This document shows positions 1 through 64,000 of a stretch of DNA of 64,000 nucleotides, piece by piece. This stretch comes from Octopus sinensis. Taxonomy: Eukaryota. Every line of letters starts with the position of its first letter. Positions within the stretch are counted from its first letter, which is position 1. The notes beneath the pieces were generated by a model. The model saw only the letters and a program-made list of their open reading frames with translations, searched no databases and was not told the origin of the DNA. The position numbers were made by a program, and so were the translations under genes. The stretch is taken from assembly GCF_006345805.1 (NCBI RefSeq), contig NC_043008.1:56358001-56422000 (forward strand), written 5' to 3'.

Positions 1-535
1 GATCAAAAGCTATTCGAATCACAGACCAATACCCAGCCAAATCATGTCACGCTTGAGTTGTTGCATTCATTAAAATTCTGTACAATATATTTTAACAATC
101 ACCATGTTTGTCACACACGCACGCACACAAACATAGACACACAAACACGCACACAAGTAGAGCTAGATGGGATTTGAACCGTGATATGATAGATAATTCC
201 TCAACTGTTTTATGATATACTTATTCATTCGTTTCTATAAGGGGTCGTGGATAACCGGGTAATTAGGGTATTAAGAGACCTGGGTGAATACAGGGTATCA
301 GACTGCCGTCTCGAGTGTCTATAATAGGTATGTAGCCATCGCAACTGTGCCGTGTCTTTGGCAAGGTCACTCACTGTAAAGAGAAATAAAATAACGAATC
401 CACCCGGCTCTCTTTACCTGCGTGAGCTGTAGAGTATTACTGTCTGGGAGATATCTTATGGTATTAGAATAGTAGTTTAACTGTTATTTCTAAAATTTCG
501 GTATGTGGTGAAGCAAATTTTGTTGAACCCTAATT

Positions 536-598
<63 letters not shown>

Positions 599-827
599 CT
601 ATATTATATATATATATTATATATATATATATATATATACATACATACATATATATATATATATAATACGATACAAGAGCAATAAAGATTCAAGTTAATT
701 TAAAAGATTTACTTGAATATGGTACCTAACTTAGATGCACCAAAAAAAAAAAAAAACTATACTGATTTAACAGTACAGTAATGTGGGGTGATTATAAGCG
801 AGAAAGAAGCAACAAGAATGGATAGGT

Positions 828-918
828 TTTTAGTACGATCGTTTCATACAAGGACAGGTTTTATTAAAAGTTGCAAAGATTACAGCATATAAACGAGTCC
901 CGTACTCATCAGCTAAAA
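828..918 (-). ncRNA. Type I hammerhead ribozyme, intact core
   Basis: Minus strand reads TTTTAG-CTGATGA-GTAC..GTAT-GAAA-CGATCG-TA-CTAAAA, giving a 6-bp stem I, intact CUGAUGA/GAAA core and a GUA cleavage triplet. Confidence 0.8.
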
Positions 919-1313
919 TACATGTAAGTTCTCTAGACATCCTAGTGTTTGAGGCTATACTCATGAAGATGAGATAATTAAACAGATTTCTAAAGTTCAT
1001 TAACGTTCTTTAAGATGATGTACAGTCTATCACAGAATTTTAAAAAGTTTTGATAGGCATCACAGAGAAGGTGACCTAATCCATATGAATTTCCATAGAT
1101 ATGATGAGGATTATATAATCCCTCATCATATCTATGGAAATTCATATGATTAGGTCACCTTCTCTGTGATGCTATCAAAACTTTTTTAAAATTCTGTGAT
1201 AAGACTGTACATCATCTTTAAAGAACTTTAATGAACTTTAGAAATCTGTTTAATTATCTACATACTTCATGAGTATAGCCTCAAACACTAGGATGTCTAG
1301 AGACTTACATGTA

Positions 1314-1402
1314 TTTTAGCTGATGAGTACGGGACTCGTTATATGCTGTAATCTTTGCAACTTTTAATAAAACCTGTCTTGTATGAAACGATCGTACTAA
1401 AA
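1314..1402 (+). ncRNA. Type I hammerhead ribozyme, intact core
   Basis: Stem I TTTTAG (1314-19) pairs with CTAAAA (1397-1402). CTGATGA at 1320-26; extended domain II 1327-84 (GTAC/GTAT closing); GAAA at 1385-88; palindromic stem III ACGATCGT; predicted cleavage after A1396. Confidence 0.82.
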
Positions 1403-1435
1403 ACCTATCCATTCTTGTGCTTCTTTCTCGCGTAT

Positions 1436-1494
<59 letters not shown>

Positions 1495-1738
1495 TATATA
1501 TATATATATATATATATGTTGGCAATATTAAATTTCTGGGCGAGAAGTAAACTGTAGCAGTACGGAATAGTAAAATATAATTGTCAACTAAATGTGGTGT
1601 TCCCATAGCGAACGATGCTACTGTTGCTATTAGCCCCAGGAGGACATCTCTACCAGCTGGCTAGCGACACACTGTCTGTGTCCGATTAGTATTTGCGAGG
1701 GGAAATCACTGTTGTCATCTCTAGCCTTATGTGATACT

Positions 1739-1779
1739 CACAGACCTAGGTTTCTGGATGGTAATCCGTCATCAATGTA
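1739..1779 (-). ncRNA. Degenerate type I hammerhead motif
   Basis: Minus strand TACA-TTGATGA-CGGATTACCATCCA-GAAA-CCTAGG-TC-TGTG. C3 is mutated to T; palindromic stem III ACCTAGGT; GUC triplet. Confidence 0.55.
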
Positions 1780-2154
1780 TGATAGCACGTGCTAGTGGTG
1801 AAAACTCATTCCACACGCAAAATGCCATATCCTTTTTCCAGTGACAAACTGTCACTGATCTCGAAAAAGGAGAAATAAGCAATATTAAATCTCTGAGCGA
1901 GAAGTAAGCAGTATCAGTACGGAATCGTAAAATATAATTGTTAACTAAATGTGGCAGTCCTACAGAGGACGATGCTACTGTTGTTGTTAGCCCCAGGAAG
2001 ACATCTCACAATTCCGTACTGCTACTGTTTACTTCATGCTCAGAGATTTAAAATTGCCTATTTCTCTTTTTCGAGATCAGCGACTGTTTGTCACTTCAAA
2101 AAGCATATAGTATTTTGCGTGTGTAATGCGTTTTCATCAATAGCTCGTTATTAT

Positions 2155-2199
2155 TACACACTGATGACGGTTACTACCCAGGAACCCGGTCTCTGTGTA
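2155..2199 (+). ncRNA. Degenerate type I hammerhead motif
   Basis: TACACA-CTGATGA-CGGTTACTACCCA-GGAA-CCCGG-TC-(TC)-TGTGTA. CUGAUGA is intact, GAAA is mutated to GGAA. Its defects are complementary to those of the 1739 copy. Confidence 0.5.
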
Positions 2200-2370
2200 T
2201 CATGTAAGGCTAGAGATGGGAACAATGATTTATTTCCCTTCGCAAATATTAATCGGACACAGACAATGTGTCATTAGCCAGCTGGAGGAGATATCCTCCT
2301 GGAGCTAAAAACAACTGTAGCATCGTCCTCTATGGGACCGCCACATTTAGTTGGCAATTATATTTTACGT

Positions 2371-2411
<41 letters not shown>

Positions 2412-2417
<6 letters not shown>

Positions 2418-2510
2418 AAAGACGAAGACAGGTGTATTAACAACAAGTAGGTGTATTAGATTGGCGCTCGGGGAAAATGAGTCTTTTACATTTCGAGCCT
2501 ACGCTCTTCA
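2412..2510 (-). repeat. Truncated copy of the minimal-hammerhead Penelope-like family (GAGC-GTAG-GCTC stem II)
   Basis: TTTCGAGCCTACGCTCTTC and flanking sequence are shared with 8840, 26396 and 38153. The core is truncated. Confidence 0.6.
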
Positions 2511-3244
2511 ACATACATACGCACATACATATGCGCACATACGCATGCACATACATACGCATACACATACATACGCATGCGCATACATACGCATGCACAC
2601 ACGCACTTAATCATAAAAGCACACTTATATGCACTATTTTTATCTTCCTATCAAGTTTATTTTTGTCATATTTTCACACGTGTTCCGGAAAAATAAAACT
2701 GTGGGGATTCAGGAACAAGGATGAAGAACTCCGGATCTTTACTATTCAAAATAATGTGTAAGGAACTCATTGGTAAATATGGGAAAAATAATTTGATGAA
2801 GAGTGTTTGATGTGAGTGAGCGAGTGAATGCATGAAAGTGTGTATGTGTGCGCGCGTGTGTATATGTATATATATATACTCACATACATACACAATACTT
2901 AAGTGAAATATATATATGTATAAATATACATACAAGTGCATGCACACACATATATATATGACTGAATATCTATTTACATACATATATATATATGTGTATG
3001 TATACGTGTGCGCGCATGTATATACATGTATGTAAATAGATATTCGTTAATATATATATATATATTTTCGCTTAGGTATTGTGTATGTATGTGAGTGTAT
3101 ATATATATATTAATATATATATTATATATATATATATATAACATATATATATGTGTGTGTAAGCCCCCGTAGACTTACAGATATAAATAGGTGTATGTAT
3201 GTATATGTGAAGAGGTGTGTGTATATATGTGTGTGTCTGCGTGT

Positions 3245-3294
<50 letters not shown>

Positions 3295-4224
3295 TACACA
3301 CATACTCATACACACATACATGCAAAGTGTTCCCCAGTATATTGCTTCACGAAGGACGGAATTCTTCAGGTTGACTTGCTCCCGAAGATGACAGATATAT
3401 TGGAGCAGTAGGCTCTCTTACAAATCTACCAAATTCTATAAATCACATATTATTTTCATTTAATGCGTTTTTTCTTCCTAAATATCAAATGAACTTCAAT
3501 TGTATGCATCGTTAATTCTTCAGAAAATTCCATTAACATGTAAAGAATAACCTAAACTGTTTCTTGGGAATCATTTCCCACCAGACTTTGACATGAAGAA
3601 TGGCTACACTTATCCATGTTAGTTCAACACGGATGCTATTGATGTCGTTTTCCTAGACCCAAGATAAGAACCCGGATAAGACGTAACCGTCTTTATTTCA
3701 AATAGTCTATCTAAGATTACAACGCACTAATGTGATCTTCCTAGTTTAAGACAGCAGGGTTTAAACCGAGGGCATTTTCGTTGCTATTTCTTGCAGGTCG
3801 ATCGCATAGAAACCCCTGCACTAGTGTGATCTTCCTAGTTAACACAGTAGATTTAAACTGAAGACATTTTGGCTACTATTTCTTGCAAGTCGATCACATA
3901 GAGACCCCTGAAAATTATTGAATTGGAAGAGGTTAACCTCATAAGAGTTTCAATTTCTGACTTGGTTTCAACGGTAATTTTAAAGACAATTCATTGTAAT
4001 ACTCTTTCCATTACTATTTAAACTATAAGCTGTAAACTATATTCATACACATTGACATAAAATTAGACCCACGCGCACGCGCACACACACACACTCACAC
4101 ACACGTACTCATATATATATAGATATATGTATAATATATATGATATATAAATATATGCATATATACATACATATATGTACATACCTACATATATATGTAT
4201 ATATGCATGTATATATGGGTACAG

Positions 4225-4630
4225 GACATCAAATAAACGTTAAACACAATGAGAAACGAAAACATAAGAACAAAAACATAGAAACGAACTTTTTCCGAAC
4301 AACGAAAAAAACAAACAGAGAAACGAAACATATAACATAAAGAATATTCCCCTTCATCTGTTGTCCCTGTTTCATCTATTCCTCGTTCGAAGGTAAGGAC
4401 AAGACGCGACTTCGTTGAAACAGTCCTTCCCGCAAAGCAAATTAAATAAAATTTGGGATTTTTTGCGGAAGGTGAAAGTGGTAACAAGAACAGGGCAGTG
4501 AGAACAAAACAGTAAAAACAAACGGCGAGGGCTGTTAAGCCAAGAAGATAGAAACATTATTCTGAACGCGAGGAAGACGAGCTTATGAAGGGAGAGTATA
4601 AGCATGTTTTTACGAAGGTAGTGGGTAGAA
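4225..4630. repeat. Dispersed repeat family (copies also at about 20095-20470 and 43090-43315, inverted)
   Basis: Shared blocks GGGTACAGGACA..AAACGT..CACAATGAGAAACG and GAATATTCC(C)CTTC..GTTTCATCTA. All copies sit between (TA)n-type tracts. Confidence 0.7.
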
Positions 4631-4795
4631 ATATATATATATGTATATATATATATATATGTATATAGCAGCAAAATTTAGGAACGGCCATAATAGGCCG
4701 CTCAACCCACTAGAAATAGCAGCCAAGGCTTCAACCGCAAAACAATATTAATTCCGTAAACCAGGAGAAAATTTAAAAAAACATTTACCCTGTAA

Positions 4796-4900
4796 TACTT
4801 TATACAATGCATCGTTTCGTCTATTTTTTAATGGTAAATCAACTTGATTAAATTAAATCAAGCTAATCTTCCATAGGCCAATAAATTCATCAGTAAAGTA
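4796..4900 (-). ncRNA. Type I hammerhead ribozyme, intact core
   Basis: Minus strand TACTTTA-CTGATGA-ATTTATT..AATAGAC-GAAA-CGATGCATTG-TA-TAAAGTA, giving a 7-bp stem I and a 4-bp stem III with TGCA loop. Predicted cleavage between 4803 and 4802. Confidence 0.82.
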
Positions 4901-5284
4901 AGCCAGATGGGACAGATATTTCCACGAGGCAGCACACCACTACTGTCTCGGCTATATCTGACCTAAATTTTCAAATCATCGTACTCGCGCCAAATTTATC
5001 GGCAGCAATATAAGCTGCCGATTCCATTCGGAATTAAACAGAAAATTCATAATTAATCAATATAGGGTGGCAAAAAATTCAGCAGAAATTATTTGCCACC
5101 AGCGGCCTAGTGGAAAAAAAGTAAATAGTCAGAGCTATTAATAATAAATTCAACACACAAAATTTAGGAACGGCCATAATAGGCCGCTCAACCCACTAGA
5201 AATAGCAGCCAAGGCTTTCAACCGCAAACAATATTAATTCCGTAAACCAGGATAAAATTTTTAAAAAAAACATTTACCCTGTAA

Positions 5285-5384
5285 TACTTTATACAATCGT
5301 TTCGTCTATTTTTTAATGGTAAATCACTTGATTAAATTAAATCAAGCTAATCTTCCATAGGCCAATAAATTCATCAGTAAAGTA
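5285..5384 (-). ncRNA. Type I hammerhead ribozyme, intact core
   Basis: Minus strand TACTTTA-CTGATGA-ATTTATT..AATAGAC-GAAA-CGATTG-TA-TAAAGTA. Predicted cleavage between 5292 and 5291. Confidence 0.82.
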
Positions 5385-5722
5385 AGTCAGATGGGACAGA
5401 TATTTCCACGAGGCAGCACCACTACTGTCTCGGCTATATCTCGGCTATATCTATATATATGTATATATATATATATATGTATATTATATATATATATATA
5501 TATATATATGTATCTATATGTTGGTAAACGGTCCTTTAGCAACGGCATGACTTTGATAAACTTAGTAGCTACAACTAACTCCATGCCACGACAGATAGAA
5601 TGCTCTTGAAGCCGAGAATTTGAAATTATGGAGACAATATTTACATATCGCCTGAGGAAGCACAACTAGATCTCATAATGCAAGGAAACAGCTGCAGGTG
5701 CGTGTACTTCAGCGTCTGTGTT

Positions 5723-5759
<37 letters not shown>

Positions 5760-5905
5760 TGTGTATCTGTGTAAGCGCGTTCACGCATGAAGTTTGTGCG
5801 ATGTACATCAGTCAAGTTGATTTGACCATCAATAAACAATGTTCTCACTGTTAAAATCGAAAGAAATAATCAATGAATCATCACACACACATATATATAT
5901 GTACG

Positions 5906-5960
<55 letters not shown>

Positions 5961-6878
5961 CAAGAAAATGACGGTGGATTCGTATTATTATTATTCACTG
6001 AAATGATAGACGGTGAAACTGATAGTCGTAATGCGATCAACAGCTAAAAAAGCTTTTGAATAAAATCCTTGCGCTCTATGTCTTGTATTGAGTTCTCTGT
6101 CTTTTAAAATGCTTTTTACTTTATATACACATACACAAACGCGTAGACACGTATATTCATAAATAGAAGTAGAAAGTTACAAACACATGCATAGAATTGT
6201 GTTTTAGATATAATGTATTTGCATATGTATGTATGTCTGTATATATATAAGTAAATATATATATATATATATACATACATGCATATATACATATATATAT
6301 ATACATGCATATACATACATATATATATATATATAATATATATATATTTATTATTATATATATATATCACAATATATATATATATATATATACATACATG
6401 TATACACATGTATATGTGTATATATACTTACGCACATATATACGTACAAGCCACTCACACGTTACTAAGATTCCTTTAATTGATATATGTGTCTGTGTGT
6501 GTATATATTTATATATATATATATTTATATATATGTGTGTAGAACAAAACACAATAAAGAAAAGAAGAAAGAAAGAATGTAAGTTAGTAAAAGGCGATTT
6601 AATTTACTCAAAACCAGATGTTAAAGAGGCGAAGCAATCTTTCTTATTGTAAGCAGTTTTTTTATACATATCTACAAACACACGTATATATAATACATAT
6701 AATTATGCTCATATATATATAGAAAACTCCCATACATATACATGTATCTACATAGGCTCATGTGTACATAGGTTCATAAGTACGTACATAGATGTAACCA
6801 TTTATATAGACTCACATATACATGCTTGCACACTCACACACATATATACTCATCTACACACCTACATACACACAGATG

Positions 6879-6933
<55 letters not shown>

Positions 6934-7282
6934 ATATATTATATATATATATGCACAACTGTATGTATACACACACACATGGATTTATCTATCGATCCAT
7001 CGGCCTAGCTACCCACTCATTCATTAATCTGTACATACATACATGTATATATATATATAAACACACATACATGTACGAATTCATCCATATATACATACAT
7101 ATATACATACATTCATTTATACATACATATACACATATATACATTCATACGTACATACATACATTCATACATACATACATACATTCATAAATACATACTT
7201 GCAAACATAAAAACCTGCATATATTCATCCATGCAAATATACATACATATATACATACATTCATGCATGCAGACATACATTC

Positions 7283-7321
<39 letters not shown>

Positions 7322-7967
7322 CATACATACATACATACATACATACACACACATACATACACACATACATACATACATAAATACACACATGCATACGCAC
7401 ATATACATACATACACATACATACATACATACATACATACATACATACAAACATACATACATACACAAAACGGTCTGTGCTTCGTTTCGCATTTTGCCTC
7501 AGGATGTCAATGATTTTTGTATGGGATTGGTAATGTCGTGTTTTTGGGGAGAAGGGTGGCGAGTGTTTTGGCGGGGTGGAGGGTGCAATCAAGTAGTTGT
7601 TTCTAAAATCTGATTAGCTAGTGGGTAGTTTGTAAAATTATCTGAAAGATGAAGTCAAGATACACGTAGCGAAATAGGCCATAGAACATCTGTTTGAAAA
7701 TGCAGTGTAAAAGAACAACCAACATATACACAAGAGCATACGCACATACATATTTACATACATACATGCATGCATGCATACACACATACACACATATATA
7801 TATAATATTATATATATATAATACATACACACACACACACACATATATATACAGGGCTTGCTCATATGTCAAAAAAGTTTATAAAATTCACTACTGTAAT
7901 GCCACAGTGCCACAAAAAGGATTTGTGAGGAATTTGTACAATTTGTGAAAAAACAAAAAAAAAAATA

Positions 7968-8006
<39 letters not shown>

Positions 8007-8146
8007 CTGTTGCTTGAAGGAAAATATTTAAAGACCGAGCCAAAAACAATGTTGTAAACTTTATGATGTGTTTTATTTTCCCAGAAAATCGCCGTTGTGT
8101 AAAGTACTTTATGCGAATACATACATGCAAGCATACAGGCATGCAT

Positions 8147-8208
<62 letters not shown>

Positions 8209-8319
8209 ACACACACACACACACCACACACTATAATATATATATATATATATATATACATACACATGTATATATTCATACATGAGTATTATGTATGCAT
8301 GTATATACATACATACATG

Positions 8320-8364
<45 letters not shown>

Positions 8365-8512
8365 TATATATATATGTATATTCCTGTAGAATGATCCGTT
8401 ATTTTGTTGTGTCATAGAATTTAGCTGTTCTTTCTAGTGTTGAATTCCCTATGAGTGGATTCCTTATGTGTATAAACATACGCTATATCGTATGTGTATG
8501 TATATGTATATG

Positions 8513-8559
<47 letters not shown>

Positions 8560-8839
8560 GTGTGTGCGTGTGTGTGTGTGGTGTGCGTGCCGTAAGGTTC
8601 ATGTTGGTAGAATCCGATAAGTATAAGGTTCAACAATAATTCGAGTCGTAGTAAAGTGGTTCAGGAGAGGTAGCAAACGTTCGAGATGAATGTAGGGAAA
8701 AAAGATGACGATCAAGGAGAGGAGGAATTCAGTCACGCCGGATCATAATGGGGTGATCTCATGAGCGTTTACTTTAAAATTGTATGGTTTAAAATTGTAC
8801 AAAAAAAGAACAAAAGAAAAAAAAACAAAAAAAAAACGA

Positions 8840-8990
8840 AAGACGACAGGCGAAGGAACAACAAGCAAGGTGTATTAAATAGTTTGACGTTTAGGAAAAA
8901 TGGAAGAGTCTTTGACGTTTCGAGCCTATGCTCTTTTACAGAAAGGAATGAGGAGAGAAAACAGACGGGGAGAGAAAAAAAGCGTGTAAA
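8840..8990 (-). mobile_element. Penelope-like non-autonomous fragment with degenerate minimal hammerhead (8910-8945)
   Basis: Minus strand CTTT-CTGTAAA-A-GAGC-ATAG-GCTC-GAAA-C-GTC-AAAG. Confidence 0.6.
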
Positions 8991-9039
8991 GATTTATGAT
9001 TAGGTATGTTGGAATGAGAGATAGAAGGTAAAAATTGTA

Positions 9040-9225
9040 TGGACTAGTGGTTAGGGTGTTACATTTACAGACGCGAGATCATAGGTTCGATTATTGGTTA
9101 GCGGGATGGCGTTAAGTTCTTGAGCAAAGCACTTCATCTGACGTTGCTCTGTGATCATTTCGACATCTGATGGGACACTGTGCACCTGTAGATGCAAAAT
9201 CGATTTGGTGTAGGGAGTGGACTAA
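9040..9225 (+). mobile_element. Old tRNA-derived SINE with a V-like central block
   Basis: A box-like GGACTAGTGG, B box-like GGTTCGATT, then GTTCTTGAGCAAAGCACTTCAT, also found inverted at 34820. Confidence 0.55.
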
Positions 9226-9390
9226 GGTACAGCACAGACATAACATTTCATCACTTCAAACAAGTCATTTTGTGCAGGTTCATTTGTGCAAAAAATTGCT
9301 GAAGTTATCTACGACAGGAAAGTCCACCACACATACACACACACATAAATACACACACACACACATATATATATATCCATATATATATAT

Positions 9391-9426
<36 letters not shown>

Positions 9427-9879
9427 TAGAAAAAACCCACCTATTATCAATTCAAAATGAACAATTAAATTACACATCTAGAAAATTACATATAATAGAA
9501 ATATTAAATATAAAATAACAATAATATACCGATGATTAAGTAATGTGCAAAATAATAAATAAAGCTTATATATTTGGTATATATATATATATACATATGT
9601 TTTGTTTTATATATATACATATATATACATATATATACATATATACTCACACAGACATTTATTTGTGTATGCATACATACATGCATATATATACATATAT
9701 ATATATATATGTGTGTAAATGCGTGTGTCTGCATATGTATATATGGGCATAATATATTTTTTGCATACAGGAGGAAGCAGAGCAGATGCTGAAAAATGCA
9801 GGCCTCTCTCCCTAACTCACACATCAACAAAGTCATGGAGTGAATTTTTGGGAGGAGGCTGATCACTTTCCTAGAATAT

Positions 9880-10620
9880 AATGATTTTTCTTCTTGACAC
9901 CCAGCATGTCTTCCGCTCAAGAAGAAGCCGCCTTACACAGCTTCCGCAGCATTGCAGCTGGGTGTTGAAACAACTTATGAATCGCTCAAACGTGGATGTG
10001 ATGCATCAAGATTTTGCAAAGGCCTTTGATAAGGTTGATCACAGGATATGTCACAAGCTACGAAGACTCGGCATAGTTGGAAAACTGGGAGAGTGGTTAC
10101 ATGAGTTCTTAAAAACAGAAGCCCGGCCGTAGCAGCCAATGAAGCCCTCTCCAAAGAGACATTAATAGCGACTGGAGTATCTCAAGGAACTGTTTTGTGG
10201 AGGCACATGGCCTAGTGGTTAGAGCAGCGGACTCGCGGTCGAGAGATCGCAGGTTCGAATCTCAGACCGGGCGATGTGTGTGTTTATGAGCGAAGACACC
10301 TAATCTCCACGCGGCTCCAGCAGAAGGTAATGGCGAACTTCTGCTGACTCTTTCGCCACAACTTTCTCTCACTCTTTCCTCCTGCATCTTGCAGCTCACC
10401 TGCGACGGACTGGCGTCCCGTCCAGGTGGGGAACCTATACGCCAAGAAAGCGGGAAACAGGCCCTTATGAGCCTGGCGCGGCTCGAGAAGGAACAAACAA
10501 AGGAACTGTTTTGGGACGGCTGCAGTTTGTGATAGCTCTCTTAGATGTGCTGTCAGTTATAAAAGCATACACTTTTAACAGTGCCAATGACACGAATGTA
10601 GCAGAAAATCAAGAATTCTG
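9880..10620 (+). pseudogene. CR1/L2-type LINE reverse transcriptase relic, split by a SINE
   Basis: Translates to NVDVMHQDFAKAFDKVDH..KLRRLGIVGKLGEWLHEFL, then GVSQGTVL|SINE|GTVLGRLQF, matching the RT motifs D..KAFD.V.H and GVPQGSVLGP. Frameshifted. Confidence 0.85.
10198..10499 (+). mobile_element. tRNA-derived SINE (family C, tail type 2) with 14-bp TSD
   Basis: A box TGGCCTAGTGG and B box GGTTCGAATCT. AAGGAACTGTTTTG is duplicated at 10184-10197 and 10500-10513. Confidence 0.92.
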
Positions 10621-10689
10621 TCGATGCTAATCGCTATAGAATGTTCAATGGTTTCCCTTCATGGCAGAATTAATAGTCAAGACTATTTA

Positions 10690-11190
10690 AGCAGTTCATC
10701 TGATCAAATTCATCCTATGGTTGCAGAACTGCTTCCGGAGGGAAACGCAATCTTTTAGTATGATAATTCACACAGCTAAAGTTGTTACTGAATGGCACGA
10801 GAAACATTCAAGTGAAGCTGAACATCTTGTCTGGTCACCACGGTCCCCATATCTCAACATTATTGGTTTCCCGTTATGGTAAAGTTGTTACTGAATGGCA
10901 CGAGGAACATTCTAGTAAAGTTGAATATCTCAAAATTATTGAACATTTATGGTGCATTTTAGAAAAACAAATAAGGAGTCGATATCCTCCACCATCATCA
11001 CTACAAGAACTGAGACGGTTTTAGCTGAAGAATGGACAAAAATTCCTTTTGGAAACAATTCAAACTTTGTACAAGTCCATACCTCGTAGAATTCAAGATG
11101 TAATTACTGCCAAAGGCGGTCCTACCCCATGTTAAAATAAATTTGTTTGAAAGTTTAAGGTGTTTCCATTATTTTGACCAAATCCCTGTA
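10690..11190 (+). mobile_element. Tc1-like transposon 3' relic
   Basis: Translates to HTAKVVTEWHEKHSSEAEHLVWSPRSPYLNII and KIIEHLWCILEKQ (WPxxSPDLNxIEHLW motif, partly duplicated). Terminal TIR CCATTATTTTGACCAAATCCCTGTA. Confidence 0.85.
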
Positions 11191-11679
11191 TATGTTCAGA
11201 AATATGTATACATACAGACATTCATATATATATATATATATATATATATTCACAAATACACACATATGAATGCATAAAGCATGCTTATACATATATACAC
11301 GCACACACATACATGTATATATACATTCATATATATGTGTGTATACTTTCAAAAACACACATGCATGCATACATACAAGCACGCTTGCATACACAGACAT
11401 ACACACACACAGACGTGCACACACATGCACATAGACATACACTTTCACACACACTCATATGCGTGCATACATGCATGCTTACTCACACTCAGACACACAA
11501 ACTCATCGCGCACAGACTCACAGAAACACACACACAGACACACACACACGAGGAGTGTTCCCCAAAGTTTCGAGCATGACTAAAATCCCCTTTAAAATGA
11601 ATTAAAAGTATCCTTTTGCTGCTGTCGTGTCACTAAATTTCTAGGGTTCAAAACTTCTGTAACATCATCAGACACACAG

Positions 11680-11715
<36 letters not shown>

Positions 11716-12015
11716 ACACACACACACATATATATACATATAAATGTGTGTATAACCTTCTCTGTATTTTTCATTAGCTACATTATATTTCCTATGTTTA
11801 ACTGTGTCCTTATAGCCTCCGTGCATAGTGCGCCGTTTTAATTTGTCGAAAATCTGTCCCCTCTGTCTCCTTCCCCATCCTCCCTCCTTTCCTCCCTCCC
11901 CTCTCTCTCTCTATATATATATAAACACACGCACATATATGTACATATATAAATATATGCATGTATATATACTTTCATACATACATACGTATATATATAT
12001 ATATAAACACACACT

Positions 12016-12065
<50 letters not shown>

Positions 12066-12639
12066 AACACACATAGACACAGACACACAGATACAGACAT
12101 ACACACATGTATATATATATATATGTGTGTATGTATATATGTATATATTTACTTTTTTTAATACGCTCTATTTCGTATCTTTTCCTTTTTCCTCTTTTAA
12201 TGATTCCCTCTCCCTCCACCACAGACCACATGACTTCTTGTCTTATTATAAACCACATCTGTTTTATATTTCGCCATGTTTAAACGCCTCTCTAAGTTCA
12301 TATTTAAGCCGATGTCTTTCTCATTAAGAATATGTGCTGGAATATTCTTTGTTAAATATTCGTTTCCTTGCTAAATTGTCATACTTCTTCCTTTATGATA
12401 TTGCATTTTATTCGTCTTCGACGTTGCTTAACCCGGGGTCAGCCCTGACCCAGCAGTTTTATGATCAAAGGCATTCTAGTTGTGACCATCCCCTCATAAT
12501 TGAATGAGCTAGGAAAAACGTTAATCAACCTCTGCTTCACGCTTCGAGGCTGTAGGGTACGATATGAGGAAGAATTGGTTGCTATTTCTTGCATGTTGAG
12601 CTGCCATTCATTGTTATCTACTGTTTCAGTATATCCTTT

Positions 12640-12830
12640 AAGGGCGGCGAGCTGGCAGAATCATTAGCACGTCGGGCAAAATGCAGACGGCGTTTCTTCC
12701 GGCTCTTTACGTTCTGAGTTCAAATCACGATGAGGTCAAATTTGCCTTTCATTCATTCGAGGTTGATAAAATGAAATACCAGTCAAATGCTGGGGTCACT
12801 ATCATCGACGCTGCTTTTAAAATTGCTATT
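12640..12830 (+). mobile_element. SINE family B (GGCGGCGAGCTGGCAGAA head), partial
   Basis: Head plus TTTGCCTTTCAT..GATAAAATGAAATACCAG core. The full-length reference copy is at 23503. Confidence 0.8.
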
Positions 12831-13351
12831 CTTGAACTCCGTAACGGACCTGCGTTTCGCCCGGGGGGGACATGGTGTGATTTCGGTCACTTATACGCCA
12901 TGGAAACCACTTAATCGGCCTTATGTGCCCAAGGACTCGAGAAAAAGCATTTCAGGTAAGACCTGATTATGCATTCGCATGATCAAAGACGCTCCAACCA
13001 TGAGTTTCGTTTTTTTAAAAAATATATCAGAACTACAATCCTCAAGTCATTTGAGCTTAATAATGGTATTCAGTTTTTATAGATGGCAATATGTGATATA
13101 GAAAATTTGGTTACTACTTCTAGCATGTCAAGCGACCATCGAGACGCGCCATCGTAGATACAATTGTCGTTTGTTTACATCTAGAGTAATATTTGTAAAA
13201 GATACTGCGAACATCAGAGTAAATAAACCTACTTTCCAAATCAGCATAAATTAGCTACTTGCATACATTATCTTTTAGCATATATTAACTATCTTATGAT
13301 ATATCATTAAATTATAAATATATTAATAAAATAATATAATAAAAAGTTTTA

Positions 13352-13505
13352 AGCGCAGGCGTGACTGTGTTGTAAGAAGCTTGCTTCTAAACCACATGGT
13401 TCCGGGTTCTGTGCCACTGCATGGCACTTTGGGCAAGTGTCGTCTACCGAACAAAGGCTTGGGAGGGGATTTGGTAGACGGAGACGGAAAGAATCCCGTC
13501 TTATA
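13352..13505 (+). mobile_element. SINE family A, 5' part
   Basis: GCGCAGGCGTGACTGTGTTGTAAG..CCACATGGTTCCGGGTTC..GGCACTTTGGGCAAGTG. Confidence 0.8.
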
Positions 13506-13511
13506 TATATA

Positions 13512-13560
13512 TCTACTAGCTGACGTACCCGGTATTTCCCGGGAAAGCGGGACTCATCCC
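13512..13560 (+). mobile_element. Helentron/HINE-like 5' terminus
   Basis: ACTAGCTGACGTACCCGG-TATTT-CCCGGG subterminal hairpin after a TA tract. The same architecture is inverted at 27290-27335. The far end is not defined. Confidence 0.45.
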
Positions 13561-13995
13561 TTGGTTCCGTTCTCATAATTGTTTTGCTAATTCAATAACA
13601 ACAATACAAAGTATGTAGTCCTTAAAACGGTTTTGTGCATTTACAGAGAATACTGAAGTGTTTTACATAGGATCTTCTTTTTAGGAATTCCCAATAAGTT
13701 ATAAATACCCTAATTGTGAAGTCAATTATGTAAGAGCAGGAAATTAACTACCCGATAGTAAAGTAGCCCCGAAAAGGGCTTTAATGCGTTCCCAGAGTAT
13801 ATAGCGCTTAGGAGGAAATACTAATACGGTATGCATACTAAAATCATAAAGCATGTTACGTAATAATAGGCTAATCAGATATGAGATAATAACAATTCAA
13901 AGTAAATATCTTTGAAAAAAAGCTTTTGTGCGTTCGCAGAGAATATTATCCTCAGCGGCGCTAGTGTTGGTATATTCGTGAATAAGTCACTAATT

Positions 13996-15263
13996 GATGT
14001 TGAAATTTCAATGAAGGAGCATTGGATCTAGGTTAGAAACCAACTCTTTCTTTACTGGAAGGAAACCTTGAAATAAAACTGAACAATGGTATAAGAGTAG
14101 GAATGGCTGTGTGTTAAGCAGTGACAGCTCGTAGATAGAATTAGTTGGGGCGCTGCTTCAGAAAATTTTTAGCCGTTGTTTTAATATTGTGTAAAAGGAA
14201 ACAAATATATAAAAATAATATTTATACATATCGGTTCGCATTTTAGCCACTGCCAGGTAGTGTGTTTAATCTGTTCACTGAACACCGCCGCGAATTCCCC
14301 CTTGTTTTTCAGAATTTTCCCCTAAATCACAAAATAAGGGGGAAAATTTGCCCTATTTTTCAAATCCTGGCAGCAACACTGAAGCTGGAAGAAAAATAAA
14401 AATGAGCCTCTTAAGTACTTGTCCATGTGCTTTTTGACCGCTTGGTTCATAGCTAGAAGAAACTTGTACTGAAAGAGAGAGAATATTGTTGTAGGTCCTG
14501 GTGACATTTGTCGTGACTTATCATGTTATAGTAACCCAGCAACGAGTATAACAACCGTCATTCAAGAATGGTCCATTAGATCAAAGCAGTACAGTATTCC
14601 TAGGTTTGAGAAGAGAGAGCGGCACATCAAAGACATGTCAACAGAATGTTTTAACACGTTTTATTTAATTATCGTTACACCGTCACCAACCTACAAACAT
14701 TCACATACGAACATACATATATACATACATACATACGGGCATACATACATATGTGCACGCATACATACAAGCATACATACATACATGCATACATACATAC
14801 ATACATAAATTCATTCATGTAAACATACATGCATAATTCATTCATACATACATACACACATACACAAACATGAATAACGTTTAGCTATATAAGTATATAT
14901 GCACATACCTAGATATTCAAATTTATGATTGTGTGTACATATATTTAACAGACTACACAGATTTGCACATGTACTAACTGCATATAAATGTTCATATACC
15001 CACAGTTATGTACAAGTATGCCGTTGATGTTGTTGAAATTCCAACGAAGGCGCCTTGAGTCTAGGTTAGAAACCGACTTTTTCTCTGCTGACAAGAAATG
15101 AAACTAAATAATAATATACATACTAGAATACATAGATACATAGATACATAGATACATACATGCATACATACATACATACATACATACATACATACATACA
15201 TACATACATACATACATACATACATACTACATACATACATACATACATACATACATACATACA

Positions 15264-15295
<32 letters not shown>

Positions 15296-15450
15296 TGAGA
15301 AAACATACATAAAGCAAATCATACAAATCTGCCCATATACATACATACATATCCTGTTGCTCATGTTGAAATTCCAATGGAGTTTTGAACCTAGGTTAGA
15401 AACCGGCTCTTTATTGGCAAAAAGTATTGAAATAGAACTGAACAGTGATA
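13996..15450 (+). repeat. Three copies of a ~95-bp repeat (13996, 15022, 15355) associated with (CATA)n
   Basis: Shared GTTGAAATT(T/C)CAA..CTAGGTTAGAAACC..GAAAT. Confidence 0.7.
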
Positions 15451-15589
15451 TACATACATGCCTAGCTGCCTCCCTACCCACATATCTACCTACCTATCTA
15501 CCTACCAACTATCTACATACATACATTCATACATACGTACATACATACATACATACATACATACATTCATACATATATACATACATACA

Positions 15590-15622
<33 letters not shown>

Positions 15623-15892
15623 GCGTACATTTATGCATATTTGGAAATAATTGACGAATTAATCAACTGGTACTTCCAAATAAATAAACTGTGCAAATAG
15701 CATTGATTGCGCTTGTTTTCGTCTGCTTTCTCAAACTACACACATAATACACACGCATACACACATACACATATATACACATATACGAGTAGACACATAC
15801 TCATTTTTAGAATATCGATTTACAACCTAAAATCTTTCTAGTTCGATATGTTTCTACTGATCAATACAATGGTTAAACTTTGTAGAACTTCA

Positions 15893-16280
15893 ATTGTCTC
15901 TTCATTATGACTTGTTTCTTCATTATGACTTGTCTCTTCATTATGACTTGTCTCTTCATTATGACTTGTCTCTTCATTATGACTTGTCTCTTCATTATGA
16001 CTTGTTCTTCATTATGACTTGTCTCTTCATTATGACTTGTCTCTTCATTATGACTTGTCTCTTCATTATGACTTGTTTCTTCGTTATGACTTGTCTCTTC
16101 ATTATGACTTGTTTCTTCATTAAGACTTGTCTCTTCATTATGACTTGTCTCTTCATTATGACTTGTCTCTTCATTATGACTTGTCTCTTCATTATGACTT
16201 GTCTCTTCATTATGACTTGTCTCTTCATTATGACTTGTTTCTTCATTAAGACTTGTCTCTTCATTATGACTTGTCTCTTG
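15893..16280. repeat. 18-bp minisatellite, about 21 copies
   Basis: Unit TTGTCTCTTCATTATGAC with variants TTGTTTCTTC, TAAGAC and CGTTATG. Confidence 0.97.
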
Positions 16281-16606
16281 TAATATAAACCGAAACGTTC
16301 TCAGTTACCTTGTTGGGTTTTTATTAAAAATAAGGGCCATGCTGCTGTTAAACATCAAGCGGCCCAGATAAGTGGGGCCTACAACCAGGCCCATTAGAAC
16401 CATGTCTTTTTGCAAGAGGACAGGAATAAATTCTAAGGAAATTTGGCTGCTATATCTAGCACAGCTTGATCAATCACAAGGGTTTCTGTCATTGGCATTT
16501 CGTCGAGGAGTGTATTGGTGTTTTCTAATTGTATGTCTTATCCCGGGTCAATTCTGATCAAACACATACTCACGCACGTTCACACACACACGTTCACTCA
16601 CATACT

Positions 16607-16643
<37 letters not shown>

Positions 16644-17132
16644 GATCAAAGACGTTCAACTATGATCGTCCGTCCCATATCCATTTCAGAAATTGTGTAT
16701 GTTAGACTACAATTAATCCTGCTTGTCCTCCCTTTTTTAAAGCGGGTGATGGGGAATGGTATAAGATTTACTTGCAGTTTCTAGCAATTTGGGTGACCAC
16801 CTAGAAGTTCTCCTCGAGTTGACTCTAAAGAAATTTTGTCGTGCCTCTCTCTTAAAGCAGCCAATTGGCAGAATCGTTTGGACCTTTAAATATTCGTCCC
16901 GTCTCTTTGCGTTCTGGGTTCAAATCACGCAGACGTCACCATTGCTTTTTATTGTTTCCTGAACAGTATATAAGGCACTAGGATCGGGGATCGAGGTGGG
17001 GATCGGTTATCCCCCTTAAATCGACCGGTCCCTGAGTTGTTGTTGTTGTTGTCATAGTGAGGATGCCAGCTGGACCCAAATCTCGTGAAAGTGATGCATT
17101 GAGTCAGAGGTGAACTGCCTTTTCTCATAAAA

Positions 17133-17301
17133 ACAGGCATGGTTGTGTGGTAAGAGGTTTCCTTCCCAACCGCATATTTCCGGGTTCAGTCCCACTGTGT
17201 CACAACTTAGACAGGTGTCTTCTATTTTTGCCTCGGGGCGATCAAAGCCTTGTGAGGGGATTTGGTTGACGCAACTGAAAAAGCCCATCGTTTATGTACG
17301 G

Positions 17302-17332
<31 letters not shown>

Positions 17333-17570
17333 TTTGTTCCCACCAACGCTTGACAATCGGTATTGGTGTGTTTACGTCCCGGCAACTTAGACGTTCAGCA
17401 AAAGAAACCTATATATTAACACTTGGCTTAGAAACAAAATAAATAAATAAATAAAATAAAACTACTGTGGAGGCGGGGGGGGGGTCGATTCTTTAAGCTA
17501 AAATTCTTCAAGGTGATGCTCCAGCAAGGCCGCAGCCTAATGACTGAAACACGTAAAAAGATAAAAGATA
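17133..17570 (+). mobile_element. SINE family A
   Basis: tRNA-like head, internal (TG)n, and 3' GGGTCGAT..CCAGCA(A/T)GGCCGCAG..TGACTGAAAC. Confidence 0.85.
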
Positions 17571-18144
17571 AAAATCTTCCAAAGAAAACCCTCAATTTCA
17601 GTGCCGTAGATGTGGTGCGTACCACCCTAGGTACCCCTTCAGTTTTTCCACACACCCTCATCAACCCCAAGCCCTCAAACCGATACCGACCTATACAGCA
17701 GATCCTTAATTAGCAACTTCACCTCATACAGCCGTCGCCTGGTGCAGACTGCCCCCATTCCCCACTAGCTACGCTACCGCTCAAGCTTTTACAGCCCGAC
17801 AACAGAACTGGCGGTTAGAGACAGGTGACTGTACGGCGCGGCACGAGGTGCGCCAGGGACTAAAGTTGTGGCTGTTGACTGTTGACTTAGCGGTTGAGAT
17901 TCTAGGACTCTAAGGTGACGTTAGTTTAGCACCTTTGATGTTGGTTAATATTGTCTTTACAATTTAGATTGTTGGCAATTAATTATGTGTTTATTTCTCA
18001 TGTAATATATTGGCACAGATTCAATGTGTGTGTGTATGTGTGTGCGTATGTGTGCGTGAGTATATATATATTATATATAAATAATTATATATATAATTAT
18101 ATATATAATTATATATATATATATATATATATACATAATAAATA

Positions 18145-18189
<45 letters not shown>

Positions 18190-18414
18190 CAGCCGAAATT
18201 GCTAAGATGATCTGGTTCTTGACTATGACTGAGGGCTTCGAATGTCCCGTCCTGTGGTTCTTGTGTCGTCTCTGTGTGTTTCATGTTCTTGTCCATGTCT
18301 GTAATTATTTTTACTGTTTACCTATATATATATATAGATATATATATATATATAGTGTTAATATGTTAATAGAACTAAGAAGCGGCGGATAAAGAGAGCG
18401 AGAGAGAGAGAGAG

Positions 18415-18452
<38 letters not shown>

Positions 18453-18589
18453 GAAGATTGAAAGGGGGTGGGAGGGGAAAAGAAGTTAAACAAACAGGAA
18501 TCTGCTACACCCCCCCCTCACTGTCACGATTCATATATGTACATATATACACATATATACACAAACACATGTGTTTATATGAATTTATG

Positions 18590-18660
<71 letters not shown>

Positions 18661-18743
18661 CATAGAAGTAAATATATGGCACAGCGAAGTACCGATATAT
18701 ATATATATATATCTATATATATATATTATATATATATATTCAT

Positions 18744-18779
<36 letters not shown>

Positions 18780-20587
18780 ATATATATATATATTATATAT
18801 ATATATTATATATATATAATTATATATATATATGTGTATTGTAATGCATGTATGTAGACATACCTATATACAGTCATATATATATATATATATAACATGG
18901 TCATTCCAGTACTTGGCAGAAAATGTTTACCTAGTTCTAAATTTAAATAATTATGTATGTACGATTTTCTGTCTATTTATACATTCCGTTATTCTTGAAT
19001 TCCCTCCCCCCTTCTCTGTACCTGTGTATTTGTTGCTTTGTTTTCTTACTCCCACCACCTCTCTTACTCACCGTTAAGCAATATTACGTCATCAAGGAAA
19101 TACTGCAATGACGAAATGAAAACAAATAACTCCCCTCTCTCTCTCTCTCACTCTCACACGCATTTCTCACCCTCTCTATCACACATTCTATCTCTTTATT
19201 TCTCTTCCTTCCTCTCTCGTTTTCTCTTTCCTACCTCTTTCCTTTTACTTCTTAGCACTCTCCTACCACTTTCTGTTCAACACACCGTCATTCAACCCAC
19301 TGCTTTGATCAAACAGAAAAAAACACGTCATAAGATCTTATTCCCCCTCCCTCCCACTCTCTCAGTGAATATTCCTTCTTATCCTGCTCTCTCTCTCTCT
19401 CTCTCAATGTCTCTTCCTCCCCTCACTCTCTCTCATTATCTCTTCCCCCTCTCTCAATACTTCTTCCTCCCTTTCAATTCTCTTCTCACTTCCTTAATCC
19501 CTTCTCTACGACAAAACCAATTACGTCACAGTTTTTTTCAACAAGTCTTCTCTTCAAATTATTCCAAACTCATAGTTTACGCACATATTTCATACCTTTA
19601 CTCATATATTCCATTATCGCCATCTTACTCGCATAAGCCTTCAATCATCGTACGTGTGTATATGTATATATAATTGTATGGATATATAGTACGTATACAG
19701 TTAGATGCAGTTACATATATATGTCTGTCATTATGTTTATCCAAGCATATATACATGTGTTTGTGTCCCCACCATCGCTTGACAACCGATGTTGGTATGT
19801 TTACGTCTCCCGTAACTTAGCGGTTCGGCAAAAGAGACGAATAGAATAAGTACTAGGCTTACAAAGACTAAGTCCTGGGGTCGATTTGTTCGACTAAAGG
19901 CGGTGCTCCAGTATGGCCGCAATCAAATGACTGAAACAAATACATCTTTACCGAGGACCGAGCCCGCGGGGTAGAGTGGTTATAAGAGGAATCTAGGTGA
20001 ACAGATATGGGCATAATGATGCAAATAAACAAAAAGAAAAAGACTACTTGGATTAGCTACACAATATATATATATATAATATATATATATAATATATATA
20101 TATATATATAATATGTTTCTTGTCTGTGTTACTGTTATTCTTCTTGTCCCGTCTTTTACTGTTTATATTTTGTACTGTCGTTACTGTCCTGTTTTTGTTA
20201 CCATTTTTACCCCTCCGCAAAATAATCTCAAATTTTATTTGAGTGGCTTTTCGCGGGAAGGAATGTTTCATTAAAGTCGTGTCTCGCCTTGACCTTCGGA
20301 ACGCGGAGTAGATGAAACAAAAGCGACTGAAGAAGGGGAATTTTCCTTGTATTGTATGTCCTGTACTCTATTTTTTCGTTGTTTAAGAAAAATGTCCATT
20401 TCCTTGGTTTTGTATTTATGTTTTCGTTTCTCATTGTGTTGAACGTTTTTTTTGGTGTCCTGTACCATATATACATGTATATATATATGTAGACGTAGGT
20501 GCGTACATATATATATGTATATATGCATATGTTTTATTTTATTTATTAATTTTATATATATATATATATATAGGTGAGAAAGTTGGT

Positions 20588-20629
<42 letters not shown>

Positions 20630-21019
20630 ATATCTTAACGCATGTATATACATGCGTTAAACTTACCTCTACAGATTTTCTATAAAAATTTTAACCAGCA
20701 CTGATTTGTTAAATTAAGTACCAGTTACGCACTAGGGTCGATATAATCGACTTAATCCGTTTGTCTGTCCTTGTTTGTCCTCTCTGTGTTTAGCCCCTTA
20801 TATAAGAGACAGCAAACCCAACATAAAGTCAGATAAGAGGAAAAAATCTATCAGAAAGGAACTCTATATCTCTTTTAAAAAAATATCTTTTGATAAGCAT
20901 AACAAATGCGCAACCGGTAAAAAGAACTTTCACCTAATTCAATTACTTAAATTATTTTGTCAGCATTTTCTTCATTTCCTTTTTTATATATCACAACTCG
21001 TGTTCCAAATCTCCTTTTT

Positions 21020-21109
<90 letters not shown>

Positions 21110-21232
21110 GATACGAAAAGAACAGATAAAAAGTTCCTTATAGGCATGTATAAGATAAATCTTATATTAAACATTACTAACAATTATAGAAAAATGGAGA
21201 AGAGATGTTAAAAGTTCAAATGAGAATTTAAT

Positions 21233-21337
21233 TTCCACTACGAACATTTCAAATGGTAATACAAACATGTAAGAAAAACATTAATCATGATAATAATAAT
21301 TAAAATAGCTATGTATTACATTCTCGTCAGTGTAAAA
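21233..21337 (-). ncRNA. Type I hammerhead ribozyme, intact core, 1-nt defect in stem I
   Basis: Minus strand TTTTACA-CTGACGA-GAATGTAATAC..GTATTACCATTT-GAAA-TGTTCG-TA-GTGGAA. Confidence 0.65.
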
Positions 21338-21572
21338 AACTAAAGGAAATCATCAAAAGAGGTATTACCAAAAATGAAAATTTAGAAGGAAAAACAAAGA
21401 GGCTATGTCGGAGAAGCTGACCGGATATTTGCAAATAAATTGTAGAAGGGGAAAAGGAAGAGAAACCAGGACATTAACATATATATCCGGTCAGCTTCTC
21501 CGACATAGCCTTTTTGTTTTTCCTTCTAAACTTTTTTGGGTAATACCTTTTTCTATGCTTTCCTTTAATTTT

Positions 21573-21683
21573 TTTTACACTGACGAGAATGGTAATACAT
21601 AAGTATTTTAATTATTATTATTATTATAATTAATGTTTTTTCTTACATGCAAGTATAGTCATTTGAAACGGTCGTATGTGGAA
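21573..21683 (+). ncRNA. Type I hammerhead ribozyme, intact core
   Basis: TTTTACA (21573-79)-CTGACGA (21580-86)-GAATG..CATTT-GAAA (21665-68)-CGGTCG-TA-TGTGGAA. Stem I is 7 bp with two G.U pairs; predicted cleavage after A21676. Confidence 0.78.
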
Positions 21684-21918
21684 CTTAAATTCTAATTTGA
21701 ACTTTTAACATCTCTTCTCCATTTTTTTTAAATAATTGTTTGTAGTGTTTTATATAAGATTTTGTCTTATACATGCTTATAACGAACTTTTTACTTGTTA
21801 TTGTCATATTTTAATTGCTTACTTTAGCAGGTTATCATTTTGATATGAATATTTATTAGAAATATTTCTTTTTTGGTCTACCCCAAAAGTTTGAATTGTT
21901 CTACTTGAACTTATTCTT

Positions 21919-21958
<40 letters not shown>

Positions 21959-22675
21959 GTAAATATATCTAATGTTTGTATGTATGCATGTATGCATGTA
22001 TGTATGTATCTCTATATATCTTCACGCCTTTTTCTTTCATATATGTGCGTGTATATATATATATATATATTTTCAAACGCATGTATGTAAATATATATAT
22101 ATATATTTCTCACCTACACCAAAATCTCTTTCTGACTCTCTCTGTCTTTCTCCCCTCTCTCTCTTCTTCACCCTCTCGTTATACTTATCTTCCTGTCTTT
22201 CTGGTATTTTGCTTTCACACGGATCTAATTCTTCCGTCTGTCATTTGTCTTTCATATGCAAAATCATATCCTGACTTTCTTGCAAACCGCCTCTCATATC
22301 TCTCCCCACTTCTATCTTTCCATCACTCTCCCTTTCTCCTTACTCTCCCTTTCTCTCTCTGTGCTTCATTACTCTCCTCTACCTCTTTTCTTCCAGTTTC
22401 TCATATCGTCCACAAAGTCATAGAACCACTTACCCACGCGTCTGTCCGTCCACCTCCACACATATGTGTACACACATATAAACAAACTTTAGAATATCGC
22501 CTTTTAAGACATGTGACATTACTTGTAAACATCCAAAGCTAATTGCAATTTTGTGGGCAGGTAAACAAAAGGAAAATAACACTGATTAATTGGATTAGAA
22601 GAGTTCAAGTGAACGACAAAATAAGACATCTTTTACCGGTGTTCCTTATTTCTGTAAATTGCCATTATTATTTAT

Positions 22676-22792
22676 ATCTTAACAACAGTAATAATATAAT
22701 TACTAACATAATCAGTTATTTTATTAATAATATCTTAACATCAGTAATAATATAATTACTAACATAAACAGTTATTTTATTAATAATAATTA
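22676..22792. repeat. Tandem duplication of a ~58-bp AT-rich unit
   Basis: ATCTTAACA(A/T)CAGTAATAATATAATTACTAACATAA(T/A)CAGTTATTTTATTAATAAT x2. Confidence 0.9.
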
Positions 22793-23151
22793 ATTTACGT
22801 AAATTATTTTGCTTTTTTTAAAGCTAAGATTTTAAGAATATAACATAAGACAATATAAGAATATTAACAATTTATTAATATTATTCTTCAATTGAAAATT
22901 CTTGGTTCCTGTAACAGAAAGAGAAAGAGAGAGCGATATATATAGAGAAGAGCGAGAAAGAGACGAAATATTCAATAACGGATAAAGAAAAAAGAAGGCT
23001 CCCATCAAAGAAAAGAGTACCACGGTTATCAAAGACGACGGAAAATCTTAGATTTCAATAAAACTCCCAAATACTTCCGAAACTCCAATTTTCCCGCAAC
23101 AGCATATCTTTATCTCGCACCTCTGGTTTGCTTTCTGCTGATGAGTCGATA

Positions 23152-23304
23152 ATGTTGGCGCGCCAAAATACATCGAGTAACTTATGGAAACTAACAGATT
23201 CTATGAAATCGGAATTTTCAGAAACTAAGAGAGATTTTCCCACGTCGAAAGATGAGGATTTTCTGTCAGATGACCAACAAGAACGTTTTCTCATGTACTT
23301 ACAG
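23152..23304 (+). CDS. Probable first coding exon of the NUDT12-like gene (MLARQNTSS..QERFLMYLQ)
   Basis: Non-repetitive open frame from an ATG ending at a consensus CAG|GTGAGT donor in phase 0. This matches the phase-0 acceptor at 38968, whose exon has no in-frame ATG. No homology recognised. Confidence 0.45.
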
Positions 23305-23412
23305 GTGAGTGGACATTTTGTGAATATTTACCAAAAATCATTCATTTCATTTCATGCTCCTAAAGTGTTTCAATTCTTTCTATATAAATATCATTGTCTG
23401 TATGTCTGTCTG

Positions 23413-23494
<82 letters not shown>

Positions 23495-23502
23495 ATCTAA
23501 TA

Positions 23503-23734
23503 AGGCGGTGAGCTGGCAGAGACGTTAGCACGCCGGGCGAAATGCTTAGCAGTATTTCGTCTGCCGTTACGTTTTGAGTTCAAATTCCGCCGAGGTCGAC
23601 TTTGCCTTTCATCCTTTCGGAGTCGATAAATTAAGTACCAGTCCCGCACTGGGGTCGACGTAATCGACTTAATCCGTTTGTCTGTCCTTGTTTGTCCCCT
23701 CTATGTTTAGCCCCTTGTGGGTAATAAAGAAACA

Positions 23735-23735
<1 letters not shown>
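23503..23735 (+). mobile_element. SINE family B, full length
   Basis: AAGGCGGTGAGCTGGCAGA head, GAGTTCAAATTCC B box, GCCTTTCATCCTTTCGG(A/G)GTCGATAAATTAAGTACC core (resembles the Meta domain), tail CCCCTTGTGGGTAATAAAGAAA. Confidence 0.92.
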
Positions 23736-23794
<59 letters not shown>

Positions 23795-23801
23795 CATTTA
23801 G

Positions 23802-23896
<95 letters not shown>

Positions 23897-24102
23897 CGGA
23901 AGAAGAGAGGGGAAGAGAGAAAAAGAGAGATTGAGAGAAAGAGAGATATCGGCATATGACTTAATTCTCTGTAGGTGCTTCTCATAACACATTACATTGT
24001 TGATCTTAATCATGTTGCTGTAGTTTAACCCTCGGCCAAACCAGATTGAGCATATGTATGATCTAAAAACAAATCCATTTAACATATTCTGTTTCAGATC
24101 TC

Positions 24103-24508
24103 TCTTTTACTCTTTTACTTGTTTCAGTCATTTGACTGCGGCCATGCTGGAGCACCGCCTTTAGTCGAGCAAATCGACCCCGGGACTTATTCTTTGTAAG
24201 CCCAGTACTTATTCTATCGGTCTCTTTTGCCGAACCGCTAAGTGACGGGGCCGTAAACACACCAGCATCGGTTGTCAAGCAATGCTAGGGGACAAACACA
24301 GACACACAAAAATACACACACACACATATATATATACATATATACGACAGGCTTCTTTCAGTTTCCGTCTACCAAATTCACTCACAAGGCATTGGTCGGC
24401 CCAGGGCTATAGCAGAAAACACTTGCCCAAGGTGCCACGCAGTGGGACTGAACTCGGAACCATGTGGTTGGTTAGCAAGCTACTTACCACACAGCCACTC
24501 CTGCGCCT
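24103..24508 (-). mobile_element. SINE family A, full length, young
   Basis: Reverse complement of the 39424-39866 copy at high identity. Confidence 0.93.
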
Positions 24509-24630
24509 ACATAATTTGACTTACATAATCAATTGTATCATTTCTCCTTTGAAGACAGTCATGTGCGCGTCATAGAGTGTTTTCCTTCTGCGTAAATACC
24601 AATAAACAATGATATAAAAGTTAGAGTGTG

Positions 24631-24686
<56 letters not shown>

Positions 24687-24878
24687 TATGCGAATATATA
24701 TACAAAGCGACGAAAATATTTTGGCAAATTAAATTTAAATGTTGAAGTGAATCTAACGGTTTCTGTATGTTTTTAAATGGCTTATAAACACTTTCTACGC
24801 TGCAGTTGTTTTTGTTTCAGCACACGATCCCAGATCAGGTCACTTGCTATGCAAGTACATCTCTCTCTCTTCTATGTA

Positions 24879-24941
<63 letters not shown>

Positions 24942-24942
24942 A

Positions 24943-24979
<37 letters not shown>

Positions 24980-25015
24980 GTCTGTCTGTCTGTGTTCTGT
25001 CTGTCTGCCTATATA

Positions 25016-25067
<52 letters not shown>

Positions 25068-25069
<2 letters not shown>

Positions 25070-25235
25070 GCAATGGTAAATCTCTGAGCGAGATGTAAAC
25101 AGTAGCAACACGGAATCGTGAAGTATTTTTGCCACCCAAATGTGGCGAACCCATAAGCGACGATGCTACTGTTATTTATAGCCCAAGGAAGACATCTGCT
25201 CCAGCGGGCTAACGACACACTGTCTGTGTCCGATT
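25068..25235. repeat. Truncated copy of the 1522 family
   Basis: GCAATGGTAAATCTCTGAGCGAG..GACACACTGTCTGTGTCCGATT, starting directly after (TCTA)n. Confidence 0.75.
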
Positions 25236-25832
25236 TGTACTGTCTGATCTCACATGGATATCTATTATTTCCGAGTTTCCGTTCCATTCCTTAACTCTTG
25301 GATTTTTATTCACATACCTGGCAACCCTGGTTGCCAACCGTGAAATATAAAATAATTTTATTCCGCTTATCCTCTTTCGATATTGGTAAAAATTCACAAC
25401 CTTCCGTACTAATAAACTACTATTGCTTCCTAAAATTGTTTCTTACGTTATCTACGGATAGCTTGAAGCTCACCTTTTTCATACACCTCGATCCTTGGCC
25501 CTAAGGAGGGGAGTATTAGTTATTTTAATCTCTCGAAGTAGCTCTTCTTTTGTACCGATGCGATCTATTTTGTATTGCAGCAATGGATTGCCTCAAAGTC
25601 TATTGTTATCTTGACATCGTGTGCTGACAATACTTTGGGAGCAAAAACAAAACACAAGGGAACTGAGAACAAATGTTCTGTATTAGACCAACGTGGTTTC
25701 CTTTTTTTTTTTCTTGATCTGGATGATCTCAGAATCGAACTAGCCAATCATCTGAATATCATTGTATGTCAGTAATATGCTCATGGAATGATAAATATAC
25801 ATACATTCAGTTATTCATACATACATGCATGC

Positions 25833-26054
25833 ATACAGCGTGACTGTGTATTGAAAAGTTTGCCTCCCGACCACATGGTTTCGGGTTCAGTCCCACTGAG
25901 AGGAACCATGAGTAAATGTTTTCTACTTTACGCACGGGTCGACTAAATCCCTTTGTGTGTATTTTACAGACGAAAACTGCAAGAAGCCCGACGTATATAT
26001 ATATATGTATATATATATGTATATATATATGTATGTATGTGTGTGAATGCGCGT

Positions 26055-26123
<69 letters not shown>

Positions 26124-26362
26124 GTGTGTGTGCGTTTTTGTCCCGCAGCACTGCTTCGCAACTGCAGTCGGTTTGTTTGTGTCTCCGTATCCTAGCGCTT
26201 CGGCAAAAGATTCCGCTAGAATAAGTACCAGGTTTTAAAATATGTACCGTAAAATACACACAAAGGGATTTAGTCGACCCGTGCGTAAAGTAGAAAACAT
26301 TTACTCAAGGTTCCTCTCAGTGGAACTGAACCCGAAAACATGTGGTCGGGATGCAAACTTTT

Positions 26363-26367
<5 letters not shown>
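25833..26367 (+). mobile_element. Diverged SINE A whose 3' end is replaced by an inverted copy of its own 5' part
   Basis: 25849-25967 is inverted at 26249-26367 with few mismatches. Confidence 0.8.
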
Positions 26368-26395
<28 letters not shown>

Positions 26396-26396
<1 letters not shown>

Positions 26397-26560
26397 AGAA
26401 TTCAGGAAAAAACAAAAGACGAGGGTAGGTAGTGTAGACAACAAACAGATGTATTAGTATAACCCTCGGGAAGTGAAGAGGTCTTTAATGTTTCGAGCCT
26501 ACGCTCTTCCACAGAAAGGAACACAGAAAGAAACACGGAAAGAAAATAAAGAGTGTGTAG
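26396..26560 (-). mobile_element. Penelope-like fragment with variant minimal hammerhead (26483-26518)
   Basis: Minus strand CTTT-CTGTGGA-A-GAGC-GTAG-GCTC-GAAA-C-ATT-AAAG. Confidence 0.6.
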
Positions 26561-26569
26561 TGGCTTGCG

Positions 26570-26675
<106 letters not shown>

Positions 26676-26696
26676 ACCTCTCTCTCTCTTTCTCTA

Positions 26697-26727
<31 letters not shown>

Positions 26728-26797
26728 ATATATACCACTGGTATTTGAGTACTCTTTTTTCACCTTGTTTCACATTTATGGGTTTACTCCGGTATAT

Positions 26798-26894
<97 letters not shown>

Positions 26895-26991
26895 GGGTGT
26901 ATGTATATTATATGTATAGCTTTGCATATACATATATTTACGTATATGTTTATACATGATATATCTGTCTATCTATCTATAAATATATATG

Positions 26992-27335
26992 TTGGGTAGT
27001 CCCTGCGGCGCAAGTTGACTAAAATTAAGAGTATGATAGAAGAAGGCTTGCTTTTTATTCTGTAGTAGACAAAATACAAATCGGGCTATGTTAAAACCAA
27101 AAATTATTTACATCAAAAATTTGCTTTTTTTTCTATGAAAATCCCTATTTTTTACGATTTTTTTACTGCTGTGTAACCATTTTTCTATGTATTTCAACCA
27201 GAAAAATGCTCACTTAAAGAGAATAACAAGCTACATATTGCTAAATTTTTACTTTTCAAAAATTCCAATTCTAAAGGGTCGAAAAGTAAACAAACCCGAG
27301 CAACGCCGGGCTATACTGCTAGTATATTTATATAT
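26992..27335 (-). mobile_element. Helentron/HINE-like non-autonomous element
   Basis: Minus strand begins ACTAGCAGTATAGCCCGG-CGTTG-CTCGGG (subterminal hairpin) and has an AT-rich body. No ORF. Confidence 0.5.
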
Positions 27336-27506
27336 TGTCACATCAAATAAACGAAGAATAAAATTAACAATGACAAACACACACACACACACACACCCTC
27401 ACACACACACACACAATGCACACACACAGATACACACACACACACACCTAAAATTAGCATATAATATATATATATATAGATATAGTTACGTATGTGTATG
27501 TATATA

Positions 27507-27550
<44 letters not shown>

Positions 27551-28179
27551 GTATGTGTGTGTGTGTATATGCATGTTTAAATGTACATGTATGTGTATAT
27601 TAGTATATATATATATAAATACATCCAAGGTCCGAAAGAGAGAGAAGAGGAAAGGCGGTAGGTAGAGATAAGAGAAATAAAAAGAGGCGGAGAGAGAGAG
27701 AGAGATGGAGAGAGAGAGGGGAGAGAGAGAGAGAGAGAGTGGGGAGTAATACAAAGAGCAGAATGTTGTTAGGAAACTCCTTCGCTAAAAGATGAAGGAC
27801 AACTCCACTAAAACTGATACATATATATCTACCTTTGACATGCAGAACTAAATATGATACATGCGATTATCACAAATTTGTATGACAGCGACTCCAACCG
27901 TGTCAGCCACCGCGATATAACGGTGAGAGGACAATGACATCTCCAGATTATTCATTACCTTCAACACCCAAACTATCAGTTATTCGCTGTCCCTTGCTTT
28001 ACGTCCTCGTTGCTAACATTGAATGCGTATGTTTCTATAATGTGATGTAATAACCGCTAATATACCGTGTTCCCTTATTCAATTACGCTTTAGAAAGGCA
28101 GGTGAAGTGCATCATCAGAATATACATAAATTAGAACTAATTCAGTATGATGTATGGACTTGCTCGCTTGCAGATACAT

Positions 28180-28488
28180 ACATACATCACCGTGATCACC
28201 GTGATCGACCAGGCTATCAGATGTTGCAACACATCGCTGGCCACAATGCGCTTCGCATTGTTTTAGCCTTCAAATGACGCCACCCCGCTGGCTAAGCGAG
28301 CAGGCCAACAGAAGAAATAGTGAGAGAAAGTTGTGGCGAAAGAGTACAGCAGGGATCGCCACCATCCCCTACCGGAGCCTCGAGGAGCTTTTAGGTGTTT
28401 TCGCTCACAACGCCCGGTCTGGGAATCAAAATCGCGATCCTACAACTGCAAATCCGCTGCCCTAACCACTGGGCCATTGTGCCTCCAC
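28180..28488 (-). mobile_element. SINE family C, tail type 1
   Basis: Head TGGAGGCACAATGGCCCAGTGGTTAGGGCAGCGG; tail GCTTAGCCAGCGGGGTGGCGTCATTTGAAGGCTAAAAC. Confidence 0.9.
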
Positions 28489-28507
28489 ACATACATACAT
28501 ACATACA

Positions 28508-28543
<36 letters not shown>

Positions 28544-28774
28544 TATATCGTTGATATTAAGCTCAGCAAACGAAAATGTAGTTTCACCTTTCCATAGCAA
28601 AACCGTTGCACTACACTTCGGCAATTTTTGATCTCTTGGCACCTGAAGCAGCTGGAAATACGATAGTTTGACCAAAAGATTCCGGCTATTGCAAGCAAAA
28701 ATAAATATTGAAGAAAAAAAGAACGCATTTGACCAAATTTGGACATATGGCAGTTTAACATAATAAGAACGATG

Positions 28775-28807
<33 letters not shown>

Positions 28808-28808
<1 letters not shown>

Positions 28809-29107
28809 GCAATAATAAATCTCTGAACGAGATGTAAACAGTAACCGCTCGACAATGTAAAGTATAATAGCCATCTCAATATGGCTAACCACTAAGGGTG
28901 GGTGTTACTGTAGCTTTTAGCCCCAGGAGATCATCGTCTCCAGCTGGCTTTAGGCACACTATCTGATGACCTCCCTTGCAAATACCATAAGGGCACAGAT
29001 AGTGTGCCTAAAGCCAGCTGGAGACGATGATCTCCTGGGGCTAAAAGCTACAGTAACACCCACCATTTGTGGTTAGCCATATTGAGATGGCTATTATACT
29101 TTACATT
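28808..29107. mobile_element. Foldback copy of a 1522-related subfamily
   Basis: 28854-28965 is inverted at 28996-29107 with a 30-nt spacer. (TA)n flanks both sides. Starts with GCAATAATAAATCTCTGAACGAG. Confidence 0.8.
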
Positions 29108-29123
29108 ATATATATATATATCT

Positions 29124-29160
<37 letters not shown>

Positions 29161-29198
29161 GTGTATGTGTGTGGGTGTAATGTATATATATATATATG

Positions 29199-29229
<31 letters not shown>

Positions 29230-29249
29230 TATATATATATATATATATA

Positions 29250-29306
<57 letters not shown>

Positions 29307-29659
29307 TATATATATATATATAGTACAAAGTAAGATTGGGGTTATGAGGGTAACCCACTATGGGATATCAGTTATCCAATATACTGCCAGTGAAGCACCC
29401 AAATACTAAATACATAAATGCTTATAATTGCAATGCAATTAATTCATTTATTGTATTGGATGGGTGAAGGTAAAATATTTTACTGTAAATCCATAATACA
29501 AATAAGAAAATGGAGGAACAAATTCATTTCGATCATCAACTTACAGATATTACAATTTCATATTATTTATTAATTATATAAAGAGGAACATGAAAATCGA
29601 ACAAAACAATATACATCAATATGCAAATTAATAATACAATAAAAATAATGCAAATAAAC

Positions 29660-30010
29660 TGCTCCTTACAGCTGTTTCAGCCTATGGTTAAGAGGCAATC
29701 CACCTTAAATTGGCCCCATGACTTTTTCTTTGTAAGCCTATTACTTATTCTATCGGTCTCGTTTGCCGAACCGCTAAGTTACGGGGTCGTAACTACATCA
29801 GCATCAGTTGTCATGCGATGGTGGTGGGGACAAACACAGGCACACAAATATATATGTATATATATATATATATACATACAACGTGCTTCTTTCCAATTCC
29901 GTCTACCAAATCCACCCAGAAAGCTTTGGTTGGTCCGAGGCTATAGGAGAAGACACCTGCTTAAGGGGTTCTAAGTGGTTGGGAAGCAACCTACTTACCA
30001 CACAGCCACA
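29660..30010 (-). mobile_element. SINE family A, diverged
   Basis: Recognisable GCCGAACCGCTAAGTTACGGGG and TTCCGTCTACCAAATCCAC blocks. Confidence 0.8.
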
Positions 30011-30244
30011 CTATATATATGTATATATGTGTGTGAATATAAGTGTGTATATATATTGGCACATACACAGTACATGCTTGTGCTCGACGCGAAACAATCA
30101 AACCGCGTATACACCCACCCACAAATACACATACACTCACACGCGCACATATGAAAGAGAGAGTGAGACAGATAGACAGACAGATATACAGACAGCTAGA
30201 GAAAAGAAAAAAAGAGACCGTACAGACATACATGTGCCCTTTTC

Positions 30245-30535
30245 AAGCCTAGCCAGGCTCATGGACCCGGTTTCCCGGTTTCTATGGCGTATGTGTTCCC
30301 CCCAGCTGGACGTGATGCTAGTCCATCGCAGCGTTACTCAAGAAACAGGAAGAGAGAGTGAGAGAAAGTTGGGGCGAAAGAGTACAACAGGGGTCGCCCC
30401 CCCCCTGCCGGAGCCTCGTGGAGCTTTAGGTGTTTTCGCTCAATAAACACACACAACGCCTGGTCTGGAAATCAAAACCGCGATCCTCCGACCGCGAGTC
30501 CGCTGCCCTAACCACTGGGCCATCGCGCCTCCACA
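30245..30535 (-). mobile_element. SINE family C, tail type 2-like
   Basis: Same head as 28180; tail resembles 10198 and 63012. Confidence 0.88.
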
Positions 30536-31244
30536 CAGGCATACACACACAAGCATAAACTGCGACATATACACACAGGTGCACAAACTTACACACATAT
30601 TGACACGTATACATAAGTATACACAACGCATATATACACATATATAAACACTTACTCCATATGTATTTGAGGAAGCTCACACATTCGCTATCCATCTGTA
30701 CATTCACCTGGTCAATTACTTTTCGATCAAACCACCAGGAAGATAATTGCTATCAATGTAATTAAAATATAAATAAATAATTAGCATATAGATAATTAGG
30801 CATAGGGTGGGGTGTAATTAATGAATTAAGATTTTTATATTTAGATTGACAATCTTAGTATTGGGACTTTGATAAGCGTATGATGTTATATTTAGATTTG
30901 TGGTGAGGTGAATCATTGTACGCGTGGAGCTGCACGTGTACATGCGTATACACACACATATATACTGCACACACACATACATACATACAAACATACACAC
31001 ATACATACATACATACATACATACATACAACATACATACATACATATATATATATACACACACATTATATATATATATATACATACGCACACATATATAT
31101 ATATGTGTATGCTTGTACGGAAAGAGAGGGAGTAAAAGTGAAAGATGCAGAGAGAGAGAGAGAGAGAGAGGGAGAGACAGAGTGTGTGTGTGTGAGGAGA
31201 GGAGAGATGCATACACAAAAATTAACTCATATTCACGTTTAACC

Positions 31245-31294
<50 letters not shown>

Positions 31295-31632
31295 TCACAC
31301 ATGAATGCATACGTTACATACATACATACGTACATATATAGATATATATGTATGTATACACACACATTAACATATGCACACATACACGCATATATATTTG
31401 TATATATATGTATATATATACACATACATACAGACAGACAGACATATATATATATATCATATCATATTATATTCAAAGCGTGTACTAAGTATGCTCAAAT
31501 ATAATGTGACCCTCCCGCTTATAAAAAAAATTCAGTAAAACGCTAGCCCTTCACTGTTAATGTATATACGAGTGAATATGTTATACATACACACATATAT
31601 TTGTATATAGATGTATGTATATTACATGTATC

Positions 31633-31669
<37 letters not shown>

Positions 31670-31697
31670 CATATGTATATATATGTATATATCTATC

Positions 31698-31742
<45 letters not shown>

Positions 31743-32964
31743 GCGACCCATGATAAGCGCACAGGCACACATAAGTATATTACGTATCTTGTAGACTGTG
31801 TCTCAAGTCAGTACTCCTCTATACGTTGTAAATATTTCTTTTATTAACTTGATGTTATCGCAAAACGTTACTGTATGGCATTGCAGTAACAACAAGAGTG
31901 TCTCTTACAAAATTAGACACTGCTTGGGTAAAAATAGACCGATTACACGATTGCACGAGCAACCACAATTGGTTTCTCTTTTTGATTATGTCCGCGATTA
32001 TATTAAGTTCAACTGTACTCCCTGGGTACAAAGCACGTTCGTTAAAACGTTGAACGTGAGGAAGAAAAGATCATGGCGTCTGGAATGAAATATCACAGAG
32101 AGAAACTCTTTGGGAAGTGTACGAACCAGAAAACGTCTTCGTTAAACTTGTATGCTAGTATTTAAACCGCCCGTATATTCTGCTTCTATGTTCTACTTAT
32201 TCTATGTTCAAACAAGCCAGATCCAGCCACTCACACCCATTCTACAATGTCCTTTAAAAATAAATAACAGTGACAAACGAAAAATACACCGCCGAAAGTT
32301 GTTTCTTGTATATATTTATTTTATTACCTCCGCCAATGAAGGAGGTTATGTTTTCACGGTGTTGGTTTGTCCGCCTGTGTGATGTGTGATGCTGAGGTGA
32401 TGGTGGTAATAGTGGTGTTGATGATAGTGTTAGTTGTGTCATGGTGGTATTGTAGTAGTTATACTGGTAGTGGTAGTGGTGGTGTGGGGAGCCTGCTAGA
32501 TCATGCTTATGTGAACCAGGATCGGCGTCCTCAAGTCACCGTAACCGACTGTTACTTTTCCGACCAAGATGTTGTGTGTGTATCACTCAAGTTTTAGGTA
32601 ATTGCTTTCTTCTTAGTTATATGGTGAAACTAGCTTGCTGTTGTCATTGCTGTATTATAACTTCTTCAGATGATTCCTGTTTTTAAAGGTCATTTAAAAA
32701 AGAATCATATGGCTGTGTTATTTTTTAAACCCCGCCAAAGAGGTTATGTTTTTGCCGGCGTTGATTTGGGAAATTGGGCGATTTTCAGCATGCGTGTATA
32801 TCGGTGGAAATGAGCTACTTGGCGGAGGTCTGCGCACTTTGAGTGCTTCTCTGGTTATAAATGCAAAAATATACCACAGAGGAGTCGACGTAAGCTTAAA
32901 TGATAAACCGCGATAGGTGAACCGCGATATGACGAGAGATTACTGTACACATATATATATATAT

Positions 32965-33170
32965 ATATATAGTTACTCCAAGTATGAACAAAGAGAAAAC
33001 ACAACAACGCGAGGACGTGGAACAAGTATTGTGTTATTGGACGCTCAGGAAAGGAAAGAAAAAAAGAGGATTTAACGTTTCGAGCGGAGCTCTTCGTCAG
33101 AAACATAGAAAAAGGAAAAGTCGAAGGAAGGGAAGATGGAGAAAGAAAATCGCCAACGATATACACGCGG
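32965..33170 (-). mobile_element. Penelope-like non-autonomous fragment
   Basis: Homologous to 43710-43920 (inverted). Contains a minimal hammerhead and ends in (TA)n. Confidence 0.7.
33070..33104 (-). ncRNA. Minimal type I hammerhead ribozyme with canonical core
   Basis: Minus strand GTTT-CTGACGA-A-GAGC-TCC-GCTC-GAAA-C-GTT-AAAT. Extra A after A9; loopless palindromic stem III ACGT. Confidence 0.72.
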
Positions 33171-34659
33171 TCATATATATATATATATTTCGAGCAATGC
33201 CACTCTTTGATTGTTCTCTTAAACATATATAGCCAGATGTGGCTTTTCAAACCTACTAGAGACCCACACATTTTTGAACGCATGTGGCAGAAAGGGTTCA
33301 CAGAGCACTCATGTTGACGCATACCTTCCTTCCATGAAGGAATTTTTAATGAATGTTTTACCTTTCTTAACCACGGTCAGCCATAGTATATGACGCATAA
33401 TGGTGGTCTCCCGTTGCCCGAGAAAGTTTTGTTCTGCAATTTCTTACGATGCAATCTGCATAAATGATTCGCTTATAGTGATCAAATGTTTGTGCTTTAC
33501 ATTAGATCACTCGCTGTACAGGTGCACGATGTACTGCACGCCAGGTGTCGAAGTGATCGTAGAGCACCGTGAGACGAAGTGCTTGGCTCATAAACACAAC
33601 GCACTACCAGGGTCAGGAATTGAAACCATGAGCTTGCGGTCGTGAGTGCAACGCCTTGAGCACTAGGCCATGCGCCCTCATATACAAAACATGACAGAAA
33701 CGTTTAGAATCGAAACTTTAAAAAGTGAGGAAAAGTATTGTACGAGGCCGAAGCAACTCTCTCAACAACGAATGCATTTGTCCCAGAAGAACTATTTGTC
33801 CCAGAAAAACTATTTTACATCATTGGATGCTAACGAAGTCGCAGATGTTATATCAGAGTTTTCCTTCCCCCAGAGAGATGTTTAAACAAAGACTAATGCT
33901 ATCTCGCCCCCACCTGATAGATCGTTGTTGACTTAACTGAGTTCATTAGCCCTTTGATATCTTTACTTTTCGTCCTCCACGGTGTCCAACACGAACTAAG
34001 CACCTTAACAAGTAAATTTCGTAGGTTGCCGGCTTAGTCGCCGACCGCCCGACCATGCGGCAGGTTGTACCGGGTTACATGTTATCGGTATCACTAATAG
34101 TGATCTGACATACTTATAAATGTATATGCACATATATACATTCATGCATACATTCATATATACACATGAATAGATATAGATAAACATATATATATATACA
34201 TATATATTTATATATATGTCTGTCTGTGTGTGTGTGTATGTATATATATTATCTACACACCTACATACACCCATATGCATATACACATAGCAATCCCATA
34301 CAGTTAAGAGAAAATTTCAAATCTAGATATAGCAAACTTTGAACTAATAATATATTTAATTAGTTGATTGACTTATTTGAGATAGATGTGTAATGCGTGC
34401 GTGCGCGCACACACACACACTCGAACACACTCATATTACACATCCACACATAGAACCACAAACAAGTACATATACACAGACATACAAATACATACACACA
34501 TGCAAATTCGTACACACATGCATACTGACACACATACATACATGCATGCATACATACATAATACATACATGCATACATACATACATACATACATACATAC
34601 AAATATGCATGCATGTATATTTAGCTACATGTCTGTCTGTCTATCTATCTTTATCTATA

Positions 34660-34925
34660 TCACGCGAACTCGTGACCGACCTGACAATCACATTTTGTTA
34701 TACATCGCTGGTCACAACGCGCTTTGTTTCGTTTTAGCATTCGAATGACGCCACTCCGCTAGCTAGGCAAGCAGGTCAACATTCCACCCTGATCGAAAGG
34801 GGGATTGGAGCAATGTGAAATGAAGTGCTTTGCTCAAGAACACGACACACCACCCGGTCTGGGAACCGAAACCACGATCAAGCGATTGTGAGTGCAAGAG
34901 CATAACCACACAGCCACGGGCCTTC
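34660..34925 (-). mobile_element. SINE with V-like centre and type 1 tail
   Basis: Centre GTGTTCTTGAGCAAAGCACTTCATTTCACATTGCTCC; tail as in 28180 and 46520. Confidence 0.75.
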
Positions 34926-35013
34926 GCTATATCTGTATACCAGTACAAACATAGGCACTAATATCTATCTATCTATCTATTTATCTATTTATGAATTTGA
35001 TATGAATTTGAAT

Positions 35014-35063
<50 letters not shown>

Positions 35064-35972
35064 ATTTATATTAATTAGGGATTAAAAATTCCGGCGTCAC
35101 GGGGATTCAAATAAATTGAATTATTCTCGATAAGAAGATATAAGTCATTTAGAGATAGAAGTCCCCATGCAATTCACATTTGGAACTTGAGAAAAGTCTT
35201 GCATATTTTTACTGTTCCACTCACAGACTGCACTTGTAATGTATGAATTTATCCAGATTCTCCTTTATGAATCTGTATGTATGTATGTATGTATGTATGT
35301 ATGTATGTATGTATGTATGTATGTATGTATGTATGTGTATAAATTTCTTGTAACAAAGAAGTGGGTGAACGTCAGGGATCGAGGGTTAAAGCACACCTCC
35401 ATTACTAGAAATTATAAGTATATTTTTCTAATTTACGCACAAAGCCTCTAAAAATTTCCCAACTTCCTAACTGTTCTGCCAGTGTGCCCTTCTTGTGAAT
35501 GTTTGCGTTTAAAGAGAAAAATGTCGCAATATTGTTTTTAGAAGCCGGAGATTCATGAGCCGTTACTTAGAATTTCCGCTTCCTATTATTCAAACGTTTA
35601 CACACACACACACACACACACACGAGTTTTTGTTTCGTTAATTATGATTGAAAGTTATATAAGTAAAGGGTCACTAAGTATATTTAGGTAGAGTGTCGCA
35701 TATTCACAACGGGCGAAATGTATGTATGTATGTATGTATGTATGTATGTATGTATGTATGTATGTATGCATGTATGTATGTATGCATGTATGCATGTATG
35801 CCTCTATGTATGTATGTATGAGTGTATGCATGTATGTATGTATGTATGTATGTATGTATGTATGTATGTATGTATGTATGTATGTATGTATGTATGTATG
35901 TATGCATGCATGCATATATGTATGTATGTCTTTTTTATTTCTGAATTATTATAAATCTTCCACTGAGGTCTG

Positions 35973-36064
<92 letters not shown>

Positions 36065-36274
36065 CATATATACATGTTTGTTGTAGGTATAAATATTAGT
36101 TCAACTCCGCACCCCCACATATATAAATTCATATATGCACGCGCGCGCGCGCGCGTGTGTCTGTGTGTGTTTGGATTCCCGCGTGGATACGTTAATAATT
36201 AAATAGATATACAAATAAATGTAGTTTTGTTTTCATATACTTCGACAGTAAGAAAAACCTACATTGAGAGAGAA

Positions 36275-36343
<69 letters not shown>

Positions 36344-37011
36344 AGAGGAAGAGAGTGGCAAAGAAAGAGAGTGGGAGAGAAATAGAGTAGGAGAAAAGGA
36401 GTGAGAGAGAGAGATAGAGCGAGAGAGAGGGAGAGAGAGCGAGTAGAAAGTATTTTCTTTCAAAATCTGAAATCTATTAACACAGATTTCAAATTACTAC
36501 ATACATACATGCATATAATATTCTTTTAATTTGCTCCATTATTTCTAATTAAAAGGCGAGGCGTTGTTTAAATAATTCTGAGATAAAAACTAATTAAAAA
36601 TAACAAACTGGATTTTTCACCACTCTAAACATAAACTGATTGCCGTTTTGTGAATTTCTTGGTTTTTATGCTGTCAAAAATCACAACTAAATAATATTTT
36701 TCCAATACTTTGCCATATTTGTGAGCCTGTGGGAAAAAAACCTTGACAAAAATAATGAGAAAATTAAGACCAAAGCAACTGTTAGTTCCGTTATTGAAGT
36801 TAGGAATTTTGTCAATAAACTAATTGCTATTTGTGTTTTGTCTGAGGAATGTCATATACAGAGATTGGATAATAAAACAGAAACACTTTCTTAACGAACG
36901 ATTTATTATTCTAATACGGATTTCACATCAATCACAACGATATTAAGTTGGGGAGTTCATTTGAACATGTTCTGAATGGTCGTTAAGGGAATTTTGAACC
37001 ATTCTTCAAGT

Positions 37012-37595
37012 AGGCGCAGGAGTGGCTGTGTGGTAAGTAGCTTGCTAACCAACCACATGGTTCCAGGTTCAGTCCCACTGCGTCGTGGCACCTTGGGCAA
37101 GTGGTCTTCTACTATAGCCTCGGGCCGACCAAAGCCTTGTGAGTGGATTTGGTAGACGGAAACTGAAAAAAAGCCCGTCGTATATATTATATATAATATA
37201 TATTTATGTGCGTGTGTGTGTATGTATATATATATACAGGGTGTCCATAAATTATGGGTACATGGGGATTAACACATACTTTAAGAAATTATTATTTCTT
37301 ACATTTAATTCTTTATGTTATGATTTTATTTACTCCATGTACCCAGTTTTGTGGACACCCTGTATGTATGTGTGTGTATATGTTTGCGTGTGCCCCCCCC
37401 TCACCCAACATTGCTTGACATCGATGCTGGTGTGTTTACGCCTCCGTACCTTAGCGGTTCGGCAAAAGAGACCGATAGAATAAGTACTAGGCTTACAAAG
37501 AATAAGTCCTGGGGGTCGATCTGCTCAACTAAAAGGCGGTGCTCCAGCATGGCCGCAGTCAAAATGACTGAAACGTATAAGAGAATAAAAGAATA
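37012..37595 (+). mobile_element. SINE family A containing a nested MITE
   Basis: Full head and tail. The internal TA/TG tract is interrupted by the 37235 MITE. Confidence 0.9.
37235..37364. mobile_element. Tc1/mariner-type MITE, ~130 bp
   Basis: TA-CAGGGTGTCCA..TGGGTACATGG at the left, the inverse CCATGTACCCA..TGGACACCCTG-TA at the right; TIRs about 30 bp. A solo TIR of the same type lies near 46980. Confidence 0.88.
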
Positions 37596-38060
37596 AAACC
37601 TCGATTTAGCTCTTTCTGCAATGAAGGTCGAGGGGAAACGGCTCCTCACTTTTGCTCAAAACGCACCAGAGCTAGTCTAATTGGTCTAATTGCGCCCTTC
37701 TTACCGATTTTGAATAATATTATCTATGTGAATAAGCGCATTGACGTCCTAGAAGATTGTGTTGGCATCAGGGAAAACATTTGTAATATAAGATAAAACA
37801 TGAACTTTCAAAATACTTCAATAACTCTTGGCAGTAACTCTGCCAAGTCGAATAACTACAGGGCCAAGAAAATTCCGTGCTGTAGCTGTCTAAATCCTCA
37901 CAGTACCATTTGCATACTTCATCTTACAGGCCAAACAATCGTATGTCAATGTCGACAGAATTCTTGTATAAAAATGATAAAATTGTATGGATAAAAGTAT
38001 AGAGTAACGCATCATCAGATTAATATGAAATCATTTTTATCAAACCCGAAGATAAAAACA

Positions 38061-38135
<75 letters not shown>

Positions 38136-38152
38136 TATATATATATATATAT

Positions 38153-38282
38153 ACTTTCTGTCGAAGAGCGTAGGCTCGAAACGTAAAAGACTTTTTCTAT
38201 TCCTTAGCGCTATACTAATACATTTGTTTGTTTGTACACCACCTGCCTTCGTCTTTTGTTTATTTTCGTAAACTTTCCCTTT
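38153..38282 (+). mobile_element. Penelope-like fragment with variant minimal hammerhead (38154-38189)
   Basis: CTTT-CTGTCGA-A-GAGC-GTAG-GCTC-GAAA-C-GTA-AAAG, embedded in (TA)n on both sides. Confidence 0.7.
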
Positions 38283-38519
38283 ATATATATATATATATAT
38301 ATATATATCAACATTAAAATACACACACGCACAAACAACACACGCATATATGTTTATATTCATATATTTATATACACACGCGAACACACAGATAAATGAT
38401 GTATTTTCATTTTATATGTTGTTCTTGGCCTCTACCTCTGTGATTGAAGGCATTCTAGCTATGACCACCCGACTTTAATATATCACTGTGTAATCCATCA
38501 GTCTTTTAAAGACAGTAGG

Positions 38520-38760
38520 GTGGGCGATTTAAGAGAAGTCATTTTACTATTTACATCCCAAAGGACATTCTTTACGGGTCGATCTCAACTGCGACACAGG
38601 GATGTTGTAGAAAGAAATTTGAAGGACCTTGTCATTAATGCAGAGTCTCGGGAGGGCCTCGCAGCTGACCTGCCAATATGGAGGAGCACCACAGGAGACG
38701 CTGCTCAAAACAGCAAGGATACTAACTATGGTCAGCTCTGACCGAAGGAGGCCCTAGATT
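38520..38760 (+). pseudogene. RTE-clade LINE 3' relic
   Basis: Translates to GRSQLRHRDVVERNLKDLVINAESREGLAADLPIWRS, resembling the RTE C-terminal pattern GRP.LR..D...R.L......WE.LA.DR..WR. Confidence 0.65.
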
Positions 38761-38967
38761 TGTATGATTAGTGATCACTTCTACTCTTCCTTATTTCGTT
38801 TGTGATATGGTAGTTATTTAGCCCCAATGTGTTTCATCTCAGACCTCAGGTATCCAATATGTGCTTCCCTTTACAATATAATTTTTGTTTGTAGAAACAT
38901 TTCGTTGCTGTCTCTAGGAGACCGAGTGCACCTCGTTGATATTTTGTTTATTTTTTTGCATTTTCAG

Positions 38968-39106
38968 TGGGTGTGGCATTGTCGGAATCACACTGATTAC
39001 ACCAAAACTGTAAAGACCAACATCCCACAGGACATAGACATAAGCAATGAACTCCTTGAGAAATCAGCTGCAGGTGATGTACAAGAAGTGGCTCGCTTAC
39101 TTCGAG
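38968..39106 (+). CDS. NUDT12: NUDT12-like exon, start of ankyrin region (WVWHCR..NELLEKSAAGDVQEVARLLR)
   Basis: TTTTCAG acceptor and G|GTAAGT donor. SAAGDVQEVARLL resembles the NUDT12 N-terminal ankyrin helix (SAAEGDIAKL). Confidence 0.7.
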
Positions 39107-39197
39107 GTAAGTTACTGATATATATCATCAATTGACCACAGCTAGAGCACAACTTTGATCATAATTCTGGTCATATGGTTTCAGAGCGAGTTAGGGC

Positions 39198-39395
39198 TTA
39201 ACCATTTAACATTTAAACCAGATAATATCAGGCCCAAAAGTTCTACCGGTTTTATGTTCAATCCGTCCAGATTTGAGCTCCCACACCTGCCCTACAATAT
39301 CATTCTAAAAGTATAAGCACTCACGTCAATGAAATCTGAAAGCTACGAATGTGAATAAATATCATTACATTTAACAGAAGAATCTGAATATTAAA
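39198..39395. mobile_element. Diverged piggyBac-like MITE
   Basis: TTAACCATTTAACATTTAAACC start and CCCTACAATATCATTCTAAAA body, recalled from an abundant Octopus TTAA-flanked repeat. The right TIR is decayed. Confidence 0.4.
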
Positions 39396-39423
39396 CAACA
39401 ATAAAAAAAAAAAAATCAACAGA

Positions 39424-39866
39424 TATAGGCGCAGGAGTGGCTGTGTGGTAAGTAGCTTGCTAACCAACCACATGGTTCCGGGTTCAGTCCCACTGCGTGG
39501 CATCTTGGGCAAGTGTCTTCTGCTATAGCCCCGGGCCGACCAATGCCTTGTGAGTGGATTTGGTAGACGGAAACTGAAAGAAGCCTGTCGTATATATGTA
39601 TATACATGTATATGTATGTGTGTGTATGTGTTTGTGTGTGTATGTGTTTGTGTGTTTGTGTTTATCCCCCCCCCAACATCGCTTGACAACCGATGCTGGT
39701 GTGTTTACGTCCCCGTCACTTAGCGGTTCGGCAAAAGAGACCGATAGAATAAGTACTGGGCTTACAAAAGAATAAGTCCCGGGGTCGAGTTGCTCGATTA
39801 AAGGCGGCGCTTCAGCATGGCCGCAGTCAAATGACTGAAACAAGTAAAAGAGTAAAAGAGTAAGAG
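39424..39866 (+). mobile_element. SINE family A, full length, young
   Basis: AGGCGCAGGAGTGGCTGTGTGGTAAG head, GGTTCAGTCCC B box, (AAAAGAGT)n tail. Confidence 0.95.
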
Positions 39867-40169
39867 TAGGATTCTTCGACTAGAAGACGTCATCTTAAAT
39901 AAAGCAGACAACTAGCGATGGTTCGCAATTTTATGAATTGAGATCTAACGAATGTCTGTATTTGTCATTTATAGGAATATAGAAAAGCTTAATGATTCTT
40001 TAAGGTTATAATGGACACAGGTTCGTGTGTCATATAGCTAGCTAGAGGCGATGGCCTCTTGGAGCTAATCAACGGCAGCTTTAGTCTTATATTTGTGGAC
40101 TGCCATATTAGCTTGGCGATAACTGTTAATTTGCAGTACCGCTGCCGTAGTCTCATTTAGAAATTTTAA

Positions 40170-40960
40170 TATTTCGAGTCTTTTATGACTTATCTTTTTT
40201 CTATTTCACTCATGAGACTGCGGTCATGCTCGGGCACCGCCTTGAAGGGTTTTAGTCGAACAAATCGTCACCACTACTTACGTTTTAAATGTGTTTTTAA
40301 GTTTGGTATTTTCTATCGATTACCGAACCGCTAGTTCATGGAGTTATAAACAAACCAACTCCTGTTGTCAAATACACACAAACACATATGTACGTATGTA
40401 TGCATGCATGTATGTATGTATGTATGTATGTATGTATATATGTATGTATGTATGTATGTATGCATGTATGTCTGTATGTATGTATGTAGGCGTAGGAATA
40501 GCTTGCTTACGAACCACATGGTTCCGGGTTTAGTCCCACTTCGTGGCACCTTGGGAAAATGTCTTCTACTATAGCCTCGGGCCGACCAAAGCCTTTTGAG
40601 TGGATTTGGTTTGCGTGTGTGTATATGTTTATGTATATGTTTGTGTGTCTGTGTTTGTCCCCCCAGCATCGCTTGACAACCAATGCTGGTGCAATAAGTA
40701 CTAGGCTTCCAAATAATATGTCCTGGGGTCTATTTGCTCGACTAAAGGCGGTGCTCCAGCATGGCCACAGTCAAATGACTGAAACAAGTAAAAAAAAAAG
40801 AGTATGTACAGTTTCTGTATACCAAATTAACCTGCAAGGCAGTAGTTGGCTCGGCCTGGGGCTTTAGTAGAAGACACTTACCCAAGGTGCCACGCAGTGG
40901 AATTGAAACCGAAACCACGTTATTGGTTATAACTTAACTATGCAGCCATGCTTGCGCTCA
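40170..40960. mobile_element. Nested SINE A: a + copy (40487-40800) inside an older - copy
   Basis: The minus 3' part (40170-40370) and minus 5' part (40800-40960) bracket a plus copy. Confidence 0.7.
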
Positions 40961-41645
40961 GTTGTCACAATTCGGAAGTTATAAAAAAGCTGAATCCAGC
41001 CAACCCCAACCCGCTAAAAATGCTAAGCAATGCCCTGTCTATTGTGAGATCCTCTTTACATGAAATTCTTTAAGCTGGGAAAATTTCAGCTGAACTTCTT
41101 AATCAGAAGTTTAGCTTTCGAAACGGAAACTACGTTGAAAACGGACACTATATTAAAGAAATGTGTGAGAAAATTATATAAAACAAAAAAATCTATTTTT
41201 AATTAGTCACACACTGATATTAGAAACAATATATGATGGCAGGTATTGTTTTAGTTATTGTGTTTTTATTCGTTTTCAAAAGGAAATAGAGTGTTTTAGA
41301 AATCGTTTTGATTTTGTTTTTGAAATAAATGTTGTTGTTTTTTTATCCCCTGAAGTAAATTTAATTCGAGCATAGGGGGAAGTATTCTCGAGAGAAGAAA
41401 TCGTGGTAATTCAATAGATATGTTATCATAACTGAAGACTTTGCAACGAGTTTTTTTTTTTCTTTTTGTCTCTTTTTCTAGCGGGCATAAGTCAAAACAA
41501 AACTGTGCTCAACGTGTGTGTGTGCGTGTGCTTGTGCGCGCGCATAATACATGAAAACATATATAGATATACATGCATACATATACACACATATATATAT
41601 GCATACCAACATTAATACATACGTAAACACAAATATATTGTATAA

Positions 41646-41745
41646 NNNNNNNNNNNNNNNNNNNNNNNNNNNNNNNNNNNNNNNNNNNNNNNNNNNNNNN
41701 NNNNNNNNNNNNNNNNNNNNNNNNNNNNNNNNNNNNNNNNNNNNN
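41646..41745. other. Assembly gap (100 N)
   Basis: Run of n of round length, so the true size is probably unknown. Confidence 0.99.
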
Positions 41746-42469
41746 TTAAAGACAGACCAAAATCTAGACAAGCAAAGTCAGTTCTACACAACGGAACCAT
41801 CTGGAATCTATTTCAATATTCCAAAAAAAAAAAAATACTCCTGTGTTCTTCACAGTTCACTGTTTTATTTTATAATTCTTCCCATGGCTAATTTCTATAA
41901 ATACACACTTCTTCGTCATCTTGTCTCTCTCTTTCTTTCTCTCACTACCTTTCTCCCTCACTCTTCCTGTCACCCTTTCGGCAACTATATATGCGCATAT
42001 ATATATATGTATATATATATATACATACATACATATATATATATGAATAGAACATAAATAGTATATACATATATATATATTATATATATATATATAATAT
42101 ATATATATATATAATATAGTATATATAATATATATGTATGTATATATATATTATATATATATGTATGTATATATATATTATATAATTTATATTATATATA
42201 ATATATATATATACATATATATATTATATAATATATATATATATACCGACATACAATATACATATATATTATACACATACATATATTTTATGTATGTATG
42301 GTATATATCTATATGTGTGTGTGTGTGCGTGTGTGTGTGTATACATATGTGCTGGTGATGGTGTGGGCAGGAGTATTGGTGGTAGTAGTGATGGTGGCGG
42401 TGGTTGAGGCATTGGTGGTAGTGGTAATGGTGATAGAGGTCATGCTGGTGATGGTAACCGTACTGTTAC

Positions 42470-42750
42470 TCTTTTACTTGTTTCAGTCATTTGACTGTGG
42501 CCATGCTGGTGCACCGCCTTTAGTCAAACAAATCGACCCTAGGAGTTATTCTTTGTAAGCCTAGTACTTATTCTATCGGTCTCTTTTGTCGAACCACTAA
42601 TTTACGGGGACGTAAACACACCAGCATCGGTTGCCAAACGATGCCGGTGGGGACAAACACAGACACCACACTATATACACACACATACATACATATACAT
42701 ATAGATATATATATATATATTAATATAATTTATATATATATATATATATG

Positions 42751-42797
<47 letters not shown>

Positions 42798-42803
42798 AAT
42801 GTG

Positions 42804-42858
<55 letters not shown>

Positions 42859-43070
42859 ATAATATATATATATATATATATAATATATATATAAATGCAT
42901 ATATACGGCGGGCTTCTTTTCCGTTTCCGTCTATCAAATACACTCGCAAGGCTTTGGTCGGCCCGAGGCTATAGTAGAAGACACTTGCCCAAGGTGCCAC
43001 GCAGTGGGACTGAACCTGGAACCATGAGGTTCGTAAGCAAGCTTCTTACCACACAGCCGATCAAAGAGTG
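42470..43070 (-). mobile_element. SINE family A with expanded internal (TA)n
   Basis: Tail at 42470, head near 43060. Confidence 0.88.
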
Positions 43071-43431
43071 TACATATATATATATACTCACCCCATAGGT
43101 TTGAAATAATACTCTCTAATAGAAACATGTTAAACTGTGTCGCGGAGTAGATGAGAAGGGACAACTGAAGAAGAGGAATATTCTTTATGTTGTATGTCTC
43201 GTTTCTCTGCTTTTTTTTTCGTTGTTCCAAGAAAAAGTTCGTTTTTACGTTTTTGTTTTTATGTTTTCATTTCTCTTTGTGTTCTACGTTTTTTTATGTC
43301 CTGTACCCATATATGCATGTATATATACATATATATGCAGGTATGCACATATATGTATATATGCATATATTTATATATTATTTATATTATTTATATTATT
43401 ATATGATAGAACGCCACGCATCTTTTCCAAG

Positions 43432-43464
<33 letters not shown>

Positions 43465-43642
43465 ATGTGTATATCTATATATATATATATATGGGTGCAT
43501 TTTTATACATACATACATACACACATACTCAAACTCATATATTTATTCCTGTGCATATACATATACTTATGCGTATACACACACATATATATATAATGAA
43601 CTTTTGATGATGTCATACAAATATGCATGTATGCATGCATGC

Positions 43643-43674
<32 letters not shown>

Positions 43675-43709
43675 GTATATTATATATGCTTGTGAGTGTA
43701 TATATATAG

Positions 43710-43917
43710 CTTTTCAGTATGTGACCGCGTGAAGACCACTTGCAATTTTTTTCCATCTGTCCTCCCACCTCGGGATCTTTCTTTCTCCTATGTTTCCGAC
43801 GAAGAGCTCCGCTCGAAACGTCATGCCCTCCTTCTTCCCTTCTTTCCTGAGCGCCCAATAATACTTTATTTGTTCCACATCCTCGCGTTGTTGTCTTTTT
43901 GTTTTCTTGTTTGGTTT

Positions 43918-43920
<3 letters not shown>
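43710..43920 (+). mobile_element. Penelope-like fragment with mutated minimal hammerhead (43792-43822)
   Basis: GTTT-CCGACGA-A-GAGC-TCC-GCTC-GAAA-C-GTC, with U4 mutated to C. Homologous to 32965-33170. Confidence 0.65.
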
Positions 43921-43974
<54 letters not shown>

Positions 43975-44277
43975 CTGTATCTACTATAAATAAAACTCTC
44001 GATCTATCTTATGAGACGGTGTCAATGTTTGGGTGTGACATAATGACTCAGATTTTAACAATTGGTGCACGATGTTACTGAACACACGTTGCAGCGGAGT
44101 ACGGTGCAAGCATAAGTGCAGTAATGCTTTCTGTTTTTTGTGACATGTTTGTGCAACATGGACTGGTACCGTGTTCTGACTCACGTATGCAAAGAAACAC
44201 ATATGCAAATAAAACATGTGCGTCCACACGTGTATCGTGTGTGTGTGTGTGTGTGTGCATGCAAACATAAACACACA

Positions 44278-44309
<32 letters not shown>

Positions 44310-44320
44310 ACACATATATG

Positions 44321-44353
<33 letters not shown>

Positions 44354-44462
44354 TGAGCACTCATTTCGTCGTTCGACATTTACGTAGATATATATAAGCA
44401 CGCACGTACATACATACATACATATACACGCACACGCACGAACATATAGACATACACACACA

Positions 44463-44500
<38 letters not shown>

Positions 44501-44694
44501 GTAAGTATATAGTTTCTGCTGCCGTTGTTGTTGTTATTGTTGTGGTCATTGCTCTGTCATAGTCATCGTTATAGTAAACGTCTTGTCGTTTGTGTGATTT
44601 CTTCCTTGTGCGGTATCATGGACACACACACACACACATACACACACACACACCACACATACACACACACACACACACACGCATACACACACAC

Positions 44695-44930
44695 GTATTA
44701 TATATTCTGTTCTGCTCTATCTAGGCACAAGGCCCGAAATTTTGGGGAAGTGGGCCAGGCCAGTCGATTAGATCGACCCCAGTTCAAAACTGGTACTTAG
44801 TTTTTATCGACCCCGAAAGGATAAAAAGCAAAATCGATCTCAGTGGAATTTGAACTCAGAATGTACAGACAGACGAAATACCTCTCAGCATTTCGTCCGG
44901 CGTGCTAACGTTTCTGCCAGCTTGCCGCCT
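44695..44930 (-). mobile_element. SINE family B-related, diverged
   Basis: TTTATCGACCCCGAAAGGAT..AGCTTGCCGCCTT. Confidence 0.8.
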
Positions 44931-45710
44931 TATACGTATTACATATTGAGAGGGTGGGGGTGGGGGCGAGAGTGATGTAAAACAAATTTACAAGCGCGTG
45001 TTTTCAGTAGACAGCTTGTATATACACACGGGTAAAATTAAATTGGTATGTCCTGATTTGCATAACAGTTCAAACGCGAGTATTGAATTCATTAAAAATC
45101 TACTTGTTTTTTACTTCAATGAAACTAAAACAGGTGTTTACTAAAAATACACACTCCAAATTTAATCTTAATTACGTATTTATTCACATCCTCTACCGAT
45201 TAATTGATTAACTAATTAATTAACTTCACACTGACAGCTCTGATACTCTAACACATTTTAGGACACACTCTATGTCTGTTTTTGCATATTATGAATAATT
45301 CTGAGATAATATTTTCTCTGTAGTCATCAATTTGTACTACGTGACTCAGACTACACAACTCGAGAAGATAGAGTGTGTACTATTCGTCGTTAATTAAATT
45401 GATGCCTAGAAACCTTGGGTTTCCTGTCAGTAGAGTTATTCGACAATCGTACAAATATTTATGCACTGGGTGTTTGCTAGAATACCAGAAAAGAGCGCGG
45501 ATAACACTCAGAACCCCCATACGACTGCAGATAGCAGTAGACGCGTTCTGTCGGCAGAAAACACGAGGGTTTTGGATGAGAGGTTGAATGTAGTTTAAAT
45601 GAAAACTTAATGTAGTTTAAGTGGTCTTCCGAACGTTTGCCATCACTAACGTAATGTGTGTCACTGTGTGCATGCTACATACATACTTACATACATACAT
45701 ACATACATAC

Positions 45711-45753
<43 letters not shown>

Positions 45754-46474
45754 CTTCAAAATTGGAATGAGTGCTCATTGGAACAGTGGACTATGTAGTC
45801 CTGAAGACATTGTTTGAATAAAAGGCATAATGGTCACTTCTGGAATACTTTCTATCATAGCGTTCGCTCAGACAGGACTAACCTCTGGCTAAATAGCAAT
45901 AACAACTATGGGATGTGTATTGTATATCTCTATTGTTCTTATTTATGTAAATCCGGTAAACAAGACTGAGAAATTGAAAAATTCGACACCGCACAATTAC
46001 GAGCCTAATTTTTTATTTCTGATTGTAGCAGTTTTATTTTTTCTACGTTGCGAAAGGTTTCGGGAAAAACATGACATTTACAACATCACATTTCCAAGTA
46101 TCTTTCCTGATCTGAGGTTACTGAGTGTCAGTGTATTGTTTTTAATGGGAATCTATGATGTCATTAAAACGCCCTCCTCCCCTCTTCGCTGCTGTGATGG
46201 TGGTCTGTAGTCTATTGAAGACTACAGACACTTGGTTAATACCTTCTTTTGCTTTACACCTGTTTCAATCATTGGATTGCATCCATGATGGGGCACCGCC
46301 TTCAATGGTTTTTTGACGAACAAATCGACTTTAAAAGTGTTTACTTTTAAAATCTGGCACTTATTCCATCGCTTTCTTACGCCGAACCGCTAATGCTACG
46401 GAGACATGAATGAATCAACGTTGATTATCAAGCGATGAAAGTGGGTATAGACATGAACTCAATGACACACACAT

Positions 46475-46512
<38 letters not shown>

Positions 46513-46519
46513 TATGTAT

Positions 46520-46811
46520 AAGTGGAGACGCAATGGCCCAGTGGTTAGGGCAGTGGACTCGCGGTCGTAGGATCGCGGTTTCGATTCCCAGACCGGGCGT
46601 TGTGAGTGTTTATTGAGCGAAAACACTTAAAAGCTCCACGAGGCTCCGGCAGGGGATGGTGGTGATCCCTGCTGTATTCTTTCACCACTCTTTCTTCTGT
46701 TGGTCAGCTCGCTTAGCCAGCGGGGTGGCGTCATTCGAAGGCTAAAACAATGCGAACGCATTGTGACCAGCGATGTGTAACTACATCTGATGGACTGGTC
46801 GGTCACGTGAT

Positions 46812-46817
<6 letters not shown>
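46520..46817 (+). mobile_element. SINE family C, tail type 1
   Basis: TGGAGACGCAATGGCCCAGTGGTTAGGG head; GGTCACGTGATCACGTGAT end. Confidence 0.92.
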
Positions 46818-46854
<37 letters not shown>

Positions 46855-47484
46855 AATATATATATGTGCGCGTGTGCATCTATATATGTGTGTGTGTGCG
46901 TGTGTGTGTTATGTAATGGGTTATATCTAAAAATAAATGAAAATTAAGTTATCAGCTGTTAGGGTGTATATACATTGTTTGGACACCCTGTATGTGTATA
47001 AATATGTCATGGGAAAAATAAGTATATTTTTCTCCCTCCCATGTCTTCGTTAGCCTCAGAAATTAAAACAAGGGAGAAATTTTTAGTCAAAAGTACACAT
47101 AATGTTTGCATAAATTTGAATATGTTTATTTACAGAACGTCACGTGTCCAGCAGTGTGTTTAATTGTGTATGTGCAAGTATTGTATTTTGACTTGTTACT
47201 TATCCAAAATTGTGACTTCTCTGATTAAGAAGTTCTTGTTAGTACACACACGCGCACACAAACATACGCACACACACACACGCGCATTTATATATAGACA
47301 TATATATGTATTTATTCACATACATGTATACGTAGACACATACATATTGTAAACATACATATCGTTTATGCAAGCTGGCTAACAAGTGGAGCTAACTGAA
47401 ACCATTTGATCTTCTCGATGTATCTCTAGACTCTCCCATCTCTATCACTTCTTCACATCTACCCCTCACCCCAACATTTACCCA

Positions 47485-47850
47485 CTTTACTCTTTTACTC
47501 TTTTACTCTTTTACTTGTTTCAGTCATTTGACTGCGGCCTTGCTGGAGCACCGCCTTTAGTCGAGCAAATCGACCCCGGGACTTATTCTTTGTAAGCCCA
47601 GTACTTATTCTATCGGTCTCTTTTTGCCGAACCGCTAAGTTACGGGGACATAAACACACCAGCATCGGTTGTCAAGCAATGCTAGGGGGACAAATACAGA
47701 CACACAAACATATACACACACAAAACATATATATATACATATATACGACAGGCTTCTTTCAGTTTCCGTCTACCAAATCCACTCACAAGGCATTGGTCGG
47801 CCCGGGGCTATAGCAGAAGACACTTGCCCAAGATGCCACGCAGTGGGACT
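47485..47850 (-). mobile_element. SINE family A, 5' truncated
   Basis: Near-identical to the 24103 copy; stops at GTGGGACT. Confidence 0.92.
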
Positions 47851-47877
47851 TTATTTAATTCTTTATTGCCCACAAGG

Positions 47878-48222
47878 GGCTAAACACAGAGGGGACAAAC
47901 AAGGACAGACAAAGCGATTAAGTCGATTATATCGACCCCAGTGCGTAACTAGTACTTATTTAATCGACCCCGAAAGGATGAAAGGCAAAGTTGAACTCGG
48001 CAGAATTTGAACTCAGAACGTAGCGGCAGACGAAATACCTATTTCTTTACTATCCACAAGGGGCTAATCACAGAAGGGACAAACAAGGACAGACAAAGGG
48101 ATTAAGTCGATTATATCGACCCCAGTGCGTAACTGGTACATATTTAATCGACCCCGAAAGGATGAAAGGCAAAGTCGACCTCAGCAGAATTTGAACTCAG
48201 AACGTAGCGGCAGACGAAATAA
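47878..48222 (-). mobile_element. SINE B head-less tandem dimer
   Basis: Two ~180-bp units joined at CGGCAGACGAAATA|CCTATTTCTTTACT. Confidence 0.88.
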
Positions 48223-48230
48223 TCGATATC

Positions 48231-48933
48231 CCCTTTTACTAAGTCACTGTTTACGACGTTTAACATTTCGATAGAAGACCCATTTTCGTTACCAGTCACA
48301 AGTTTATCCAAAAAGCGTGAAATGAGTTCGCGAGAATGGAGGGAAGAGCAGATGTCAACTCGGGATTTGCGGTTGCTTTCGGATATTTCACGAGGCCCCC
48401 ATTTTGCCAAGTTAAGGAACTTTTCCAAGTTGTTGAAAATGGCGATGAACAGTTGTATGGTTTGAACTAAGCTTTATTGCCAATTCTTCAACTGATAATG
48501 CAGGATTTTCTTCAAGTAAAGCCTCAAGGAGCTTATCATCAAACTCAACTGGACGTCCTGTTCGATCTTCATCTTCAAGGCTGAAATCTCCACTTCTGAA
48601 TTTTGCAAACCATCTTCTGCAAGTTCTCCCATTCAAGCATTCTTTCCCATAAACTGAGTGTATGTTTCGAGTCGCTGCGGCTGCAGAGTTTTCTTTTTTG
48701 TACTCAAAGCATTATGTGCCTCAAATGCTCTTTGCATACTTCCATGTTAGAAAGGGTTTTAATCAAAGAAAGTTTAATTCTATTATTCTGTAAAATAATA
48801 TCTAATTAGTTTAAATGCACACAAATGTATAAAAATAATTTTTACTTCTATTAGACATTCTAAAATACTATTAAATTTCATTCAATTTTAATAAAAGGTA
48901 AAATCGGACAGAACTTATGGGAAGACCTGATAT
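48231..48933 (-). mobile_element. mariner transposon 5' half (defective)
   Basis: Translates to RTCRRWFAKFRSGDFSLEDEDRTGRP..LSVEELA..HTTVHRH and KWGPREI..RVDICSSL..FLDKLVTGNE (decayed WVPHEL and TGDEKW). 5' TIR TATCAGGTCTTCCCATAAGTTCTGTCCG. Confidence 0.92.
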
Positions 48934-49087
48934 ATAGAAGAGGCACAAAAATTCTTAAATATGAAAATATACCTATTCTGCTTTGTTTTATTTCATTTTA
49001 TTTTGCTTCGTTCCATATCTCTTCATTGAAAAATTTGTATACATAAGGAATTTGATAATTTCCTCCGACTAACCTTATTGTTATTGC

Positions 49088-49119
<32 letters not shown>

Positions 49120-49162
49120 TGCGTACATATATGTGTGTATACATTCATGTATATATACATTG

Positions 49163-49198
<36 letters not shown>

Positions 49199-50615
49199 GT
49201 ATGCATTACATATATATGCCTGTGTATATGTACACACACACATACACACACACACACACATACACACACACACATACATACACATAGGTAGATAAATTGC
49301 TAGAAACAGAGAGTTGGGAGAACTCAAAGGTTATTTGCAATAAAATAGCAAAGAATTAAAAATATAGAAAAGCAAAATTTGTAACAAAATAGAAAATTAA
49401 ATAAAATTAACCCCTTAATCACACACTATACATGTAGGTTATTGACTTTTGAACAGTACGTACGGGTTGCATGAGTATGCCAAACGGGCACAAAAAGAAA
49501 TCTCTTTTCTTAAGGTAAATTTTTATACTTATTTTCATTTTAAATAATAAAAAATAAACTATTGCCAGTCTAACGCGGAATAAAATTAACTATCTCATTA
49601 TTGAAAAAAACCGTAAAATATTCACTATTCTCCGCATCCGGTGTGAACTTAAAGTCATCTGAGATTCCGGCATTGTTGACGTGAAACGAATGTTCACATG
49701 AAGAAAATCAGTGCATTTTTTTCTATCCAGAGCTAGTTTAAGTATCGGTTTCTTTTGCACTATCTATAGCATCATCGTGAACATCATCTATTTGCGAATT
49801 CATCTCTCCATCGATAAGAGCCGCTTGCGTTTTGGCACATTTGACGAAGAAGACGCTCGGGCTTGGATACATGGCCATATCTACAAAAACTTTTTGAAAC
49901 ATCAATTGGTGATGTCAGCTTCTCAAGGGTTAACCAGATGTTTGACTTTTGACTCGAGTTTCACGCTACTACCATCCGCAGGCGAGATCTCTAACTACTC
50001 AGTTTGGTTGTGTGTTTATATTAATTGTTTTACGTATGAATCCCATGCTTGTGTTTATTGTCTGACGTTTGCTGATTGATGTTATTTTTCTGCTTCACGA
50101 GTGTTTATTTTTGTGGAGTGGTGCTTCTTTTTCTTGTGTTTATTGATAAGGAGTTACGGGCGTATTTTTTTATTTGTTTATTTAGTTTTGTCTGCTTATC
50201 TAAGATATTTTCCTCGGTTTTTTAGTCAAGTTCCTTTATCGTAAAGTGTTTGTAAATATTGTTGTTTTGATGAACATTAGTTAACTTATAATAATTTGCT
50301 TGTTTGTGAGTAAATGTAACTGTAAAACTAATTAAGGATGTTTACTTATGACAAAATAAGTGGTATTTCATAGCTGAGTGATTTTATCGCTACTTAAAGA
50401 AAACGTCTGTTAAACTAATTATTGATTTTGTTTATTTCACCCAGGGTGTATGCTTTTTTGAATTATAAGTCTCTCTCTTTCTCTCTCTCTCTTTCACCTA
50501 ACATGTATATACATACATCTATTTATACACATACATATGTATACACATATATATACAAATATGGCTGTGTGTGAATATTTGCGTCCCTCTCTATACACAC
50601 ACACACACACACACA

Positions 50616-50669
<54 letters not shown>

Positions 50670-50743
50670 TTATATATATTTATACATATATATGTCTATA
50701 TATGTATGTATATATATATATCTATGTATACATATATATATGT

Positions 50744-50809
<66 letters not shown>

Positions 50810-50940
50810 TCATGCACAGGCGCACATACATACATATACCTACATGAATACATATATGCATACATACATATACCTACATGAATACATATATGCATACACA
50901 CATGCTTAAAGTTATGTTTTATTTTCTTGTATTTGATCAG

Positions 50941-51647
50941 GTGTAGAAGTGATCTGCAGACAAACGGAGGCCACACTGCTGCTGACATTGCCAAAATATG
51001 GAGTAGAAAAAGAATTGCTTCTATACTGAGTAACGAGAGCTCATCCCCGAGATCATCGATTTCTAACGAGAGCAACAAACCTCTTATAGAAAACCTGGAG
51101 AAGAAACACGTTTCCTTCAATGTCTTACAACGCTGCTCAGACAAACGGAAAGATCTTCTATGGCTGGATACCAAGAAGAAGGACGTCAGCACTCAATTCC
51201 TTTTATTTTCAGATCTTCAAATCTATGTTTCACCAGAAAAACAATCTAACGACGATACACCTCAGAGACATCAACTAATCGCGGCTAGTTATAAAGATAT
51301 CGATTTTTTTTTGAACGAAGAAAAATCATTAAACATCTTTTTAGGAACGGAACCACTTCAGACGAAAAACGAACAATCAAAGAAAGACCGTGCATGGTTC
51401 GCTATTGATGTGTCTTCGATGGACAAAGATAAACTTGAGAGTATCTTGCCCAATGGTCACTTCGTATCACCTTTCCCTGCTTTTTTGAATTTGAATGAAT
51501 ACGAGAGGTGTATCTTTTCTGAAGCTTGTTCGTTGATTTTGTGGCACATGGACCACCAATTCTGCCCCACCTGCGGTTGCCGAACGATCCCGGAAGACGC
51601 CGGACTTAAACGAGAATGCACTAACGGAAAATGTTTGAGTCGATCAG
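50941..51647 (+). CDS. NUDT12: NUDT12-like exon: last ankyrin repeat, NudC-like N-terminal domain and C4 zinc finger
   Basis: CRSDLQTNGGHTAADIAKIW matches NUDT12 GCD..N...TALDIA.FW. RAWFAID; WHMDHQFCPTCG-x13-C-x4-C. CAG acceptor in phase 2; GTTCGT donor in phase 1. Confidence 0.95.
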
Positions 51648-52164
51648 GTTCGTAATATAATTCTAAATATTCTTTATCTTTTATCATTTATCTTTTATAT
51701 CTTTTGTTTGTTTCAATCATTGAACTGCGGCCATGCTGGGGCACATCTTTGAAGAGTTTAGTCGAATGAATCAACCTCGCTACCTATTTTTATAGCTTGG
51801 TACCTATTCTAGTGGGGGTCATTTTGCCGTATTACTAAATCAGAGGACGCAAACAGACCAACAGCATTTGTCAAGAGATGGTTGGGAACAAACAAACACA
51901 CACCTCACACACCCACACATACGCTCACACACACGTACAGACACACACACACACACTCATACGCAAACACAAATACACACACACATACGCGCGCGCACCC
52001 ACACGTGCACACATATACGCACGCACACACACACACACGAACACACACAAACACGCACACACATACACATACACACACACACTCTCTGTCTCTTTCTCAC
52101 ACACACTCACGCACGCACACACAGCAATGACAAATGCATACAAATATAATATATACAAATGTAA

Positions 52165-52565
52165 AGGCGGCGAGCTGGTAGAGACGTTAGCACGCCGGGC
52201 GAAGTGCTTCGCGGTATTTCGCCCGTTGCTACGTTCTGAGTTCAAATTCCGCCGAGGTCGACTTTACTTTTCATCCTTTCGGGGTCGATAAATTAAGTAC
52301 CAGTTACGGACTGATGTTGATGTAATCGACTTAATCCGTTTATCTGTCCTTGTTTGTCCTGCCTGTGTTTAGCCCCTTGTGGATAGTAAAGAAATAGGTG
52401 TTTCGTCTGCCGCTATGTTCTGAGTTCAAATTCCGCCGAGGTCGACTTTACTTTTCATCCTTTCGGGGTCGATAAATTAAGTACCAGTTACGCACTGGGG
52501 TCGATGTAATCGACTTGATCCGTTTGTCTGTCCCCTCTATGTTTAGCCCCCTGTCGCTAAGAAAG
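52165..52565 (+). mobile_element. SINE B with tandem second unit
   Basis: Full head, then GTAAAGAAATAGGT|GTTTCGTCTGCCG restart. Confidence 0.9.
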
Positions 52566-52642
52566 AAACAGAATGCGTACAAATATAATCGCTTTGAAGT
52601 AATTAAAACAATTTTGTCATGTAATATGTTCTTCTCCTTCAG

Positions 52643-52786
52643 GTTTATTGAATACGAACTACCCACGTGTGGACCCTAATGTTGTAGTTCTTGTCGTCAA
52701 TTCTTCCCAAACTCACTGTCTGATGGGGCTCAAGAAAAATTTCCCCTCCAATATGTTCTTCTGTGTCTCTGGTTATATCGAACCTG
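52643..52786 (+). CDS. NUDT12: NUDT12-like exon: start of the Nudix domain (NYPRVDPNVVVLV..MFFCVSGYIEPG)
   Basis: YPRVDP and GYIEPG motifs; CAG acceptor and GTAAGA donor, both phase 1. Confidence 0.96.
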
Positions 52787-52838
52787 GTAAGATGTCAACT
52801 TTCTTGTTCTTATTCTTGTTGTTGTTGTTGTTGCTGTT

Positions 52839-53198
52839 GAGCGAAGCAGTCTTCGTCCCAGAGTAGGAGAAGTCAGAAACGTGGTCCTTTGCTATTCGTA
52901 AGACCCGCAGAAGAGAAAGCAGGTCAACCCCCGACACCGAGAGCATCGACGGATGGATGAATGCGCGTCCAGGCTCAGCGGTTGCGTAGGAAGTCGTGGA
53001 TAAGAAACAGGAAGAAAGAGTGAGAGAAAGTTGGAGCGAATGAGTACAACAGGGGTCGTCACCACTCCCTGCCGGAGCCTCGTGGAGCTTTAGGTGTTTT
53101 TGCTCAATAAACACACACAACGCCCGGTCTGGGAATCGAAACCGCGATCCTCCGACCGCGAGTCCGCTGCTCTAGCCATTGGGCCATTGCGCCTCCAC
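52839..53198 (-). mobile_element. SINE family C, tail type 3, with 13-bp TSD
   Basis: TGTTGTTGCTGTT at 52826-38 and 53199-211. The tail is unlike the other family C copies. Confidence 0.88.
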
Positions 53199-54189
53199 TG
53201 TTGTTGCTGTTAAATTGTATGAGTAAATATATTAATGCCATGGGTACGATCTTAAACCGCATCCATTAGTGAAATCCTGGTTAAGGAGTTCCAGGGCTCT
53301 AGAAGTTTCGAATTACCTCTTTTAGGCACCTTTGCTGCCGGTTTTCGGTTAGTTATTATGTTACTGGAAAGAACTCCAAGCACAATCCCCACTGCCTTGT
53401 AAATGCTTTGGGAAAGTAAAAGACTAGAGGAGGGTCAAATTGACAGCAAATCAAGGAGTGTAGTTCCTTAGGGGGTCCGGTGCTCTCTTTGACTCCATTC
53501 CAGTAATTCCATGATAGGTGGAAAGCTTGAATCATGTAAGGTAATTTTACCAACGAAAGTGGGGACCACTCCAAGGTAAAACCTACAGCTTGCTGGTCAC
53601 CACAGCCGTCCGAGCTCACTGAACCACTTTAGATTTCCAAGACTCAAGAGTGGGGGTCAGACTGCACTGATTGAGTCTCATGTTAACACTACTAAGCACA
53701 GACATGAAGAAAAATCCAGTAGCGTCAAGGATCAGCTTTCATAGCCAATTGAGGCCGTGCCGATCTTCCTCATGATCTTCAAACATGAAGAAACTGTCAT
53801 CATCGCAAAAACATTTACTGATACTCATTTTGCTTGCAGTAACTCTGGTCCTGGTCCCTCTGCATAATATAATCTATTTGCAATTAGAATTTCAAATTCA
53901 TAAAAGCATATTCAGAGTTAGTTTCTTGTTTTCTTTTCTGTAATATTTATAGCAATTTATCGTGTTAACCACGGTGTCAAAGTGCCCTCTCTTGAGGCAT
54001 TAACAAAAAAAAAAAAAAATAGGTCCGGGGTGTTTTGAAGAAATTTGTCCAATGAACATTTGAATTTTATGGGCTCCGTTTCCGTTTTGACGTATTTGAC
54101 GTACGGTATTTAAGACAGCTGGTTGAGGTAAAGTAGTTGTGACGTAATGTTGCTATGTGTACTGAGTTCGATTTTTTGTAGTGGGCGGA

Positions 54190-54860
54190 TAGCATGGGGG
54201 CCAAGTATTGCGTGGATTTCAAAATTGATGCCAACATCATTTGTGCAATATTGATGGAATATTTTCCACATCACACAAATGGTGTAGCGTTCCCAGCGGC
54301 GTTGGAGAGAAAAGAGGTTGTGATTTTTTTAGTCAAGCCCAATAGTCAATGCCTCTCATGCCGTCTATCTTTCTTGTTATTGACCTCTGGCGTGCTTCCC
54401 CCTTCATAATGAGTTGTTTCGTATGGGGGGAGGGCACAGTGGGCAACAGCATTCAAGGTGGGGTCGGGAAAAAGTTGAGCAGAGATGGTATAGGCATCTC
54501 TAAACTGGAAAGTTCTCAGAATCCAAGAGCATAATCTGCGGGCCAAGTCAACCTTGCTGTTTACATGGGAACTCCAGCTTAGATTGTTATCAACAATTAT
54601 TCCAGGGTCTCCGGTGTTGTTGGATGACACTAGGGAGTTGCCGGAGGGAAAAGCCTACGGTAATTTCAGAGTATCCTCTTTTCCAAAGTGGATCAAATCA
54701 AACTCATCTCCATTTAGAAGCATATTGTTTTTTCTGCCCCTTGGACAACAGCAAACAGATCTGACTGAAGGCATGTTCGATCTCCCATGCAGTTTATGGC
54801 TTTCTGGAGTTTGGAATCATCTGCAAAGATTTTCAATGCAGAATGAATGTTTGATAATAT
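54190..54860 (-). pseudogene. CR1/L2-type LINE RT C-terminal relic
   Basis: Translates to LKIFADDSKL..DRTCLQSDL and DPGIIVDNNLSWSSHVNSKVDLARRLCSWILRTF. Frameshifted. Confidence 0.88.
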
Positions 54861-54883
54861 CTTCACACACACACATACACACA

Positions 54884-54949
<66 letters not shown>

Positions 54950-55030
54950 GGTTATATATCACTATGTCTATCTGTTTATCTGTCTATCGACCTGTCTATA
55001 TCTATGTGTCTTTTGTATTCTTTACAATAG

Positions 55031-55182
55031 GTGAATCAATTGAAGATGCATGCACGCGAGAAATATTGGAACAAGTGAATCTCGATGTTGTGAAAGTTGA
55101 ATATCATTCTAGCCAACCGTGGCCATACCCTGTGGTACTCCTGGTCGGGTGCACTGTTCATGTGGCAACCGAAGTTGTTAAG
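55031..55182 (+). CDS. NUDT12: NUDT12-like exon: Nudix box and SQPWP motif
   Basis: [33 protein letters not shown]; TAG acceptor in phase 1, GTAGGT donor in phase 0. Confidence 0.96.
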
Positions 55183-55263
55183 GTAGGTACAAAACCTCTG
55201 GGGTACTTGATTATAAATATGTATATATGTATACCTTTATTCATATACACATACATACATACG

Positions 55264-55365
<102 letters not shown>

Positions 55366-56381
55366 TTGTTACTTTTCATTTGTCTTGCTCGCTTACGTTT
55401 CTGGTGTTTGCTAAATTTTCTAGAGAACAATTCTTAGTGGTTAAGACCATAGCGGATCTTCTTCTAGCATAAGGGTTTCCACATAGTGGTAAATTCCCTC
55501 TTATATTTATGTATGTAATACTATTTACTGAACCTCAAATATTTTATGTGCTAGACCACTGGTGTTAAAATTGATGTTATCAAATTAATATCCAATTTTT
55601 CACCCCCATTTTAATTTTAATATATATATATATATACACATATATACATATATATGTATGTATACAGTTTCGCTTAGGCGACCGCATACACACACATGCA
55701 TTTGTATACATATGTGTGTTCGTGCGTGTGTATATATAGATATATGTATGCGTGTGTGTGTATGTGTATGATTATGTTTTTTGTCCTTCTATTACTTGAC
55801 AACCGTTAATGGTTTGCTTACACCCTCGTAACTTAGCGGATCGGCATAAATACCGATAGAATAAGCACCAGACTTAAAATGTATGTACTGGGGTCGATTT
55901 TTTCCCCCACTAAATCCTCTTCAACGCGATGCTCCAGCATGACCATAGTATAATGACTCAAACGAGTAAAAGATAAAATATAAAAGATCGGAGGACCCAA
56001 GGATACGGGTGACCGCAGAAGCGAAAGTGGCTTGCCACTAGTCCAAGTGATCATGAACAAAAAGACAGAAGAATTGACCGTTGAGCAAGGCTCTCCCTCA
56101 TCGTAGTTAAAAGTCCAGCATTAGTCAGAACTGAAAATCTCGGACTCCGAATTACACGGAGGATCTTTCATTGCGGAAGTCGGAGTTTCCTGCACGTTTG
56201 CGGCAATGACAATGAAATACCGTCGCTTCCGTAATCTTTACATTTGTGACGGCACATAGCATCTGTAATAGGCGCACACACACACAAACACACACACACG
56301 TAAATAAAAACACACATGTACTCATATATGCATATACATGCACAGTCACGTTTATATATATAGACAAACATGTCAATCAGT

Positions 56382-56417
<36 letters not shown>

Positions 56418-56744
56418 GTGACTGTGTGTCTGTCTACTAGTCTCTCTCTGTCTGTTTACATATATATATGCACCACTTTTTACGGGCGACATGCTTTCTT
56501 GTTCATATGTACTTTATCCCACGCATCGAGGCTGTTGACTTCTCTCATCACGTTTTCCTTCCTATGGTATCAGCACAGAAAAAAGAGAAGTAAAAGAAAA
56601 TGCATTCACACACAGGCTGTTTTCATTCCCACGACTCTTTATTACATTAAAACTTTAACATTTGTCACAGCTAGGTATGTGCTCAGTGTTAACAACAACA
56701 ACAACAACAACAGCAGCAGCAGCAACAACAACAACAACAACAAC

Positions 56745-56808
<64 letters not shown>

Positions 56809-57111
56809 GACAAGTTCTCTTAACCTGAATAAGAATTGCAGGGCACTTGTAAATTATTATGGTATACTCTTGTACTGGGCGTTTTCCACCTAATTTAAAT
56901 TATGTTGGACATACCTCTGCTCTTATGTTTTATGTTTCCAACTCCAAGATACAAAGCATACATTTCTTCCGCTAAGTAATTTGCTTTTATAGTAAACCCT
57001 ATGCTCGTACCTGAAAACAAATACTCGTTTCTCTTCTGCCTCGCACTACCAGTCAAGAGTCGCGAGAGATACCTCTAGTCATTTTGTTCGATACTCGAAT
57101 TTTGCCAATCC

Positions 57112-57625
57112 GCCAATAACAAAGCAACCTATTTCTTTACTACTCACAAGGGGCTAAACACAGAGGCCAATAACAAAGCAACCTATTTCTTTACTACCCA
57201 CAAGGGGCTAAACACAGAGGCCAATAACAAAGTAACCTATTTCTTTACTACCCACAAGGGGCTAAACACAGAGAGGACAAACAAGAACAGACAAACGGAG
57301 TAAGTCGATTATATCGACCCCAGTGCGTAACTGGTAGTTATTTAATCGACCCCGAAAGGATGAAAGGCAAAGTCGACCTCGGCGGAATTTTGAACTGAGA
57401 ACGTATCGGCAGACGAAATACCTATTTCTTTACTACCCACAAGGGGCTAAACACAGGGAGGACAAACAAGGACAGACAAACGGATTAAGTTGATTACATC
57501 GACCCCATTGCATAACTGGTACTTATTTAATCGATGCCGAAAGGATGAAAGGCAAAGTCGACCTCGGCGGAATTTGAACTCAGAGCGTAAAGACGAGCGA
57601 AATACTGTTAAGCATTTTGCCCGGT

Positions 57626-57628
<3 letters not shown>
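57112..57628 (-). mobile_element. SINE B tandem dimer with triplicated 54-bp 3' end
   Basis: Same junction at about 57410; CCAATAACAAAG(C/T)AACCTATTTCTTTACTAC..GGGGCTAAACACAGAG x3. Confidence 0.88.
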
Positions 57629-57695
<67 letters not shown>

Positions 57696-57768
57696 TAGTT
57701 TCTGGTACCTCATTCTTTTAAAACAAATGTTATTTTTTTTACTATTTTCTTTGCTTCCTTTTTTGCAG

Positions 57769-57927
57769 GTTAACGAAGAAGAACTAAAAGATGCCACTTG
57801 GTTCCATTTCTCCGAAGCTGAACTCATGATTAAAGGCAAACACGAAGACGGTTACAAAGTACCATCTAAACAAACACTAACTTACCAACTTCTAGATTCC
57901 TGGTTGGAAACTCATAGGGATGAGTAA
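57769..57927 (+). CDS. NUDT12: NUDT12-like terminal exon (VNEEELKDATWF..YQLLDSWLETHRDE*)
   Basis: Polypyrimidine-CAG acceptor in phase 0. ELKDATWF matches EIEDARWF. TAA stop at 57925. Confidence 0.95.
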   Translation, partial: VNEEELKDATWFHFSEAELMIKGKHEDGYKVPSKQTLTYQLLDSWLETHRDE

Positions 57928-58458
57928 AAGAATCGATGATACGAAAGAATTTCGAGGAAAATTTTCTAGAATCAAAATAATGCTGTTACCGGTTAAAGAA
58001 TGTGATATGAAGAAGAGGAAGAAGGAGGAAAGAAAATATCAATAGATGGATATTACGTGAATTTTACTCCTTAAATCTTAGAGGGTCAATTGTAAAGCCG
58101 ACGGTGAAACACGAAATGAGAAATCTGGTTCTTAACTTACATACATGTCTGCATACATACATTCATACCTACATACCTACATACATGCATACATACATGC
58201 ATGCATACATACATACATACATGCAACTTGCAGGCATAAATACACATAATACACACATATGCAGGCACAGACACAAACACACATATATATATATACAGAC
58301 ATGTGTGTGTGTATCTATACGAATATATAATATATAATAATCATAAATATATGCTATACTTTATGCATATTTACATGTCTGTATTTATGTATGTATGTAT
58401 ATCTATGAGTATATATCTTGGCTCGATACGCGAACATTCATAAAATAATTGATACACA

Positions 58459-58521
<63 letters not shown>

Positions 58522-58629
58522 CCCCCCTTCTCTCTCCCCCTCTCACACACACATATGGACATAACATTGCAATTTCGATTTGCTATACTCAGCGGACAAG
58601 AACATCTGTTAAATTAGCCCGGATAAAAG

Positions 58630-59270
58630 AAAAACGGAACGTTAAATGAAGCTTTATTGTTTAATACGGAGTTGGTGCACCTTTAGTATCCATCACAGTT
58701 TTAATACGACTTGTACAGGTTCTTGAAAAGTTGTTAAGGGAACTTGAAACCACTCACCGACTAAAACGTGCTTTAGCTCTTACATCGGTTTTGGCACAGT
58801 GAAGTTCCTTGCTTAATGCTCTAAAATGCATCACAAATCTTCGATTATATTGAGATCTGGTGATTGTGGAGGTCAATCCAGATAGATAACTTTACTTCTG
58901 TGCCCTTCGTATCTGCTTTGAGCGCTTTATTGTCCTGAAAGATTGCGCTACGACCAGGGAACAATGTTTGTATCATTGGGTAGACATGATCAGCCAAAAT
59001 ACTCTGATAACCCCTTACGTTAACTCTGCCTTCTGGAACAACTAAAAGGCCAAGAAAATCCTCATATAAGGGTTGCCTTCATGTTCCACGGTAAATGCTA
59101 AACAGCCAGAGTTGAAGGTACTTTTGGTTTATATCGAAACATAGACTTGCCCTGAAACGGGAAATAGGGTAATTGCCAAGTCATCAGAAAAAGGAAATTA
59201 TTCCTAGCTTCGACATTTACTAACATAACCAAGTGTTCCAACAATTATTGGAGTAAATGTCAATTTATAA
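58630..59270 (-). mobile_element. Tc1-like transposon relic
   Basis: Minus strand D*PPQSPDLNIIEDL*CILEH, a decayed WPPQSPDLNIIEHLW motif. Confidence 0.75.
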
Positions 59271-59334
59271 TCAGAGTAGAGCTCTAGATTTTGAAGCAGT
59301 TGTTTATATATATAATATATATATATAATATATA

Positions 59335-59374
<40 letters not shown>

Positions 59375-59509
59375 TATATATATATATATATTTCTTTACT
59401 ACCCACAAGGGGCTAAACACAGAGAGGACAAACAAGGACATATATATATAAACTATATATATATATATATATACATGCATGAATATGTGTGTGTGTGTAT
59501 GTGTGTATA

Positions 59510-59690
59510 TTCTCCTTCTTATTAATTTTGTAAGAGAACGTCACATCTGGAGGGCAGCTGACCTCTATGAATGTACATGACTTCATTCTTTTTTTTATGC
59601 CAAATAACTATATCTGGCCAGTTATGCTTGAACTTGCTAGAAGTGTTGATGGGAATATTCCTCCAAAAATCCCTTACATTGATCAGTGAT
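59510..59690 (-). pseudogene. Restriction-like endonuclease domain relic of an R2/R4/NeSL-type non-LTR retrotransposon
   Basis: FWRNIPINTSSKFKHNWPDIVIWHKKKNE, then after a frameshift IEVSCPPDVT..K, matching W..PI.T...HNRPDIVI.DK....IEV.CP.D. Confidence 0.78.
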
Positions 59691-60239
59691 TGTGCGTGCG
59701 CGTATGTGTGTGTTAATGCTATTACTCCAAAGGACACTTCTTCGTATCCTTACAAAAACATGAAAGGAAGCATGAAATGAAACGCACCGTTCCTTTTTCT
59801 CTCTGGACTAATTTCACAGATGTTAATGTCCGCCGAGTACCGCAAAGCGAAATTCAAAGAAGCACTCTCCGTTGAAGCAAAACTGTGGCAGTAACAAGAA
59901 CCACAACAAGAAGAACAATGACAACGGGCAATAATCAATAACAACAACGACAACAACATCAAGAACAATAATGATAATAGTTTCTTTTATTAGCCACTGG
60001 GGCATCCATGAGGGGGGACACCGCAAGAAACAGAGAAATATTTCTTTAATTATTGAACACAAGGGCGAAAAATGAGGGCACTTAATGATAAATTACGTAT
60101 AAAATAACGGTGGGGATAAAAGGAAAAACAAGCATAAGAACACAATCATGAAAAACAATACCATCATCATCATCATCATCATCATCAACAACAACAACAA
60201 CAACCACAACAACAATAACAACAACAACAGTAACAATAA

Positions 60240-61760
60240 TGATTTCAAACTTTGGTACAAGGCCAGCAAATTCGAGGAGGGGGTAAGCAGCTTGCATAGA
60301 CCCTATTACTCAACTGGTACTTGTTTTATCGACCCCGAAAAGATGAAAGGCAAAGTCGACCTCTGCGGAATTTGAACTCAGAACGTAAAGACGGACGAAA
60401 TGCCGCTAAGCATTTCGCTCGACGCGCTAGTGATTCTGCCAGCTTGCCGCCTTAACAACAACAACGACTACAACAACAACAACAACAACAATAATAATTG
60501 TAATAATGAGAATGATAGTAATTTAATGTTTTAGCATAATATTATATATATATATAATAACAATAAACTTTGAATGGACACATGTCACAGATACAACGGA
60601 ATCTACTGTAATCACCCCAGGAATACGGACTGTGATCTTAAGAGTCATGTAACTTGTGGAAACGCGCGTAGTGATGCATTAAATTTTTGTGAATTACATC
60701 CACGGATTATTGTTACTACTATTGTATTTATTCTATATTATATCGGTACAGCTCAATGCAACTGTGGCCGGCATAATGGAGTTTGAGCTTTATTTGCATA
60801 TTTAAAACGTTTCCCGTAAACAAATACATAAACACATACATGCGTATACATATACATATATATATGTATAAATATGTTCTGCTGAGGTTTTTAGAGGCTT
60901 TAGTGTAAATAATTTTTGAATAAATTACTTCATAATTTATAAAATGTCTTTCATTGTTATTATAAATACTATTTTCCTTTTAATGATCTTGTCAAGAAAG
61001 AGGCCTCTGCAGTTGATAAGCAGAAAGGATGAATAATGGGTTCAAATGTTTGCATTCCAACAGAGTGGATTGTACTAAAATAAACCAAGGGCTAGATGGT
61101 TGTGTTAAACCGGGCAAACGGATTAAGGGTACAACCCATGAGATAAATGGAAACGTTTATTTTCGTCTGCACGATTCCCGATTACCAAAATTTTATTCAG
61201 AAAGATTTTGATATGAATCTATGGTGGAAATCACTTGTCCAAAGTTCTACGCAGCAGGATTTATCTTGAAGTTACGCAGATGCGAAGCGAACTTCATAAC
61301 ATTATAGCAATATTTTCGTCTAAAACGTTTCAAATATCGTTTTCAAGTTTTGGTACAAGACCAGCAATTTTGAGGAGAATGGGGAGTCTATTATATTGAC
61401 ACCAGTGCTCAAACGGAATTTATTTTATCGACCCCGAAAAGATAAAATAGAATTTGAGCTCAGGACGTAAAGAGACGAAATAAATGCTGTTAAGTATTTT
61501 GTCCAACACGCTCACGGTTCTGCTAACTGCCTTATATTGCTTCAAATTTTGGCACAGACCAGCGTTTTAGAGAAAGGGGCTAAGTCTATTACATCGATAT
61601 TACATCGCTCAAATAGTACTTATTTTTATCCACTTATTTTTGCGAAAGGATGAAAGGCAAAATCGACCCGGGCGGAATCTGAACTCAGAACGAAAAGACA
61701 GACGAAATGCCGCTAAGCATTTCGACCATCGTGCTAACGATTCTGCCAGCTTGCCACCTA
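60240..61760 (-). mobile_element. Cluster of three SINE B-related copies (60240-60452, 61340-61530, 61545-61760)
   Basis: Each has TTTATCGACCCCGAAAAG or AAAGGATGAAAGGCAAA and the TGCCAGCTTGCC(G/A)CCT head. Confidence 0.8.
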
Positions 61761-61762
61761 AA

Positions 61763-61829
<67 letters not shown>

Positions 61830-62299
61830 TAGTTGAACAATATGGTGCCTTTATTTTAATGGTGACCGATGTATAGAGTGAGTTTCTTTGCCCTAGGTCT
61901 CGGGAAAACACCCAGCAAGAAATGGAAAGAAAATTGAAAGAAGCGGATAATGACAATAATAATAATATTGCATATTGTAATAGTCGATTTCATGTAAAAG
62001 TCGACTCCTTGTTTTTGGTAAAAAAATCGGAAATTTTCCATAGATTCTGTATAAAAGTTTCACGACAACAATTATGGGTCAAGTTACCGTATCATCCTGT
62101 ACGTACAAATAACACTGTTACAAAATTGTGTGGCTACCTTATTGTAGCCTGCTCTATAGGTGGAATGCTTGGTGATTATAATGGAATTCTAGGTGCTTAT
62201 TGTAAAACACCATTTAATAGCAAGCACTACATATCTGTTGATGGGTGCTACACCACCATTACTAAAATGTATGTACAGGATATGCATACATCTTCAAGG

Positions 62300-62655
62300 T
62301 CAATAAACACATGCGTCATACACTCGTTGTTTACATGGCGAGAAACGTGTTTCACAGACAACGCTATTGGCGAACACAGGCAAACGCCACTGTCTGAATC
62401 CGTACAAAGGCATGACTTTGGTAAGCCTAAAAAACATTCAATTAATCGCTAGATCCTATGGTTCCCATGCGACCTTATATTTTCCTCATCTCCAAATACA
62501 ATAAACATATGCGTCATACACTCGTCTGTTTACATGGTAAGAAGTGTGTTTCGCAGACACCACTATCGGCAAACAACAGCAAGCACCACTCTGTGAATTC
62601 GTACAGAGTCATGACTTTGGTAAGCCTAAAAACATTTAGTTAATCGGTAGATCAG
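62300..62655. repeat. Two ~155-bp direct repeats (62300-62456, 62500-62655)
   Basis: CAATAAACA(C/T)ATGCGTCATACACTCG..CATGACTTTGGTAAGCCTAAAAA..TTAATCG(C/G)TAGATC. Confidence 0.9.
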
Positions 62656-62770
62656 TGGTTCCTAAATTTTTTTACTGCGGAATACTTAGACATTATTTTT
62701 AAAAATGTGGAAACATTGATAACTTCCAGGGTACCCTGGCGTTTTGCAGAACACACTTTAGGAATCCCTG
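62653..62770. mobile_element. hAT (Charlie-like) MITE
   Basis: TIRs CAGTGGTTCCTAAA and TTTAGGAATCCCTG. The 8-bp flanks CGGTAGAT and CTCCAGAT are a possible decayed TSD. Confidence 0.6.
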
Positions 62771-63011
62771 CTCCAGATTAACAACTCTTCACCATATTAT
62801 GGACATTTACTGGTAACGGCACATGACATTCTGCAACTTTTTTGTTTTCATTTTTGTTGGGGGACAACATATACACAGAACCCGACACATTGTTTACCTT
62901 ATAAGCATCGTGTGACGAATGCATTCCACGAAATGTAAAATGATCGTGAGCGTGAATACGATAGCACCTGGGCCGAAATGCATTAACGTATATTATTACT
63001 GTAAGTTTCAT

Positions 63012-63295
63012 TGTTTGTTCCTTCTCGAGCCACGCCTGGCTCATAAGGGCCGGTTTCCCGGTTTCCTTGGCGTACAGGTACCCCACCTAGACGGGACGCC
63101 GGTCCGTCGCAGTTGAGCTGCAAGATGCAGGAGGAAAGAGTTTGAGAAAGTTGTGGCGAAAGAGTCAGTAGAAGTTCGCCACTACCCTCTGTCGGAGCCG
63201 CGTGGAGGTTAGGTGTTCCGCTCACAAACACACAAATCGCCCGGTCTGAGATTCGAACCCGCAAACCCGCTGCTCTAACAACTAGGCCATGTGTA
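63012..63295 (-). mobile_element. SINE family C, tail type 2, with 14-bp TSD
   Basis: ACTGTAAGTTTCAT at 62998-63011 and 63300-63313. Confidence 0.9.
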
Positions 63296-63677
63296 AGAAA
63301 CTGTAAGTTTCATACTGATCTATCTTATATTACAGCGCTTGTTTCATAGCATAACATAATTTGTACCGATATTCCTTCTGCTTTAATGCAGGACTCGATT
63401 TGATATGCAGCTTTTGACGATTCCTCCCAGCTACAATGAACTATGGGACTATATGGGAGTCAAACAGATAACTTTTATCACGGAAAAATAGCTTAAAATG
63501 TTATGGCAATTTAAATATTAAAAAAGCACGGGAGAAAACAGAGGGCCATGAAAGAATTTGGCGTGAAAATTTATATATATCATGTCAGAGTCGGGATTTT
63601 AAAAAATCAGATCAGAGTCAGGTTATAATGGCTCTTTGCAGCTCAGTTGACTTCTGTTTCCATATAGCACACGTGGA

Positions 63678-64000
63678 GTACAGTCGTGTACTTGAAGGTT
63701 TAAAATTTCTCCGTCATTTTACGTAAAAATTTCCCCCAGAAAAAAACCCCTACAATTATATAGCAGCGTTTAAACTAAAAGTAATTGAAGTTGCTGAGGA
63801 GACAAGTAAGTGTGTAGCAGCAAGAGAATTTTGTGTTTCAGAGAAACTTGTGAGAGACTGGAGAAAGATATCAAACAATGCTAAAAAAAAAAAAGATGTG
63901 CGAACAGGAAAAACCTAGCAAGTCGCCATAATTGGAGAAAACAGTTGCAGGGTGGGTACTTGAAAATCGTCAAAGTGAAAAGTGTGTTACCTGTGAAGCC
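63678..64000 (+). mobile_element. pogo-like transposase N-terminus (Brinker-type DBD plus CENP-B HTH), defective, runs off the window
   Basis: From 63757: YIAAFKLKVIEVAEETSKCVAAREFCVSEKLVRDWRK..P*LEKTVAGWVLENRQ. A TA-CAGT candidate terminus lies near 63679. Confidence 0.8.

What the first reader, a model, noticed from the sequence alone, without database searches (positions are those of the whole stretch)
55031..55083. NUDT12-like protein has a naturally degenerate Nudix box (EE to EQ, G to N): candidate pseudo-enzyme
The box reads [23 protein letters not shown] against the consensus GX5EX7REUXEEXGU. The last metal-binding Glu is Gln (CAA, 55072-74) and the Gly is Asn (AAT, 55078-80). That Glu corresponds to E. 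coli NudC E178, where E-to-Q is the standard catalytically impaired mutant (recalled knowledge). The frame, splice phases, C4 zinc finger, YPRVDP and SQPWP are all intact. This suggests a retained NAD/NAD-cap-binding protein with lost or altered hydrolase activity. A-to-I editing cannot turn CAA into Glu, although two edits could turn AAT into GGT (speculative).
Basis: partly seen in the sequence, partly recalled or inferred. Interest (0 to 1): 0.75.

Follow-up and report, generated by a model that had tools for sequence, protein, structure and literature searches.

The report
Octopus NUDT12 with natural E-to-Q active site
The octopus version of NUDT12, an enzyme that cleaves NAD(H) and removes NAD caps from RNA, naturally carries the glutamate-to-glutamine change that biochemists engineer to inactivate its relatives, yet the gene is conserved under purifying selection in four octopod species, so it is probably a weakened or non-catalytic NAD-binding protein, though nobody has assayed it.

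Summary
Exon 6 of the Octopus sinensis NUDT12 orthologue (+ strand, 55031-55182) encodes ...[21 protein letters not shown] (55072-74) is Gln and AAT (55078-80) is Asn, and all splice sites and the reading frame are intact.

The Gln is not an error. The same CAA codon is present in the independently assembled O. bimaculoides and Argonauta hians genomes, and O. vulgaris protein also has Gln. Among 183 NudC/NUDT12-family proteins that I fetched, this position is Glu in all 178 non-octopod sequences.

The position aligns with E. coli NudC E178, mouse Nudt12 E374 (a ligand of Mg1) and MutT E57. NudC E178Q has almost undetectable activity but still binds NAD. MutT E57 contributes at least 10^5-fold to kcat.

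All other catalytic and NAD-contact residues are kept or conservatively replaced. The Nudix domain is under purifying selection (dN/dS 0.06-0.15). The lineage also evolved about twice as fast as other molluscs and lost the C-terminal peroxisomal signal.

The Gly-to-Asn change is not diagnostic. That position is non-Gly in 9% of homologues with a canonical EE, and it varies N/S among octopods.

Verdict: a real, conserved, lineage-specific variant of a known enzyme. A strongly impaired hydrolase that still binds NAD or NAD caps is the best reading, at about 0.55, but it is untested.

The parts
23152..23304 (+). Coding exon 1 of the NUDT12 orthologue (MLARQ...MYLQ), with the start codon at 23152
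   Evidence: tblastn of the O. vulgaris and O. bimaculoides proteins against the window. The donor CAG|GTGAGT was read. There is no in-frame ATG upstream.
38968..39106 (+). Coding exon 2 (WVWHCRN...ELLEKSAAGDVQEVARLLR plus one base), the start of the ankyrin region
   Evidence: tblastn; acceptor TTTTCAG| and donor CGAG|GTAAGT read.
40005..40020 (+). 16-nt mini-exon (GT TAT AAT GGA CAC AG) used by the RefSeq model to give 'GYNGHR'. It is probably an annotation patch for the missing ankyrin exon 3, not a real exon.
   Evidence: P0001 reads ...ARLLRGYNGHRCRSDL, whereas the O. vulgaris, O. bimaculoides and Argonauta proteins have a 35-aa ankyrin exon here. The mini-exon was located.
41646..41745 (.). 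Assembly gap of 100 N. It is the likely place where ankyrin exon 3 (DGVTTD...DMLLENG) and much of the intron were lost from this assembly.
   Evidence: N run found. tblastn for the exon finds nothing in the window. In O. bimaculoides exons 2, 3 and 4 are about 10 kb and 47 kb apart, whereas exons 2 and 4 are 11.8 kb apart here.
50941..51647 (+). Coding exon 4: the last ankyrin repeat, the N-terminal Nudix-like sub-domain, and the C4 zinc ribbon (Cys codons at 51563, 51572, 51617 and 51632)
   Evidence: Pfam PF09297 Zn_ribbon_NUD, E 1.2e-5. Alignment to mouse and human NUDT12 structures.
52643..52786 (+). Coding exon 5: YPRVDP (52660-77; its Tyr is the equivalent of the adenine-stacking Y318) and the start of the Nudix box, GYIEPg (52771-86)
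   Evidence: The role of this residue comes from the mouse Nudt12 structure paper.
55031..55182 (+). Coding exon 6: the rest of the Nudix box (to 55083) and SQPWPYP (55111-31)
   Evidence: Pfam PF00293 NUDIX, E 7e-11.
55072..55074 (+). CAA = Gln, in place of the second Glu of the Nudix 'EE' pair. It is the equivalent of mouse Nudt12 E374 (Mg1 ligand), NudC E178 and MutT E57.
   Evidence: Literature.
55078..55080 (+). AAT = Asn at the Gly position of the Nudix box. It is AGT = Ser in O. bimaculoides, Ser in O. vulgaris protein (no DNA available) and AAT in Argonauta. This is a variable position.
57769..57927 (+). Last coding exon. It contains the equivalent of the Mg ligand E415 (third E of NEEEL). 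It ends ...THRDE-TAA, with no PTS1-like tripeptide.
   Evidence: Survey of C-termini.

Best explanation
The window holds the single detectable NUDT12 orthologue of Octopus sinensis. Its layout is ankyrin repeats, an N-terminal Nudix-like sub-domain, a C4 zinc ribbon and a Nudix catalytic domain.

In octopods the side-chain ligand of the first catalytic metal (the second Glu of the Nudix 'EE' pair) has been replaced by Gln and fixed. The fold, the dimer-forming zinc ribbon, the other two Glu metal ligands, the Arg and Glu of the Nudix helix, and the residues that stack on and contact NAD are all kept. The gene has stayed under purifying selection.

The most likely consequence is a protein that still binds NAD(H) or the NAD cap of RNA but hydrolyses the pyrophosphate bond far more slowly than canonical NUDT12. 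That would make it a strong hypomorph or a pseudo-enzyme. It has also lost the C-terminal peroxisomal targeting tripeptide, so it presumably acts in the cytosol, where its ankyrin domain could still tether RNA or partners.

Shown here: the sequence state, its conservation, its uniqueness in the family, the purifying selection, the accelerated lineage and the predicted fold.

Inferred, not shown: reduced catalysis (by analogy with NudC E178Q and MutT E57), retained ligand binding, and cytosolic location.
For: 1. The codon and frame are verified.

2. The change is fixed. The box reads REILEQVNL in O. sinensis, REILEQVSL in O. vulgaris and O. bimaculoides, and RELLEQTNL in Argonauta hians. CAA is present in three independent genome assemblies.

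3. The change is unique. This position is Glu in 178 of 178 non-octopod family members, from bacteria to vertebrates, including 20 or more bivalves and gastropods.

4. The position is functionally critical. It aligns with NudC E178. NudC E178Q has 'almost undetectable' NAD hydrolysis yet was crystallised with NAD bound (PMC5034116). In mouse Nudt12, E374 coordinates Mg1 together with the A354 carbonyl (bioRxiv 10.1101/474478). MutT Glu57, at the same box position and the same metal site, contributes at least 10^5 to kcat (PMC9173781).

5. The other functional residues are retained. These are the equivalents of E370, E373, E415, R369, Y318 and Q/W of SQPWP, with the conservative changes F356Y, I132V and M201L in NudC or mouse numbering.

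6. Selection is purifying. dN/dS for the Nudix domain is 0.15 (O. sinensis vs O. bimaculoides). Against Argonauta it is about 0.06-0.09, with dS saturated.

7. AlphaFold2 gives mean pLDDT 90.6 with a confident Nudix helix. The best PDB fold matches are human and mouse NUDT12, at E about 1e-37.

8. There are signs of a functional shift. Octopods deviate at 30% of 111 columns that are at least 90% conserved in 41 other metazoan NUDT12, against a mean of 4% and a maximum of 19% in the others. The relative-rate test shows about twice as many unique changes (p from 1e-2 to 1e-6). In addition, 39 of 41 other NUDT12 end in -[AS][NHRSK]L, whereas octopods end in RDE, RVE or PLI.
Against: - There is no biochemical, transcript or read-level evidence for the octopus protein.
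- Only one of three Glu metal ligands is changed, and the Gln amide oxygen can still coordinate Mg2+ or Mn2+.
- The mouse 'dead' mutant in the paper I read is the double E373Q/E374Q. The single E374Q was not reported there.
- Strong purifying selection on the whole active-site region is also what a still-active enzyme would show.
- A faster-evolving lineage could have acquired compensating changes that I cannot see.
- The global TM-score of the model to NUDT12 crystal structures is only 0.50. I attribute this to a different N- and C-domain arrangement in a monomer model of a domain-swapped dimer, but I did not test that.
Confidence: 0.55

Rival explanations
1. It is still a competent hydrolase. 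The Gln oxygen, helped by the neighbouring Ser that replaces the invariant Ala354 or by Mn2+, still holds metal 1. The octopod enzyme would then work with altered metal dependence, pH profile or substrate preference rather than being inactive.
For: All other catalytic and substrate-contact residues and the fold are conserved, and the domain is under purifying selection. The other Mg1 ligand position (A354, main-chain carbonyl) is Ser in all octopods, so the site may have been remodelled as a unit. Some Nudix-box glutamates tolerate loss: NudC E177A keeps half its activity, and a Takifugu NUDT12 has A at the first E of EE.
Against: The exact substitution at the exact position nearly abolishes NudC activity. 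The equivalent MutT residue is worth at least 10^5 in kcat. No other of 178 family members tolerates a non-Glu here. Ser at the A354 position also occurs in homologues with a canonical EE, so it need not be compensatory (P0165, P0182, P0187, P0190, P0194).
Confidence: 0.33
2. It is a sequencing, assembly or annotation artefact, or a decaying pseudogene.
For: This assembly does have a gap and lacks one ankyrin exon of the gene, and the RefSeq model patches the frame with a 16-nt mini-exon.
Against: The same CAA codon appears in three independent assemblies of species whose synonymous sites are saturated relative to each other. All seven exons are intact with GT-AG borders in O. bimaculoides and Argonauta, and dN/dS is well below 1.
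Confidence: 0.02
3. RNA editing restores a canonical box in the mRNA.
For: Coleoid cephalopods recode many transcripts by A-to-I editing (recalled knowledge). AAT could become GGT through two edits, and the related species carry AGT, an A/G difference at the same codon.
Against: By the genetic code, A-to-I edits of CAA can only give CGA or CGG (Arg) or CAG (Gln), never Glu. The critical ligand therefore cannot be restored. The Gly position is not critical in this family.
Confidence: 0.01

Closest known systems
Mammalian NUDT12 (NAD(H) diphosphatase and NAD-cap decapping enzyme; PDB 6SCX, 6O3P)
   Same: Same domain order: ankyrin repeats, N-terminal Nudix-like sub-domain, C4 zinc ribbon, Nudix domain. 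It is the best sequence match (E 2e-66 and 4e-66, about 37% identity) and the best fold match. Equivalents of Y318, E370, E373 and E415 and the SQPWP motif are conserved.
   Different: E374 (Mg1 ligand) is Gln. A354 is Ser and F356 is Tyr. There is no C-terminal PTS1-like tripeptide. The protein deviates at about 30% of otherwise conserved columns.
E. coli NudC E178Q (engineered catalytic mutant; PDB 5ISY)
   Same: The same residue change at the same Nudix-box position: REVMEQSG versus the octopus REILEQVN. The mutant folds, dimerises and binds NAD, but barely hydrolyses it.
   Different: It is a laboratory mutant of a bacterial enzyme that lacks ankyrin repeats. The octopus change is natural, fixed and accompanied by many other substitutions that could modify its effect.
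Non-catalytic Nudix-homology domains (DBC1, the NUDT9-H domain of TRPM2, Nudix-type transcription regulators, CFIm25)
   Same: These are Nudix folds kept for nucleotide or ligand binding or for regulation rather than hydrolysis (PMC5389931). This is the functional class the octopus protein may be entering.
   Different: Those domains have lost most of the Nudix box or belong to other sub-families. The octopus protein keeps 2 of 3 Glu ligands and an otherwise near-canonical box, and its lack of activity is not demonstrated.
NUDT13 and yeast Npy1 (other eukaryotic NudC-family NADH pyrophosphatases)
   Same: Same sub-family, with the zinc ribbon, Nudix box and SQPWP motif.
   Different: They lack the ankyrin domain. 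The octopus protein has it and matches NUDT12 best, so it is not a NUDT13 orthologue. Whether octopods also have NUDT13 was not tested.

Membership tests
NUDT12 / NudC sub-family of Nudix hydrolases | Nudix fold (Pfam PF00293) in the C-terminal domain | tested here: met
   PF00293 E 7.1e-11, 42.7 bits against a cut-off of 21.1. AlphaFold2 model pLDDT 90.6; top PDB fold hits are human and mouse NUDT12.
NUDT12 / NudC sub-family of Nudix hydrolases | NADH-pyrophosphatase zinc ribbon with four Cys | tested here: met
   PF09297 E 1.2e-5, 25.4 bits against a cut-off of 24.8. The sequence is CPTC...CTNGKC, encoded at 51563-51634.
NUDT12 / NudC sub-family of Nudix hydrolases | Sub-family motif SQPWPFPxS downstream of the Nudix box (the motif definition is recalled knowledge) | tested here: met
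   The window encodes SQPWPYPVV at 55111-55137. The core SQPWP, with Q192 and W194 of NudC, is kept; F is replaced by Y and the final S by V.
NUDT12 / NudC sub-family of Nudix hydrolases | Complete Nudix box GX5EX7REUXEEXGU | tested here: not met
   The box is [23 protein letters not shown]. The second E of EE is Q and the G is N. The E is invariant in 178 of 178 other members.
NUDT12 / NudC sub-family of Nudix hydrolases | NAD(H) pyrophosphatase or deNADding activity | not testable with these tools
   This needs recombinant protein and enzyme assays.
Metazoan NUDT12 orthologue group | N-terminal ankyrin repeats fused to the NudC-like catalytic domain | tested here: met
   Ank Pfam families are recorded on the O. 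bimaculoides, O. vulgaris and Argonauta products. The window has the first and last ankyrin-coding parts (38968-39106 and 50941 onward), but the middle exon is missing at an assembly gap.
Metazoan NUDT12 orthologue group | C-terminal PTS1-like tripeptide (peroxisomal targeting) | tested here: not met
   Octopods end in -RDE, -RVE or -PLI, whereas 39 of 41 other metazoan NUDT12 end in -[AS][NHRSK]L.
Metazoan NUDT12 orthologue group | Single-copy orthologue, with no canonical second copy in the same genome | tested here: inconclusive
   Only one cluster of octopod NUDT12-like proteins was recovered in two word-indexed searches that include the NCBI octopus proteomes. The searches are not exhaustive, and NUDT13 was not looked for.
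Pseudo-enzyme / non-catalytic Nudix protein | Loss of a residue essential for catalysis, with the fold retained and purifying selection | tested here: met
   E-to-Q at the Mg1 ligand. dN/dS is 0.06-0.15 in the Nudix domain. The model is confident.
Pseudo-enzyme / non-catalytic Nudix protein | Demonstrated absence of catalytic activity | not testable with these tools
   There is no assay. This is inferred only from NudC E178Q and MutT E57.

The most novel reading that the evidence does not exclude
Octopod NUDT12, and perhaps coleoid NUDT12 in general, may have turned from an NAD-cap decapping enzyme into a cytosolic, non-hydrolysing NAD-cap or NAD(H) 'reader'. It would be a natural substrate trap: it would bind NAD-capped RNAs through the intact pocket and the ankyrin domain, then sort, protect or sequester them instead of decapping them. 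That would be the first natural reader protein derived from a deNADding enzyme.
Probability: 0.15. Interest if true: 0.8.

Novelty: new variant of a known kind. Interest (0 to 1): 0.5.

Why it matters
NUDT12 is one of the few known eukaryotic enzymes that remove NAD caps from RNA, and it also controls NAD(H) turnover. A whole animal lineage whose only detectable NUDT12 carries the textbook inactivating substitution, yet keeps the gene under purifying selection, gives two things. It is a natural experiment on what NUDT12 does besides catalysis, such as NAD or NAD-cap binding and scaffolding through its ankyrin repeats. It is also a ready-made pair (wild type against a Q-to-E revertant) for testing how much the Mg1 glutamate matters in the eukaryotic enzyme. 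It further raises the question of how octopods dispose of NAD-capped RNA and peroxisomal NADH. If the protein proves fully active, the result is still useful, because it would show that the 'invariant' second Glu of the Nudix EE pair can be replaced.

Tried and rejected
1. A protein search with the 51-aa exon-6 peptide alone, meant to pull out cephalopod single-exon fragments, returned nothing because the word index needs three shared words. That search was wasted.

2. The exhaustive representative search was run with the full-length O. vulgaris protein. Its ankyrin repeats filled most of the 150 rows with unrelated ankyrin proteins. It still gave 43 extra family members and the fragment P0151.

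3. P0151 (ENA contig, 53% identical to octopus exon 4) and P0276 (Logan, 55%) look like the same gene in more distant, unnamed cephalopod-like species. The 10-kb flank of P0151 (L003) contains no downstream Nudix exons.

4. A scan of JGI metagenome contigs with the exon-6 peptide found only bacterial NudC and some non-cephalopod eukaryotic exons, all with a canonical EE.

5. The artefact or pseudogene reading and the editing-rescue reading were considered and rejected; see the rival explanations.

6. Gly-to-Asn as evidence of degeneracy was rejected after the family survey.

7. A354S as a compensating change was considered but not adopted, because Ser occurs there in homologues with a canonical EE.

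Full report
**Observation.**
The intron ends in AG at 55029-30. Exon 6 (55031-55182) starts with GT, which completes a Gly codon begun by the last base of exon 5 (52786). The exon then reads [17 protein letters not shown], with CAA at 55072-74 and AAT at 55078-80. Together with the end of exon 5, the Nudix box is [23 protein letters not shown], against GX5EX7REUXEEXGU. The four 3' coding exons are 50941-51647, 52643-52786, 55031-55182 and 57769-57927. All have GT-AG borders, and they join into one open frame ending in TAA. The four-Cys zinc ribbon, YPRVDP and SQPWP are present.

**Identity.**
The translated model is 100% identical to RefSeq XP_029643503.1, 'peroxisomal NADH pyrophosphatase NUDT12-like [Octopus sinensis]'. 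The window is therefore octopus nuclear DNA. Pfam finds NUDIX (E 7e-11) and the NADH-pyrophosphatase zinc ribbon (E 1e-5). The best solved-structure matches are the mouse and human NUDT12 catalytic domains (E 2e-66 and 4e-66), followed by bacterial NudC.

An AlphaFold2 model of the catalytic region built on a 50-sequence alignment has mean pLDDT 90.6. Its best fold matches in the PDB are again human and mouse NUDT12 (E about 1e-37), then NudC. The global TM-score is only 0.50. I take this to reflect a different N- and C-domain arrangement in a monomer model of a domain-swapped dimer, but I did not test that.

The gene occupies 23152-57927 on the + strand. One 35-residue ankyrin exon, present in O. 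vulgaris, O. bimaculoides and Argonauta hians, is absent from the window. It most probably lies in the 100-N assembly gap at 41646-41745. The RefSeq model bridges the hole with a 16-nt mini-exon at 40005-40020.

**Is the Gln real, and how widespread is it?**
The Nudix helix reads as follows:
- REILEQVNL in O. sinensis
- REILEQVSL in O. vulgaris and O. bimaculoides
- RELLEQTNL in Argonauta hians

I rebuilt the complete seven-exon CDS of O. bimaculoides (L002) and A. hians (L001) from genomic DNA, and each translates exactly to its annotated protein. The codon is CAA in all three genomes.

These range from bacteria to vertebrates and include many bivalves and gastropods. It is Gln only in the five octopod entries.

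The Gly position is a different matter. It is N, S, A, C or F in 16 of the 178 sequences that have a canonical EE. It also differs (AAT against AGT) between O. sinensis and O. bimaculoides; O. vulgaris protein also has Ser. The Gly-to-Asn half of the finding is therefore ordinary variation.

**What the residue does.**
- HMMER aligns the octopus REILEQVN column for column with REVMEQSG of PDB 5ISY, the engineered E. coli NudC E178Q protein.
- NudC E178Q shows 'almost undetectable' NAD hydrolysis. It was used precisely because it still binds NAD, giving the NAD complex structure (PMC5034116). It is used as the inactive control in vivo (PMC10654059).
- In the 1.6 Å mouse Nudt12 structure, Glu374 coordinates Mg1 together with the carbonyl of Ala354. 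Glu370 and Glu415 hold Mg2/Mg3 and Mg1/Mg2 respectively. The published dead mutant is the double E373Q/E374Q (bioRxiv 10.1101/474478).
- In MutT the same box position (Glu57, with the Gly37 carbonyl, metal site A) contributes at least 10^5 to kcat (PMC9173781).

**The rest of the active site.**
Mapping the residues named in those papers onto the octopus protein gives:
- Retained: equivalents of E370, E373, E415/NudC E219, R369/NudC R173, E361/NudC E165, Y318/NudC Y124, and Q192 and W194 of SQPWP.
- Conservative changes: F356/NudC F160 is Tyr, NudC I132 is Val, and NudC M201 is Leu.
- Ala354 is Ser in all octopods. Ser also occurs there in a few homologues with a canonical EE.

A single metal ligand has been neutralised inside an otherwise preserved NAD pocket.

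**Selection and rate.**
- Nei-Gojobori dN/dS between O. sinensis and O. bimaculoides is 0.29 for the whole CDS and 0.15 for the Nudix domain.
- Against Argonauta, synonymous sites are saturated (dS about 2) and dN/dS is about 0.06-0.10. The gene is clearly maintained by selection.
- The octopod protein is nonetheless an outlier. It departs from the consensus at 30% of 111 columns that are at least 90% conserved among 41 other metazoan NUDT12. The other sequences depart at a mean of 4% and a maximum of 19%.
- Tajima relative-rate tests against five other molluscs with three outgroups show about twice as many octopus-specific changes (p from 0.016 to 3e-6).
- 39 of 41 other NUDT12 end in a PTS1-like -[AS][NHRSK]L. 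Octopods end in -RDE, -RVE or -PLI. Peroxisomal import by the usual C-terminal signal has probably been lost. This is an inference, and the PTS1 rule is recalled knowledge.

**Older than octopods?**
Two exon-4-only fragments are 53-55% identical to octopus and 79% identical to each other: P0151 from an ENA contig and P0276 from Logan. They share 7 of the 8 octopod-specific replacements at conserved columns in that exon. The divergence of this gene therefore began before the octopod radiation, presumably in other cephalopods, although the source organisms are not named. I could not reach their Nudix exon. Whether the E-to-Q change is octopod-specific or older is unknown.

**Interpretation.**
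The best-supported reading (about 0.55) has three parts:
- The protein is a folded, selectively maintained NUDT12 orthologue.
- Its pyrophosphohydrolase step is strongly impaired.
- Its NAD(H) or NAD-cap binding is retained, and it now acts in the cytosol.

Non-catalytic Nudix domains that bind NAD-related ligands or regulate partners are a known class: DBC1, TRPM2 NUDT9-H and transcription regulators (PMC5389931). Mammalian NUDT12 has non-catalytic interactions through its ankyrin domain and with bleomycin hydrolase (PMC9283932).

The main rival (about 0.33) is that the enzyme still works, with Gln as a neutral oxygen ligand and possibly an altered metal or substrate preference. Purifying selection on the pocket fits both readings, so only an assay can separate them. 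An artefact or pseudogene is excluded by three assemblies and dN/dS well below 1. A-to-I editing cannot produce a Glu codon from CAA.

**Limits.**
- No reads, RNA-seq or protein data were available.
- No named decapodiform or nautiloid orthologue was recovered.
- The word-indexed searches recovered only one octopod NUDT12-like cluster, but they are not exhaustive.
- NUDT13 and DXO were not examined.
- No paper in the held library links NUDT12 with octopus in a relevant way.

**Verdict.**
This is a real and conserved lineage-specific variant of a known enzyme family, and it gives a sharp, cheaply testable hypothesis. It is moderately interesting rather than extraordinary. Pseudo-enzymes are common, and loss of activity has not been shown.

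Noticed in passing
window 39106-50941 (gap at 41646-41745; mini-exon 40005-40020): The 35-aa middle ankyrin exon of NUDT12 (DGVTTD...DMLLENG in O. vulgaris) is absent from the window. The exon 2 to exon 4 distance is 11.8 kb here, against about 57 kb in O. bimaculoides. The RefSeq model XP_029643503.1 bridges the hole with a 16-nt mini-exon that gives 'GYNGHR'. This looks like an assembly collapse plus an annotation patch.
   Followed up: partly
window 57913-57927; L001 and L002 last exons: Octopod NUDT12 proteins lack the PTS1-like C-terminal tripeptide found in 39 of 41 other metazoan NUDT12. They end in RDE, RVE or PLI. The O. vulgaris model P0126 also carries a 39-aa C-terminal extension past the O. 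sinensis stop position, which is probably an annotation difference.
   Followed up: partly
window 55078-55080: The Gly-position codon is AAT (Asn) in O. sinensis but AGT (Ser) in O. bimaculoides, and O. vulgaris protein also has Ser. This is the only amino-acid difference between O. sinensis and O. vulgaris in exon 6. It is an A/G difference at a site where A-to-I editing would mimic the sister-species allele. This is speculative and was not checked against RNA data.
   Followed up: no
They share most octopod-specific replacements at conserved columns but keep Gln at the position where Octopus and Argonauta have His (GGQTA against GGHTA). They probably come from other cephalopods.
   Followed up: partly
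window 63727-63915 (+): An open stretch encodes a Brinker-type DNA-binding domain (Pfam PF09607, E 2e-10). It is probably a fragment of a pogo/Tigger-like transposon downstream of NUDT12.
   Followed up: partly
window, e.g. 44725-44972, 47654-48271, 57079-57600, 60300-60452, 61324-61873: Many copies of one interspersed repeat are present. In translation it recurs as '...RKDERQSRPRRNLNSERKDERN...' or '...[30 protein letters not shown]...IDPERMKGKVDL...', in several frames and introns. It has no Pfam match and looks like a SINE- or TE-derived element. The introns also hold long (CA)n, (TA)n, (CAG/CAA)n and (AAT)n microsatellites, including some immediately flanking exon 6 (54870-54945 and 55270-55355).
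   Followed up: no
P0028 (Takifugu rubripes NUDT12): One vertebrate NUDT12 reads REVEAESGV. The first Glu of the EE pair (the E373 equivalent, not a direct metal ligand in the mouse structure) is Ala. This shows that the position is less constrained than the second Glu.
   Followed up: no
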